Positions 1 through 46,442 are shown, numbered from the stretch's first letter. The stretch: DNA of 46,442 bases from Candidatus Micrarchaeota archaeon (GCA_013360305.1 JABWCK010000002.1:1-46442); one strand, 5' to 3'. The notes: generated by a model from the letters alone, not told the origin. Numbers and translations are program-made.

Positions 1-57
1 TTGTCTGATGAAGACATGAAGAAGGTTTTGGAAGTTTTGAAAAAGCATGCAAAGTGA
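1..57 (+). CDS. 3' end of a gene truncated by the window edge, probably RNA polymerase subunit Rpo4 (RpoF)
   Basis: Frame 1 reads LSDEDMKKVLEVLKKHAK* (TGA at 55-57). The usual archaeal order is rpo4-DUF655-rsmA, so the call rests mainly on synteny. Confidence 0.6.
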   Translation: MSDEDMKKVLEVLKKHAK

Positions 58-62
58 GTTTA

Positions 63-623
63 ATGAAGAGGGAAGACTACGCTTTAGTGTTAGATTATTT
101 GCCGTACGGAAAATCTGGCGAGGCAGTGAAGGAGCCTCTAGCGATAGTTTTAGGTGACTCTCAGTTTACTTTGCTTGAAGTAGTTTTAAAGCCTGGCTTG
201 AAAGTCGACTTGTTTGAAAAAATCTATATTGGTTCTGATTCTCGCGATAAAGTTGACCACATCAAGCAAAGAATTGAATACTCTCATCTTACTTCTGGCG
301 CGTCTCGCGAGTTGGATGACGCTGTTAAGTTAATAGTCAAGACTAAGGAAGCTGAGTTCGTTAACTTCTTGAACAAGGCTGGGTCCTTAAGCATTCGTTC
401 TCACTCGCTAGAGCAATTGCCTAGTATTGGCAAGAAGCACTTGAGTGCTTTGCTTACTGCTAGAGAAAAAACTCCTTTCACTAGTTTTGAAGACGTTCAA
501 AAAAGAGTTCCTCACTTGATTAATGTAGAGGATATTTTCGTTCAACGAATAGTTTCCGAATTAAAAGGCGGAGAAAAATACTTCTTGTTTACTAAGCCCC
601 CAAGACGCGAAGAGCGTTATTAG
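63..623 (+). CDS. DUF655 family putative RNA-binding protein
   Basis: EDYALVLDYLPYG, FTLLE, HSLEQLPSIGKK (HhH) and PFTSFEDV motifs; lies upstream of rsmA. ATG at 63 preferred over GTG at 54. Confidence 0.85.
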   Translation: MKREDYALVLDYLPYGKSGEAVKEPLAIVLGDSQFTLLEVVLKPGLKVDLFEKIYIGSDSRDKVDHIKQRIEYSHLTSGASRELDDAVKLIVKTKEAEFVNFLNKAGSLSIRSHSLEQLPSIGKKHLSALLTAREKTPFTSFEDVQKRVPHLINVEDIFVQRIVSELKGGEKYFLFTKPPRREERY

Positions 624-625
624 AA

Positions 626-1354
626 ATGTTTCAGAAAAGGCTTTTGAGTCAAGTTTTTCTTTGCGATAGAGAAGCTATTCAAAACATTGCTGATTCTGTT
701 GCGTTAAAAGGAAAAACTGTTTTAGAGATTGGTACGGGCGAAGCGTTGTTGACTAGAGAGTTAGCGAAGCGTGCGAAGAAAGTAGTTTCTTTAGAAGTAG
801 ACAAGGAGTTAATGCCTAAGATAAACAAGAATCTTGATGGCTTGAAGAATGTTGAAGTAAACTTTATTGACGCTAGGCAAGCTAGTTTTGATTACGAAAT
901 CGTCTTTGGGAATATTCCTTACCACTTGTCTTCAGAATTATTGTTTAAATTACTAGATAGCAATTTCAAGCAGGCAGTGATCATGGTTCAAAAAGAATTC
1001 GCCGACCGGTTAATCGCTGAACCCGGCGGTGATGATTATGGCCGCCTGTCGGTAACGACTCAAGCTAAGGCTAATGTAAAGAAATTGTTTGATGTTCCAA
1101 AATGGAGTTTCGTGCCTGCGCCTAGGGTTGATTCGACTGTTGTTTTAATAGAAAAATCAGACAACGCGGTTTTGAATGAAGAACTAGTTCGCGCATTGTT
1201 TTCTCACCGCAACCAGAACGTTCGCAAGGCGTTGATTAATTCTCACTTGGTTTCGAAAGAAAAAGCTCAGGAATTAGCTGACTTGGTTGAAAACAAGAGA
1301 GTTAAGGAATTAACGCTCGAAGACGTTGAAGAATTGTCACTGGCGTTTCATTAA
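626..1354 (+). CDS. rsmA: 16S rRNA adenine dimethyltransferase (KsgA/Dim1)
   Basis: SQVFL, VLEIGTG, GNIPY, MVQKEFADRL, YGRLSV and FVPAPRVDS motifs. Confidence 0.95.
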   Translation: MFQKRLLSQVFLCDREAIQNIADSVALKGKTVLEIGTGEALLTRELAKRAKKVVSLEVDKELMPKINKNLDGLKNVEVNFIDARQASFDYEIVFGNIPYHLSSELLFKLLDSNFKQAVIMVQKEFADRLIAEPGGDDYGRLSVTTQAKANVKKLFDVPKWSFVPAPRVDSTVVLIEKSDNAVLNEELVRALFSHRNQNVRKALINSHLVSKEKAQELADLVENKRVKELTLEDVEELSLAFH

Positions 1355-2089
1355 AAACGCAGCAGCTCCGCCTAGTATTACGATGACTCCTGCTAATCCG
1401 ATTAAGGTGAAGTCTATTCCTCCTTGCGTAGTGCCTTCGGTGGATTCGCTTGTTGTAGCTGGTCCAGAGTCTAGTTGTCTGGAAATTACTTTAGGCGCGT
1501 CGTAATCGTCGAGTACCTTGTTGTCTAATTCTTTCTCTACAGTGTAAGACCTAGATTCGGTTTCGCCTGGGTCTACGTTATCCATTAGCCAAGTTACTAC
1601 CACAGACCCTTCTTCGAAGCGGAGTGGTTGAATGTTGAAGTCTATTAATTCTTCAGGCAACGTAGCGACTTCGGCGGGTAGTTTTTCTTTTACTAGTATG
1701 TCTTTTACTGGTGTTGAACCAACGTTTTTCACGTTCAAAGTGATAGTAGTGAAAGTCTTCCGTCCTTCGGGAGTGTCTAGTTCGTATGTTCTTAGTTGCC
1801 TCCAGTAAATTAGTTCGCCTTGGTCGCATACTAGTGGCTCGGTTTTTTGAGTGTATTCTTGAACGTTTGAGTAGAGAACATTAGCTCCGGTAGGTATTGT
1901 TTGAGTTGGTTGTATTGCGAATAACGGGTTGAGTAATTCTATGAATAATAATAGCCCCAGCACGAATCCGGTTATTGAAAAGATTGTTTTTACTGGGTGT
2001 TTTTTTCTATCGAGTCCGTAGTATATGGTGGCAAAGCTTGAGGCTAGTAGTAATAATACTCCTAGTAGTTGGCTTATGCTTAAACTCAT
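1337..2089 (-). CDS. Membrane protein with extracellular Ig-like (DUF11-like) domain and C-terminal TM anchor
   Basis: Two N-terminal hydrophobic segments, ITLNVKNVG...VKEKLP...WLMDNVDPGE...YTV pattern, and a C-terminal TM followed by KRQ. Confidence 0.6.
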   Translation of the reverse strand: MSLSISQLLGVLLLLASSFATIYYGLDRKKHPVKTIFSITGFVLGLLLFIELLNPLFAIQPTQTIPTGANVLYSNVQEYTQKTEPLVCDQGELIYWRQLRTYELDTPEGRKTFTTITLNVKNVGSTPVKDILVKEKLPAEVATLPEELIDFNIQPLRFEEGSVVVTWLMDNVDPGETESRSYTVEKELDNKVLDDYDAPKVISRQLDSGPATTSESTEGTTQGGIDFTLIGLAGVIVILGGAAAFLMKRQ

Positions 2090-2121
2090 GACAAAATAAG
2101 GGGGAAGAGGTTTTTAGTGTT

Positions 2122-3726
2122 TTAGTGTCCGTGTTCATCGTGGGTTGCATGAGATTCATGTGTTTCGTGTGTGTCTTCTACTGCGTGTTTTAGTGAAGTA
2201 ATTCTGTCTCTGTATTCGTCTTCAATTGTTTTTCTTCGTCCAAATAATACCATGATGATGACTACTGCGATGATTATTAGTATTCCAATGAAAAAGCTAT
2301 TTTGGCCTAGTGCGGTAAACAAGCCAGTGATTCCGCTTCCTCTTGCTGGTATTTTGTCGACTGGAATGGTTTCAATTGTTCGGCCGTCTGCTTCGATTAT
2401 TAAAACTGGTTCAGCTGCTTCGTCACTGTTTCTGGTTAGTAGTAGTGATACTATTTGACTGGTTTGGCCTGGGATTGTTATCAAGTCGCTTTTTTGCTCC
2501 CAAGAGTTTGGAACTCCTTCTAATCGCATTCTAACGTTTTGTAAATCGCTTAGTCCGTCGTTGTTGATTACTGCAGTGTACTTGTATAAGTCTTGAGAAA
2601 CGTTTGAGGTAGTAACGCTTGTTTCAGTTGAAGGCTTGTTTGTGCATGAAGTTATTTGGAATTGAATGTTTCCTGCAGAAGTTTTTCCTTCAAAGTCTTC
2701 GATTAATTTGATTTGCATTGTGCTTGAACCAATTGGTAACTCGCCTGGGTTTACTAGGAATTGTATTTGAGAAAACTCGCTTGGTCCTAATGATATTCTG
2801 TGAGGGTTTACTGAAACAAAGCTTGGTGCTTCAATAGTGAATGAGTCTTGTCCTGTTCCAGTGTTTTGAATGGTTCCGTAAAAAACAATTGGTTCACAAA
2901 CGTTTCCTTTGACGGTTAATGGAACGTCCAAGTTGGCTTGCCTGTCGTTTTCGACATCAAAACAAAATGATTGGTCGCCTACAACTACTCCTCCTACAGT
3001 TGCTTGAAGAGTCAAAAAGTATCGACCGTCTCTCACTCGTGAAGGGTTGACGTTTATGTAAACGCTGTCGACTTCATTTTTGCTTAAAGACAAGTGGTTT
3101 TGTGAGGGAATAGCGTTTAATTCTTCCTCGTTGCCGACTAGTCTCAAATCAATTGATGTTGAAGCGCCTTGGTTGTAAACGTTTGCTTTAATCTTAGCGT
3201 AAGAATCTGCTTTTACTTGCAAGCAACTGGTTGGTCCAGTTATTCTTACTTGGTAATCAGTTGGATCATAATAAGAATGTTTTTGAACAGTGCTGTATAT
3301 GGTTGAACCGTGTCCGTATTGGTGTGGTCCTTCAAAGTAATCGTAAGCTTGTCCCAAGTCGTACTTGTAAGAACAACTCTTTCTTGCGAGAACGTATACG
3401 CGAATGGTTTTGCTGACTGGAATGCATTCGTTGTTAGTGCAAGCTCTAGCGGTTAGTAATAAGTCGTATGATCCTTCTGCGCAGTCTGGTGCGGTTAAGT
3501 GCAAGTAAGTGCCGCGTGTTTTAGTTAAGTCTACGAATGAGTCTTCAAAAAAACCATTTAATGGTCCTAAATCTGCGTGGAATGATGCTGAGTCGAATCC
3601 TTTAGTGCTGATCCATGCGAAAACTCGTGCTTCAGTGCCTGAAATAGTTATCGAGTTGTCTGACGTTTCTAGAGAGACTGCACTCAATAAAGGCAATAAC
3701 AACAATAATGCAAGCAATTTCTTCAT
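2122..3726 (-). CDS. Secreted, C-terminally anchored surface protein with Ig-like repeats and His-rich cytoplasmic tail
   Basis: Signal peptide MKKLLALLLLLPLLSA; repeated xNxG beta-sandwich starts (VYNQG, IQNTG, INNDG); C-terminal TM, RRK and His-rich end. Confidence 0.7.
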   Translation of the reverse strand: MKKLLALLLLLPLLSAVSLETSDNSITISGTEARVFAWISTKGFDSASFHADLGPLNGFFEDSFVDLTKTRGTYLHLTAPDCAEGSYDLLLTARACTNNECIPVSKTIRVYVLARKSCSYKYDLGQAYDYFEGPHQYGHGSTIYSTVQKHSYYDPTDYQVRITGPTSCLQVKADSYAKIKANVYNQGASTSIDLRLVGNEEELNAIPSQNHLSLSKNEVDSVYINVNPSRVRDGRYFLTLQATVGGVVVGDQSFCFDVENDRQANLDVPLTVKGNVCEPIVFYGTIQNTGTGQDSFTIEAPSFVSVNPHRISLGPSEFSQIQFLVNPGELPIGSSTMQIKLIEDFEGKTSAGNIQFQITSCTNKPSTETSVTTSNVSQDLYKYTAVINNDGLSDLQNVRMRLEGVPNSWEQKSDLITIPGQTSQIVSLLLTRNSDEAAEPVLIIEADGRTIETIPVDKIPARGSGITGLFTALGQNSFFIGILIIIAVVIIMVLFGRRKTIEDEYRDRITSLKHAVEDTHETHESHATHDEHGH

Positions 3727-3743
3727 TTAACCACCATTCTAAT

Positions 3744-3848
3744 GTTACTATTACTGAGTTACAATATTTATAAACCTTTAGTTTGTTACTATTGGCCAGT
3801 AAAAACTTTATATACTAGTTGTTTAATATGTTACTATGCGTTAATGAC
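3744..3848. promoter_or_regulatory. Divergent promoter region with three TrmB-like operators (GTTACT-N7-AGTAAC consensus) and two TATA boxes
   Basis: Sites at 3744-3762, 3785-3803 and 3830-3848. TTTATAAA at 3767-3774 (minus-strand promoter) and TTTATATA at 3807-3814 with upstream A-run (plus-strand promoter). Confidence 0.65.
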
Positions 3849-3885
3849 GAATTTAACGCTTAATTTTATATAGGAGCTTTTAGTA

Positions 3886-4617
3886 ATGAACAACGAAATG
3901 CCCGATAGAGATACACTAAACCAATTGCGACAACTAGGTTTAAACGAATATGAGTCTAAGGCTTACTATGCACTAGCCAGCCATGGTATTCACACTGCAG
4001 GCGCTTTAAGCGAAAGAGCTGACCTTCCAAGAGCAAGAATGTATGACGTTTTATCTAAACTTCAAGAAAAAGGATTCGTTTCAATTCAACAAGGCCGTCC
4101 AGTAAAATTTTCAGCTTTGCCTTTAAGCGAGGCTGTTAAAACGCTCCGCAAACAAAAAGAAGCTTCTTTGCAAGACGAGTTAAACTTGATTGAAGGACTA
4201 GGCAAGGACTTGCAATCCAAGCTAAAGCCTTCAAGTGCTTCTTCGACGCCGACTGAAGAAATCGTTTGGTCTTTGAAAGGAAGAGATTCTATTTATTCCA
4301 AGATTGGCTCAATGATTGCTGACGCCAAGAAGCACGTAATTATTTCAAGCGGCGCTGAAGGCGTTGCTAGGAAACTAAAGTTTTTCTCTGCTGATTTAAA
4401 GAAAGCTAAAACGCGGGGAGCTGAAGTTACAGTTGTTTCTCCTGAAAAAATAGATTCAGAACACTCTGTTAAAATAAAATCACTGCCTACTCGACTGGTT
4501 TTAGCTGACGACCAAGCAGTCGTTTTCTTAAACAATGCTCAAGACCCTGAAGACGAGTTAGGCTTATGGTTGAAGAGTCCTCACTTCGTGGAAACAATCA
4601 AGCACGCAGTCAAATAA
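3886..4617 (+). CDS. TrmB family transcriptional regulator
   Basis: LGLNEYESKAYYAL, LPRARMYDVLSKLQEKGFV and GRPVKF wHTH signature; C-terminal WSLKG...MIADAKKHVII effector domain. Confidence 0.9.
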   Translation: MNNEMPDRDTLNQLRQLGLNEYESKAYYALASHGIHTAGALSERADLPRARMYDVLSKLQEKGFVSIQQGRPVKFSALPLSEAVKTLRKQKEASLQDELNLIEGLGKDLQSKLKPSSASSTPTEEIVWSLKGRDSIYSKIGSMIADAKKHVIISSGAEGVARKLKFFSADLKKAKTRGAEVTVVSPEKIDSEHSVKIKSLPTRLVLADDQAVVFLNNAQDPEDELGLWLKSPHFVETIKHAVK

Positions 4618-4619
4618 TT

Positions 4620-4928
4620 TTACTCTATTCTCTTTAATTCAAACGCATGCAATGCAAGAAACGCTTTAACGACTTTTTCTAAGTCTTCTTGTTCTTTGTG
4701 AATAAATCTTACTTTTCCACTTCCCCTATATTGCAAGTTAAAGCCTAGTAGCTTTGCTTTATTCATTAATGGAGTGTCTATTGCTGAATGCAGGGCTAGG
4801 AATCCTACTTTTCCTGTTTTGTTTAATTTAACTATTTCCGCTAGTAAATCCGTTGGAATTCTTGCAGATTGAATAGGGTAGTCGGCTAGTTCTAAAGCGT
4901 ATTTTTTGTTGATTTCTTCTTTATTCAT
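4620..4928 (-). CDS. Hypothetical protein
   Basis: ATG-started 102-aa ORF filling the gap; overlaps the upstream gene's stop (ATGA). Confidence 0.55.
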   Translation of the reverse strand: MNKEEINKKYALELADYPIQSARIPTDLLAEIVKLNKTGKVGFLALHSAIDTPLMNKAKLLGFNLQYRGSGKVRFIHKEQEDLEKVVKAFLALHAFELKRIE

Positions 4929-5215
4929 GTTGTTCTGTTAAATGGTTCAATATACGCGTGCACGTGCAGTCTATTGTTTTCAATAGAGACAGCTATGCCT
5001 TTTTTCCCATTAGTGCTTAAGTTAAGTCCCTTGTGCGGAAGTAGTTTTTTAGCAATTTTAATTGCTTCACCTACATGTTTCGCTTCTGTAAACTCGAAAA
5101 AAGCATGCTGTTCTTTTTTGATAATTTTAATTATTTTTAATTCGGGCTGCTGTTCAAGTTCTGAGTGCAAGTTGTTAACGAATGACGCAAATTTGGGTTG
5201 GAGTGGATTTGGCAT
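4925..5215 (-). CDS. Hypothetical basic protein
   Basis: Likely start MPNPLQ (ATG at 5215), which avoids overlap with the divergent gene; 96 aa. Confidence 0.5.
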   Translation of the reverse strand: MPNPLQPKFASFVNNLHSELEQQPELKIIKIIKKEQHAFFEFTEAKHVGEAIKIAKKLLPHKGLNLSTNGKKGIAVSIENNRLHVHAYIEPFNRTT

Positions 5216-5266
5216 TATAACTTTATTTCGAAAAAGATTATAAATTCTTTTTTTCACTTTAACCAC

Positions 5267-5434
5267 ATGGTTTTTTTCGATATTTGGTTTTTTATTGGCG
5301 CATTGTTTGTAGCAGTGTTTTTTGCTAAGATTAAAGAGCAATTCTTGCTAGCATTCAGCGATTTTGCTTCAAACCCTGGATTAGTAATATTGATTTTATT
5401 CTTGGTTGGTGTGGCGTTGTTTGTTGAACCCTAG
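5267..5434 (+). CDS. Small two-TM membrane protein
   Basis: Likely start MVFFDIW; two hydrophobic segments; 55 aa. Confidence 0.5.
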   Translation: MVFFDIWFFIGALFVAVFFAKIKEQFLLAFSDFASNPGLVILILFLVGVALFVEP

Positions 5435-5467
5435 ACTTTTTTAATCCCGCAATCATTCCTCTTATTA

Positions 5468-6598
5468 GTGAAAAAATTATTTTTCGTGTTAACCGCTTTA
5501 TTCTTGCTAGGCTGCACTATTCCGCAGGAAGTTGAAGACGCTATTCCTACCGTTATAATAACTCCTTTCCCTACTAGCGCTCCAACTCCTGTTCCTGACA
5601 TTCGCGTAGCAGAAAAACAAGCCATTGAATTCGAAGAACCTTTAATAGTGAAGGAGAAGGACGGCAAGCAATTCATTGTTTCTGACTCTGAGTTGTCTTA
5701 CTCTCAATCTCCTGACTTGATTTCTTCAATTGATTTTCCTGAATTCAATTCTACTCTTGAAAGAAACTTAAAGATTAGTGGTTCGGAAATGGTTGTCGGC
5801 GTTTTTTACAACGGAGAAGCTAAAGCGTATCCTGTTAGAATATTAAACTGGCATGAAGTAGTGAACGATAATTTTAGGGGGGAGAAAATAGTCGTAGTTT
5901 ATTCTCCTTTGACTTTCGCCGCAGCAGCATTCAAGAGAGCGTCACTGGATTTTGGAGTGAGTGGAAAGTTTTACTTGAATACTCCTTTGCTTTATGACCG
6001 CCAAACTCAATCTTTATGGCATTCTTGGACTGGATTCGCAATTCAAGGACAATACTCTGGAGACTCTCTTGAAAGTATTCCCGTATTCGTTGGTTCTTTC
6101 GGGGAATGGAATGCTACTCACCCGGATACTAAAGTATTAGACGCTCCGCGCGGAACTAGAGCCAAGCCTTACAATACGTACCCTTATGGCAACTATAATT
6201 CAAGTGAAAGATTGTTGTTTCCGTCTTTAAGCATTGACCAACGCTTGCGTGCAAAAGAACCAGTATTGGGCGTCGGGTTGAATGGTTATTATAAGGCGTA
6301 CAAGATTTCAACAATGCCTAACGCGTTGAATGATGAACTAGCTGGAACTAACTTAGTTTTATTAAAGAATCCAGTCAATAACGAAACTAGATTGTTTGAT
6401 AGGCGGGATTACTTGTTTTTCGCTAACGAGACGGGGTTGTTTGATTCTCAAACGTTCAGTCAATGGAATTTTGATGGTAGTATTAATTCAACGCGCAGAA
6501 GCAATTTAAGAAGCGCTAAACTCGACGAAGTTCCATCAATTAGGCTGTACTGGTTTGCTTGGAGTCAATTCCACGCTAAAACTGGATTAGAACGCTAA
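5468..6598 (+). CDS. DUF3179 family putative lipoprotein
   Basis: AKAYPVRILNWHEVVND, FGVSG, LLYDRQTQSLW, W-x-x-x-HPDT and YWFAWSQFH motifs; lipobox-like LFLLGC; Pro/Thr linker. Confidence 0.85.
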   Translation: MKKLFFVLTALFLLGCTIPQEVEDAIPTVIITPFPTSAPTPVPDIRVAEKQAIEFEEPLIVKEKDGKQFIVSDSELSYSQSPDLISSIDFPEFNSTLERNLKISGSEMVVGVFYNGEAKAYPVRILNWHEVVNDNFRGEKIVVVYSPLTFAAAAFKRASLDFGVSGKFYLNTPLLYDRQTQSLWHSWTGFAIQGQYSGDSLESIPVFVGSFGEWNATHPDTKVLDAPRGTRAKPYNTYPYGNYNSSERLLFPSLSIDQRLRAKEPVLGVGLNGYYKAYKISTMPNALNDELAGTNLVLLKNPVNNETRLFDRRDYLFFANETGLFDSQTFSQWNFDGSINSTRRSNLRSAKLDEVPSIRLYWFAWSQFHAKTGLER

Positions 6599-6637
6599 AG
6601 CTAGTGTTTGTTTTAAAAAATTCAGGGGAAAAAAACT

Positions 6638-7306
6638 TTAATTCGTTGCTGGTTCTTCTGCAGCTTCAACTTTCTTTTCTTCTTTTGCTACAGGAACGTC
6701 CATTGTTTCTTCAACGTCGAATACTTCAGTCAACTCGATCTTGCTTATTTCAATCCTGCGGATTGGAGCAATCTTGTTGATGTCCTTCATTAATGGGGGC
6801 ACGAATTTGTTAAACAACACTGCTCTAACGAATTCAGCGAATTCCATTTCGCTAGATTGCTTGACTATTTGTTCAGTTAAGAATTTTCTCAAAGAATGGT
6901 TTTGTTTCTCACTGCACCTGTTAGCGGTAATAATAACTGCTTTAGCTACGAAGTCGACTCCGTCTTTTGACTTGGTTGGAACAACGATTTCTAATGCATC
7001 GCGTCCTCTTCGTACTAGAGTGCTTAAGTATTCTTTAGCAATTGAGTGGCCGATGAATTTAGTGAAGGCTTTCTTTCCTTGCACTTCAGTTACTCTCAAC
7101 TTAATGCTGGTATAAATGTGATTGATGTCTCGAGTAATTTCTTTTAATGGCAATTTTAATACTCTGTTGGTTAGTGTTTCTTCTTCTCCAGCTGGAACTA
7201 CTGTGTTAGTTGGTACTTCGCCCAAAAACTTTGGAGCAATAATTGTATACCAAGACTTTGTCTTCCAAGTGTCGATGTTTTTCTTTTTGAATTCGCCAGT
7301 AGCCAT
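6638..7306 (-). CDS. rps3ae: 30S ribosomal protein S3Ae (eS1)
   Basis: DTWKTKSWYTIIAP, TKFIGH, LVRRG and KIAPIRRIEISK motifs. Confidence 0.95.
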   Translation of the reverse strand: MATGEFKKKNIDTWKTKSWYTIIAPKFLGEVPTNTVVPAGEEETLTNRVLKLPLKEITRDINHIYTSIKLRVTEVQGKKAFTKFIGHSIAKEYLSTLVRRGRDALEIVVPTKSKDGVDFVAKAVIITANRCSEKQNHSLRKFLTEQIVKQSSEMEFAEFVRAVLFNKFVPPLMKDINKIAPIRRIEISKIELTEVFDVEETMDVPVAKEEKKVEAAEEPATN

Positions 7307-7311
7307 TTAAT

Positions 7312-7761
7312 TTATTTCACCAATAATGTTGCTTCTTCAGGGTCGTACTTCCAGTTTTGTGGCAGTTTGTTGCCTCTGTAGTATCGAACTAACCTCTTGA
7401 TTTTTGATTCTACGTGAGTTAGTTTTACTTTGTTTGAAGTGTCAGTCTTGTTTTCTTTCAAGTGCTTTCTAACGCGTACAGCGCGTTTAATCAAGTTTAG
7501 CAAGTCTGAAGGGTATTCTTGAGTTACTTCTTTTTCCTTTAGTACTTGAGTAATTGTTTTTCCAGTGGCGGCCTTTACTGAAGGAACACCTTGCGCCTTT
7601 AATTCTTGGCCTATTGCTTCTGGTTGTTTTCCTTCCTTGGCTAGTTTTTCTACTAGCGAAATTATTTCGTCCTTAGGCATTTTAGTTGATTTTTTGAACT
7701 TCAACACAGCGTGCCTTTTAGAACCGCTCTTTCCTTTTTTTCGTGAATGTAGTCTAGCCAT
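7312..7761 (-). CDS. rps15: 30S ribosomal protein S15 (uS15/S13e)
   Basis: MARLHSRKKGKSGS, PSDLLNLIKRAV, ESKIKRLVRYY and WKYDP motifs. Confidence 0.96.
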   Translation of the reverse strand: MARLHSRKKGKSGSKRHAVLKFKKSTKMPKDEIISLVEKLAKEGKQPEAIGQELKAQGVPSVKAATGKTITQVLKEKEVTQEYPSDLLNLIKRAVRVRKHLKENKTDTSNKVKLTHVESKIKRLVRYYRGNKLPQNWKYDPEEATLLVK

Positions 7762-7861
7762 TTTAAAAAAATTACACCTTTGAATAGAAAATAAAAATCT
7801 CGCTTAAAGAATTTTCAGCTAAAACGAGCAATTAAGTATATGCCGTCTTGGGTTTATAAAT

Positions 7862-10192
7862 TTACTCGTTCAAGTGAATCGCTGTAGTTAGTTCGCTTCC
7901 CTCGTTGAAAACAATGGTTTTTGCTTTTAATACTCCTTTTAAGTCTTTTTCGACGTCTGCCAAGTTCAAGATGTTTTGTTGGGGTCCGGTTATTTCTACT
8001 CGGCTTATTTCTGTCGCTAGTGAAATGTTGTTCTTGGTCTTGAACTGTCTTACTTGGGATACGATCGAGTGAAAATCGCTTGCTATTTGTATTGCTATTT
8101 CGTCGATTTTTGCTTCTCGTGTTTCGGGCCATTTAGATTCGTGAATGCTTTCGTCGTGTGTTTGTGAATAAATTTCTTCAGTCAAGAACGGCGCGAATGG
8201 TGCTAGTAATTGGAGCGTTTTTTCTAGCACTTCATGCAGTGTAGAAATAGCTTCTTCTTTTTGCGTTCCTTCGTAAATGCGATACTTGACGTCTTCCAAG
8301 TAGTAATCACAATAATCATGCCAGAAGAACGATTGTATTTCCGTCAAGGCGCCGTAATAATCGTATTCGTTTATAGCCTTGCTTACGTTGTTGATTGTTT
8401 GGTTTAGTCTTGAAATAATCCATTTGTCAATCAAGTTTGTTGATTCTTTCTCGATTTTTTCGTTTTGAAGAACGAACTTGCTTGCATTCCATACTTTATT
8501 CATGAATGACTGGGCGTATTGAATGTCTTGCATTCTGAACGCGTTGTCTTTGCCCGTAGAGCCAGATAAAGCCGCCCATTGGCGTAAAGCGTCAGCCCCG
8601 TATTGTTGCAAGACGTCTTTTGCTTCAACGTAATTGCCTAAACTCTTGGACATTTTTTTGCCGTCGCTTCCAGTAACCATTCCGTTTACTAAAATGTCTT
8701 TAAACGGAGTCGAACCGGTTAACTCGTTGCATCTGTAAATAGTGTAAAACGCCCACGTGCGTATAATGTCGCTGCCCTGTGGGCGTAACGCAACGGGATA
8801 GTGTTTTGTTTCATTAGGCCAGTTAGTTATTACTAACGGCGTAATGCTTGAGTCAATCCACCCGTCGCATACGCTGGTTTCGCCTATTATTTTTCCTCCA
8901 CAAGAACAGTTTCCTTCGTATTCTTTTAACGCTGGGTCTATTGGCAGGTCTTTTTCTTTTGGTAGTATTACTTCATCGCATTTCTCGCAATAATAAAACG
9001 GTAGTGGAATGCCAAAGATTCGTTGTCTTGAAATGCACCAATCCCATTCTAGTCCAGTAGTCCAATCGTCGAATGTTTGGTGATAGTAAGAGGGATACCA
9101 ATAAACTTGATTGCCTAGTTTCTTGATTGAGTCTTTGTTTTCTTTTAATCTAATAAACCACTGCTTGCTTTCTAGCAATTCAATCGGCTTCTTGCATCGG
9201 TCGTGAATTTTTACTACTTGCTTGGTTGTTTCTTGTTTTTCCAACAAGCCTTTTTCTTGAAATTCTTCTAAGAGTTTAGCTCTTGCTTCTTTTGCGTATA
9301 ACCCGCCTACTTTTTCGGAATTAATTATTTTACCGTCTTCGCCCATTGCTTGAATTACTGGCAAGTTGTGTCGGTTAATCCATACTACGTCTTGCTTGTC
9401 TCCGAAACTGCATACCATTACTGCACCGCTTCCGAATTCTTTGTCTACGTCTTGGTCTGCAATAATCGGCACTTCTTTACCTAAAGGCGTAGTAGCTTTT
9501 TCTCCTATCAAGTTTTTGAATTTTTCATCAGTTGGGTGTACGACGATTGCTACGCAAGCATGCAAGTATTCCGGTCTAGTAGTTGCAATACTTAAGTTTC
9601 CAGAACTAGTTTTGAACGTAATATAGTTTAGTTTTGTTTCTTGGTTTACTTCTTCAGTTTCTGCTTTAGCTATAGCGCTCCTGCAGTAAGTACACCACAA
9701 TACTGGGCTAGTTCCTCTATAAACTAGTCCTTTCTCGAACATTTTTAGTACTGATAATTGTACTTTTTGCTTGTAGGAATCGTTTATTGTATAGTATTCT
9801 CTATCCCAGTCTATTGATAGTGCTAAGTCTTTCATTTGAGTCTTCATAGACGCGACTACTTCGTGAGTATGTTCCAAGCATTTTTTATAGAATTCGTCTC
9901 GAGGCAGGTTTTTGCCGTATTTTTTTTCTACTTTTACTTCAGTCGGAAAACCGTGACAATCCCATCCTTGAGGAAACAATACGTCGAATCCATTCATTCT
10001 CTTGAATCTAGCAATGAAGTCGATGTAGCACCATCCTAGCACGTGGCCGATGTGAAACTCTCCAGTAGGAAAAGGAGGGGGCGAGTCAATAACGAATTCG
10101 TTTTCGCCGCTGGCTTTGTATGTGTACAGACTTTTCGGCCACTTCTCGACCCACTTGGCTTGTATTGCCTTGAAGTCTAGTTTTGAGCTCAT
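7862..10192 (-). CDS. valS: Valine--tRNA ligase (archaeal type)
   Basis: DSPPP...HIGH, GWDCHG, ATTRPE, DWCISRQR, RPQGSDIIRTW and KMSKS motifs. Confidence 0.96.
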   Translation of the reverse strand: MSSKLDFKAIQAKWVEKWPKSLYTYKASGENEFVIDSPPPFPTGEFHIGHVLGWCYIDFIARFKRMNGFDVLFPQGWDCHGFPTEVKVEKKYGKNLPRDEFYKKCLEHTHEVVASMKTQMKDLALSIDWDREYYTINDSYKQKVQLSVLKMFEKGLVYRGTSPVLWCTYCRSAIAKAETEEVNQETKLNYITFKTSSGNLSIATTRPEYLHACVAIVVHPTDEKFKNLIGEKATTPLGKEVPIIADQDVDKEFGSGAVMVCSFGDKQDVVWINRHNLPVIQAMGEDGKIINSEKVGGLYAKEARAKLLEEFQEKGLLEKQETTKQVVKIHDRCKKPIELLESKQWFIRLKENKDSIKKLGNQVYWYPSYYHQTFDDWTTGLEWDWCISRQRIFGIPLPFYYCEKCDEVILPKEKDLPIDPALKEYEGNCSCGGKIIGETSVCDGWIDSSITPLVITNWPNETKHYPVALRPQGSDIIRTWAFYTIYRCNELTGSTPFKDILVNGMVTGSDGKKMSKSLGNYVEAKDVLQQYGADALRQWAALSGSTGKDNAFRMQDIQYAQSFMNKVWNASKFVLQNEKIEKESTNLIDKWIISRLNQTINNVSKAINEYDYYGALTEIQSFFWHDYCDYYLEDVKYRIYEGTQKEEAISTLHEVLEKTLQLLAPFAPFLTEEIYSQTHDESIHESKWPETREAKIDEIAIQIASDFHSIVSQVRQFKTKNNISLATEISRVEITGPQQNILNLADVEKDLKGVLKAKTIVFNEGSELTTAIHLNE

Positions 10193-10356
10193 TTAGAAGT
10201 AGTCTTTTTTTTCTTGCTAACCCATAAAGGCTTGCGCTTCATTAAGAAGTTCTTGTAAGACTTTTGGTTCAAGAAATGCAATGGAGTGCCGTCTTTCTTG
10301 TACAAAGTAAACCCGCTGCCTAGTGGGATTTCTTTTCCAGTGTAAGAATCTTTCAT
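10189..10356 (-). CDS. rpl24e: 50S ribosomal protein L24e (eL24), Cys-free variant; absent from the ORF track
   Basis: Hand translation: MKDSYTGKEIPLGSGFTLYKKDGTPLHFLNQKSYKNFLMKRKPLWVSKKKKTTSK (55 aa). Canonical position after rpl7ae-rps28e; its TGA overlaps the valS ATG. Confidence 0.88.
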   Translation of the reverse strand: MKDSYTGKEIPLGSGFTLYKKDGTPLHFLNQKSYKNFLMKRKPLWVSKKKKTTSK

Positions 10357-10365
10357 TTGTTAAAA

Positions 10366-10653
10366 TCACTTCCTCTTAGTCTTCAATGGCTTTGCTTCGC
10401 GTTCGGTTTCGAGCAACATTAAAATGTCGCCTTTCTTTACTGGTCCCTTGACGTTTCTGCGAATCACGCGACCTCTGTCTCGTCCTTCTAGGACTTTGCA
10501 CATTACTTGATTGATTTCTCCGAATACGCCAGTTCTGCCAATCATTTCAACTACTTCGGCAGGAAAACCTAATTCAGTGGATAATCGTTCTTCAACAACG
10601 GGTTTTTCTTCCTTTTTTTCAGGAGTTTTTTTCTCTATTTTTTTTTCAACCAT
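10366..10653 (-). CDS. rps28e: 30S ribosomal protein S28e (eS28) with charged N-terminal extension
   Basis: [23 protein letters not shown] and LLETEREA motifs. Confidence 0.96.
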
Positions 10654-10665
10654 TTAAAACACAAC

Positions 10666-11085
10666 TCACTCTTTCTTTTTCTTAGCTGCAGGCTTCTTTT
10701 CAACTGTTTTTGATTCAGTTACTTTGCCGCCTAGTTTCTCGATTACTTTCTTTAATTCCTCATCAGCAGCTCCGCCAGAGTTGATTGCAATAGCACTTGT
10801 ACCGACTCCTAGCCCGCCAGCCTTGCCTAGCTCGTCTTTAGTGTTTACAAAGCAGTAAGCAATGCCTTTTTCCTTGCATAATACTGGCAAGTGCATTACG
10901 ATTTCTTCAGGGTCAACGTCGCCTGCGACAATAACTAGTTTCGCTTCACCACGCTCGATTGCCTTAGTGGCTTCATTAATTCCTTTCCTAATGCGTCCGC
11001 CACTTTGTCTAGATTTCTCTAAGACTTGCAAAACGCTTGCTTGTACATCAGAAGGAGTCTCGTTGTCTACGTAACTTTTCGCCAT
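10666..11085 (-). CDS. rpl7ae: 50S ribosomal protein L7Ae (K-turn binding)
   Basis: IRKGINEATKAIERG, DVDPEEIVMHLPVLC and ELGKAGG motifs. Confidence 0.97.
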   Translation of the reverse strand: MAKSYVDNETPSDVQASVLQVLEKSRQSGGRIRKGINEATKAIERGEAKLVIVAGDVDPEEIVMHLPVLCKEKGIAYCFVNTKDELGKAGGLGVGTSAIAINSGGAADEELKKVIEKLGGKVTESKTVEKKPAAKKKKE

Positions 11086-11287
11086 ATAATTTTCTCACCA
11101 TTTTTTTACCCGAAGCTTTTACAAGCTACTTAATAGGTCATTGAATTCTTCTCTAAAAAAGAAGCAAAATAGTTAATGCTTTGAGCTCTTTAAAAAACTT
11201 TGCAACTCGTTCATTTGCTCCAAACAATATTGCTTTATAAATGGTTTGCTTAATGTTTTAAACAATTTTCGTTTTAAACGGAGGGAT

Positions 11288-11536
11288 ATGAATTTGAGAG
11301 GAGAAATATTTACTAAAGTAATGATTTTCACTATTGGTGCTTTCTTGATCGGAACCCAACTAGTAAACCTAGCCAACTTTTTGAATGGAGTTACTCCAAC
11401 AATGAACATTTACGAAATGGCATTGTGGTGGACTGTCTTCTTGATGGGTGCTTTAATGCTTCAATCACCATCAATGGCTAAAGAAATGGCCATGCCTTCA
11501 AGGCCAGCCCGCAAAGCTGCACGAAGACGCAGGTAA
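11288..11536 (+). CDS. Small two-TM protein with Arg-rich C-terminus
   Basis: ATG at 11288 preceded by GAGGGA; upstream TTTATAAA; followed by a pyrimidine tract. Confidence 0.65.
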   Translation: MNLRGEIFTKVMIFTIGAFLIGTQLVNLANFLNGVTPTMNIYEMALWWTVFLMGALMLQSPSMAKEMAMPSRPARKAARRRR

Positions 11537-11560
11537 TTTCTTTTCCTTCCTCTTTTTTTT
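11537..11560 (+). terminator. Pyrimidine/oligo-T terminator
   Basis: TTTCTTTTCCTTCCTCTTTTTTTT directly after the stop codon. Confidence 0.55.
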
Positions 11561-13251
11561 TAACAACTTATTATGAAACGCATTTTTTGCTTATCGTCTA
11601 GCTTGCAGAAGCCGATTCTTTCGAACTGAATTACTTGTCCTTCTTCTAACTGGAGGCAGTCTTTCTCGCAAAAACCTTGTTTTGTGCGTAGGCTGGCTGG
11701 GTTGAATTTTTCGTCTATGAATAAGTCGCTTAATTCTACTAACTCGCACTTTATTGCTTCTTCTACTGGAACCCATTGGAGTTTCTTGTTTTGTTTCAAG
11801 TCTTTTCCTGAATACTTGAAGACTATAGTGCTTTGAGTTTTTTCAAAGACTATGCAGTTGTACAAGTCTTTCAACCTGACTTCTTCTCCTTGTTTTAATT
11901 CATCAAAGTCTTTTTTTGAAACGTATATTGATTGTTTGGGGTTCAAGAATCGTGTTCCTTTCTCTAAAGAAGGGTGTTTTGCTAAGCGTAGTCCTGTACT
12001 TGATGGGGCGTTCTTGATTAGTGCTTTAACCGGGTTTTCTACTGCAAAGTAGTGTTCGGCTTGTTGTTCTAGTAATTTTCTGTTTTCTGTTAACAAAGCA
12101 TCCCAGCCAGGTTGGCTTTCTACTTTGCTTAAGCCAAAACTCAAAACGAATTTCTTAATTGCTTCTGGTAATATTCCTCTCCTTCTCAATCCAAAAATCG
12201 TCGGCAAACGCGGGTCGTCCCATCCCCATACTTTCTTTTCTTCGATTAGTGGTTTAATATGCCTTTTACTTAAGACTGTTCCTTTAATGTTCAGCCTAGA
12301 AAAATCATACAATACCGGCTTCCTTAAACCAAGCTTGTCTAGAATATAGTTGTATAACTCGTCTCTCAACTCGTATTCCTTGCTGCGAAGCGCGTGAGTG
12401 ACTCCGCTTATTGAATCCATTATTGATGCTTCAAAATCGTAAGTAGGCCAAGCCTTGTATTTAGTTCCTTGCCTGTAGTGGGGGGAGTGAATAATCCTCC
12501 ACAATACTGGATCGCGCATTACTGTATTCAACGCAGTCAAGTCGCCTTTTAACCTAATCGTTGCGTCGCCTGGGTTTAGGGTTGAATTCATTTTCTCCCA
12601 GCCCGCTAGGTTTTCTTCAACGCTTTGACTCCTGCAAGCACAAGCTTTTTTTGCTTCTCTGTTGGCGCGCATTTCTTCTTGTTGGCAAGTGCAAAAATAA
12701 GCGTCGCCTGAAGAAATTAGTTTCTTGCAGTAGTCAATTAGTTTAGGCATTGAATCGGAAGTAAACGACTGCGAGTCAAACTCTGCGCCTAACCAGGCGA
12801 GTGCTTCTTTGATGGAGTCTACGAATTCTTGGCTTTCGGTTTCTGGATTAGTATCATCAAATCTTAAACAAATTTTTCCACTCCAGTCTTTAGCTAGTTG
12901 GTGGTTTAAGAAAAATGCTTTAGCGTGTCCCAAGTGGGCGTACCCGTTAGGTTCAGGCAAGAATCTTGTCACGACTAATCCTTCTTCGCATCCGGGTAGG
13001 GATAGTTTTTTCGTTTCTTCTGGTTTTTTTTCTATGAAAACGAATTCTTGAATTTGTTCTTCCACTTGCTCCTTAGTTAATTCATTTACTTCCGCGATGG
13101 TTTCAGCAATCAATTTCATTGTTTCGCGCATGTCTTTCTTAGCGTCTGGAGATTCAGCGATAACTTTACCGATTACTCCGTTAGGATTAGCTCGACCGTA
13201 ATCCAACGCGTTCTTTAAAGCGTATTTTTTAACTATTTTTTTTAAATCCAT
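11560..13251 (-). CDS. gltX: Glutamate--tRNA ligase
   Basis: Archaeal N-terminus (ALKNALDYGRA); RFLPEPNGYAHLGH, RFDDTNP, VTHALRSKE, VLSKR and GWDDPRLPT motifs; C-terminal QFERIGF. Start MDLKK preferred. Confidence 0.95.
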   Translation of the reverse strand: MDLKKIVKKYALKNALDYGRANPNGVIGKVIAESPDAKKDMRETMKLIAETIAEVNELTKEQVEEQIQEFVFIEKKPEETKKLSLPGCEEGLVVTRFLPEPNGYAHLGHAKAFFLNHQLAKDWSGKICLRFDDTNPETESQEFVDSIKEALAWLGAEFDSQSFTSDSMPKLIDYCKKLISSGDAYFCTCQQEEMRANREAKKACACRSQSVEENLAGWEKMNSTLNPGDATIRLKGDLTALNTVMRDPVLWRIIHSPHYRQGTKYKAWPTYDFEASIMDSISGVTHALRSKEYELRDELYNYILDKLGLRKPVLYDFSRLNIKGTVLSKRHIKPLIEEKKVWGWDDPRLPTIFGLRRRGILPEAIKKFVLSFGLSKVESQPGWDALLTENRKLLEQQAEHYFAVENPVKALIKNAPSSTGLRLAKHPSLEKGTRFLNPKQSIYVSKKDFDELKQGEEVRLKDLYNCIVFEKTQSTIVFKYSGKDLKQNKKLQWVPVEEAIKCELVELSDLFIDEKFNPASLRTKQGFCEKDCLQLEEGQVIQFERIGFCKLDDKQKMRFIISC

Positions 13252-13279
13252 TGCCTTTAACACTTGAACTTTTTTTTAA

Positions 13280-13915
13280 TTAAAGCTTTTCAGGAAAAGC
13301 CGTATTACCCAACTCCAAAAAACCAGGCTTGGAGTATTTAGTGTTTACTAATTCTCCACCAATTACTTTTCCTCTGAGTAAAGATACTTTAACTCCGTGT
13401 CTAATATTTTTTTCATCAACTAATTCAGCATCGTGTTTTTGTTCTGAATAGTATTCAGTAAAATTAGTTCCTGAAGCTAATAACGTAACGCCTGCTAGTG
13501 CGCGCAGCGCGTTTTTCAAAAAGCGTCGCCTAGTTATTGGTTCTTGGCTTGACAATGCAGCGCTACTGCCTGCTCCGGTTGCTAGTAGCAAGCTAGTCAG
13601 CAATTTTTGGTTAAACCAAGCTTTCCTGCGAGTTTTAGGTATTGATTCTAGCCTGCTTAATTCTTCTGATTTTATTTTTATTATTGGAGTCCCTTTTCTT
13701 TTGTATTGTTCTACCAAGTGCTTAGTAACCGGGTTGTTTTCAGTATTTTCGTGTTCTAATACGAACAACGCGTCTATTTCTGGGAGTTTAGGAGTACTGG
13801 CAGTAGTTGGTTGTGTTCCTAACGCATCAAGCGACTCGTTTTGCATTGCTGGAGTGATTATAGTTATTGTTTTTCCTTGAATTGTTTTGCGTTCAGTAAC
13901 AAAAGTATTAGCCAT
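13280..13915 (-). CDS. Hypothetical membrane protein with internal twin-arginine-like motif
   Basis: Two hydrophobic segments separated by ITRRRFLK; overlaps the fni stop. Confidence 0.55.
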   Translation of the reverse strand: MANTFVTERKTIQGKTITIITPAMQNESLDALGTQPTTASTPKLPEIDALFVLEHENTENNPVTKHLVEQYKRKGTPIIKIKSEELSRLESIPKTRRKAWFNQKLLTSLLLATGAGSSAALSSQEPITRRRFLKNALRALAGVTLLASGTNFTEYYSEQKHDAELVDEKNIRHGVKVSLLRGKVIGGELVNTKYSKPGFLELGNTAFPEKL

Positions 13916-14918
13916 TTTCTAACATCTTGGCTTTCTTTAGTTGCGTTAAGTTCTTGCTTCTAGTCAAAAACATTGCTATCTGTAATCCTTTCTTGAATGA
14001 CTGGATTTCTTCACGAATTGCTTTCACTCCGCCCTTGTTTTGAGCTTGAATGAATGGCTTAGCTACTCCGCAAAGAGAAGCACCGAATCGAATTGCTTTC
14101 GCGCAATCTAAACCATTCCTTAACCCGCCTGACGCGATTAAGGGTAGTGAAGTTGATGCCGAGCATTGTTGTAATGCGGTCAACGTTGGCACTCCAAAGT
14201 CCCAGAACAAGTTTCCTTCCTTTGCGCCTTTCCTGTAAATTTCAATCGCAGTCCAACTAGTTCCTCCTGCTCCGGCTACATCTACGGCGCTAACTCCTGC
14301 TTCTTGAAGCTCTCTTGCGACGAATCCATTAATTCCCGCGCCTACTTCTTTAGCGATAATCGGAAACTTTGCATAATCGCATAGTTTTGAAATTGCTTTT
14401 AAGACTCCAACCCAGTTTCTATCTCCTTCTGGTTGTACGGTTTCTTGCAACGCATTAATGTGAATAAAACAACCGTTGGCTTCAATTTTTTCTACAGCGT
14501 CACAAACTTGCTTTGGAGTGTATTCCAACAATTGAGCCGCGCCGAAGTTTCCATACAAAACTGCTTTTGGAGCGTGTTTTCGCACCATAAACGTTTTTGC
14601 TAATTCCGAATGCTTGAGCATTGGCCTCATGCTACCAAAACCCATTGGTATTCCTTCTGCTTCTGCAGCAATAGCTAGTTCTTGGTTGATTTTTTCTCCT
14701 TCGGCGTAACCGCCGGTCATTGAAGAAATTAATAACGGTGCTTGGAAAGAGTGCTTTAAGAAACTAGTTTTCAAAGAAACTTCATTGAAGTTCATTTCAG
14801 GCAAAGCGTAATACAAGAAGTCAATATCGTTAAAGCCCGTTTTCTTGTTTTTGAAATCAATGTCCTTATTCAAAACAATATCAACGTGTTGCGCCTTACG
14901 ATCAGCAATCTTAGTCAT
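13908..14918 (-). CDS. fni: Type 2 isopentenyl-diphosphate delta-isomerase (FMN-dependent)
   Basis: RKAQH, ISSMTGG, HINALQE, QPEGD, KEVGAG, AGAGGTSW and ASGGLRNG motifs. Confidence 0.96.
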   Translation of the reverse strand: MTKIADRKAQHVDIVLNKDIDFKNKKTGFNDIDFLYYALPEMNFNEVSLKTSFLKHSFQAPLLISSMTGGYAEGEKINQELAIAAEAEGIPMGFGSMRPMLKHSELAKTFMVRKHAPKAVLYGNFGAAQLLEYTPKQVCDAVEKIEANGCFIHINALQETVQPEGDRNWVGVLKAISKLCDYAKFPIIAKEVGAGINGFVARELQEAGVSAVDVAGAGGTSWTAIEIYRKGAKEGNLFWDFGVPTLTALQQCSASTSLPLIASGGLRNGLDCAKAIRFGASLCGVAKPFIQAQNKGGVKAIREEIQSFKKGLQIAMFLTRSKNLTQLKKAKMLENG

Positions 14919-14972
14919 TATTATTAATTAAGCAACAAGGGATTAAAAACCGCGTTCCTGATTAATTAATTC

Positions 14973-15281
14973 ATGGTGCTTATTGTTGTGAACTTAACTA
15001 GTGCGGAGAAAAAAGAATTCGATTCGTTGACTGAGTTTCAGCAAAAAGTCTTGATTGCGTGCAGTGAAATTCCAAAAGGAGAAACGCGTACTTATTCTCA
15101 AATTGCGGTTAGTATTGGAAAGCCTAAAGCAGTTCGGGCGGTGGGGACTGCTCTTGCAAGAAATCCTTTTGCTCCTAAGATTCCTTGTCATAGAGTTGTT
15201 GCTAAGAATGGCTTGGGCGGTTATTCCGGCAAAGGTGGTCTTGCAACAAAAAAGAGATTGTTGAAGAAAGAAAAAGGCTAG
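14973..15281 (+). CDS. ogt: Methylated-DNA--protein-cysteine methyltransferase (MGMT, stand-alone C-terminal domain)
   Basis: IPKGETRTY, AVRAVG, NP...IPCHRVV with the active Cys retained. Confidence 0.88.
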   Translation: MVLIVVNLTSAEKKEFDSLTEFQQKVLIACSEIPKGETRTYSQIAVSIGKPKAVRAVGTALARNPFAPKIPCHRVVAKNGLGGYSGKGGLATKKRLLKKEKG

Positions 15282-15313
15282 TTATTAAATTCCTTGCTTG
15301 TTTTTACTAATTA

Positions 15314-15694
15314 ATGAAGATTATTAGCTTGTCTTTAGATGACGAGTTCTTGAGTGATTTAGACAAAGCCGGAAAGAAATTAGGTTATAATAGTAGGAGC
15401 AAGGTATTGCGTGAGGGCGTAAAATCGTTAATGCAGCAATACGTTTCATTAGACGATTTACCTGCAAACGCGTCTTTAGTTATTACTGTAGTTCACAATC
15501 ATGCTGGTGATGATTTTGTTTCGAAATTATCTCACGAGTTTGAGGACGTTATTGAAACTAAGATTCACAAGTCTTCAAAAAACGGGTGTGTTGAAGTGTT
15601 ATTAGTCGAAGGACCTTCGCATAGGGCTAGTGACTTGGTTAAGAAATTGAAAGCCAGCAAGAAAATCAAGGCTGTTTTTTATTATCCAGTATAG
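15314..15694 (+). CDS. NikR-like ribbon-helix-helix/ACT regulator
   Basis: IISLSL...GYNSRSKVLREG RHH domain; C-terminal domain with H...H...CVEV. Confidence 0.8.
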   Translation: MKIISLSLDDEFLSDLDKAGKKLGYNSRSKVLREGVKSLMQQYVSLDDLPANASLVITVVHNHAGDDFVSKLSHEFEDVIETKIHKSSKNGCVEVLLVEGPSHRASDLVKKLKASKKIKAVFYYPV

Positions 15695-16398
15695 CTTTCG
15701 AGGATTTTTTGCAAGTCCTTTAATCCTTGAATCATGAAGTCTGGCTTTTCAAGAACTAATTGTTCCCTAGTAGAAACTCCAGTAATTGCTCCAATAGTAG
15801 TGCACTTTATTTTTTTACCTGCTTGAACTTCCGCAACTGAATCAGTTACTATGAAACACTCTTCTAGTTTTAGCTTGAATTGCTTAGACGCAAAACCAAA
15901 CGGCTTATCGTTCTTACAAATAATCAAGTTAGTTTGAATCCCGTACTTATCCAGCAAAAACTCGGCGAATTTTTTATCCAAGTTAGTGTAAACGGCTACT
16001 TTGAATTTTTTTTTCTGCAAGAAAACACTCAAGCTGCCAGGTTCTGCTAGCGGCTTAACCATGTGATTCAACTTAACCCATCCAGAATACAATTCCTCAT
16101 ACTTCCTTAAAGCGATAGAAATTGTTTTTTCATCCTTTTCAGTAAACTTGTTGATTTCTAGAATTATTTTCTCGGAATCAACAATCTTGCCAAGCTTGTA
16201 CACTACTAGCAACGCCTTGAAGAAATTTTTCCTACTAGCGAACTCGGGCAACGAATGCAAGTAAAACAAGTCGTTCAAGTTTTGTTTTATAGTAATGCCT
16301 GCTTTGTTAAAGCTTTGAACAATAACGTAAGCTTCCAACTGTTTTACACTAACTAAAACGCCTTCTAACTTCAACAAAGCAGCCTTCAAAACAATCAT
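15682..16398 (-). CDS. HAD-superfamily-like protein, degenerate catalytic motif I
   Basis: VYTN (motif II), KP (III), IVTDS...E (IV) and a C-terminal PDF motif; motif I reads KLEGV instead of DxDGT. Confidence 0.65.
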   Translation of the reverse strand: MIVLKAALLKLEGVLVSVKQLEAYVIVQSFNKAGITIKQNLNDLFYLHSLPEFASRKNFFKALLVVYKLGKIVDSEKIILEINKFTEKDEKTISIALRKYEELYSGWVKLNHMVKPLAEPGSLSVFLQKKKFKVAVYTNLDKKFAEFLLDKYGIQTNLIICKNDKPFGFASKQFKLKLEECFIVTDSVAEVQAGKKIKCTTIGAITGVSTREQLVLEKPDFMIQGLKDLQKILESYTG

Positions 16399-16440
16399 TT
16401 ACAGAAAGAATTAGTTAGTTTAAGTTAAAAAAGAAGGAAA

Positions 16441-17532
16441 TTAGCCTGGGAAATGAGTTTCGATTCTAATCCCTTCATTGCTTATTCCTATTTGCAATGG
16501 TTGGACTTTTTTTATCGCGTTGTGACGCCAAAATTCTTCAAGTCTTTCCTTGTCTGCTTTGCTTAAGCAAATAGCTGCAATACTGTCGCCGCCGCCTGCT
16601 CCCGGAAGCTTGCAAGCAAAAGCCCCGTTAGTTAAGCTTTCTTCTATTAACTCGTTTAATTGTGGCGTTGAGACTGCAGCGCCTATTTTTTCTCCAAATA
16701 ATGCAGTCAATTCCCATCCTTTTTGAAAGTGTTGTTTGAATGATTCGTTATTTCCTTTATGCAATGCGTCTATTGCGCTTGCGTTTTCTTGATTTAGTTC
16801 GGTAAATAATTTTTTGTTTTCTTCAGGGTTAATTTCTTTCCAAGCCTTCCATTTCTTTACTGCTTCACTAGTAGACATGCTTTCGCCAACCACGTTTGCT
16901 ATTGCTGCGTGAAAATCTTTAGGCAAGTTGGCGGGTTGAATTTCATAATCCCAATCAGAATCTAAGAATTGAGGAAAGTTTTCTTTGTTAATCATTGTTG
17001 GTGAATAGCGGACGTATTTAGCTGCTCCAAAAGCGCTTGCTGCAATGTCAAAACCAGATCCAATTTTTCCTTGAGCTTCACTGTGAGCATACTGAGAAAT
17101 CTTATGAATTAAGTCTTTATCCTTTCCCGTAACGTCGTATTCGTGTAGTGCCATTATTGCTGCGGTAGTTGCAGTAGTTACTGCGGCACTGCTTCCTAAG
17201 CCTGCTTTGTCTTCAATTCCAAACGCGGGATCAGAATAAGTAGTTAGAGTAAAGTTTTTGGTTGCTTTTCCTTTAGCTTTCAAGTAATTCAAACAAATTT
17301 CTGCAACTGTGCAAACGAACTTTGCCTTGTCATTCTTGCATTCGATTTTTTCGTTAAACGTAGTAGTAAAATCGTAACCAAATTGTTTTGAAACAAACTT
17401 TAAATCAGAACTTTCTTCTGCTTTAGCGTAAACTCTTTTATCTACGCCTGTAACTAGTGAAACGTGAGGTCGGTCTAAAACAGAGTATCCTCCAATCCAT
17501 AATATTTTTCCTGGAGCAGAACAAATTACCAT
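16441..17532 (-). CDS. Phosphomevalonate kinase (GHMP, ERG8-like)
   Basis: SAPGKILWIGGYSVL, KAGLGSSAA, AQGKIGSGFDIA and LPGAGGGD motifs; coupled to mvaD. Confidence 0.88.
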   Translation of the reverse strand: MVICSAPGKILWIGGYSVLDRPHVSLVTGVDKRVYAKAEESSDLKFVSKQFGYDFTTTFNEKIECKNDKAKFVCTVAEICLNYLKAKGKATKNFTLTTYSDPAFGIEDKAGLGSSAAVTTATTAAIMALHEYDVTGKDKDLIHKISQYAHSEAQGKIGSGFDIAASAFGAAKYVRYSPTMINKENFPQFLDSDWDYEIQPANLPKDFHAAIANVVGESMSTSEAVKKWKAWKEINPEENKKLFTELNQENASAIDALHKGNNESFKQHFQKGWELTALFGEKIGAAVSTPQLNELIEESLTNGAFACKLPGAGGGDSIAAICLSKADKERLEEFWRHNAIKKVQPLQIGISNEGIRIETHFPG

Positions 17533-17533
17533 T

Positions 17534-18610
17534 TTATTTCACAATGATTTCTTTCTTTATTTCATCAAAGCGAGCTTCCTTAGCGTTGCCGTTAGAATCA
17601 ATCAAGTGTCCTTGGTTTAAGTATTTTGGTCCTTCGCCTACTTTGCAAACCATTGTTTTAGTAACTCCTTCAATTCTGCTTAATAGTTTGACTACTTCTT
17701 CTACTTGGTCTGCGGTAGTATAAACGTGAGCGTTTGGACCAGCGTCAAAAGTATAAGCTGCCTTAATGCTTCCTTTAGATGCGTTGAATTCTTGAACTGC
17801 GTACATTATTTCTTTTGAATAATCATTCAAGTAAGTGATCGAGGGCCAAGTGTCAAGCATTACTGCGTGCATGTTTGACGACTCGCGCATTGTTAACTCT
17901 CCAAATTTAGCGAAATCTTTAGCTAGTACTGCTTTCTTCATTTCTTCAATTAACTTTGGCACGTACTGCAATCTAGCTGGATACAATACGCTAGTGGCAA
18001 TGGTTTGCTTCATTCCTGCTCTTGATGATACTTTCTTTTTTCCAGCATCAACTACTGCAATAACGTTTCTCAATTCTGGCCAGTGTGATGCAGGCGCAAT
18101 TTGAACGGCTATGCTATCGCTTCCATCTGTTTTTGAACCCATTTTCCATTCTACGAAACCACCGTCAACACTTCTACAAGCAGAACCGCTTCCTAGCCTT
18201 GCTAGTATGGATAATTCTGAAGGACTTAAGTTTAATCCAGCAGCTTTTGAAGCAGCGCAAGCTAATGCTGCTAGTCCTGCCGCGCTTGAAGCGAATCCTG
18301 CAGCAGTCGGGAAGCAATTAAGCGAAACGATTTTAGCCTTGGTTGTTATTCCTGCTTTTTTTCTTATGACGTCTATTTGTTGCAATCTTTCAGCAGTTTC
18401 TTTATCGGTTAAATCCATTTTCTTTCCATTCAACCAAAACTCATCTTCTTTAAACGATGAATCAAAAGCAACACTTGTTCGAGTTCTTAGTTGTTCATCC
18501 ATAGTAAAACTCAAGCTCGAATTAGTAGGCAAGATTAGCTTATCGTCTCTTTTTCCCCAATACTTTACTACCGCAATGTTAGCAGTCGCTTCACAAGTAA
18601 CAATATTCAT
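17534..18610 (-). CDS. mvaD: Diphosphomevalonate decarboxylase
   Basis: NIAVVKYWGKRD, FPTAAGFASSAAG, ARLGSGSACRS, SNMHA and YTFDAGPN motifs. Confidence 0.92.
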   Translation of the reverse strand: MNIVTCEATANIAVVKYWGKRDDKLILPTNSSLSFTMDEQLRTRTSVAFDSSFKEDEFWLNGKKMDLTDKETAERLQQIDVIRKKAGITTKAKIVSLNCFPTAAGFASSAAGLAALACAASKAAGLNLSPSELSILARLGSGSACRSVDGGFVEWKMGSKTDGSDSIAVQIAPASHWPELRNVIAVVDAGKKKVSSRAGMKQTIATSVLYPARLQYVPKLIEEMKKAVLAKDFAKFGELTMRESSNMHAVMLDTWPSITYLNDYSKEIMYAVQEFNASKGSIKAAYTFDAGPNAHVYTTADQVEEVVKLLSRIEGVTKTMVCKVGEGPKYLNQGHLIDSNGNAKEARFDEIKKEIIVK

Positions 18611-18697
18611 TCATTTCACCATTTGAGTATATTATCGTTTTATGTTCCAAAACTAAGTGGAAGTTATAATATTAAAACTAAAACATAAATTGTTATT

Positions 18698-19666
18698 ATG
18701 GAAATAACTGCTTCTGCTCCTACTAAAATCATTATTACTGGTGAGCATGCAGTCGTTCATGGTTGTACGGGATTAGCAGTCCCTTTAGATTCTAGAAACA
18801 GCGTTACGATAAAAACTATTTCTTCTCGTAAAGTGGTTTTGCCTCCAAATTCAAAAAAACAATTAAGAGATGCTTTTAACTCAGTTTTTTCTTTAGTTAA
18901 TCCTTCAAGTGGCGTAAAAGTTACTTTGGGTTACAGCGGAATGCCTAAGGGTACGGGTAATAGTGCTAGTATTGGAGCAGCTTTTGCTTTAGCTTTGTAT
19001 CATTTAGATGGACGTACTCCCAGCAAACAAGAACTTTTTGATGCAACACAAGAATTTGAAAAAGTTTTCCATGTAGCTCCTTCGGGAATAGATGCTCGTA
19101 CTGTTTTAGGAAATTCTTCCTTAACAATGAAAAAACAATGGAAGAAAGGCCAAGTTGTTTTTAATTTTAAAGAAAAAAAACTAGTGCTACCACGCTCTAT
19201 AGTGTTACTTATTGTAGAAAGCAAGTTGAAAGAAACTCCATTAACTACAGGAGAATTAGTAACTTTATTCTCCAAAACGTTAGTAGGCAAGCATCCTAAT
19301 GACGTAAATCCTGTTGAGCGAAAGTTTATCGTTGATTTGTTCGAGCCAATAACTAAAGATATTATTGGAGAATTAAAACAAAACGGAAACTCTGCAAAAC
19401 TAGGCAAGTTATTTTTAGAAAATCATTTTCTACTACAAAAAAGTGGAGTAATACCTGATAGTATGGATCAAACAATTCGCGATTTAGTTGCTAGTGGTTG
19501 TTTAGGTGCTAAAGGCACAGGCGCATGTGGCCCCGGTGGCGTAGTGATTGCGTTATCTAAAGAAAAAGAAGTAGAAAAAATAAAGAAAAAATTAGGCTCT
19601 AAATATAATATCAAAGTTGCTTCATTTGCTTCTGAAGGACCAAGAATAGAAAAAGTAGTAAAATAA
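18698..19666 (+). CDS. mvk: Mevalonate kinase (divergent GHMP)
   Basis: SAPTKIIITGEHAVVHG, E-x-x-x-H...PSGID, ENH-x-LL and GAKGTGA motifs; non-canonical P-loop (PKGTGNSAS). Confidence 0.85.
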   Translation: MEITASAPTKIIITGEHAVVHGCTGLAVPLDSRNSVTIKTISSRKVVLPPNSKKQLRDAFNSVFSLVNPSSGVKVTLGYSGMPKGTGNSASIGAAFALALYHLDGRTPSKQELFDATQEFEKVFHVAPSGIDARTVLGNSSLTMKKQWKKGQVVFNFKEKKLVLPRSIVLLIVESKLKETPLTTGELVTLFSKTLVGKHPNDVNPVERKFIVDLFEPITKDIIGELKQNGNSAKLGKLFLENHFLLQKSGVIPDSMDQTIRDLVASGCLGAKGTGACGPGGVVIALSKEKEVEKIKKKLGSKYNIKVASFASEGPRIEKVVK

Positions 19667-19669
19667 TTA
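19626..19669 (+). repeat. Direct repeat copy 1 (3' end of mvk)
   Basis: TTGCTTCTGAAGGACCAAGAATAGAAAAAGTA (32 bp exact), then 2 mismatches, then AAAATAATTA; matches 21792-21835. Confidence 0.95.
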
Positions 19670-19685
19670 GTGGGCAATGGCGAGA

Positions 19686-20225
19686 TCAGAACTTTTTTCG
19701 ACCACTTTGCCCTTTTAGTTCTGAAATTATTTTCTTAACATCATAATCTGCTTCTTTTTCTAGTTTTTTAAATTGTTTTGAAGCAATCAAGTTTTCCTCA
19801 ACTCTGATCCCAACACTCTTTCCCGTTTCCTTGTCTTTAATTGCGTAAACCGCGAAATTCTCGTCCATAATCATGCTCTTAAAATTAGAGTTATTTATAA
19901 AACCCATTCTAAAGTTGGGTAGTGATAAGTATTTTTCCCATAGTTGAAGTGTTTTTTCTAAAGTTTTTTTATCCATTGTTAAAAGCATTTGTTTAGTTTC
20001 GGGCAAAGACGATAAATAAACTGTTTTTAGTCCTGAAAATATTTTGTTCATTGCTTTGTGAGTATATTTTTTTCTCCATAGTCCTTTTTGTTCTTGAAAA
20101 ATTAACAAAGTAGGTGTTTTTGCTGCTACATAAAATTCATTTGCGTTTGCAACCATTCGAGTCGCAGCTTTGTAGTACACGTCAGGACTAATTTCTTGTT
20201 GTAAATTAGAATAGGTAGTCTTCAT
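19686..20225 (-). CDS. Stand-alone paralog of the C-terminal (TrmB/PLD-like) domain of the 20872-21726 regulator
   Basis: ISPDVYY...YVAAKTPTLL...WRKKY...KTVYLSS aligns by eye with TSPDDFY...RLASKTPAII...LRKTY...KAKYLFS. Confidence 0.65.
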   Translation of the reverse strand: MKTTYSNLQQEISPDVYYKAATRMVANANEFYVAAKTPTLLIFQEQKGLWRKKYTHKAMNKIFSGLKTVYLSSLPETKQMLLTMDKKTLEKTLQLWEKYLSLPNFRMGFINNSNFKSMIMDENFAVYAIKDKETGKSVGIRVEENLIASKQFKKLEKEADYDVKKIISELKGQSGRKKF

Positions 20226-20280
20226 TATACTTCATATCTTTTTTTATACAAAATGATTTCTGTTTATTTTTAATATTTTT

Positions 20281-20847
20281 TTATTTATTTAAAGTTTTAA
20301 GATAATGCATTAGAATGACTCTGGCAGCAGGCGTAAATTTTTCTTTCTTTAATAATTCGGATATTTCTTGTGTTGAATAATGAGTCGTTCCTTTTGGGTT
20401 TACTTCTTTTTCATTTATTTTAAAACTACCTTCGTATTCGGCAATAAGTGGAAGGTATAGTCTGTGGGGGTTGTCACTGTCAATTTCTCTTGGTATTTTC
20501 CACAAAACTTTTAGTTTTTTAATTGATTGTCTTTCGATTCCTAATTCCTCTATTGCTTCTCTTATTGCAGCACCCTTGATGAATTCTGATACTGCAAAAG
20601 GGCCTTTAGTCGCCTGTAATCCCCCGGACGCACTTGTTGTATAAAAATTAGGATAATCATTTTTACTTGCTGCTCTTTGTTGAAGTAATATTCTACCTTC
20701 TCCGTCTTTTAGAAGGAGCATGACGAATACGTGTGGTTGCTTGGTGGTGTTTGCTTCTTTTCTAGTTATTTTTCTCCCAGTAATGTATGGTCCAAAAAAG
20801 GGTAAATTAATTGTCTTATGATATTTGTTTACTAGTTCCTCCGGCAT
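20281..20847 (-). CDS. Nudix-fold hydrolase, IDI-1/YfcD-like
   Basis: H-x-x-V...GRILLQQRAASKNDYP, AAIREAIEELGI and NEKEV motifs. Confidence 0.8.
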   Translation of the reverse strand: MPEELVNKYHKTINLPFFGPYITGRKITRKEANTTKQPHVFVMLLLKDGEGRILLQQRAASKNDYPNFYTTSASGGLQATKGPFAVSEFIKGAAIREAIEELGIERQSIKKLKVLWKIPREIDSDNPHRLYLPLIAEYEGSFKINEKEVNPKGTTHYSTQEISELLKKEKFTPAARVILMHYLKTLNK

Positions 20848-20871
20848 ATATTATAGTTTAATTCTAGTTCT

Positions 20872-21726
20872 TTAAATTCTGTTTGCTGGGTTTAATTCGT
20901 TTTCAATCTCGTCTATGAATTCTTTGCACTCGTTAGCATTTACGAAAATATTATCGTAAATATTTGATATTTCTTTAGTATCTAGACTACTCATATGAAG
21001 AATTCCTACTAAATCCGTGTGGCTCGGTGAAGCAAAACCTATCATACAATCTTTGCTTCCGATAACTAGTGTCGTTACTGTGTGTAACGGTGCGTGTCTT
21101 AATCGCAACCCCGTTATTTTTGAAAGTTTTTTTAGGGTGTTTATTGCTTTCTTATCTTTCTCGGCTAGTATTTTTTTTCTTGTCAAATCGGTAGAAAATA
21201 AATACTTTGCTTTAAGAACACCTTTTGTAGTGAGTTTCAACAGGTTTTCTACATATGTCTTCCGAAGTGGAGTAAGTTCTGTTTCTTTTGACAAGATTAT
21301 TGCAGGCGTTTTACTGGCGAGTCTAATAGTTGATTCTTTGAGAACAAGTTGATTTAATATTAGATAAAAATCATCAGGGCTGGTATAGATTCTTATGTTT
21401 GCTGTCTTCGTATTACGCGTGGTTAGTCCTTTTTTAGTCTCGGAGTAAGCGTTTTTAGTAATTCTTCCAAACCTTTCGATTTCTTTAAGCCAATTTAAGT
21501 TCAATTCGTATTTGTTATTTTTAGTTGTTGAGATTATACTTAAGTCTACTAGTTGTTTTACTACTTTGTGGACGCCTTGATAACTTATATTGTAGTTTAG
21601 ATCGTTCTTAATTTTGTTATAAACCTGTTTTGTAGAAAGAGGCCATTCTGCACTAAGAACAGTTACGACTAATTGTTTACAATCACTTTCCTTTGTTCCA
21701 AACAACGATGGTTTTTTAGAATTCAT
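20872..21726 (-). CDS. Winged-helix transcriptional regulator with C-terminal putative sensor domain
   Basis: VLSAEWPLSTKQVYN...ISYQGVHKVVKQLVD...KYELN wHTH, followed by a TrmB-effector-like alpha/beta domain. Confidence 0.75.
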   Translation of the reverse strand: MNSKKPSLFGTKESDCKQLVVTVLSAEWPLSTKQVYNKIKNDLNYNISYQGVHKVVKQLVDLSIISTTKNNKYELNLNWLKEIERFGRITKNAYSETKKGLTTRNTKTANIRIYTSPDDFYLILNQLVLKESTIRLASKTPAIILSKETELTPLRKTYVENLLKLTTKGVLKAKYLFSTDLTRKKILAEKDKKAINTLKKLSKITGLRLRHAPLHTVTTLVIGSKDCMIGFASPSHTDLVGILHMSSLDTKEISNIYDNIFVNANECKEFIDEIENELNPANRI

Positions 21727-21791
21727 TTAGGTAACTACTAGCGTTTTAAAGTTATAAAAAATATTTGTTGTGTTGTAAAAACAATTTTTTC

Positions 21792-21835
21792 TTGCTTCTG
21801 AAGGACCAAGAATAGAAAAAGTACAAAAATAATTA
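21792..21835 (+). repeat. Direct repeat copy 2 (orphan mvk 3' end abutting the HMGR stop)
   Basis: Encodes ASEGPRIEKVQK* versus the mvk end ASEGPRIEKVVK*. Its TAA (21830-21832) touches the reverse-strand stop of HMGR (21833-21835). Confidence 0.95.
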
Positions 21836-23101
21836 TTTCATCAATTCTTTTGCTCGTTCGAGTTTGACGTTTTTTTCTTCGTACATTTTTTCAGCGATTT
21901 TTCTTATTTGTTCTCCTTTTGCTCCAGCCATTACTGCAATATTGTTAGCATGCAAACGCATGTGGCCCCGGTTGATTCCTTCTGTTGACAAAGCACGAAC
22001 TGCAGCAAAGTTTTGAGCTAGTCCAACACAAGCAATTATTTCCGCCAATTCCTTAGCAGTCTTTACTCCTAGTAATTTAAGACTCATTTGTGCGAGGGGG
22101 TGTGTTTTTGTTGCTCCGCCGACTATTCCCAACGCCAAAGGCAACTCAATCTCCCCAACCAAATCCCCATTCTTATTCTTGTAATATTTAGTCAAAGGCT
22201 TGTATCTACCTGTTAGCGAAGCGAAAGCGTGTGCTCCTGCTTCGATAGCGCGAAAATCGTTTCCTGTAGCTATAACTACTGCGTCTATTCCGTTCATTAT
22301 TCCCTTGTTGTGAGTCACCGCTCTATATGGATCGGCTTCAGCGAAAGCATAACAATCCAAAAACCGCTCAATAATTTCTTCTCCAGTAAATTCTCCTTTA
22401 AACGATTTTTCCAAATTGTCCTTAGTCCATACTGCCTTAGCTCTAGCTAACCGCTTTACAGCTAGGTTTGATAGAATGCGTAATCGAGCTTCTCCTCCGG
22501 TTAATTCTTCTAACAAGGGAGCGAGTTTTTCGCACATTGAGTTTACTGTGTTGGCTCCCATTGCGTCTTGAACGTTTACTTCCAAGTAAACGCAAACGCA
22601 TTCGCCGCGAGTGGTTTGAATTATTTTTGCTTCAAAGTTTTTTGCCCCGCCGCCTTGCTTGAAAATAGTCGAAGAAGGATCATTTATAGAGTCAATTAGT
22701 TTTTTTTTACTAGCTTCAATCGCTTTTATTGCTTTCTTAGCGTCTGGAACGTTGACTAGTTGCACTTGCCCAATCATTATTGGTTCATCAGTTGACGCAG
22801 TGAATCCCTGAGGCAGAGTGATTTCGGCTGCTTTGCTTGCGGCTGCAACAACCGATGGTTCTTCTATGACGAAAGGAATCAATCTTTCGATTCCGTTGAT
22901 TTTGAAGTTAGTTGCAATGCCTAGTGGTAACTGAAAGGTTCCAATCGCGTTTTCGATCATGTTGTTAGCGGTTTCGAAGCTCAACGCGTTTTCTAACAAA
23001 GTAAATTCTTCTTTGGTAAGGTGAGTGTTTTTTTTCAAGAAGTCGATTTTTTCTTGCAAGGATTTTTTATGGAATTCGTTCCATTTTATTTGTGAAGTCA
23101 T
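21833..23101 (-). CDS. mvaA: HMG-CoA reductase, class II
   Basis: MIENAIG, EEPSVVAA, DAMGAN, RILSN, THNKGIMNGI, GNDFRA and GHMRLH motifs. Confidence 0.95.
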   Translation of the reverse strand: MTSQIKWNEFHKKSLQEKIDFLKKNTHLTKEEFTLLENALSFETANNMIENAIGTFQLPLGIATNFKINGIERLIPFVIEEPSVVAAASKAAEITLPQGFTASTDEPIMIGQVQLVNVPDAKKAIKAIEASKKKLIDSINDPSSTIFKQGGGAKNFEAKIIQTTRGECVCVYLEVNVQDAMGANTVNSMCEKLAPLLEELTGGEARLRILSNLAVKRLARAKAVWTKDNLEKSFKGEFTGEEIIERFLDCYAFAEADPYRAVTHNKGIMNGIDAVVIATGNDFRAIEAGAHAFASLTGRYKPLTKYYKNKNGDLVGEIELPLALGIVGGATKTHPLAQMSLKLLGVKTAKELAEIIACVGLAQNFAAVRALSTEGINRGHMRLHANNIAVMAGAKGEQIRKIAEKMYEEKNVKLERAKELMK

Positions 23102-23235
23102 TATTCTACTTGACCGCGTTGAATTAATTAACGCTTTCTTTTCGTTGAATAGCGAACTGGGTTAGGCTTTTTAACGATTCTATTGATAGTCTTCTTGTAT
23201 TTTTTTTCCCACTAGATTAGAGTTTGATTGAAAAA

Positions 23236-24279
23236 ATGGCTGGCATTATTGGTTACGGCGTGTTTATTCCTCGCTTTAGGATTAAAGTTGAAGAAATAGC
23301 TAGAGTATGGGGTAAGGACGCTGCTCGTGTTTCAAGCGGTTTAGGCATTAAGGAAAAAGCAGTCGCTGCTTTTGATGAAGACTCGGCGACTATTGCTGTC
23401 GAAGCGTCTAGGAACGCTATAGAGTCGTCTGGAGTTAATCCGGATGACATTGGTGCAGTATTCGTAGGCAGCGAGTCAAAACCGTATGCTGTAAAACCAA
23501 CTGCTACGATTGTTGGCGACGCTGTCGGAGCGAGTCCTGTAATGACTGCTGCTGACTTCGAGTTCGCTTGCAAGGCTGGAACTACGGGTATTCAAACTTG
23601 TATGGGTATGGTTGATTCTGGAATGATTAAAGTCGGTTTAGCTGTAGGTTCCGACACCGCTCAAGGTCGACCGAATGATGCTTTAGAGTTTTCTGCTGGT
23701 AGTGGCGGAGCTGCTTTCTTGATTGGTAATGACAAGCCGATTGCTTTAATTGAAGACACTTATTCTTTCACGACTGATACTCCTGATTTTTGGAGGCGAC
23801 AACACGCTGAATTTCCTCGCCATGCGGGTAGATTTACAGCTGAACCTGCTTATTTTAGGCACGTGTTAAGCGCAGCTGAAGGATTGTTGAAAAAAATAGG
23901 CAAGAAGGCGAATGATTTTGATCACGTTGTTTTTCACCAGCCTAATGGAAAGTTTCCTCAAGCAGCGGCTAAGAAGTTAGGCGTTGATGCTGAAAAAATA
24001 AAGACTGGATTGCTTACTCCAATGATTGGTAATACTTATTCCGGAGCAGCCATGGTTGGTTTGGCTGCAGTATTAGACGTAGCTAAACCAAACGATGAAG
24101 TTTTAGTAGTATCGTATGGTTCTGGTGCAGGCAGTGATGCTTTCTCGATTAAAGTAACTAAGGAAATCGAGAAGAAACGCAGTAAACCAAGCGTTCAAGA
24201 ATTAGTTGCAGAAAAAGAATACATTGATTACGCGTTGTACGTAAAACACAGACAAAAATTGAAGGCTTTGGGCGATTGA
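23236..24279 (+). CDS. HMG-CoA synthase (archaeal type)
   Basis: [47 protein letters not shown] and SYGSGAGSD motifs. ATG at 23236 preferred. Confidence 0.95.
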
Positions 24280-24280
24280 T

Positions 24281-25441
24281 ATGAGAAAAGTTTCTATTAT
24301 TGGCGGCGGATTAACGCATTTCGGAGAACACTGGGAAATTAGTTTCAGGGAAATGGTTGCTGAAGCAGGAGCGAAAGCGTTACACGATTCAAAAATTGAA
24401 GGAAAAGACATTCAAGCTATTTACGGCGGTTGCATGGCGTCAGGCCGATTGCTTGGCCAAGAACACGTTGGTGCTTTAATCGCAGACCAATTAGGATTAA
24501 ATCCTCTTCCATCGACTCGCTGTGAAGCAGCTTGTGCTTCGGGAGGCGTTGCGTTACGTCAAGGAATTCAAGCTATTGCTTCAGGAATGTATGACGTAGT
24601 CGCTGTTGGTGGAGTAGAGAAAATGACTGAAGTCAGCGTTGAAGAAGCTTCACTAGCATTAGGCGGAGCAGGAGACCAGGAGTGGGAATTGTTTAACGGC
24701 GCTACTTTTCCAGCTTTATACGCTTTAATGGCTAAGAGACACATGCTTGAATACGGCACTACCGAAGAACAACTAGCTTTATGCGCTGTCAAGAATCACG
24801 CTAATGCAGTGCATAACGAGTACGCGCAATTTAGGAGTCCTATTACTTTAGAGCAAGCAATGAATGCTTCAGTTATTGCTTCGCCTTTAAAATTATTCGA
24901 TTGCTCTCCAATTAGTGACGGGGCGGCTGTGGTTATTCTAGCTGCTAGCGATGTGGCTAAAAAATTCGTTGACGAACCAGTTGAAGTAATAGCTTCAGCT
25001 CAAGCAAGCGATTCGCTAGCTTTAACGGGTCGCGAGACGCTTACTTCGTTGAAGGCTACTCAAATAGCTGCTAAAGACGCGTTCAAGCAAGCTAAGATTA
25101 CGCCTAAAGACGTTGACTTGGCTGAAGTTCATGATTGTTTTACTATAGCTGAAATACTCGCGATAGAAGACTTAGGCTTTTTCCCTAAAGGAAAAGGCGG
25201 AAAAGCAACTGAGGATGGAGAAACTGCTTTGAATTCAACTGTTTCAGTTAATACTTCAGGCGGTTTGAAAGCATGCGGTCACCCGGTTGGAGCTACTGGC
25301 GTAAAACAAGCAGTAGAATGCTTGTGGCAGCTTCAAGGAAAAGCAGGCCAACGCCAAGTAAAAGACGCTGAATACGCTTTAAGCCACAACGTTGGAGGAA
25401 GCGGAGCTACTGCCGTAGTTCACATTTACAAAAAACTTTGA
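24281..25441 (+). CDS. Acetoacetyl-CoA thiolase (archaeal SCP2-like)
   Basis: EAACASGG, GVEKM, DCSPISDGAA, EVHDCF, GHPVGATG and HNVGG motifs. Confidence 0.95.
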   Translation: MRKVSIIGGGLTHFGEHWEISFREMVAEAGAKALHDSKIEGKDIQAIYGGCMASGRLLGQEHVGALIADQLGLNPLPSTRCEAACASGGVALRQGIQAIASGMYDVVAVGGVEKMTEVSVEEASLALGGAGDQEWELFNGATFPALYALMAKRHMLEYGTTEEQLALCAVKNHANAVHNEYAQFRSPITLEQAMNASVIASPLKLFDCSPISDGAAVVILAASDVAKKFVDEPVEVIASAQASDSLALTGRETLTSLKATQIAAKDAFKQAKITPKDVDLAEVHDCFTIAEILAIEDLGFFPKGKGGKATEDGETALNSTVSVNTSGGLKACGHPVGATGVKQAVECLWQLQGKAGQRQVKDAEYALSHNVGGSGATAVVHIYKKL

Positions 25442-25462
25442 GAAAACGAACGTGATAAAAAA

Positions 25463-25864
25463 ATGAGAGACGCTTTGCCTTTGATTTGGAGAAAAATTCC
25501 CGAGCGATACACTTTGCTAGGTAGCCATTGTAATAATTGCAAGACTGATTACTTTCCTCAAAGAACTATTTGCCCCCACTGTAGAAGCAAAGGCAAGTTA
25601 GTTGATAAGCAAATGCCTAGGGAGGGAAAGGTTTACTCGTTTACTGAAGTTCACTCTGGCCCTGCGGGTTTTCAGCACGAAACGCCTTACTTCTTGGCAA
25701 TTATTGAATTGCCTAACAAAGTTAAAGTATTAAGCCAATTAGTTGATTCTAGTAAAGATAAAGTGAAAGTAGGCGCTCCAGTAAAAATGGTTTTCCGCAG
25801 GATATTCGCTGACGGAGCTGAAGGCGTCATTGCTTACGGGTTCAAGTTCAAAGTAGTAAACTAA
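25463..25864 (+). CDS. DUF35 Zn-ribbon/OB-fold scaffold of the thiolase-HMGS complex
   Basis: CNNC...FPQR..CPHC, GKVYSFT and YGFKF motifs; directly after the thiolase. Confidence 0.93.
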   Translation: MRDALPLIWRKIPERYTLLGSHCNNCKTDYFPQRTICPHCRSKGKLVDKQMPREGKVYSFTEVHSGPAGFQHETPYFLAIIELPNKVKVLSQLVDSSKDKVKVGAPVKMVFRRIFADGAEGVIAYGFKFKVVN

Positions 25865-25898
25865 TTGTTTTAACTATTTCCTTCTTCTTTGTTTTCAA

Positions 25899-26222
25899 GT
25901 GATTGAACACTCTGTAGACGCTCAAAACTTAAAGTTTTACTTAGACCAACCAGTTTTTTCTGGTTTAGTTTCTAAAGGCTTTAAAGTAATTGATGTTTAT
26001 TCCCACTCGCTCAAGTCGTTGGGTTTAGTGGAGAATTTTTATTCAGTTACTTTAACGTATCCTGATTATTCTTCAAAACAAGAATTAGCAAAATTATTTC
26101 ACGTCTTCACTAAAAGCGAAATCGCTGATTTTCCAATCGACCGGCCTAGACCTAGAGTTGGACAATTAGTAATAAAACTTCCCTTCGAAGGAGTTCAAAT
26201 CAAGTCTTTTTCAGTCAAGTAA
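25899..26222 (+). CDS. Hypothetical protein
   Basis: 107-aa ORF filling the gap; no motif recognised. Confidence 0.45.
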   Translation: MIEHSVDAQNLKFYLDQPVFSGLVSKGFKVIDVYSHSLKSLGLVENFYSVTLTYPDYSSKQELAKLFHVFTKSEIADFPIDRPRPRVGQLVIKLPFEGVQIKSFSVK

Positions 26223-27073
26223 AAGATTTTAGTTAAAGCGAAATTTACTGCAAACATTGAAACAATGCTTCCCGCAGCCCAAATCAACAACGTTATTACG
26301 TTTACGATTGGCAAGTACGCGCTGATTATGTTGAATGGGAATTGAATTACTCCGACAGCGATTTGAATCGTTAAGCTAATTATTAAACTCGATAAAATCG
26401 TTAAAGCCAGCAAGCTTATTGCGCGGTGGTTTGTTTTCAAGTAAGACATTGATGCCGCGGTAGTAATGCTGTTTGTTTTAGTCAAGAAGTAGAATGGAGT
26501 AAGCATTAGTCGAGTTTGTTGGTAGATTATGTTGAGTAAGTAAAAACCTGCGCTGATTACGAAAAAGAATAACGGTATTGTTCCAAGCAACCAGCCGCCT
26601 GAAATAAAACCCAAGTAAGTCAGTATTCCTGTTCCGAACAAGACGAATAATGGTTGCGGCCAGTAAATAGAAAAAATAGCTGCTATTGCTATGTATATGT
26701 TCAGTAAAAAGAATTTCACGAAGTCTATTATTTTTAGTTCGCGAACCTTCAAGTTTTGTTTTTTCAACCCGTCCGAGTAAATCAAAGCGTTTGCTCCAGA
26801 CAACAAGATTGAACCAATGAAAATAAACAACAAGAAGCCAGTCAAACCGATTGAAGCGAGGGCTAGTCCTATTATTGTTGTTTTTATTTCGTTAGCTAGT
26901 TGAGGCACTGCGAATCCAATCAATCCTAGTACTAGCATTATTATTCCCGCAACCAAGAACAATAAACCAATTACTGCGGCTGCGACTGCAGTGTAATAAA
27001 GAGTAGTGAATGGTTGTTTAGTCCATTTTACTGAATGCCTTAATACTTCAGTTAATTGTTTAACGAAATCCAT
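26195..27073 (-). CDS. Multi-pass membrane protein
   Basis: About 6-7 long hydrophobic segments. Confidence 0.7.
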   Translation of the reverse strand: MDFVKQLTEVLRHSVKWTKQPFTTLYYTAVAAAVIGLLFLVAGIIMLVLGLIGFAVPQLANEIKTTIIGLALASIGLTGFLLFIFIGSILLSGANALIYSDGLKKQNLKVRELKIIDFVKFFLLNIYIAIAAIFSIYWPQPLFVLFGTGILTYLGFISGGWLLGTIPLFFFVISAGFYLLNIIYQQTRLMLTPFYFLTKTNSITTAASMSYLKTNHRAISLLALTILSSLIISLTIQIAVGVIQFPFNIISAYLPIVNVITLLIWAAGSIVSMFAVNFALTKIFYLTEKDLI

Positions 27074-27126
27074 TGAAATTAGTCACTCACTGAGTGTTAA
27101 TAAGTGATTATGTTAAAAATATTTTA

Positions 27127-28173
27127 ATGGATATAAAGGTTGAAATCAAGAAATTTGTTCCTGAAATAGAAGCATCAATGCAGGAATTACTTCCAAAGAA
27201 ATATAATTCATCCAGTATTTCAAAGACTTCTGGAAAAATTAATTACGAACTCGACTTGCAAGCTATTAATGGCTCAATTAATACTCCGTTTTGGGACTTG
27301 CTCGAGAGAGGCGGCAAGCGATGGAGGCCTGCTTTATTGTTAATGACTTGCGAAGCTTTAGGCAAGGATTACAAGAAAGCCTTAAACTTAGCTGCTTTAG
27401 TCGAGTTGACGCATAACGCTACTCTGGTCGCGGATGACGTTGAAGACTCGTCTGATGAAAGAAGGGGAAAACCTTGCTTGCACCACATTTATGGAATAGA
27501 CATTGCTATTAACGCTGGTAATTCCGTGTACTTTATTCCTGCAATGACTATATTGAATTCTCCTTATTCTTCAGAATTAAGAAACGAGTTAATGAATGTA
27601 TTCTTGATTGAAATGGTTAACGTATCTATTGGTCAAGGAATTGACATTTACTGGCACCGCGGATTAAAGGAAGAAGTAAGTGAAGCACAATACTTGCAAA
27701 TGGCTGCTTTCAAGACTGGTTGCTTGAGTAGAATGGCTTGCCGTTTGGCGTCAGTTCATTCCTCCGCAAGCAAAGAGCAAGTTGACGCGTTAGGAGATTT
27801 CGGCGAAAGCATTGGAGTAGCTTTCCAAATTCAAGACGACGTGTTGAACTTAACTGCCGATGAAGAATACGGCAAGGAAATCGGCGGAGATATTTCTGAA
27901 GGAAAACGAACGCTAATGACTATTCACGCAATGCAACACAGTCCAAAAGCAGCTCGCTTAAAGGAAATTTTGAACATGCATACCAAGGATCAAAAATTAA
28001 TAAAGGAAGCTATTGAAATAATCAAGCAAGCAGGATCGATCGATCATGCCGTGGGCATTGCTTCAAGTATTGTTGAAAAGTCTTGGAGTAAAATTGATTC
28101 ATTCTTGCCGGAAAACCAAGGCAAGTTAAAGTTAAAAGCTTTAGCCGAGTATTTGATTACAAGAAAATACTGA
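27127..28173 (+). CDS. idsA: Trans-prenyltransferase (GGPP synthase-like)
   Basis: GGKRWRP, HNATLVADDVED...RRGKP, GQGIDIYW, KT and FQIQDD...GGDISEGK motifs. ATG at 27127 preferred. Confidence 0.9.
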   Translation: MDIKVEIKKFVPEIEASMQELLPKKYNSSSISKTSGKINYELDLQAINGSINTPFWDLLERGGKRWRPALLLMTCEALGKDYKKALNLAALVELTHNATLVADDVEDSSDERRGKPCLHHIYGIDIAINAGNSVYFIPAMTILNSPYSSELRNELMNVFLIEMVNVSIGQGIDIYWHRGLKEEVSEAQYLQMAAFKTGCLSRMACRLASVHSSASKEQVDALGDFGESIGVAFQIQDDVLNLTADEEYGKEIGGDISEGKRTLMTIHAMQHSPKAARLKEILNMHTKDQKLIKEAIEIIKQAGSIDHAVGIASSIVEKSWSKIDSFLPENQGKLKLKALAEYLITRKY

Positions 28174-28189
28174 GGGAGGGCTTTTTTGT

Positions 28190-28465
28190 ATGCATGGTTT
28201 AGTGGGCTTGAATGTTTTGAAACAAGCTCGCGGCAACGCTGCGAGAACTACGATTCCTTTTTCCTTGTCTGCTTCTTCTTTAGCCGTTAACGGCTCTGAT
28301 TGTACTGTGTTGAATGTTAATTCTCGTTTTGATTGCGTTAAAGACTTAGTATCCAAACTATCTTTGGAACAAGCTAGAGCTTTTGAAAGAAAACACGGAG
28401 CAAGCTTTGACGTTACTGTAGCCTCAAACCACGCTCATTCTAGAATCATAATAAAAGAAAAATAA
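28190..28465 (+). CDS. Hypothetical protein
   Basis: 91-aa ATG ORF filling the gap. Confidence 0.4.
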   Translation: MHGLVGLNVLKQARGNAARTTIPFSLSASSLAVNGSDCTVLNVNSRFDCVKDLVSKLSLEQARAFERKHGASFDVTVASNHAHSRIIIKEK

Positions 28466-28518
28466 ATTGAAAAAGAATTAGTTTTTGGGACGAGAGCCTT
28501 TTTTTCTAAAAGGCTTTC

Positions 28519-29121
28519 TTATGCTTCGAAGTCTTCTTGTTTTAAGGAGTATTCTTCGTCTGAAGTGATTTTTCCTTGAGCTTTTAATACTTCTCTAGTC
28601 AATACCCAGAATACTAGTCCTAGTGCTTTTCTTCCTTTGTTGTTGGTTGGGATTACTAGGCTTAAGCCGGCAGGGTTGTTGTTTGTATCGCATAATCCAA
28701 TTACGGGTACTCCGAAGGTGCTGGCTTCTTTAATGGCTTGCTTGTCTACGCTTGGGTCGCATACCATGATCATTTCTGGTTCGACGAAGTCGTTTCTAGC
28801 AGGGTTCGTAAAACGACCGGGAGTGAACCTTCCGGTAATTGATTGAAAGCCGGTCATTTCGCAGAATTTTTGGATTGGCTTCTTAGCGTTGTCTTTAGAG
28901 CTAATAATGAATGTCTTTCCTGCGTCTTGTTTTGCTAGCAATTGAGCAGTTTCTAGCAATCGCTCGTCTAGTTTCTTTAAGTCAATAACGTGCAATCCGT
29001 CGTTTCTTGCTTTGTAAATGTATTCTTTCATTCCACCGTGCTTGTTTCTTGTTCCAATGTGTGCTCCTGCTTCCAAGTATTTTTCTTGAGGCAGTAATCC
29101 TGATTGTTGATAGTCACTCAT
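28519..29121 (-). CDS. rps2: 30S ribosomal protein S2 (uS2)
   Basis: YLEAGAHIGT, GRFTPGRFTNP, DKQAIKEA, LCDTNN and PTNNKG motifs. ATG at 29121 follows a GGTG SD. Confidence 0.96.
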   Translation of the reverse strand: MSDYQQSGLLPQEKYLEAGAHIGTRNKHGGMKEYIYKARNDGLHVIDLKKLDERLLETAQLLAKQDAGKTFIISSKDNAKKPIQKFCEMTGFQSITGRFTPGRFTNPARNDFVEPEMIMVCDPSVDKQAIKEASTFGVPVIGLCDTNNNPAGLSLVIPTNNKGRKALGLVFWVLTREVLKAQGKITSDEEYSLKQEDFEA

Positions 29122-29289
29122 TTGTTTCACCAATTTTTTTTACAGCCATACCCTGTTGGGAATAAACGACTGTTCTTAGTCTGAAAACGCGTTTCACTAA
29201 AAAAGCTAGTTTTCAGCTTACTAAATAACGCTAAATCGAGTTTAAAAAAGCTTTCCTGCGTACGCAGTTTTAAATTTTTGACTCTCGTT

Positions 29290-29859
29290 ATGCCTAGTGA
29301 AATGAAAGCCGGCCTTAAGTTGGAGTCTGTTGATGAAGAATTAGTCGAGACTCCTGAGTTCGAGGAAGAAATGCAGGGGATGGAGTTAGTAAAGAAAGCT
29401 CCTGCGTTGCTTCAAGCTAAGCGATTGATTGAAGCTGCTTTGTTTCAAGCTAACCGTGCTTTGAGTTTCAAGGAATTAAGCGAAGTTCTCGGCGGAAAAG
29501 AATACGTTCCGGGATTATTGCATGAATTAAAAAGCGAGCTTGACGCAAGCGATTCGGCTATTACGTTGTCAATGACTGAAGACAAAGCATTCTTGGAAGT
29601 CAAGCCTGACTACTTGGAGAAAGTCGCTTTCCTATCAAAACAAACCGAGTTATCCAGGAAAGCTACTCGAATTCTCGCATTAATTGGAAAAAAAGGACAA
29701 TTATTGCAGTCTGAGTTAAAGAATTATTTTCGTGGAGAAATATACGCTTACATTGCTGAACTAAAAGACTTCGGTTACATTGAAGCAACCAAGCAAGGAG
29801 CTACTCGATTATTAAAGCCGTCGAAAAAGTTTTTTGACACCTTCCAACTTACAGCCTGA
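29290..29859 (+). CDS. scpB: SMC-Scp complex subunit ScpB
   Basis: LIEAALF, ELSRKATRILALI, Y-x-Y-IAEL...GYI and KFFDTF tandem wHTH pattern. Confidence 0.85.
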   Translation: MPSEMKAGLKLESVDEELVETPEFEEEMQGMELVKKAPALLQAKRLIEAALFQANRALSFKELSEVLGGKEYVPGLLHELKSELDASDSAITLSMTEDKAFLEVKPDYLEKVAFLSKQTELSRKATRILALIGKKGQLLQSELKNYFRGEIYAYIAELKDFGYIEATKQGATRLLKPSKKFFDTFQLTA

Positions 29860-30595
29860 AGCCTTTTGGTTTGAATGCTATTAGTGTTTCGTCATCAGTT
29901 TGCTTGCTTTTTTGTTTCCTTAATTCTCGTCTAAGTTTTTCTAAAAATAATTTCATGTTGTTTTGAGTTTTAGGGTGTTTTCGTAGTATTTTCAAAGCGG
30001 TTTCGGCTAGTTGTTTTTGTCCTTCCCCGTTTCCTTTTCTACCTAAACTAGTTTTGGTTTCCGTAATTCCGTCGCTGTAAGCAATCCATATGCCGTTAGT
30101 CGGCAAACTTCCTTTTGGTTGTTCGTATTCTTTTTCTGAAATGCCTAATGGTTCTCTTGTGGAAATTGCAGAGTGATTCTCGTAAAACTCGTGTTTTAAC
30201 TCGCCTTTTTCGTTTCTGTAGATAAATAACGCTGGCAAGTGTCCAGCTGATGCGGAGGTAAGTTTTCCGTTAGCGTAATCAAAACCAATTCCAGTAGCGA
30301 AAGGAGTTAACGTGGTTCGGTTTATTTTTTTGCCTAGTTCTTCTGCTTTAACCGGTAATTCTAAACTAGCTTGATGAAATGCTTTGTGTATTGGCAAGCT
30401 TAGTTTTTTAGTAATTATTGTTGCTGCCAAGTTTGCGAAAGGAATGTTTTTTTCCTCATGACCAAAATAATCTATTAGCCCGAATTTTGTTCCTCTAGAA
30501 AATACGCGGTCGTTTCCTGTCTTTTCTAAAGGGTTAGAGTGATAAGCTATTTCTAATTCAGGGTGTCTTTTTGCAGCAGTAATTTTTCTGTCCAT
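29849..30595 (-). CDS. SpoIIE/PP2C-family phosphatase-like protein
   Basis: IDYFGH, SASAGHLPAL, PLG, YSDGITE and TDDETL motifs. Confidence 0.75.
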   Translation of the reverse strand: MDRKITAAKRHPELEIAYHSNPLEKTGNDRVFSRGTKFGLIDYFGHEEKNIPFANLAATIITKKLSLPIHKAFHQASLELPVKAEELGKKINRTTLTPFATGIGFDYANGKLTSASAGHLPALFIYRNEKGELKHEFYENHSAISTREPLGISEKEYEQPKGSLPTNGIWIAYSDGITETKTSLGRKGNGEGQKQLAETALKILRKHPKTQNNMKLFLEKLRRELRKQKSKQTDDETLIAFKPKGFRL

Positions 30596-30619
30596 TATTC
30601 TTCTTTGTTTTTTCTGGTT

Positions 30620-31264
30620 TTATTCTGTTTCGTATGCGGCAGTAAAGACTTTCTTGATTTCTTTCGCGCGAAGTGGTCCGATTCCTTCACAGTCTTGCAA
30701 TTCTTTTTCTGAAGCGGTAAATATTTTTTCAACCGACCCGAAGTGTTTCAAGAGTGCTTTAGCGTTTTTTGGGCCAATCATTGGAATGCTTTCCACGATT
30801 AATTGTTGTTGTTCTGACAATAATTCGGTTTTCTTGCTGAATTGTAGTTTGATTTCTCTTTTTTCTTGAAATTGTTCCTTGAAAGCAGTAGCGTAAAGAA
30901 ATTCCGCCAAGTCTTCCTCAGAGTCAAAAAACAATATTGGTATCTTGTAGTCGATAATTAGCGAAATCATTGCGCCACGAACTGCTTTTTCTTGAACTCT
31001 ATAGTATTCGCTTCCAATGACTGCAATAATTGGCGCTTGGTACGCGGCAGACATTTCTTTAGCTTGGCTGAATAAGCGACCGTCAATTATTGAACTCTCC
31101 AAGTCCTCGCTAGTTTTTCTTTCAACGCAAACACGGTCGCTCAAAATATAGTCTCCAATAATTAATCGTTGTGGTCTTAGTGAAGCGTTTAATTCAAATA
31201 ACTTGCGCGCAGTTTTACTCTTTAATTCTCGGTCGTCTAACGTGATTTCTGGTTTTTCGTCCAT
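30620..31264 (-). CDS. XPF/ERCC4 nuclease with HhH2 (Hef C-terminal half)
   Basis: DDRE, GDY...VERKTSEDL, DGRLFSQ, IPMIGP and EGIGP motifs. Confidence 0.92.
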   Translation of the reverse strand: MDEKPEITLDDRELKSKTARKLFELNASLRPQRLIIGDYILSDRVCVERKTSEDLESSIIDGRLFSQAKEMSAAYQAPIIAVIGSEYYRVQEKAVRGAMISLIIDYKIPILFFDSEEDLAEFLYATAFKEQFQEKREIKLQFSKKTELLSEQQQLIVESIPMIGPKNAKALLKHFGSVEKIFTASEKELQDCEGIGPLRAKEIKKVFTAAYETE

Positions 31265-31265
31265 T

Positions 31266-32789
31266 TCAGTATTCTCCTAGTTTTTTTTGAGGGGCTTCGC
31301 TAATAATGTTTTGAATCGACTTGAGTGTTTCGTGCATTTTCTTTTCCTTGCGCTTTGAAATCCACATGAATGCTTCGTCTTTAGTGTCTTTAGTTACTAG
31401 AATAATCGCGTTTCCTACGCGCGTACGACCAGCTCGGCCGCGTCGTTGAATTAATCGAATTTCAGAAGGAACGGCCTCGTAAAAAACAACCAAGTCAACA
31501 GCCGGAACGTCTAATCCTTCCTCTCCAACGCTTGTTGAAACCAAGACGTTGAATTCCTTGTTTCTAAAAGAGTCGAGTGCTTCTTTTTGTTTTTTCTGGC
31601 TCATGCCTTCATTGCTTCGCCCGACAATAATCCTAGCATCAACGCCAGGCAGCTTGTTTAATTCCTTCTGCAAAGAATCAACGCTATTCCTGTAGTGAGC
31701 GAATACTATAACGCTTTGTCCTGATTTGGTTGAGTTTGAAATAATTTCTTTAAGTTTTTCTAGTTTGGGGTGTTCAATGTTTTTTTCAAGCATTGTTGAA
31801 GTAATCGTTTGAATTTTTTTTATTCGAAAATCATCAATTAATTGCTGAACTGCTTTAGTTTTAGTCTTCCTATCCTTCAATGATGAAAGAAACTCGTTTA
31901 ACGACTGCAAGCCTTGGCTTTCCAGCAAGTCGATTGCTTGAACCAAGTTTAATGCTTTAGCTAAACTGCTTAAAGCTTGGTAAGCGCGAGGATCGTGCTT
32001 GGTTGCTAGAATTATTTTACCTCTCAAAGCTAATAATTTTCCTTTATGCGTCGTTAAAGCAGCAGAATCAAGAAAACCGTTTTCTTTGAGTATCGAGAGC
32101 GTTTCTTTGAGTATTTCTTCTAGTAGTGTTCTGACTTCTTTGAATTCTTCAGGCAAGTCTACGTACTCGTTGTTAATCGTTACTTTGTTCGAGTACTCGG
32201 CTGCGTCTTTTTCGGTTTTTACTTCCAAGTGGTTGATTCCGAGGTTATTGCATACTTCCATTATTTTCTCGGTTTGAGAAGATGGCGAAGCTGTTAATCC
32301 AATTACTTTGATTTTTTTCGCTAGGGCTTGCTTTGCTATAAATGCGTAAGCGTAATCTCCTACTGTTCGGTGAGCTTCATCGAAAACAATCAAGCTGTAG
32401 TCCGTTAATTTTATTTTTCCGCTTAAAACATCGTGTTCTATAGTTTGGGGTGTGCCGACAATGACCCAAGAATTATTGTATAACTCGATTCGTTTTTCTG
32501 GTTGTATTTCTCCAGTAACTACTTGCACTGCTTCGGGATTAATTTCCAAAACATCCTTCAACCGGTCAGCTTGTTGCATTGCTAACGGCTTAGTCGGCGC
32601 TAGAAACAAGGATTTCTTTTTCTGGTTCAACAAGTGAGCTATTACTAGGATTGCTACGAATGTTTTTCCCATGGCAGTCGGGAAGACTACTAGCGCGTTG
32701 TGCTTCAAGCAATTCTCAGCCGCTATTACTTGATAATCCCGCAATTCTGCCTTGTCTCGCTTTAACAAAGTCAAATCTAAAGAATCCAT
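31266..32789 (-). CDS. Hef/FANCM-like DEAH helicase (Hef N-terminal half)
   Basis: RDYQ, PTAMGKT, APTKPL, FDEAHR, TASP, HPK, TSVGEEGLD and IQRRGRAGR motifs. Confidence 0.93.
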   Translation of the reverse strand: MDSLDLTLLKRDKAELRDYQVIAAENCLKHNALVVFPTAMGKTFVAILVIAHLLNQKKKSLFLAPTKPLAMQQADRLKDVLEINPEAVQVVTGEIQPEKRIELYNNSWVIVGTPQTIEHDVLSGKIKLTDYSLIVFDEAHRTVGDYAYAFIAKQALAKKIKVIGLTASPSSQTEKIMEVCNNLGINHLEVKTEKDAAEYSNKVTINNEYVDLPEEFKEVRTLLEEILKETLSILKENGFLDSAALTTHKGKLLALRGKIILATKHDPRAYQALSSLAKALNLVQAIDLLESQGLQSLNEFLSSLKDRKTKTKAVQQLIDDFRIKKIQTITSTMLEKNIEHPKLEKLKEIISNSTKSGQSVIVFAHYRNSVDSLQKELNKLPGVDARIIVGRSNEGMSQKKQKEALDSFRNKEFNVLVSTSVGEEGLDVPAVDLVVFYEAVPSEIRLIQRRGRAGRTRVGNAIILVTKDTKDEAFMWISKRKEKKMHETLKSIQNIISEAPQKKLGEY

Positions 32790-32974
32790 ATTTATTTATT
32801 AGCTCGTAAACGAATTAATTCCTTAACTACGCCTCGATTCCGGTGGTTTACAAATACTGGAAGATAGGTGTTTTTAAAGCAGGATTGAGTTGTTTATAAT
32901 CCCGTGAAGCCTGGAATTGGGTGTTTTAAGGCACGAGCGGTTTTTATTTAGGAAAGGGGTGGATTTCTAGTAAA

Positions 32975-33175
32975 ATGGCTATTTTACCTTTAGCTCCAGT
33001 AGAGCGATTGATTCGAAAAGCAGGCGCTGACAGAGTGTCGCAAGACGCGGCTGAAGCGTTAGCTGATGTATTGGAAGAAGTTGGCTTGGATATTTCTTCA
33101 AAAGCAGTCAAGCTGGCAAAACACGCTGGAAGAAAAACTGTCACTAAGGAAGACATCAAGCTAGGCTCTAGATGA
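32975..33175 (+). CDS. Archaeal histone (HMf family)
   Basis: [19 protein letters not shown]...[14 protein letters not shown]. Confidence 0.97.
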
Positions 33176-33178
33176 GAA

Positions 33179-34144
33179 ATGCTTGTTTCTATTCTTTCCT
33201 CCAAACCTGAGTTGTTGGGGGATTGTCTTTCTGCTTACAGTTCTCTTTCTCCTAAATCCTTGTTTCTAGTTATTAATCCTGAAAAAATTCACTCAGTTAA
33301 TGCTAAAACTATTTCAAAAATTGGTTGCGACTGCATTCACGTCAGTGAAGAATCATTCACGGATTCAGCGTTTCAAGGTTTTGGGGGGTTGAGGAATATT
33401 GCTTTGCTTCATGCAGTTAAAGAAAAAAAAGACTGCGTGTTTTTCGATGATGATACGCTTCCAGCAGCCAATCCTTTAGCTAGGTATGAAGAATTGTTTT
33501 CTCAAGGAAAAGAAATAATTTGCGGAAAATACTTAAAACACTCTGGCGGAAGTACTGCGTTATTGTTGTCTTTAATTGATTCGTTAAAGAAAAATTCAAG
33601 CCAAGCTGAATCCTTTCTAAATGGTATACCTATCGAAGCTAGTGAAGCGTTCGAGTCTTCCGGCTTGGTTGGAGGAAACATGGGTGTTTCTTTGAAAGTG
33701 GCTAGAACGTATTGTTTTTTTCCCACTACTTACAGAGTAGAAGATGGGTCGTTTGGTTTCTTAGCAAAATACTATGGCTTTCAAGTGTTTAACTCGACTA
33801 GAATGCCTCTAGTTATTCACTCCAAGCAGCCAGCGAAAAACGCTTTATTCAACAACTTAGTCAGCGAAGCTCGTGGTTCAGTGGTTTCTTTAAGCATTAG
33901 TGATTACTTGAATGGTTTAACCGTAAACAAGGAAGATAAAGCAAAACTAGTGTTCAAAAACTTTTTACTCCCTTACTTCAAGGAAAAAACAAGCAAGCTA
34001 GATTTAGACGAGTTCGGCAAACAAGTACGCGAACAAGTGCAAAGAATTCGCGCATTAACAGAGAAAGACTTTATCCCAAAAGATTTCGAAAAACAATTCG
34101 ACTTGTTTTTTAAAACGCAAGCAAGCTGGAAAAAAATTGTTTAA
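33179..34144 (+). CDS. GT-A fold glycosyltransferase-like protein
   Basis: GFGGLRNIALL, CVFFDDD, GGN and RVED motifs. Confidence 0.55.
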   Translation: MLVSILSSKPELLGDCLSAYSSLSPKSLFLVINPEKIHSVNAKTISKIGCDCIHVSEESFTDSAFQGFGGLRNIALLHAVKEKKDCVFFDDDTLPAANPLARYEELFSQGKEIICGKYLKHSGGSTALLLSLIDSLKKNSSQAESFLNGIPIEASEAFESSGLVGGNMGVSLKVARTYCFFPTTYRVEDGSFGFLAKYYGFQVFNSTRMPLVIHSKQPAKNALFNNLVSEARGSVVSLSISDYLNGLTVNKEDKAKLVFKNFLLPYFKEKTSKLDLDEFGKQVREQVQRIRALTEKDFIPKDFEKQFDLFFKTQASWKKIV

Positions 34145-34198
34145 AAATCGTTTTTTTAGTTTTTTTTCTCTCACTTCGGGTTTGTTTTTAATTCTTTT

Positions 34199-35755
34199 TT
34201 GAAGCGTTTTAATAACGTGTGGGTTTTTTTGCTGTTTTTAGTATTGACTTCGGCTGAATTAATCGAACCGTCCAGTTTGCTTCAGCCAAACAATGGTTAC
34301 TCTGAGTTTTTGCTTCAAGTGCCTAGTGAAAAAGGAGAATATTTTTTCAAAGCAGATTTTCACTCGAAGGAAGGAAACTGCGGCGGTCCTGGAAGTTCAT
34401 GTGCTAGTGTTAGGTGCGTCAATCAAAGCGTTTTCGTTAATTCGTTGCAACAAGACAGTTTCTTGACGTGCGAACCAAACCCGGCTAGTTTTTGCGGCAT
34501 TAAAGAAAACTATCACTCTATAAACTTGACTCAATACTCTGGCACTCAAGTAAGCGTTGGAGTCAGTTCAGTTGGCGTTAGCGGATGCCAAAACGGTTGG
34601 GGAGGCTGGCAAAGGTTTTTACAATTAGAATTCATTCCCAAACCAAACGCTATTCCGACAAAACCGGTTTTCAATAATGCTAGTTATGATCGAGTTTACG
34701 GAAACCAATTCTTTCAATGGACTCCTTCAATTGATGAAGACGGTGATGCTTTAGAGTATGAATTTTTTCTAAAAGACTGGGAAGAAGCGAGTTGCTGCAG
34801 TGTTACTAAAAACGTTTCACTGCTTGAAGACGGCGCTCATTCTGTTAAAATTCGTTCCTTTGATGGGTTGAATTACAGCCAAGAAGATTATTTGGAATTA
34901 ATAATAGATTCATCTTTTACTCCAGAGTATTCACTAACTCAACAAAACCAGGAATTCGACAAAATCACTTGGTTGCTTTCCGTTTCAGGTCGAGGCGAAG
35001 GAGTGTGTTCGTTTGTTTTCGTTGGCGAATGGTTTTGCGATTTAAAACAAAAACAAGAAAAACAATTCACTACTTCGCTAGAATTAACAGAGTTCGTTAA
35101 TTATGAATCAAATTTTATTGAGAAGACTCTAGTCGTTAAAAACCCGAGTTTCTTGAATTATTCTTCGCTAGTGTTCAACGCGTGCAGCGATTATTGCTTG
35201 CAGCAAACAATTGACTTGAATGCGTTTCAAGAAAATTTTTTAACCTTCAAATTCGAAAAACCTTCATCTACTTTTGCTTCAACTCCTTCACCAACCGTTT
35301 TAGAAATAAAACAACATAATAACGCATCAATTGAATCAATTAGTGAGCCAGTGGTTGAAGTTGTTGAACCTGTCATCGCCTCAGTAATTCCTTCCTTCAA
35401 GCCAGTAAAACTAGATAGTGAATCTTCAATGATTGTTAACGACTCGCGCAGTGATTCGAGTTTCTTGCTATTGTTTCCAGTAATTGCTTTAGTTGTTGGT
35501 TATTTTTTTACTAGAACACCATTCAAAAAACAAGGCGACGTTTTAGTGTTTAAAGAAAAGCCCGGCAAAAAACTGTATTGTTTGCTTAACCAAGATTGCG
35601 AGCATAATGGTGAAAGCATTGAAACGATTCTTGGCTTGCTGGTTGTTTTTGATTGTAAAGCAATTCTTTACTGCAGTGAAAGTAATGTGAGGGAGTTTTT
35701 TTACTCTGAAAAAAGCTTAAATGAGTTAATCGCGTTAAGAATTAGTCATGCGTAA
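34199..35755 (+). CDS. Secreted Cys-rich surface protein with Ig/FN3-like segment and a TM near the C-terminus
   Basis: Signal peptide; PTKP...FQWTPSIDEDGDALEY; TM segment FLLLFPVIALVVGYFF. Confidence 0.6.
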   Translation: MKRFNNVWVFLLFLVLTSAELIEPSSLLQPNNGYSEFLLQVPSEKGEYFFKADFHSKEGNCGGPGSSCASVRCVNQSVFVNSLQQDSFLTCEPNPASFCGIKENYHSINLTQYSGTQVSVGVSSVGVSGCQNGWGGWQRFLQLEFIPKPNAIPTKPVFNNASYDRVYGNQFFQWTPSIDEDGDALEYEFFLKDWEEASCCSVTKNVSLLEDGAHSVKIRSFDGLNYSQEDYLELIIDSSFTPEYSLTQQNQEFDKITWLLSVSGRGEGVCSFVFVGEWFCDLKQKQEKQFTTSLELTEFVNYESNFIEKTLVVKNPSFLNYSSLVFNACSDYCLQQTIDLNAFQENFLTFKFEKPSSTFASTPSPTVLEIKQHNNASIESISEPVVEVVEPVIASVIPSFKPVKLDSESSMIVNDSRSDSSFLLLFPVIALVVGYFFTRTPFKKQGDVLVFKEKPGKKLYCLLNQDCEHNGESIETILGLLVVFDCKAILYCSESNVREFFYSEKSLNELIALRISHA

Positions 35756-37085
35756 GTTTTTGTTTATCGTACTAGCCTTGTTTTTGCTTGGTTGTACTTC
35801 TCCGAGCCCGACTGTTACTCCGACGAGTAACGCTACTATTGAACCAACTCCTACTGTTGCTTCGTGCGTAGAAGATGGATTGTTTTGTGGCTTGGGTGTA
35901 GCGTGTTGCACTGGTGAATGCAATCCTTCAAGCGGCAAGTGTGAAGCAGTTGCTTCGCCTACTCCTACGATAACGCCTACTCCTGTTGTGACTAGTTCTG
36001 GTATTACTTGCAGTGTTGATTTAGAACCTGACTTTATTGACAACCAGGGTGAAACCGTAGTAGTCGTTTCATTCAATTCAATGCCGTCTAGTCCGTTAAT
36101 AGTGAAATGCAGTGATGGTGATTCTGGGAAAACCGTTTCAATTTCATCGACTACGTTAAAAGGAATAACTAGTTGCAGTTATGCTCCGACTGCTACTACT
36201 ATTTACAAGGTTTCAGCAATTAGCGACGTGTCTTGTTCTAAAACTATTGCGGTAAACGTGGTTGGGTTGTTAATTTCAGACATTATTACTAACTCGAGTC
36301 AGGGGTCAATGACTATTTCTTGGAATACTAACCAACTAGCTGACTCGCGTATTCTTTACGGTTTGAATTCGACTAACTTGAATAATTCAATGAATTTAAC
36401 TCAAGGCGTTACTTACCACTTCGTTACTTTAACAGGCTTGCTTGCGAATACGAATTATTATTATAAGGTAATTTCCTGCACTTCTACAGTATGCGCTAGT
36501 ACTGACGTGATTACTCACTCTACTTCGCAAGATGGAACTCCTCCAGTAGTTACTTTAACTAGTCCTTCAGATTCTGCTTGGGTTGCTTCAAGCAATGTAT
36601 CTTTTTCATTTATTCCTATAGATTCCGCTTTAGCGAATTGCAGCTTGTTCGTCAACACTACTTGGGTTCCTAATGCGACGATTACTTCGTTGTCGAGTAA
36701 TTCAATAAATGCTATTTATTCTCCAATGGGTGCTGGAGTACTTGCTTGGAACGTGCAGTGTTTTGACCAGTCTGGAAATAAAGCGTTCGCGTCAAGCAAT
36801 AACACTGCAAAAATCGATTACATTGCTCCAACCGCGTCAACTGTAAGTGTAGCTAATTCTTCTGATTCATCAATATTCTTGACTTGGACTGCGTCAATTG
36901 ACTCATTGAGTGGAGTAAGTACTTACGCTGTTTACCGCAACGCTACGAATATAGCTAATACAACTAACTTGTTTTACGAAAATACTGGCTTGACTACTGC
37001 TACGGCTTACAATTTTGTCATTAAAACATTTGATGTTGCAGGAAATACTGTTTCAAGCAATTCTTTAGATGTTAGTACTAGCTAG
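35748..37085 (+). CDS. Putative lipoprotein with Cys-knot-like module and fibronectin type III/Ig domains
   Basis: LFLLGC lipobox; PTP linkers; ISWNTN...LTGLLANTNYYYKV and LTWTAS...GLTTATAYNF FN3 signatures; many N-x-S/T sequons. Confidence 0.8.
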   Translation: MRKFLFIVLALFLLGCTSPSPTVTPTSNATIEPTPTVASCVEDGLFCGLGVACCTGECNPSSGKCEAVASPTPTITPTPVVTSSGITCSVDLEPDFIDNQGETVVVVSFNSMPSSPLIVKCSDGDSGKTVSISSTTLKGITSCSYAPTATTIYKVSAISDVSCSKTIAVNVVGLLISDIITNSSQGSMTISWNTNQLADSRILYGLNSTNLNNSMNLTQGVTYHFVTLTGLLANTNYYYKVISCTSTVCASTDVITHSTSQDGTPPVVTLTSPSDSAWVASSNVSFSFIPIDSALANCSLFVNTTWVPNATITSLSSNSINAIYSPMGAGVLAWNVQCFDQSGNKAFASSNNTAKIDYIAPTASTVSVANSSDSSIFLTWTASIDSLSGVSTYAVYRNATNIANTTNLFYENTGLTTATAYNFVIKTFDVAGNTVSSNSLDVSTS

Positions 37086-38032
37086 AATTCTTGAAGCAAT
37101 CCTTTTATTTTCAACAAGCTTTCTTGAGGCGTTTCTATAGTATTCAACAAAAATACTGGCACGTCTTTGAATAATTGCTTGAAGAAGCTAGTCCTTTGCT
37201 TTAGCTTAGTCTTGTTTTTTATTAATTGGTGTGGATTGCAGAAATTGTTTTTTTCAAGAAAAACAATAGCTTGTTTTTGTGATAGTTTTTGAAAAACTTG
37301 TTCGCCTTTTTTCCTTTGAAGCAATACGACTGCCTTCAATACTGACGATTCCTTTATGCGTTCTCCGCCTAGTACGCGTTTAATGTCTATTACTCCTCTT
37401 TGCTTGGAGTCTTTTATTGCGCCGTCTACTGCTTTCTTGAATTTCTTCCAATTCTTTGCCAAATCAACTCTAACGTAAGAGTTTTTTTCTGAAGCGTAAG
37501 CGACTACTTCGTTTTTATTCATTTTAACGAAAAACCAGTCGTCCGCTAAGTAATTGTTTTCTTTATCTAGCAACAAACCATAAGTAAGCGTCGTCTTGCC
37601 AGTGCCGCTTGGACCAATTAACGCTATGCCCCTGCCTTCAAAGTCAATGAAGGACCCGTGAATCGAGTATCTTTTATGCTCTGAAGTAAAGTCTTCAAAA
37701 AAATCAGCTACTAAACCAAGAGCCACGCTCTTTACTAATCCGTAGTAATCGCAATTAAAAATCAAAACAGTCTTGGATGTTGGCTCGTAAAGCACTTTAT
37801 TTTTCGCGTGTCCTTTCTTGACGCTGAATATTCTGCAATGTGGGCGAATGTCTTCAAGCATTGGCTTGAAGTTTTCCTCCCACAACTCCTTAAATTCTTT
37901 GTCGTCCGTGAAGAACTTGACGCAAGTGCCGTGAATGTTTGCTTTCAATTCAGACAAGTTATTCTCAACTAACCCGAACATTAATTTGTCTTTAGTCTTG
38001 CGCGAAATCAATTCTACTTTGTAGTCAACCAC
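37082..38032 (-). CDS. HPr-kinase/PEPCK-like P-loop protein
   Basis: IHGS...GIALIGPSGTGKTT...LADDW (His, Walker A and DD signature). Confidence 0.75.
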   Translation of the reverse strand: MVDYKVELISRKTKDKLMFGLVENNLSELKANIHGTCVKFFTDDKEFKELWEENFKPMLEDIRPHCRIFSVKKGHAKNKVLYEPTSKTVLIFNCDYYGLVKSVALGLVADFFEDFTSEHKRYSIHGSFIDFEGRGIALIGPSGTGKTTLTYGLLLDKENNYLADDWFFVKMNKNEVVAYASEKNSYVRVDLAKNWKKFKKAVDGAIKDSKQRGVIDIKRVLGGERIKESSVLKAVVLLQRKKGEQVFQKLSQKQAIVFLEKNNFCNPHQLIKNKTKLKQRTSFFKQLFKDVPVFLLNTIETPQESLLKIKGLLQEF

Positions 38033-38061
38033 GATATTGATTAGAAGAGAATTAGTTAAAA

Positions 38062-38511
38062 TTACCAGTAGGTTTTCTCGATTGCTTTACTTAACAAGAT
38101 GCGAAGAATCACTGCTTCGTCCTCGCTTAAACTAGTTTGAATAGTCTGCAGCGAAGAATCTTGTTTTTGCCTGGATATTTTGAAAAAATAACCATAATCC
38201 CCTTTACTAATACTAACCGTAGTGTTCTTCACGTCAGTTTCAGTAACATGCTTGCTCTTGGAAATATCATGAAACAAGTCCGCATTCTTCAACCGGTTCT
38301 CAATAACCGCGATTATTTTAGCGCAATCATTCATTGACAGTTTGAAAACAATCTTGTTAGCCCAATCAAAGGATTGTTCTCCGTTTTGAGAAGACGCTTC
38401 AATAAAAACCGCGCCTATTTTCTCGTTAAAATCAAATTGTACTGCAGCCCCGTTTCCTGTCTTGCGAGGCTTGTAAACCGCGAATCTTTTTTTCTCTTCA
38501 GTCATGTACAT
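38062..38511 (-). CDS. Whirly-like ssDNA/RNA-binding protein
   Basis: VYK...GAAV, FDWANKIVFKLS, LFHD, GYFFKIS and EAVIL motifs, in the order and spacing of plant Whirly domains as recalled. Confidence 0.7.
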   Translation of the reverse strand: MYMTEEKKRFAVYKPRKTGNGAAVQFDFNEKIGAVFIEASSQNGEQSFDWANKIVFKLSMNDCAKIIAVIENRLKNADLFHDISKSKHVTETDVKNTTVSISKGDYGYFFKISRQKQDSSLQTIQTSLSEDEAVILRILLSKAIEKTYW

Positions 38512-38545
38512 AACTAGAAAATTAGTTTTTTACTTAAAAACAATT

Positions 38546-39868
38546 CTAGACGTGTGTTCCGGTGATTTTTTTTATTATTTTCTTTGTTTCTTCGAGTGTT
38601 TTTTCTAGTATTAAGTTCTTTAATTCTTCAGGGTAACGCATTGCTGCAGCTTGCTCGTGTCCTCCGCCAGTGGCTTGAGGGTATTCGCTAGTAACTATTT
38701 TGATTACGTCCGTTGCCTTGAAGCCTTTCTTCCATAGCGCAGTCGACACTCGAAATTGAATAGTATCGCTTGAGTAGCTAACCGTAGCAACCAACTCGTT
38801 AGTTTTCTCTCGAGAATTATGTATAGTGTTCAAAACAATTCCTTTCGGAGGATACGCTCGCTTCTTTATCTTGCTTAAGTTAACAGTCAAAAACAAAACG
38901 CTCTCGATTTTTTCTTCTTTTACTTCTGTTTGAGCGACGCTTTTCTCTAGCTTTCTCTTGGATTGGTCGTACAAAGAATTTATTTTCTGTGGAGACTCTA
39001 AAATTTCTTCATATCCTTTCAAAGAATATTCTTCTCGAGATAAATAATCCAAGACTACTGCTTCCTTGAATTCTTTTTCCTTGCGGAAAGAACTTTTATC
39101 GCTTTGCAAAGAAAACCAGACGCGTTCCTTGTTAGCTTTTCCCGCAAGAGCAAGCGCAAAGTGGTAAGCAAGCAATCCTGTAGTATGCGATGACGTCCCG
39201 CCAGTATTCATTGGCGAAATAAAGCGCGTGTGTTGAACAGTTTCCTCACTGTGAGGGTGGTGGTCTAGTATCAATACGTTGAATTTTTTTGATGCTTCGT
39301 TTACTGCAGTACTGCTTTCCTTATTCGCACCCAAATCCAACAAAAACAAGACTGGTTTTTCCTCAAGAAACTTGTCAGAATCCCAAATCAAGTCATTCGC
39401 GTCATAAACCGCTGAATTCAATTGGTCATCCTTCAACTCGATAGGTATTCCTTGTTTGTTAGCGTAATTTAATAACGCATTTTTAACGTATAATCCTGAA
39501 ATAATTCCGTCACAGTCATCATTAAATCGAATTATTACTGGCCTCAGTAGTAGTAATTGTTTTGCAACAAACTCAGCTGCTTCGCGAATTATTGGCTTTA
39601 ACTCGTTCAAGCAATCGTCTTCAACCAAGTTATCGTAATCAAAACTCTTTGCTTTAGCTAGCAATTCTTCTTTTAAGTCGTTTTTTTGTTCAATTATTTT
39701 TTCAGCAAAAAATTCTTTTCCCTTAAAGAACCCTTCTGCTTTAAAACAAGCAAACTCGTTTAAATCCGTCCTGGTTTTTTCTTGAATTACTTTAACAAAG
39801 CCCTTTTCACAATAACAATAATAATCTGGATTATTCGACAAAGTTTTTTTTAACACTAAAAAATTCAT
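38546..39868 (-). CDS. RecJ-like DHH/DHHA1 phosphoesterase
   Basis: IRFNDDCDG, LLDLG, LDHHP and GGGHEQAAA motifs. Confidence 0.85.
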   Translation of the reverse strand: MNFLVLKKTLSNNPDYYCYCEKGFVKVIQEKTRTDLNEFACFKAEGFFKGKEFFAEKIIEQKNDLKEELLAKAKSFDYDNLVEDDCLNELKPIIREAAEFVAKQLLLLRPVIIRFNDDCDGIISGLYVKNALLNYANKQGIPIELKDDQLNSAVYDANDLIWDSDKFLEEKPVLFLLDLGANKESSTAVNEASKKFNVLILDHHPHSEETVQHTRFISPMNTGGTSSHTTGLLAYHFALALAGKANKERVWFSLQSDKSSFRKEKEFKEAVVLDYLSREEYSLKGYEEILESPQKINSLYDQSKRKLEKSVAQTEVKEEKIESVLFLTVNLSKIKKRAYPPKGIVLNTIHNSREKTNELVATVSYSSDTIQFRVSTALWKKGFKATDVIKIVTSEYPQATGGGHEQAAAMRYPEELKNLILEKTLEETKKIIKKITGTHV

Positions 39869-40072
39869 TTCTAAAATACTTGCACGAGTAAAATAATAAA
39901 TACTGTTAGAGAGTTTTTACTCTTTTTCGGGTAATCGGCGTTTTGTTTATAAGTAGTTGTTGTATTAATGTTTAAACCCACAGAAAAAAATTTGATAGTT
40001 CAAATTGAAGACTAGCTTTTTTATTTGCTAGAATCAAAATCTCGCTTAATGGCGGGAGGAATAGTTTTTTTC

Positions 40073-40309
40073 ATGTCTAGCGAAGCGTGGGTTTTTAGGA
40101 GGGAGAAGGAAATGGTTAGAGTAGTTTTGAAGAAGTTCGCAGACGACGAAGACGGCGATAAAGTAGAGGAAGGTCTTAATGCAGTAGTCAAGGAGCTAGA
40201 AAAGAATTGTTGCAAGGTAATCGATATTGACGTCAAGTCTATTAGGGCGGAAAACTTGTTCTTGATAAAATACGAACCTGTTTTGGGATATATCACTCAC
40301 AACCCTTGA
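40073..40309 (+). CDS. Small hypothetical protein
   Basis: Likely start MSSEAW after GGAGGA; followed by a pyrimidine tract. Confidence 0.55.
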   Translation: MSSEAWVFRREKEMVRVVLKKFADDEDGDKVEEGLNAVVKELEKNCCKVIDIDVKSIRAENLFLIKYEPVLGYITHNP

Positions 40310-40340
40310 GTTTTTCTTCCCTTTCTTCCTTTTTTTTATT

Positions 40341-41405
40341 ATGTTAGTTACTGAAGAGTCAATCAAGCTGGATTTGCCTAAAAAAACTGTGGACGACCCG
40401 CATCACGCTTTCGTTTTCTACAATCCCGTAATGCAGTTTTCGAGAAGCATTTCTTCACTAGCCTTAAGTGTGTCTAAAGCGAGTAGGGTATTGGATGGTT
40501 TAAGCGCGTCAGGCGCTAGGGGTTTACGCTATTACAAAGAAAACGACTTAGATAAGGTAGTCTTTGTTGATGCTAATCCTGATGCTGTCAAAACCTGCAA
40601 GAAAAACTTGAAACTCAACAAAGTCAAGGCGAAAGTACTAGGACAAGATTTGAACCAGTTTTTTTTGACTACTGAAGAAAAATTTGATTTCATTGAAATT
40701 GACCCGTTTGGTACTCCTGCTCCTTTTTTGAAGAATGCTTTCGCTTGCGGTGATAAGAAATTCTTTTTATCTGTTACTGCGACTGATTTAGCAAATTTAT
40801 GCGCTAGAAAGGAAGCTTGCTTTAAGTACTACCAGTCGTTGCCTTTGAATATCGACTGCACTCACGAGATTGCTTTGAGAATATTCATTAAAAAAATCGC
40901 CCAAGAAGCAATTCAAAATGAGTATTCTTGCAAGCCGTTGTTTTCTTTCTATAAAGGCCATTACGTCAAGGCGGTTTTATATTGCGAGAAATACGTTTCA
41001 GCTAAAGCGTTAGAAAACATTGGTTACTTGAATTACGATCCTGAGACAATAGAGCGATCTTTTTCGTCTAACCCTGGTGAAAAATTCGGCGGCCCGTTAT
41101 GGATCGGCAAACTGCAAGACTCGGAGTTCTTGAAGAAAATGATTTCCTTAAACAAGAAAAGAAACTATGCTGACAAGGAAAAAATCAATTCGTTCTTGGA
41201 CTTGTTATTGGCTGAAAACGATTTTGATTCACCATTCATTGATTTATCTCAACTAGCCGACCATTATAACAAGTCTATGGATTTCAAAATGAACGAGTTA
41301 GTTTCCAAGTTGAACAAGAAGGGGAAAAAAACTACTCGCGTTCATTACAATCCTTACGGCATAAAAACGACTGCTTCTTTTAAGGAGTTGCGCTCTTCTT
41401 TCTAG
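40341..41405 (+). CDS. trm1: tRNA (guanine(26)-N2)-dimethyltransferase
   Basis: VFYNPVM, SASGARGLRY, IEIDPFGTP, VTATD and GPLWIG motifs. Confidence 0.94.
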   Translation: MLVTEESIKLDLPKKTVDDPHHAFVFYNPVMQFSRSISSLALSVSKASRVLDGLSASGARGLRYYKENDLDKVVFVDANPDAVKTCKKNLKLNKVKAKVLGQDLNQFFLTTEEKFDFIEIDPFGTPAPFLKNAFACGDKKFFLSVTATDLANLCARKEACFKYYQSLPLNIDCTHEIALRIFIKKIAQEAIQNEYSCKPLFSFYKGHYVKAVLYCEKYVSAKALENIGYLNYDPETIERSFSSNPGEKFGGPLWIGKLQDSEFLKKMISLNKKRNYADKEKINSFLDLLLAENDFDSPFIDLSQLADHYNKSMDFKMNELVSKLNKKGKKTTRVHYNPYGIKTTASFKELRSSF

Positions 41406-41851
41406 TCTTGTAATTCAAATAACGAGACGTAGCCTGTACCGTTGTTTAAGTGGTGCATTACTTCTTTGACTTCTTCGGGTTTGAGTCTTTTTCCTGCATT
41501 CGCTCTTACTTTTGAAGAAGCTGCTCGTATTTCTTCTATGAATTTAGCATTTTTGACTCGTCTAGCTTGTTCGTATGCTTTGTCAAAATGTTCTTTGGAT
41601 TCTAGTGCGTTAGCGTAATTAGCTATTGCTTTTCTAGCGATTTCTTTTTTTGGAAACTTTCGTACAAGCATTTCTCCAATTACTGCGCCGTAAACCTGGG
41701 TTGTTTGATGGATGGTCAAGTTGTGTGTGTTAATTTTAGCTAGGGTTAAGGCTAAGGGTTTTGGTGTTAAGCTAATTTTTCTTAACTTCTTCATTGCTTT
41801 AATAGTTGCTTCGACGTCGTTGTTTGTTATTGCTTTCACTAAGTCGCGCAT
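41402..41851 (-). CDS. Hypothetical basic helical protein
   Basis: 149-aa ATG ORF filling the gap. Confidence 0.55.
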   Translation of the reverse strand: MRDLVKAITNNDVEATIKAMKKLRKISLTPKPLALTLAKINTHNLTIHQTTQVYGAVIGEMLVRKFPKKEIARKAIANYANALESKEHFDKAYEQARRVKNAKFIEEIRAASSKVRANAGKRLKPEEVKEVMHHLNNGTGYVSLFELQD

Positions 41852-41877
41852 ATTATAAAATAAAGAAAAAGAGGGAA

Positions 41878-42777
41878 TTAAATGCTTACTTTTAACGCTA
41901 GAGATTTCTTTAGCTCGCGGTACCTGTTGCGGATAGTGACTTCAGTTACTCCCGCAACGTCAGCGACTTCTTTTTGCGTTCTTCGTTCGCCTACTAATAC
42001 CGATGCAATATACACGGCAGCAGCCGCGACTCCCATTGGGCCTCTTCCGGATACTAGTCCCTTCTTGATTGCTTGGTCTAGTATTTCTTGAGCTTTCTTT
42101 TGAGTTTCTCCAGACAACTTCAAGGCAGTAACGAACCTAGTAATATAGAATTGAGGGTTCGTTAAAGGAATCTTTAAAGTTAGTTCTTGTGAAATCAATC
42201 TGAAAGTTCGGCCGATTTCTTTCTTTGGAATTTCTGCAATAGCTGAAATTTCGTCTAGAGTGCGTGGTACTCCGTATTGCCTGCATACTGCGTAAATAAC
42301 TGCGCTTACGACTGACTCGATTTGTCTTCCTCGAATCAATCCTTTTTCGACGCATTTTCTGTACAATAAAGCAGCTGACTCGCGGATTACTTCTTGCAAT
42401 CCCAAGTGTGAAGCAACTCGGTTTAATTCAGTTAATGCAATAGCTAGGTTTCTTTCAATGCTGTTTGAAATAGAAGCACGCTTGTGCCACTTGCGCATTC
42501 TGTATAATTGGGCTTGTTGGCTTGGAGCGATTTTTCCACCGCGAACGTCTCGATTGTATTGGTCAATTTCAGTAACTAGTCCTTTATTTGGAGACATGTA
42601 CTTCAAAGGAGCTCCAGTTCTAGCGCGTGAAGCTCGTTGTTCTGCATCGAAAGCTCTCCATTCTGGACCTTCTTGCACAACGTTGTCTTCTAACACTAAA
42701 CCGCAGTCTTTGCAGACTACTTCGCCGCGCTCGGCGTCGCGAGATACTTTGGTACTACCACAATCAGGACACTTCAT
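41878..42777 (-). CDS. tfb: Transcription initiation factor IIB
   Basis: CPDC...CKDC Zn ribbon, GPEWRAF B-reader, two cyclin folds and VTEVTIRNRY. Confidence 0.98.
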   Translation of the reverse strand: MKCPDCGSTKVSRDAERGEVVCKDCGLVLEDNVVQEGPEWRAFDAEQRASRARTGAPLKYMSPNKGLVTEIDQYNRDVRGGKIAPSQQAQLYRMRKWHKRASISNSIERNLAIALTELNRVASHLGLQEVIRESAALLYRKCVEKGLIRGRQIESVVSAVIYAVCRQYGVPRTLDEISAIAEIPKKEIGRTFRLISQELTLKIPLTNPQFYITRFVTALKLSGETQKKAQEILDQAIKKGLVSGRGPMGVAAAAVYIASVLVGERRTQKEVADVAGVTEVTIRNRYRELKKSLALKVSI

Positions 42778-43001
42778 TTCAAACCGCCTTTTTTATTTTT
42801 ATAATCGGACAAGAACCCGTTCAAGTTTTCTTTAACTGGTTTGGCTAAGTAAAACGGTTTTTCTACAGAGCCAATAGTGTCAAAAATCCTTGCAACCAAA
42901 ACACTGTTCTGAAACAAGTCTTTTCTTTCCAAGCCTTTAGCTTCGTCAGACTCTAAAACCAAGTTACCGGTTTTGCTCTCGAACAATATTTTGAATTCCA
43001 A
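42774..43001 (-). CDS. gar1: H/ACA RNP Gar1/Naf1-like protein
   Basis: RIFDTIGSVEKPF motif; conserved position immediately upstream of tfb. Confidence 0.75.
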   Translation of the reverse strand: MEFKILFESKTGNLVLESDEAKGLERKDLFQNSVLVARIFDTIGSVEKPFYLAKPVKENLNGFLSDYKNKKGGLK

Positions 43002-43070
43002 ATCTATTTTTTACACCAAAAAAAACAAGAACTAGTATAAACGCAGACAAAGACTTTATAAGCCTTTCTC

Positions 43071-43463
43071 TTACTTTTGGAGTGTTGCGTTTACGATGCC
43101 ACTTTGACCTGGCCTTGACGTTACTCGAGCTTTACCTAGCTCGGTTTCAATCAAGCAGCCGCGAGTAAGCAAGTTTTCCCTAGCAAAGTGCCTGTTGTCT
43201 GGACTTTCGACTACGGTTAAAATCTTTGCTTTCTTGACGGTTTTTCCATCTGAAACATTAGCGAATACTACTGTCCTAGCGTGTACTTTTACGCTTCCTC
43301 CAGTGACTTTGCTTTTCTTCAATGATTTTTCTTGACCTTCTTTAGCGACCTTGCTTCTAGAAAAGAATCCACCATAATGAGCTAGTACTTTGTCTCTAGT
43401 TCTCTTCTTTTTTCCGCCCGAACCAGATTGCTTGCTTTTTGTAGACTTGTGATATTGAACCAT
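43071..43463 (-). CDS. rps8e: 30S ribosomal protein S8e (eS8)
   Basis: ANV, KILTVVE, RENLLTRG and ARVTSRPGQSGIVNA motifs. Confidence 0.96.
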   Translation of the reverse strand: MVQYHKSTKSKQSGSGGKKKRTRDKVLAHYGGFFSRSKVAKEGQEKSLKKSKVTGGSVKVHARTVVFANVSDGKTVKKAKILTVVESPDNRHFARENLLTRGCLIETELGKARVTSRPGQSGIVNATLQK

Positions 43464-43651
43464 TTATTAAACACCTAAAAAATTTTTTATGCTTTGAAAA
43501 TCAGCATTACAAACTTGCATTCCTCGGTTTAAAAACTTTTCTTGAAGGTGGCGTGTTTGAACTCTTAACTCGTTTTTATCGCGCCATTAACTTTAAAAAG
43601 CATTTTAGGGTAATGATTTAAAAAACCCACGTTTATTGCAGGAGTGATTGA

Positions 43652-44350
43652 ATGGTATTGGAATCAGTTTACAATGAAGTTATAGTTCAACTAGGCTTTG
43701 CGTCGAGAAACTTTTTGTTTGACTTAGGCGGCTTGTTGATGGTTTTAATCGCGTTCGGAATTGGTTGGTTAGTAGCCGGCTGGCTTGTTGACATAATCAA
43801 GCACTTCATGGAGCACGTCAAGTTTGAACAAGGATTGAAAAAGCGCGGAATTCATGACGCTTTGCTTGGTTTCACGTTCACTGACTTCGTTACTAAAGTC
43901 GTGAAATTCACTACGGTAGTAGTATTCTTGAACATTGGCGCTCGCGGAGCAATGCGCTTGGCTGGCCCAGAGTTTTTCTTATACCCCTTCTTGAGGTGGT
44001 TGTTTGAATATACTTTCAATAACTTATTGCAAGGATTATTGATTTTAGTGCTAGCTTTAATCGCTGGAGACTATATTACTGACAGAATCAAACAGTCGAG
44101 CATTCCTTTGAGGAAATTCGTTGCTTGGATAATTGAAGCATTCATTGCTTACTCGGGTATAGTCATTGCATTGCCTTTAATTATTCCACGCGCCAACGTA
44201 TCAATCTTGGAAAACACCTTTACTATTTTGTTAGGTGGAATTGCTTTAGCAATCGGCTTGGGATTCGCAATCGCAATCGGACTAGGCTTGAAAGACTCTG
44301 TTGCTAGAGTCGCTAAAAAGAAAGAACGAGAAATAGACAAGCTATTCTAG
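43652..44350 (+). CDS. CmpX-like conserved TM-helix (MscS-associated) membrane protein
   Basis: IGWLVAG N-terminal helix and C-terminal IALAIGLGFAIAIGLGLKD motif. Confidence 0.7.
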   Translation: MVLESVYNEVIVQLGFASRNFLFDLGGLLMVLIAFGIGWLVAGWLVDIIKHFMEHVKFEQGLKKRGIHDALLGFTFTDFVTKVVKFTTVVVFLNIGARGAMRLAGPEFFLYPFLRWLFEYTFNNLLQGLLILVLALIAGDYITDRIKQSSIPLRKFVAWIIEAFIAYSGIVIALPLIIPRANVSILENTFTILLGGIALAIGLGFAIAIGLGLKDSVARVAKKKEREIDKLF

Positions 44351-44399
44351 TTTCTTTTCCCCTTCTCCTTTTTTATTTTTCTATTACTAATTAATCATT

Positions 44400-44879
44400 A
44401 TGTCTAGTAAGGGAAAAACGGTTTTCGTTTCTACTCATTCGTTAAAGCCACCTTTTGCTGGAGAAGCCACTCGTCGTTTTTTAGAAAAAAAAGGATTCAT
44501 AATTCATTCTAGCGGAAAAAAAGTAATTCCATTCTCCGACAAACACCCTTTCGTGGAGTGGGAACATTATTTTGCAGTAAGCTTGCCTAAAGAACATGAA
44601 TCTGAACTAAAAGCTTTTTTGAAATCCTACGAGCTTCCTAAATCAACTGCTTTGGACTTGTTTGAGCACTTGGAAAGACACCTTGGGGTTACTAAGAACG
44701 ACTTATCTGAAGAACACTTGCGAGAATTATCTAAATTGTTGTTCCAACACTCTATTGCTCGCCATTTTATGGATCGCGATCCTCAAGATTTATTTAGATT
44801 AACGATTAAAGAGCAAGCAAGACAAGCAGATCCAAAACCAATGCCGCAAAAGCCACGTGGTCCTAAAAACATTGCTTAA
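44400..44879 (+). CDS. Hypothetical protein
   Basis: 159-aa ATG ORF; no motif recognised. Confidence 0.55.
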   Translation: MSSKGKTVFVSTHSLKPPFAGEATRRFLEKKGFIIHSSGKKVIPFSDKHPFVEWEHYFAVSLPKEHESELKAFLKSYELPKSTALDLFEHLERHLGVTKNDLSEEHLRELSKLLFQHSIARHFMDRDPQDLFRLTIKEQARQADPKPMPQKPRGPKNIA

Positions 44880-45529
44880 AAGTATTTCTTCAAGTCAACT
44901 TGAGTAGTTTGCAAATTCTTGATCGTAGCCCACTTTGTTCGAATGAATTCTTCTAGCTTAGAGTTTTTGCCGTAATTATTCTTCAAGAAAGCAATCGTTT
45001 TTTCATCAGACGAATAACCCGAACCAAAGTCTCCAATTATTTTCTTTATTCGCACGACTTCCATTTCGCGAGTTTCTTTCGCAATAATCGAAGCAGCTCC
45101 AGCACACAAGTACTTAGAATCAGCCTTGTTTTCCGAAACAATTTTAGCGCTTATTTTCTCGTACTTCTTAATGCGTTTAGTGAATTTTTCAGGAATAGAA
45201 TCAGGCGAGTCAACGAAAACCGTTGTTTTTTCCCCATCTAATTCCTTCAAACACTCGGCAATCTTCATTGCCTCAATATCATTCAAAGAAACCCTCTTAC
45301 CCATTAACTCGTTCAATTCCGTAGCGGAAATAATCTTCAAACAATGCTCGTAACTAACCAACTTGTCGTAAACCTTTTTCCTAGCAACAGGCAACAACAA
45401 CTTAGAATCCTTCACTCCTAATTCTTTCAAAGTAGGCTCTAGCTTTTCATCAATCTTAAAGGCCGCGACGACTAACGGCCCAATAACACAACCACGACCC
45501 GCTTCATCTACTCCAATAATCATTTTCAT
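44876..45529 (-). CDS. rnhB: Ribonuclease HII
   Basis: GVDEAGRG, GVKDSK, KAD, AASIIAK and FGSGY motifs; C-terminal PIP box QVDLKKYF. Start MKMII preferred. Confidence 0.96.
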   Translation of the reverse strand: MKMIIGVDEAGRGCVIGPLVVAAFKIDEKLEPTLKELGVKDSKLLLPVARKKVYDKLVSYEHCLKIISATELNELMGKRVSLNDIEAMKIAECLKELDGEKTTVFVDSPDSIPEKFTKRIKKYEKISAKIVSENKADSKYLCAGAASIIAKETREMEVVRIKKIIGDFGSGYSSDEKTIAFLKNNYGKNSKLEEFIRTKWATIKNLQTTQVDLKKYF

Positions 45530-45635
45530 TAATTTTAATGTCTCCACATGGTTTTTAATTAGAGTTTCAACAGAATATTCTTTCTTCAAAACTAATTCCA
45601 AACGTTTTGATCAAACTTTTATCAAAAAGTTTGTT

Positions 45636-45822
45636 GGGGTTGTGGTATAACCTGGCAGCATGTTAGGCTCCAGATAAATTTTTTCCCTCAAAAGAAAAAA
45701 TTTAGTAAAAAACTTAGGTATTTTGACTCTGCAAAGAGAATGATTTGAAAAATGGAGCTCTGATTTCGTGACGAGCGTTTTTGAGATACCTGAAGATCCG
45801 AGTTCGAATCTCGGCGACCCCA
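45636..45822 (+). tRNA. tRNA-Trp(CCA) with 114-nt intron at 37/38 (45674-45787)
   Basis: Acceptor stem GGGGTTG/CGACCCC plus discriminator A; anticodon stem TTAGG/CCTGA; CCA at 45670-45672; T-arm CCGAG-TTCGAAT-CTCGG; relaxed BHB (CTC/GAG with ATA bulge); no encoded CCA end. Confidence 0.95.
45714..45774 (+). ncRNA. Intron-encoded box C/D guide RNA for C34 and C39 of tRNA-Trp
   Basis: TTAGGTATT+TTGA and TGGAGCT+CTGA are antisense to the pre-tRNA; the N+5 rule hits C39 and C34; C-like boxes ATGATTT and GTGACGA. Confidence 0.8.
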
Positions 45823-45905
45823 TGTCCGCATGGGGGACAGTAGTCCCCCTCGCCCGGACCACGCTTCCCCCTTCTTAAAAAGATTCAACGACTTATCTTT
45901 ACAAA

Positions 45906-46421
45906 ATGGTTTTTGTCTTAATCTTGTTGTTGGCGTTGTATTACTTGCCTTCTGCGCCGTCATTGTTTTCTAGCAGTAAAAAGTTTTTTTCATTCAATTC
46001 GACAACTTTGTTAATGTTGCTAGCTTACGGGAGTTCCTTGTTATTTGTTTACTCTACTTGGGTTGAAGAAATCGACTTGCTAGCATTGAGTTTAGCTAGT
46101 GGTGGAATAATCTTGCACTTTTTCGCGGTTTTTGGCTTGAAGGAAAACTGGAGCGCTGGAATTCGCAAAAGCAATTCTTTGAATACAAAAGGAATTTACT
46201 CGATAGTAAGGCATCCTGCGTATAATGCGGCCTTCTTGTTTTACTCTGGGCTTGCTTTGAATTCCAAAAGCGTGGAAGCTATAATAATAGTAGGAACGTA
46301 CTTGCTGGTTAGAATCACTATTGAAGAAAAAGAACTAAGAAAACACTTCGGTCCTGCTTACATTGAATACTCTAAAAAAGTCCCAGCCACCCTGCTCGGG
46401 TTAGTGTTCAAGCCCCTCTAA
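45906..46421 (+). CDS. Isoprenylcysteine carboxyl methyltransferase (ICMT/PEMT) family membrane protein
   Basis: GIYSIVRHPAY and EEKELRKHFGPAYIEYSKKVP motifs; multiple TM segments. Confidence 0.88.
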   Translation: MVFVLILLLALYYLPSAPSLFSSSKKFFSFNSTTLLMLLAYGSSLLFVYSTWVEEIDLLALSLASGGIILHFFAVFGLKENWSAGIRKSNSLNTKGIYSIVRHPAYNAAFLFYSGLALNSKSVEAIIIVGTYLLVRITIEEKELRKHFGPAYIEYSKKVPATLLGLVFKPL

Positions 46422-46442
46422 CAAATTCAGCTTTGCATTTTT

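Follow-up and report, generated by a model that had tools for sequence, protein, structure and literature searches.

Phage 21 and e14 integrate in the 3′ end of icd in Escherichia coli and carry a replacement end for that gene; elements of this type have a tyrosine integrase beside the att site and phage cargo. Gene order can also be changed by tandem duplication and random loss, a process classically known from animal mitochondrial genomes. In addition, homology-facilitated illegitimate recombination (HFIR), in which one homologous anchor carries linked DNA in, is defined in PMC3240628. Similarly, PMC5361080 invokes a homology-facilitated process for effector-immunity modules that shift the old effector 3′ end and orphan genes downstream, and invokes the same process for Rhs loci in which orphaned 3′ regions are strung together.

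Here, we analyzed a locus of the mevalonate cluster of a DPANN archaeon (Candidatus Micrarchaeota archaeon), located in a stretch of 46,442 bases that is hereafter called the window. The genes and spacers of the locus are listed in the table. An interval of three genes lies between the ends of mevalonate kinase (mvk) and HMG-CoA reductase (HMGR), flanked by a direct repeat of the mvk 3′ end. This arrangement resembles that of phage 21 and e14 in icd, where the element-proximal copy keeps the gene whole and the original end is orphaned on the far side. However, no integrase was found in the interval or in the assembly, and the cargo is of a cluster-accessory kind. The locus also resembles products of tandem duplication and random loss in its block swap with kept orientations and its short pseudogene relic, although neither an intermediate nor a remnant of the other copy that would have been lost was seen. 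With HFIR and Campbell-type insertion-duplication, it shares a single anchor (here the mvk 3′ end), the lack of a dedicated integrase, and displaced gene ends downstream. In contrast, the cases described in those accounts are bacterial polymorphic toxin loci under diversifying selection, whereas this is a housekeeping lipid-precursor cluster in a DPANN archaeon with a relic of only 44 bases. In the reading that we prefer, the interval is a three-gene accessory cassette, not a self-mobile element.

Table. Features of the mvk/HMGR locus (positions in the window)
Feature	Position	Strand	Evidence or remark
Diphosphomevalonate decarboxylase (MVD), left neighbor, divergent from mvk	17534..18610	-	Pfam MVD-like_N 205.8 bits, MDD_C 174.4 bits
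Divergent MVD/mvk spacer, 87 bases	18611..18697		Common compact size in the order
Mevalonate kinase (mvk), 322 aa, minority "type A" clade	18698..19666	+	GHMP_kinases_N and _C
Direct-repeat copy 1	19626..19669	+	Functional mvk 3′ end, 41 bases including stop, then TTA
Stand-alone C-terminal-domain (PLD-like) paralogue of the regulator, 179 aa	19686..20225	-	BLASTP
Nudix hydrolase, 188 aa	20281..20847	-	Pfam NUDIX 35 bits versus 21.1 cut-off; intact Nudix box
TrmB-like transcription regulator (by predicted fold), 284 aa	20872..21726	-	AlphaFold2 model and Foldseek
Spacer from regulator start to orphan tail, 65 bases	21727..21791		Sequence read
Direct-repeat copy 2	21792..21835	+	Non-coding mvk 3′-end relic; final 3 bases are the HMGR stop codon
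Class II HMG-CoA reductase (HMGR), convergent with orphan tail	21833..23101	-	Pfam HMG-CoA_red 369 bits

The two repeat copies were identical at 42 of 44 bases by repeat analysis of the window, with an exact core of 32 bases, and the two mismatches were adjacent and fell in one codon (GTA, V, versus CAA, Q). When copy 1 was used as a query with up to three mismatches, exactly two sites were retrieved from the 46,442-base window, and none of 100 dinucleotide-preserving shuffles contained any match to it. The 44-mer was present as these two copies only in the whole 821-kb assembly, in which the pair was one of 18 direct repeats of at least 28 bases with a spacing of 200–20,000 bases. A third "copy" reported by the repeat finder at 19551–19594 (61%) was A-rich, low-complexity coding sequence and was taken as chance. 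Terminal inverted repeats at the interval were absent among the 25 pairs listed, and the duplication is far longer than the usual target duplication of a transposon, IS or MITE.

Copy 1 constitutes the final 13 codons and the stop of the mvk ORF. Copy 2 translates as LASEGPRIEKVQK followed by a stop; it has an in-frame stop just 5′ and no start codon, and mvk similarity was not found 5′ of 21792. Its motif, FA[ST][EQ]GP[RK][ILV]E, also terminates the closest mvk relatives, those of G006 and G022, indicating that copy 2 is a true mvk tail. The TAA of this tail (21830–21832) directly abuts the TTA (21833–21835) that is the minus-strand HMGR stop; thus, the HMGR stop codon lies within both copies, and each copy is made up of the terminal 41 bases of mvk and the 3 bases of that stop. 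Such a 3-base run into the HMGR stop is expected if a stop-to-stop junction was duplicated, and its chance occurrence was roughly estimated at about 0.04. These observations agreed with the sequence-only reading, which had described a 44-bp direct repeat, one copy ending mvk and the other forming an orphan mvk end back-to-back with the HMGR stop. It had also noted that removal of the interval would restore a compact convergent junction. Removal does yield one, and mvk/HMGR junctions of this kind occur in G014 (gap of 22 bases), G049 (24 bases), and G003 (52 bases).

Next, the two sides of mvk were compared with those of relatives. MVD showed 76–79% identity to its counterparts in G014, G006, and G022. 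Spacers between MVD and mvk measured 64–150 bases in six of the clusters laid out (G027, G056, G035, G012, G030, and G049); the spacer of the window has this common compact size, and therefore the left side of mvk looks undisturbed. In the mvk tree, the kinase formed a clade with those of G006 and G022 (support 100/99), the only other type A sequences among the 68 genomes of the order (55–58% identity), and it scored 114.8 bits against TIGR00549, under the cut-off of 163. HMGR gave 426 bits against TIGR00532 (cut-off 260). Both slots flanking mvk hold different genes in different genomes, among them HAD, HD, methyltransferase, LAGLIDADG-like, membrane transporter, and YbaK-like genes and a second HMGR. 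A homologue of the Nudix gene lies between MVD and mvk in G014 and G022, with a remnant in G006, that is, on the opposite side of mvk; compared with G014 and G022, the gene order of the window shows two blocks exchanged in unchanged orientation. The searches revealed neither a donor nor an empty site or intermediate, and the 68 genomes of the order include no close relative. A metagenome scan with mvk likewise yielded 36 loci, the best at 38% identity, and no close strain.

The genes of the cassette were then characterized. As judged from its translation, the 188-aa protein has an intact Nudix box (G-x5-E-x7-REUxEExGU). At E ≤ 1e-12, relatives were found in 2 of the 67 other genomes of the order (G014 and G022), both directly beside MVD, and the remnant-like match in G006 occupies the same place. 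The closest relatives are HAD-Nudix fusions adjoining MVD. Among 1.84 billion representatives, the best matches were P0012 and P0013 (43–45% identity), which are themselves 62–71% identical to the MVD-adjacent HAD-Nudix proteins of the order; a word-indexed search with the Nudix protein matched only itself. The HAD gene of the window (15682–16398) showed no detectable kinship to the HAD part of the G022 HAD-Nudix fusion. Assignment as a type 1 IPP isomerase was rejected at 31.1 bits against the TIGR02150 cut-off of 105.8, and a type 2 IPP isomerase is present at 13908–14918 (376 bits, cut-off 281). The sequence-only reading had treated the cargo as that of an islet; a foreign kind of cargo is at odds with a Nudix gene whose only relatives in the order sit in the mevalonate cluster.

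For the 284-aa protein, an AlphaFold2 model with a mean pLDDT of 80.8 showed a winged helix and a PLD-like domain, along with a long helix. The top Foldseek matches of the model were TrmBL2 (5bpd/5bpi, E 3.6e-10, about 270 columns) and TrmB (3qph), and on this predicted fold the protein is a TrmB-like regulator. It resembles TrmB and TrmBL2 of Thermococcales in that the model aligned over its full length with both (5bpd and 3qph). However, sequence identity was only 11–14%, and the protein had no match in Pfam or NCBIfam and hence none to a curated TrmB profile; its homologues matched FilR1_middle weakly, under the cut-off. The family is rare: 7 of 5.8 billion proteins reached E ≤ 0.001, and members occur in 2 of 400 other genomes of the phylum. 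A full-length homologue lies directly upstream of MVD in G037, and the one in G046 lies away from the mevalonate cluster; the link of the regulator to the cluster thus comes from one genome of two, and in G037 it may be MVD, rather than the regulator homologue, that moved. A scan of genome contigs with the 284-aa protein returned none. An N-terminal paralogue of the regulator occurs elsewhere in this genome, beside UbiA, HD, and HAD genes. The spacer preceding the regulator probably holds its promoter, as suggested by an AT-rich, TATA-like stretch 21–31 bases upstream of the start.

The 179-aa protein matched the C-terminal domain of the regulator with 30% identity over 90 aa (BLASTP, E 2e-5), the two being reciprocal matches within the genome, and a 37% homologue was found in G030. 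Its Pfam match to Phage_Mu_Gp48 (22.4 bits) was under the cut-off of 37.4 and was not accepted. Homologues of the 179-aa and 284-aa proteins were absent from the slots in the first seven relatives' loci examined, and searches of viral contigs with both proteins gave no relatives. We propose that the cassette may tune the mevalonate pathway, with the Nudix hydrolase predicted to trim isoprenoid diphosphates and the regulator predicted to control the cluster. The Nudix hydrolase, which is limited to mevalonate clusters within this family, the rare TrmB-like regulator, and its domain paralogue would then be likely modulators of archaeal isoprenoid supply.

Recombinases were searched for in the interval and in the assembly, which is metagenome-style, comprises 821 kb in 55 contigs, and is 88.85% complete. 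The three inner ORFs gave no integrase or transposase in Pfam, PHROGs or NCBIfam, as the sequence-only reading had said of the interval. Four families were searched in the 821 kb, namely tyrosine recombinase (PF00589), serine recombinase (PF00239), IS605 OrfB (PF01385), and Cas1 (PF01867), with 0 matches each; the same searches detected them in 14, 12, 8, and 7 of 14 control genomes, respectively. Cas1, which Casposon-like insertion needs, was therefore without a match in the genome.

Composition was also examined. The GC content of the interval was 32.2%, compared with 39.0 ± 1.95% for the genome; it ties for the lowest 2.1-kb stretch and lies at or under the 0.08th percentile of 3,553 comparison windows. 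Its tetranucleotide distance was in the top 1.5%, and the GC3 of mvk (0.196) was at the 0.5th percentile of 744 ORFs. These three features are more compatible with import from a donor of lower GC than with a source that is local or nearly identical. For mvk and the cargo, synonymous codon usage was at the 40th–79th percentile of genes of like length, so that the compositional check suggested earlier gave an atypically low GC and ordinary codon usage. The orphan and resident tails are 95% identical, so that a donor, if there was one, must have been the same chromosome or that of a very close relative. The proposal that recombination had brought in a foreign mvk plus cargo thus stands in part: recombination anchored on mvk, with cargo, is close to the explanation that we prefer, and the foreign mvk is doubtful given that tail identity and the unremarkable codon usage, though the GC is the lowest in the genome.

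We prefer the explanation that the cassette was placed in the mvk/HMGR junction by host recombination anchored on the mvk 3′ end, to which we assign an even chance. Before the event, mvk and HMGR would have stood stop-to-stop with zero spacer, a compact ancestral junction in which any insertion would disrupt either of two essential genes if no gene end were duplicated along with it. Donor DNA, presumably supplied by a very close relative or by a sister chromosome, would have had an mvk 3′ end joined to the cassette. This end would pair with the resident mvk end, and the DNA would enter by one homologous exchange, with the far side closed either by a Campbell-type single crossover or by an illegitimate join. 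The exchange would duplicate the last 41 bases of mvk and the HMGR stop codon and would keep both genes whole. Today, copy 1 terminates the working mvk, and copy 2 is a dead remnant that contributes nothing but the stop of HMGR. A duplicated segment that matches the homology anchor and flanks the insert, and the lack of a dedicated recombinase are expected of homology-anchored insertion and were seen, although they are not exclusive to it; the scar by itself does not discriminate between a Campbell, a one-ended, and any other route. In favor of this explanation are the unique repeat and its run into the HMGR stop, the compact junctions of relatives, the undisturbed look of the left side of mvk, the lack of recombinase matches, the ties of the cargo to the mevalonate neighborhood, the variability of both slots, and the ordinary codon usage. 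Counted against this explanation are the low GC, the absent donor and empty site, the one-genome regulator link, and the lack of slot homologues of the 179-aa and 284-aa proteins.

The block swap relative to G014 and G022 could alternatively have arisen within the cluster. An ancestor with the order MVD-cassette-mvk-HMGR, as in genus g6, would have undergone tandem duplication of the cassette plus mvk, followed by loss of the first cassette and of most of the second mvk, with the 44-base tail left behind. This is possible, and we regard it as rather unlikely. The Nudix homologue between MVD and mvk in G014 and G022, and its remnant in G006, fit such an ancestor; the swap with kept orientations follows directly, the cargo requires no outside donor, and decay of a second mvk copy would leave a tail such as the one beside HMGR. 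However, two clean deletions would be needed, one of them restoring a typical compact 87-base divergent spacer, no relic of the first cassette copy was seen, and the low GC of the block is left unexplained. Furthermore, the spacers expected to share ancestry (18611–18697 and 21727–21791) gave a local score of 24.5, which was equalled by 22% of 377 low-GC genomic 87-mers; the similarity is not significant, and residual homology between them was dropped. The sequence-only reading had offered, as one of two alternatives, an att-like islet, of which DNA inserted or rearranged at the mvk 3′ end, a regenerated mvk, and an orphan tail beside HMGR were upheld, and self-mobility was not. In its non-autonomous form, the 44-mer would be an att core, the integrase would be elsewhere (in unassembled DNA, a virus or a plasmid) or lost, and the interval could still excise as a 2.17-kb circle. 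The geometry is indeed that of elements that integrate in a gene 3′ end and regenerate the gene, GC and tetranucleotide composition are atypical, and an integrase could be absent from an assembly of this completeness. We nevertheless consider this improbable: the four recombinase families gave no match in the assembly and the three ORFs none to an integrase or transposase, the interval lacks terminal inverted repeats, the genome has no further copy of the 44-mer, viral contigs yielded no relatives of the regulator or its paralogue, the Nudix relatives in the order are cluster genes, and codon usage is ordinary.

An assembly artefact, in which two strain variants were misjoined at the shared 32-mer, would be conceivable in a metagenome-style assembly of 55 contigs with a 32-base exact core in the repeat. 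Two independent false joins would be required, because unique sequence lies on both sides of both junctions, and no contig with an alternative junction is in the assembly. Moreover, runs of other studies contain 59–92% of the 31-mers of the 4.3-kb stretch, a measure of 31-mer content rather than of read mapping. Of 17 sequencing runs listed, 15 contained part of the stretch and 3 at least half of its words; these shares are not taken as evidence of structure or habitat. We hold an artefact to be barely credible. Another explanation invokes an enzyme or repair pathway whose insertions come with long target duplications, produced by staggered breaks or replication template switching, and which would also act on small hairpin elements in the family. 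Its parallel is in G011, of the same family, where a 124-base hairpin-rich element has inserted at the HAD gene start within the MVD/mvk slot, flanked by a 29-base duplication (27/29) that restores the gene start. Three more partial copies of this element occur in G011, one in G002, and two in G017. However, G011 was the only duplication-flanked parallel in the loci of 28 relatives scanned, the ends of the interval share nothing evident with the element, and no candidate enzyme was found; we regard such a route as highly improbable.

Under the preferred reading, recombination anchored on mvk, the interval looks like what ordinary host recombination has left behind at a variable site of the cluster, not a new kind of mobile element. 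Read in this way, the locus documents how a DPANN archaeon with a reduced genome remodels an essential cluster for lipid precursors: accessory genes enter and leave two slots around mvk, and it is solely the copying of a gene end that lets an insertion between two abutting stop codons persist. As a speculation, which we deem doubtful at best, Micrarchaeota might swap small cassettes without an integrase, using a host gene end as a "hook" together with host recombination or template switching, leaving gene-regenerating duplications of tens of bases, with the mevalonate cluster as a favored arena. The 44-base scar of the window and the 29-base scar of G011 would be instances of such an exchange, which, if true, could explain differences in accessory genes, and even in pathway type, between close relatives. 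In a separate observation, 85-base repeats of the 3′ half of a tRNA-Thr on contig C15 flank 9.2 kb, with no integrase inside. This "islet" was dropped as an internal control, since the far repeat most likely belongs to a second tRNA-Thr gene that has an intron and is not an orphan att.

The direct repeat was identical at 42 of 44 positions, and both mismatches between the copies fell within a single codon. As the sequence-only reading had correctly described, copy 1 is the terminus of the 322-aa mevalonate kinase (mvk) ORF, and copy 2 is an orphan mvk tail at the stop of the HMG-CoA reductase (HMGR) gene. Copy 2 lacks a start codon and lies just behind an in-frame stop; it keeps the C-terminal motif that also terminates the closest mvk relatives. 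In both copies, the match extends 3 bases beyond the mvk stop, and in copy 2 the convergent HMGR gene has these bases as its stop codon. With copy 1 as the query and up to 3 mismatches allowed, only two sites were found in the window, and none of 100 shuffles matched. The window is one entire contig (C44, 46,442 bases) of an 821-kb assembly (55 contigs, 88.85% complete). No further copies were detected elsewhere in this assembly, where direct repeats of at least 28 bases, spaced 200-20,000 bases apart, numbered 18 in total.

The interval contained three intact ORFs, all on the minus strand. The absence of an integrase or transposase, claimed earlier, was confirmed in all three. Terminal inverted repeats of the interval were not found, nor was a tRNA gene anywhere in the window. 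The 284-aa protein had no Pfam match; its AlphaFold2 model (pLDDT 80.8) aligned full-length with the archaeal regulators TrmBL2 and TrmB. Type 1 IPP isomerase was rejected as an identity for the 188-aa Nudix protein by NCBIfam comparison, and a type 2 isomerase is present in the cluster. Models for tyrosine recombinase, serine recombinase, IS605 OrfB, and Cas1 gave no matches in the assembly, whereas they were positive in 14, 12, 8, and 7 of 14 control genomes, respectively; as the assembly is incomplete, absence of recombinases from the genome is not proven.

Features of the mevalonate cluster and of the repeat-flanked interval, in order along the window
Feature	Coordinates	Strand	Description
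Type 2 IDI	13908-14918	-	type 2 isopentenyl diphosphate isomerase
Three small genes			
HAD		-	
PMK		-	
MVD	17534-18610	-	diphosphomevalonate decarboxylase
mvk	18698-19666	+	mevalonate kinase
Copy 1	19626-19669		44-base repeat
179-aa protein	19686-20225	-	distant paralogue of the PLD-like domain alone of the 284-aa protein
188-aa protein	20281-20847	-	Nudix hydrolase, complete Nudix box
284-aa protein	20872-21726	-	winged helix, long helix, and PLD-like domain; TrmBL2/TrmB-like by model
Copy 2	21792-21835		44-base repeat
HMGR	21833-23101	-	HMG-CoA reductase
HMGS		+	
Thiolase		+	
DUF35		+	

A complete mevalonate cluster of the classical type is encoded in the window. Comparison across 28 loci from 26 related genomes revealed a recurrent arrangement, IDI2-PMK-MVD(-), mvk(+), HMGR(-), and HMGS-thiolase-DUF35(+). 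The spacer between MVD and mvk was 64-150 bases in six genomes (G027, G056, G035, G012, G030, and G049) and 87 bases in the window, and it reached 0.5-3.5 kb in the remaining related loci. Similarly, the spacer between mvk and HMGR was 22-158 bases in five genomes (G014, G049, G003, G012, and G044) and 0.8-7 kb in other loci. The spacer genes around mvk varied by genome and included HAD and HD hydrolases, methyltransferases, free-standing LAGLIDADG-like genes, a membrane transporter, a YbaK-like gene, and a second HMGR. Therefore, given this variation in spacer length and gene content among relatives, the interval sits in a habitually remodeled slot.

The second HMGR, in genome G027, is a divergent 469-aa enzyme (Pfam 351 bits) located between mvk and the regular HMGR (L027 7634-9043). 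Free-standing LAGLIDADG_3-domain genes directly adjoin the HMGR 3' end in two genomes, each from a different family (G039, L097 6336-7292; G005, L093 11604-12593), and homing-endonuclease breaks could be one reason for the variability of this junction. In the sole other genome of the window's genus (G001, locus L033, contig C14 22000-41000), synteny was kept rightwards from HMGR through HMGS, thiolase, DUF35, and the four genes after them. Left of HMGR (13908-21835 in the window), that genome differs, with genes for mevalonate-3-kinase-like, 2-phosphoglycerate-kinase/mevalonate-3-phosphate-5-kinase-like, second MVD-like decarboxylase, HAD, and isopentenyl phosphate kinase proteins, of which the last alone passes its curated cut-off. 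Two distinct lower mevalonate routes thus seem to occur within this one genus, the break being at the HMGR 3' end. PMC11052028 describes the complete classical pathway from Sulfolobales and some DPANN archaea, and a Thermoplasma-type pathway in some Micrarchaeota. Assignment of the window's genome to Micrarchaeota agrees with its small size and with its archaeal set of HMGS, thiolase, and DUF35.

As an alternative to att-like integration, the sequence-only reading had entertained a foreign mvk plus cargo. The GC content of the interval was 32.2%, compared to 39.0 ± 1.95% for 2.1-kb windows, a joint genome-wide minimum; in tetranucleotide distance, the interval ranked in the top 1.5%. The GC3 of mvk (0.196) was the lowest in the neighborhood and at the 0.5th percentile. 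In contrast, mvk and the three inner genes had ordinary synonymous codon usage, at the 40th-79th percentile among genes of similar length.

Relatives of the Nudix protein (E<=1e-12) occurred in 2 of 67 other genomes of the order, both as HAD-Nudix fusions directly adjoining MVD, and a third genome had a remnant-like match at the same place. When 1.84 billion representatives were searched in full with HMMER, only three proteins scored E<=1e-30, query included, and the other two were members of this fusion family. The fusions, of ~440 aa and immediately upstream of MVD (L025 3541-4875 in G022; L028 1129-2130 in G014; protein P0013), combine a phosphatase with a diphosphatase, a pairing linked to the mevalonate cluster. 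The 284-aa regulator family is rare, with seven proteins at E<=0.001 in a word-indexed search and homologues in 2 of 400 other genomes of the phylum; the homologue lies directly upstream of MVD in one of these two but not in the other, so that a tie of the family to the cluster is only suggestive. No viral-contig relatives were found for the 284-aa regulator or the 179-aa paralogue. The stretch that shares the genome's lowest GC with the interval (contig C6, 26400-30500; L091) encodes a V4R-domain protein, a UbiA prenyltransferase, an HD hydrolase, a HAD hydrolase, and a 250-aa regulator paralogue with 36% identity over 91 aa to the winged helix of the 284-aa protein; it is a second isoprenoid-related neighborhood for this family. 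Taken together, the low GC, atypical tetranucleotides, and low mvk GC3 count for foreign origin. The ordinary codon usage, the cluster-linked Nudix kin, the lack of viral relatives and, more tentatively, the rare regulator's placement by MVD in one genome count against it, as does the C6 stretch, which also holds small, poorly conserved genes, a winged-helix paralogue among them.

In a maximum-likelihood tree of 19 mvk sequences, the window's mvk clustered with those of G006 and G022 (support 100/99), and the opposing clade (98/96) held G014, G004, G002, G011, and four f2 genomes. G014 belongs to the same genus as G006 and G022, yet it falls in the opposite clade. Two deeply separated mvk types are found within one family, and even one genus, at the same cluster position (L024, L025, L005, and L028). 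No matching split was observed for MVD. Within the family, mvk has therefore been exchanged for a distant homologue on one occasion or more, and the shared cluster position indicates that the exchange took place in situ. However, the orphan tail shares the resident gene's type, with 95% identity. Thus, the event that made the repeat was not that replacement, and its source was probably the same chromosome or that of a very close relative.

The earlier proposal of a new integrase-less mobile islet was not borne out; instead, the evidence points to a scar of host recombination around cluster-accessory genes, and the repeat is a real, neat footprint of mevalonate-cluster remodeling. The scar fits several routes, among which we favor homology-anchored insertion at an mvk/HMGR junction that was once stop-to-stop, giving it about an even chance. 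Here mvk and HMGR would have started without a spacer, and the insertion would have placed the three-gene interval between them, survivable only with a copied gene end. Four points favor this route: no disturbance is apparent to the left of mvk, kin show compact junctions, the duplicated piece takes in the HMGR stop, and an insert can be tolerated in a zero-length spacer only through copying of a gene end. Such insertion has been described in bacteria; PMC3240628 gives its definition, and PMC5361080 calls on it to explain modules with displaced 3' ends and orphan genes left behind.

Tandem duplication followed by loss of alternate copies would account for the Nudix gene lying on the opposite side of mvk compared to genus g6; however, it requires two neat deletions, and the spacer comparison found no relic of a first cassette copy. 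We rate it distinctly below homology-anchored insertion. An att site served in trans is improbable, an unknown inserter making long duplications is more doubtful still, and we consider an assembly error very unlikely. No near-identical strain was found in metagenome contigs or genomes of the order.

Other repeats were observed. In G011 (contig C17; L098 8376-8556), a 124-base hairpin-rich element at the HAD gene start in the slot between MVD and mvk is flanked by a 29-base duplication (27/29) that regenerates the HAD start codon. Partial copies (74-87% identity) occur at three other places in G011, one in G002, and two in G017, and the sequence resembles a small, repeated insertion element that makes a long target duplication. 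On contig C15 of the window's own assembly (11756-21100; L092 1257-10600), two tRNA-Thr genes 9.2 kb apart have 83 of 85 bases in common over the 3' half and trailer, plus a 35-base hairpin. ARAGORN called the first alone (anticodon GGU); on visual inspection, the second carries a CGU anticodon loop and, after it, a ~40-base insert that is probably an intron. The stretch separating the two genes encodes msrA, apbE, a znuABC-type transporter, and a DtxR-type repressor, but no integrase. The motif AAACTTTTGA.AAAAGTTTGATCAAAA recurs upstream of or inside these tRNA-Thr genes (L092 1200-1230 and 10423-10452) and twice on contig C54 (2286-2314 and 3134-3162).
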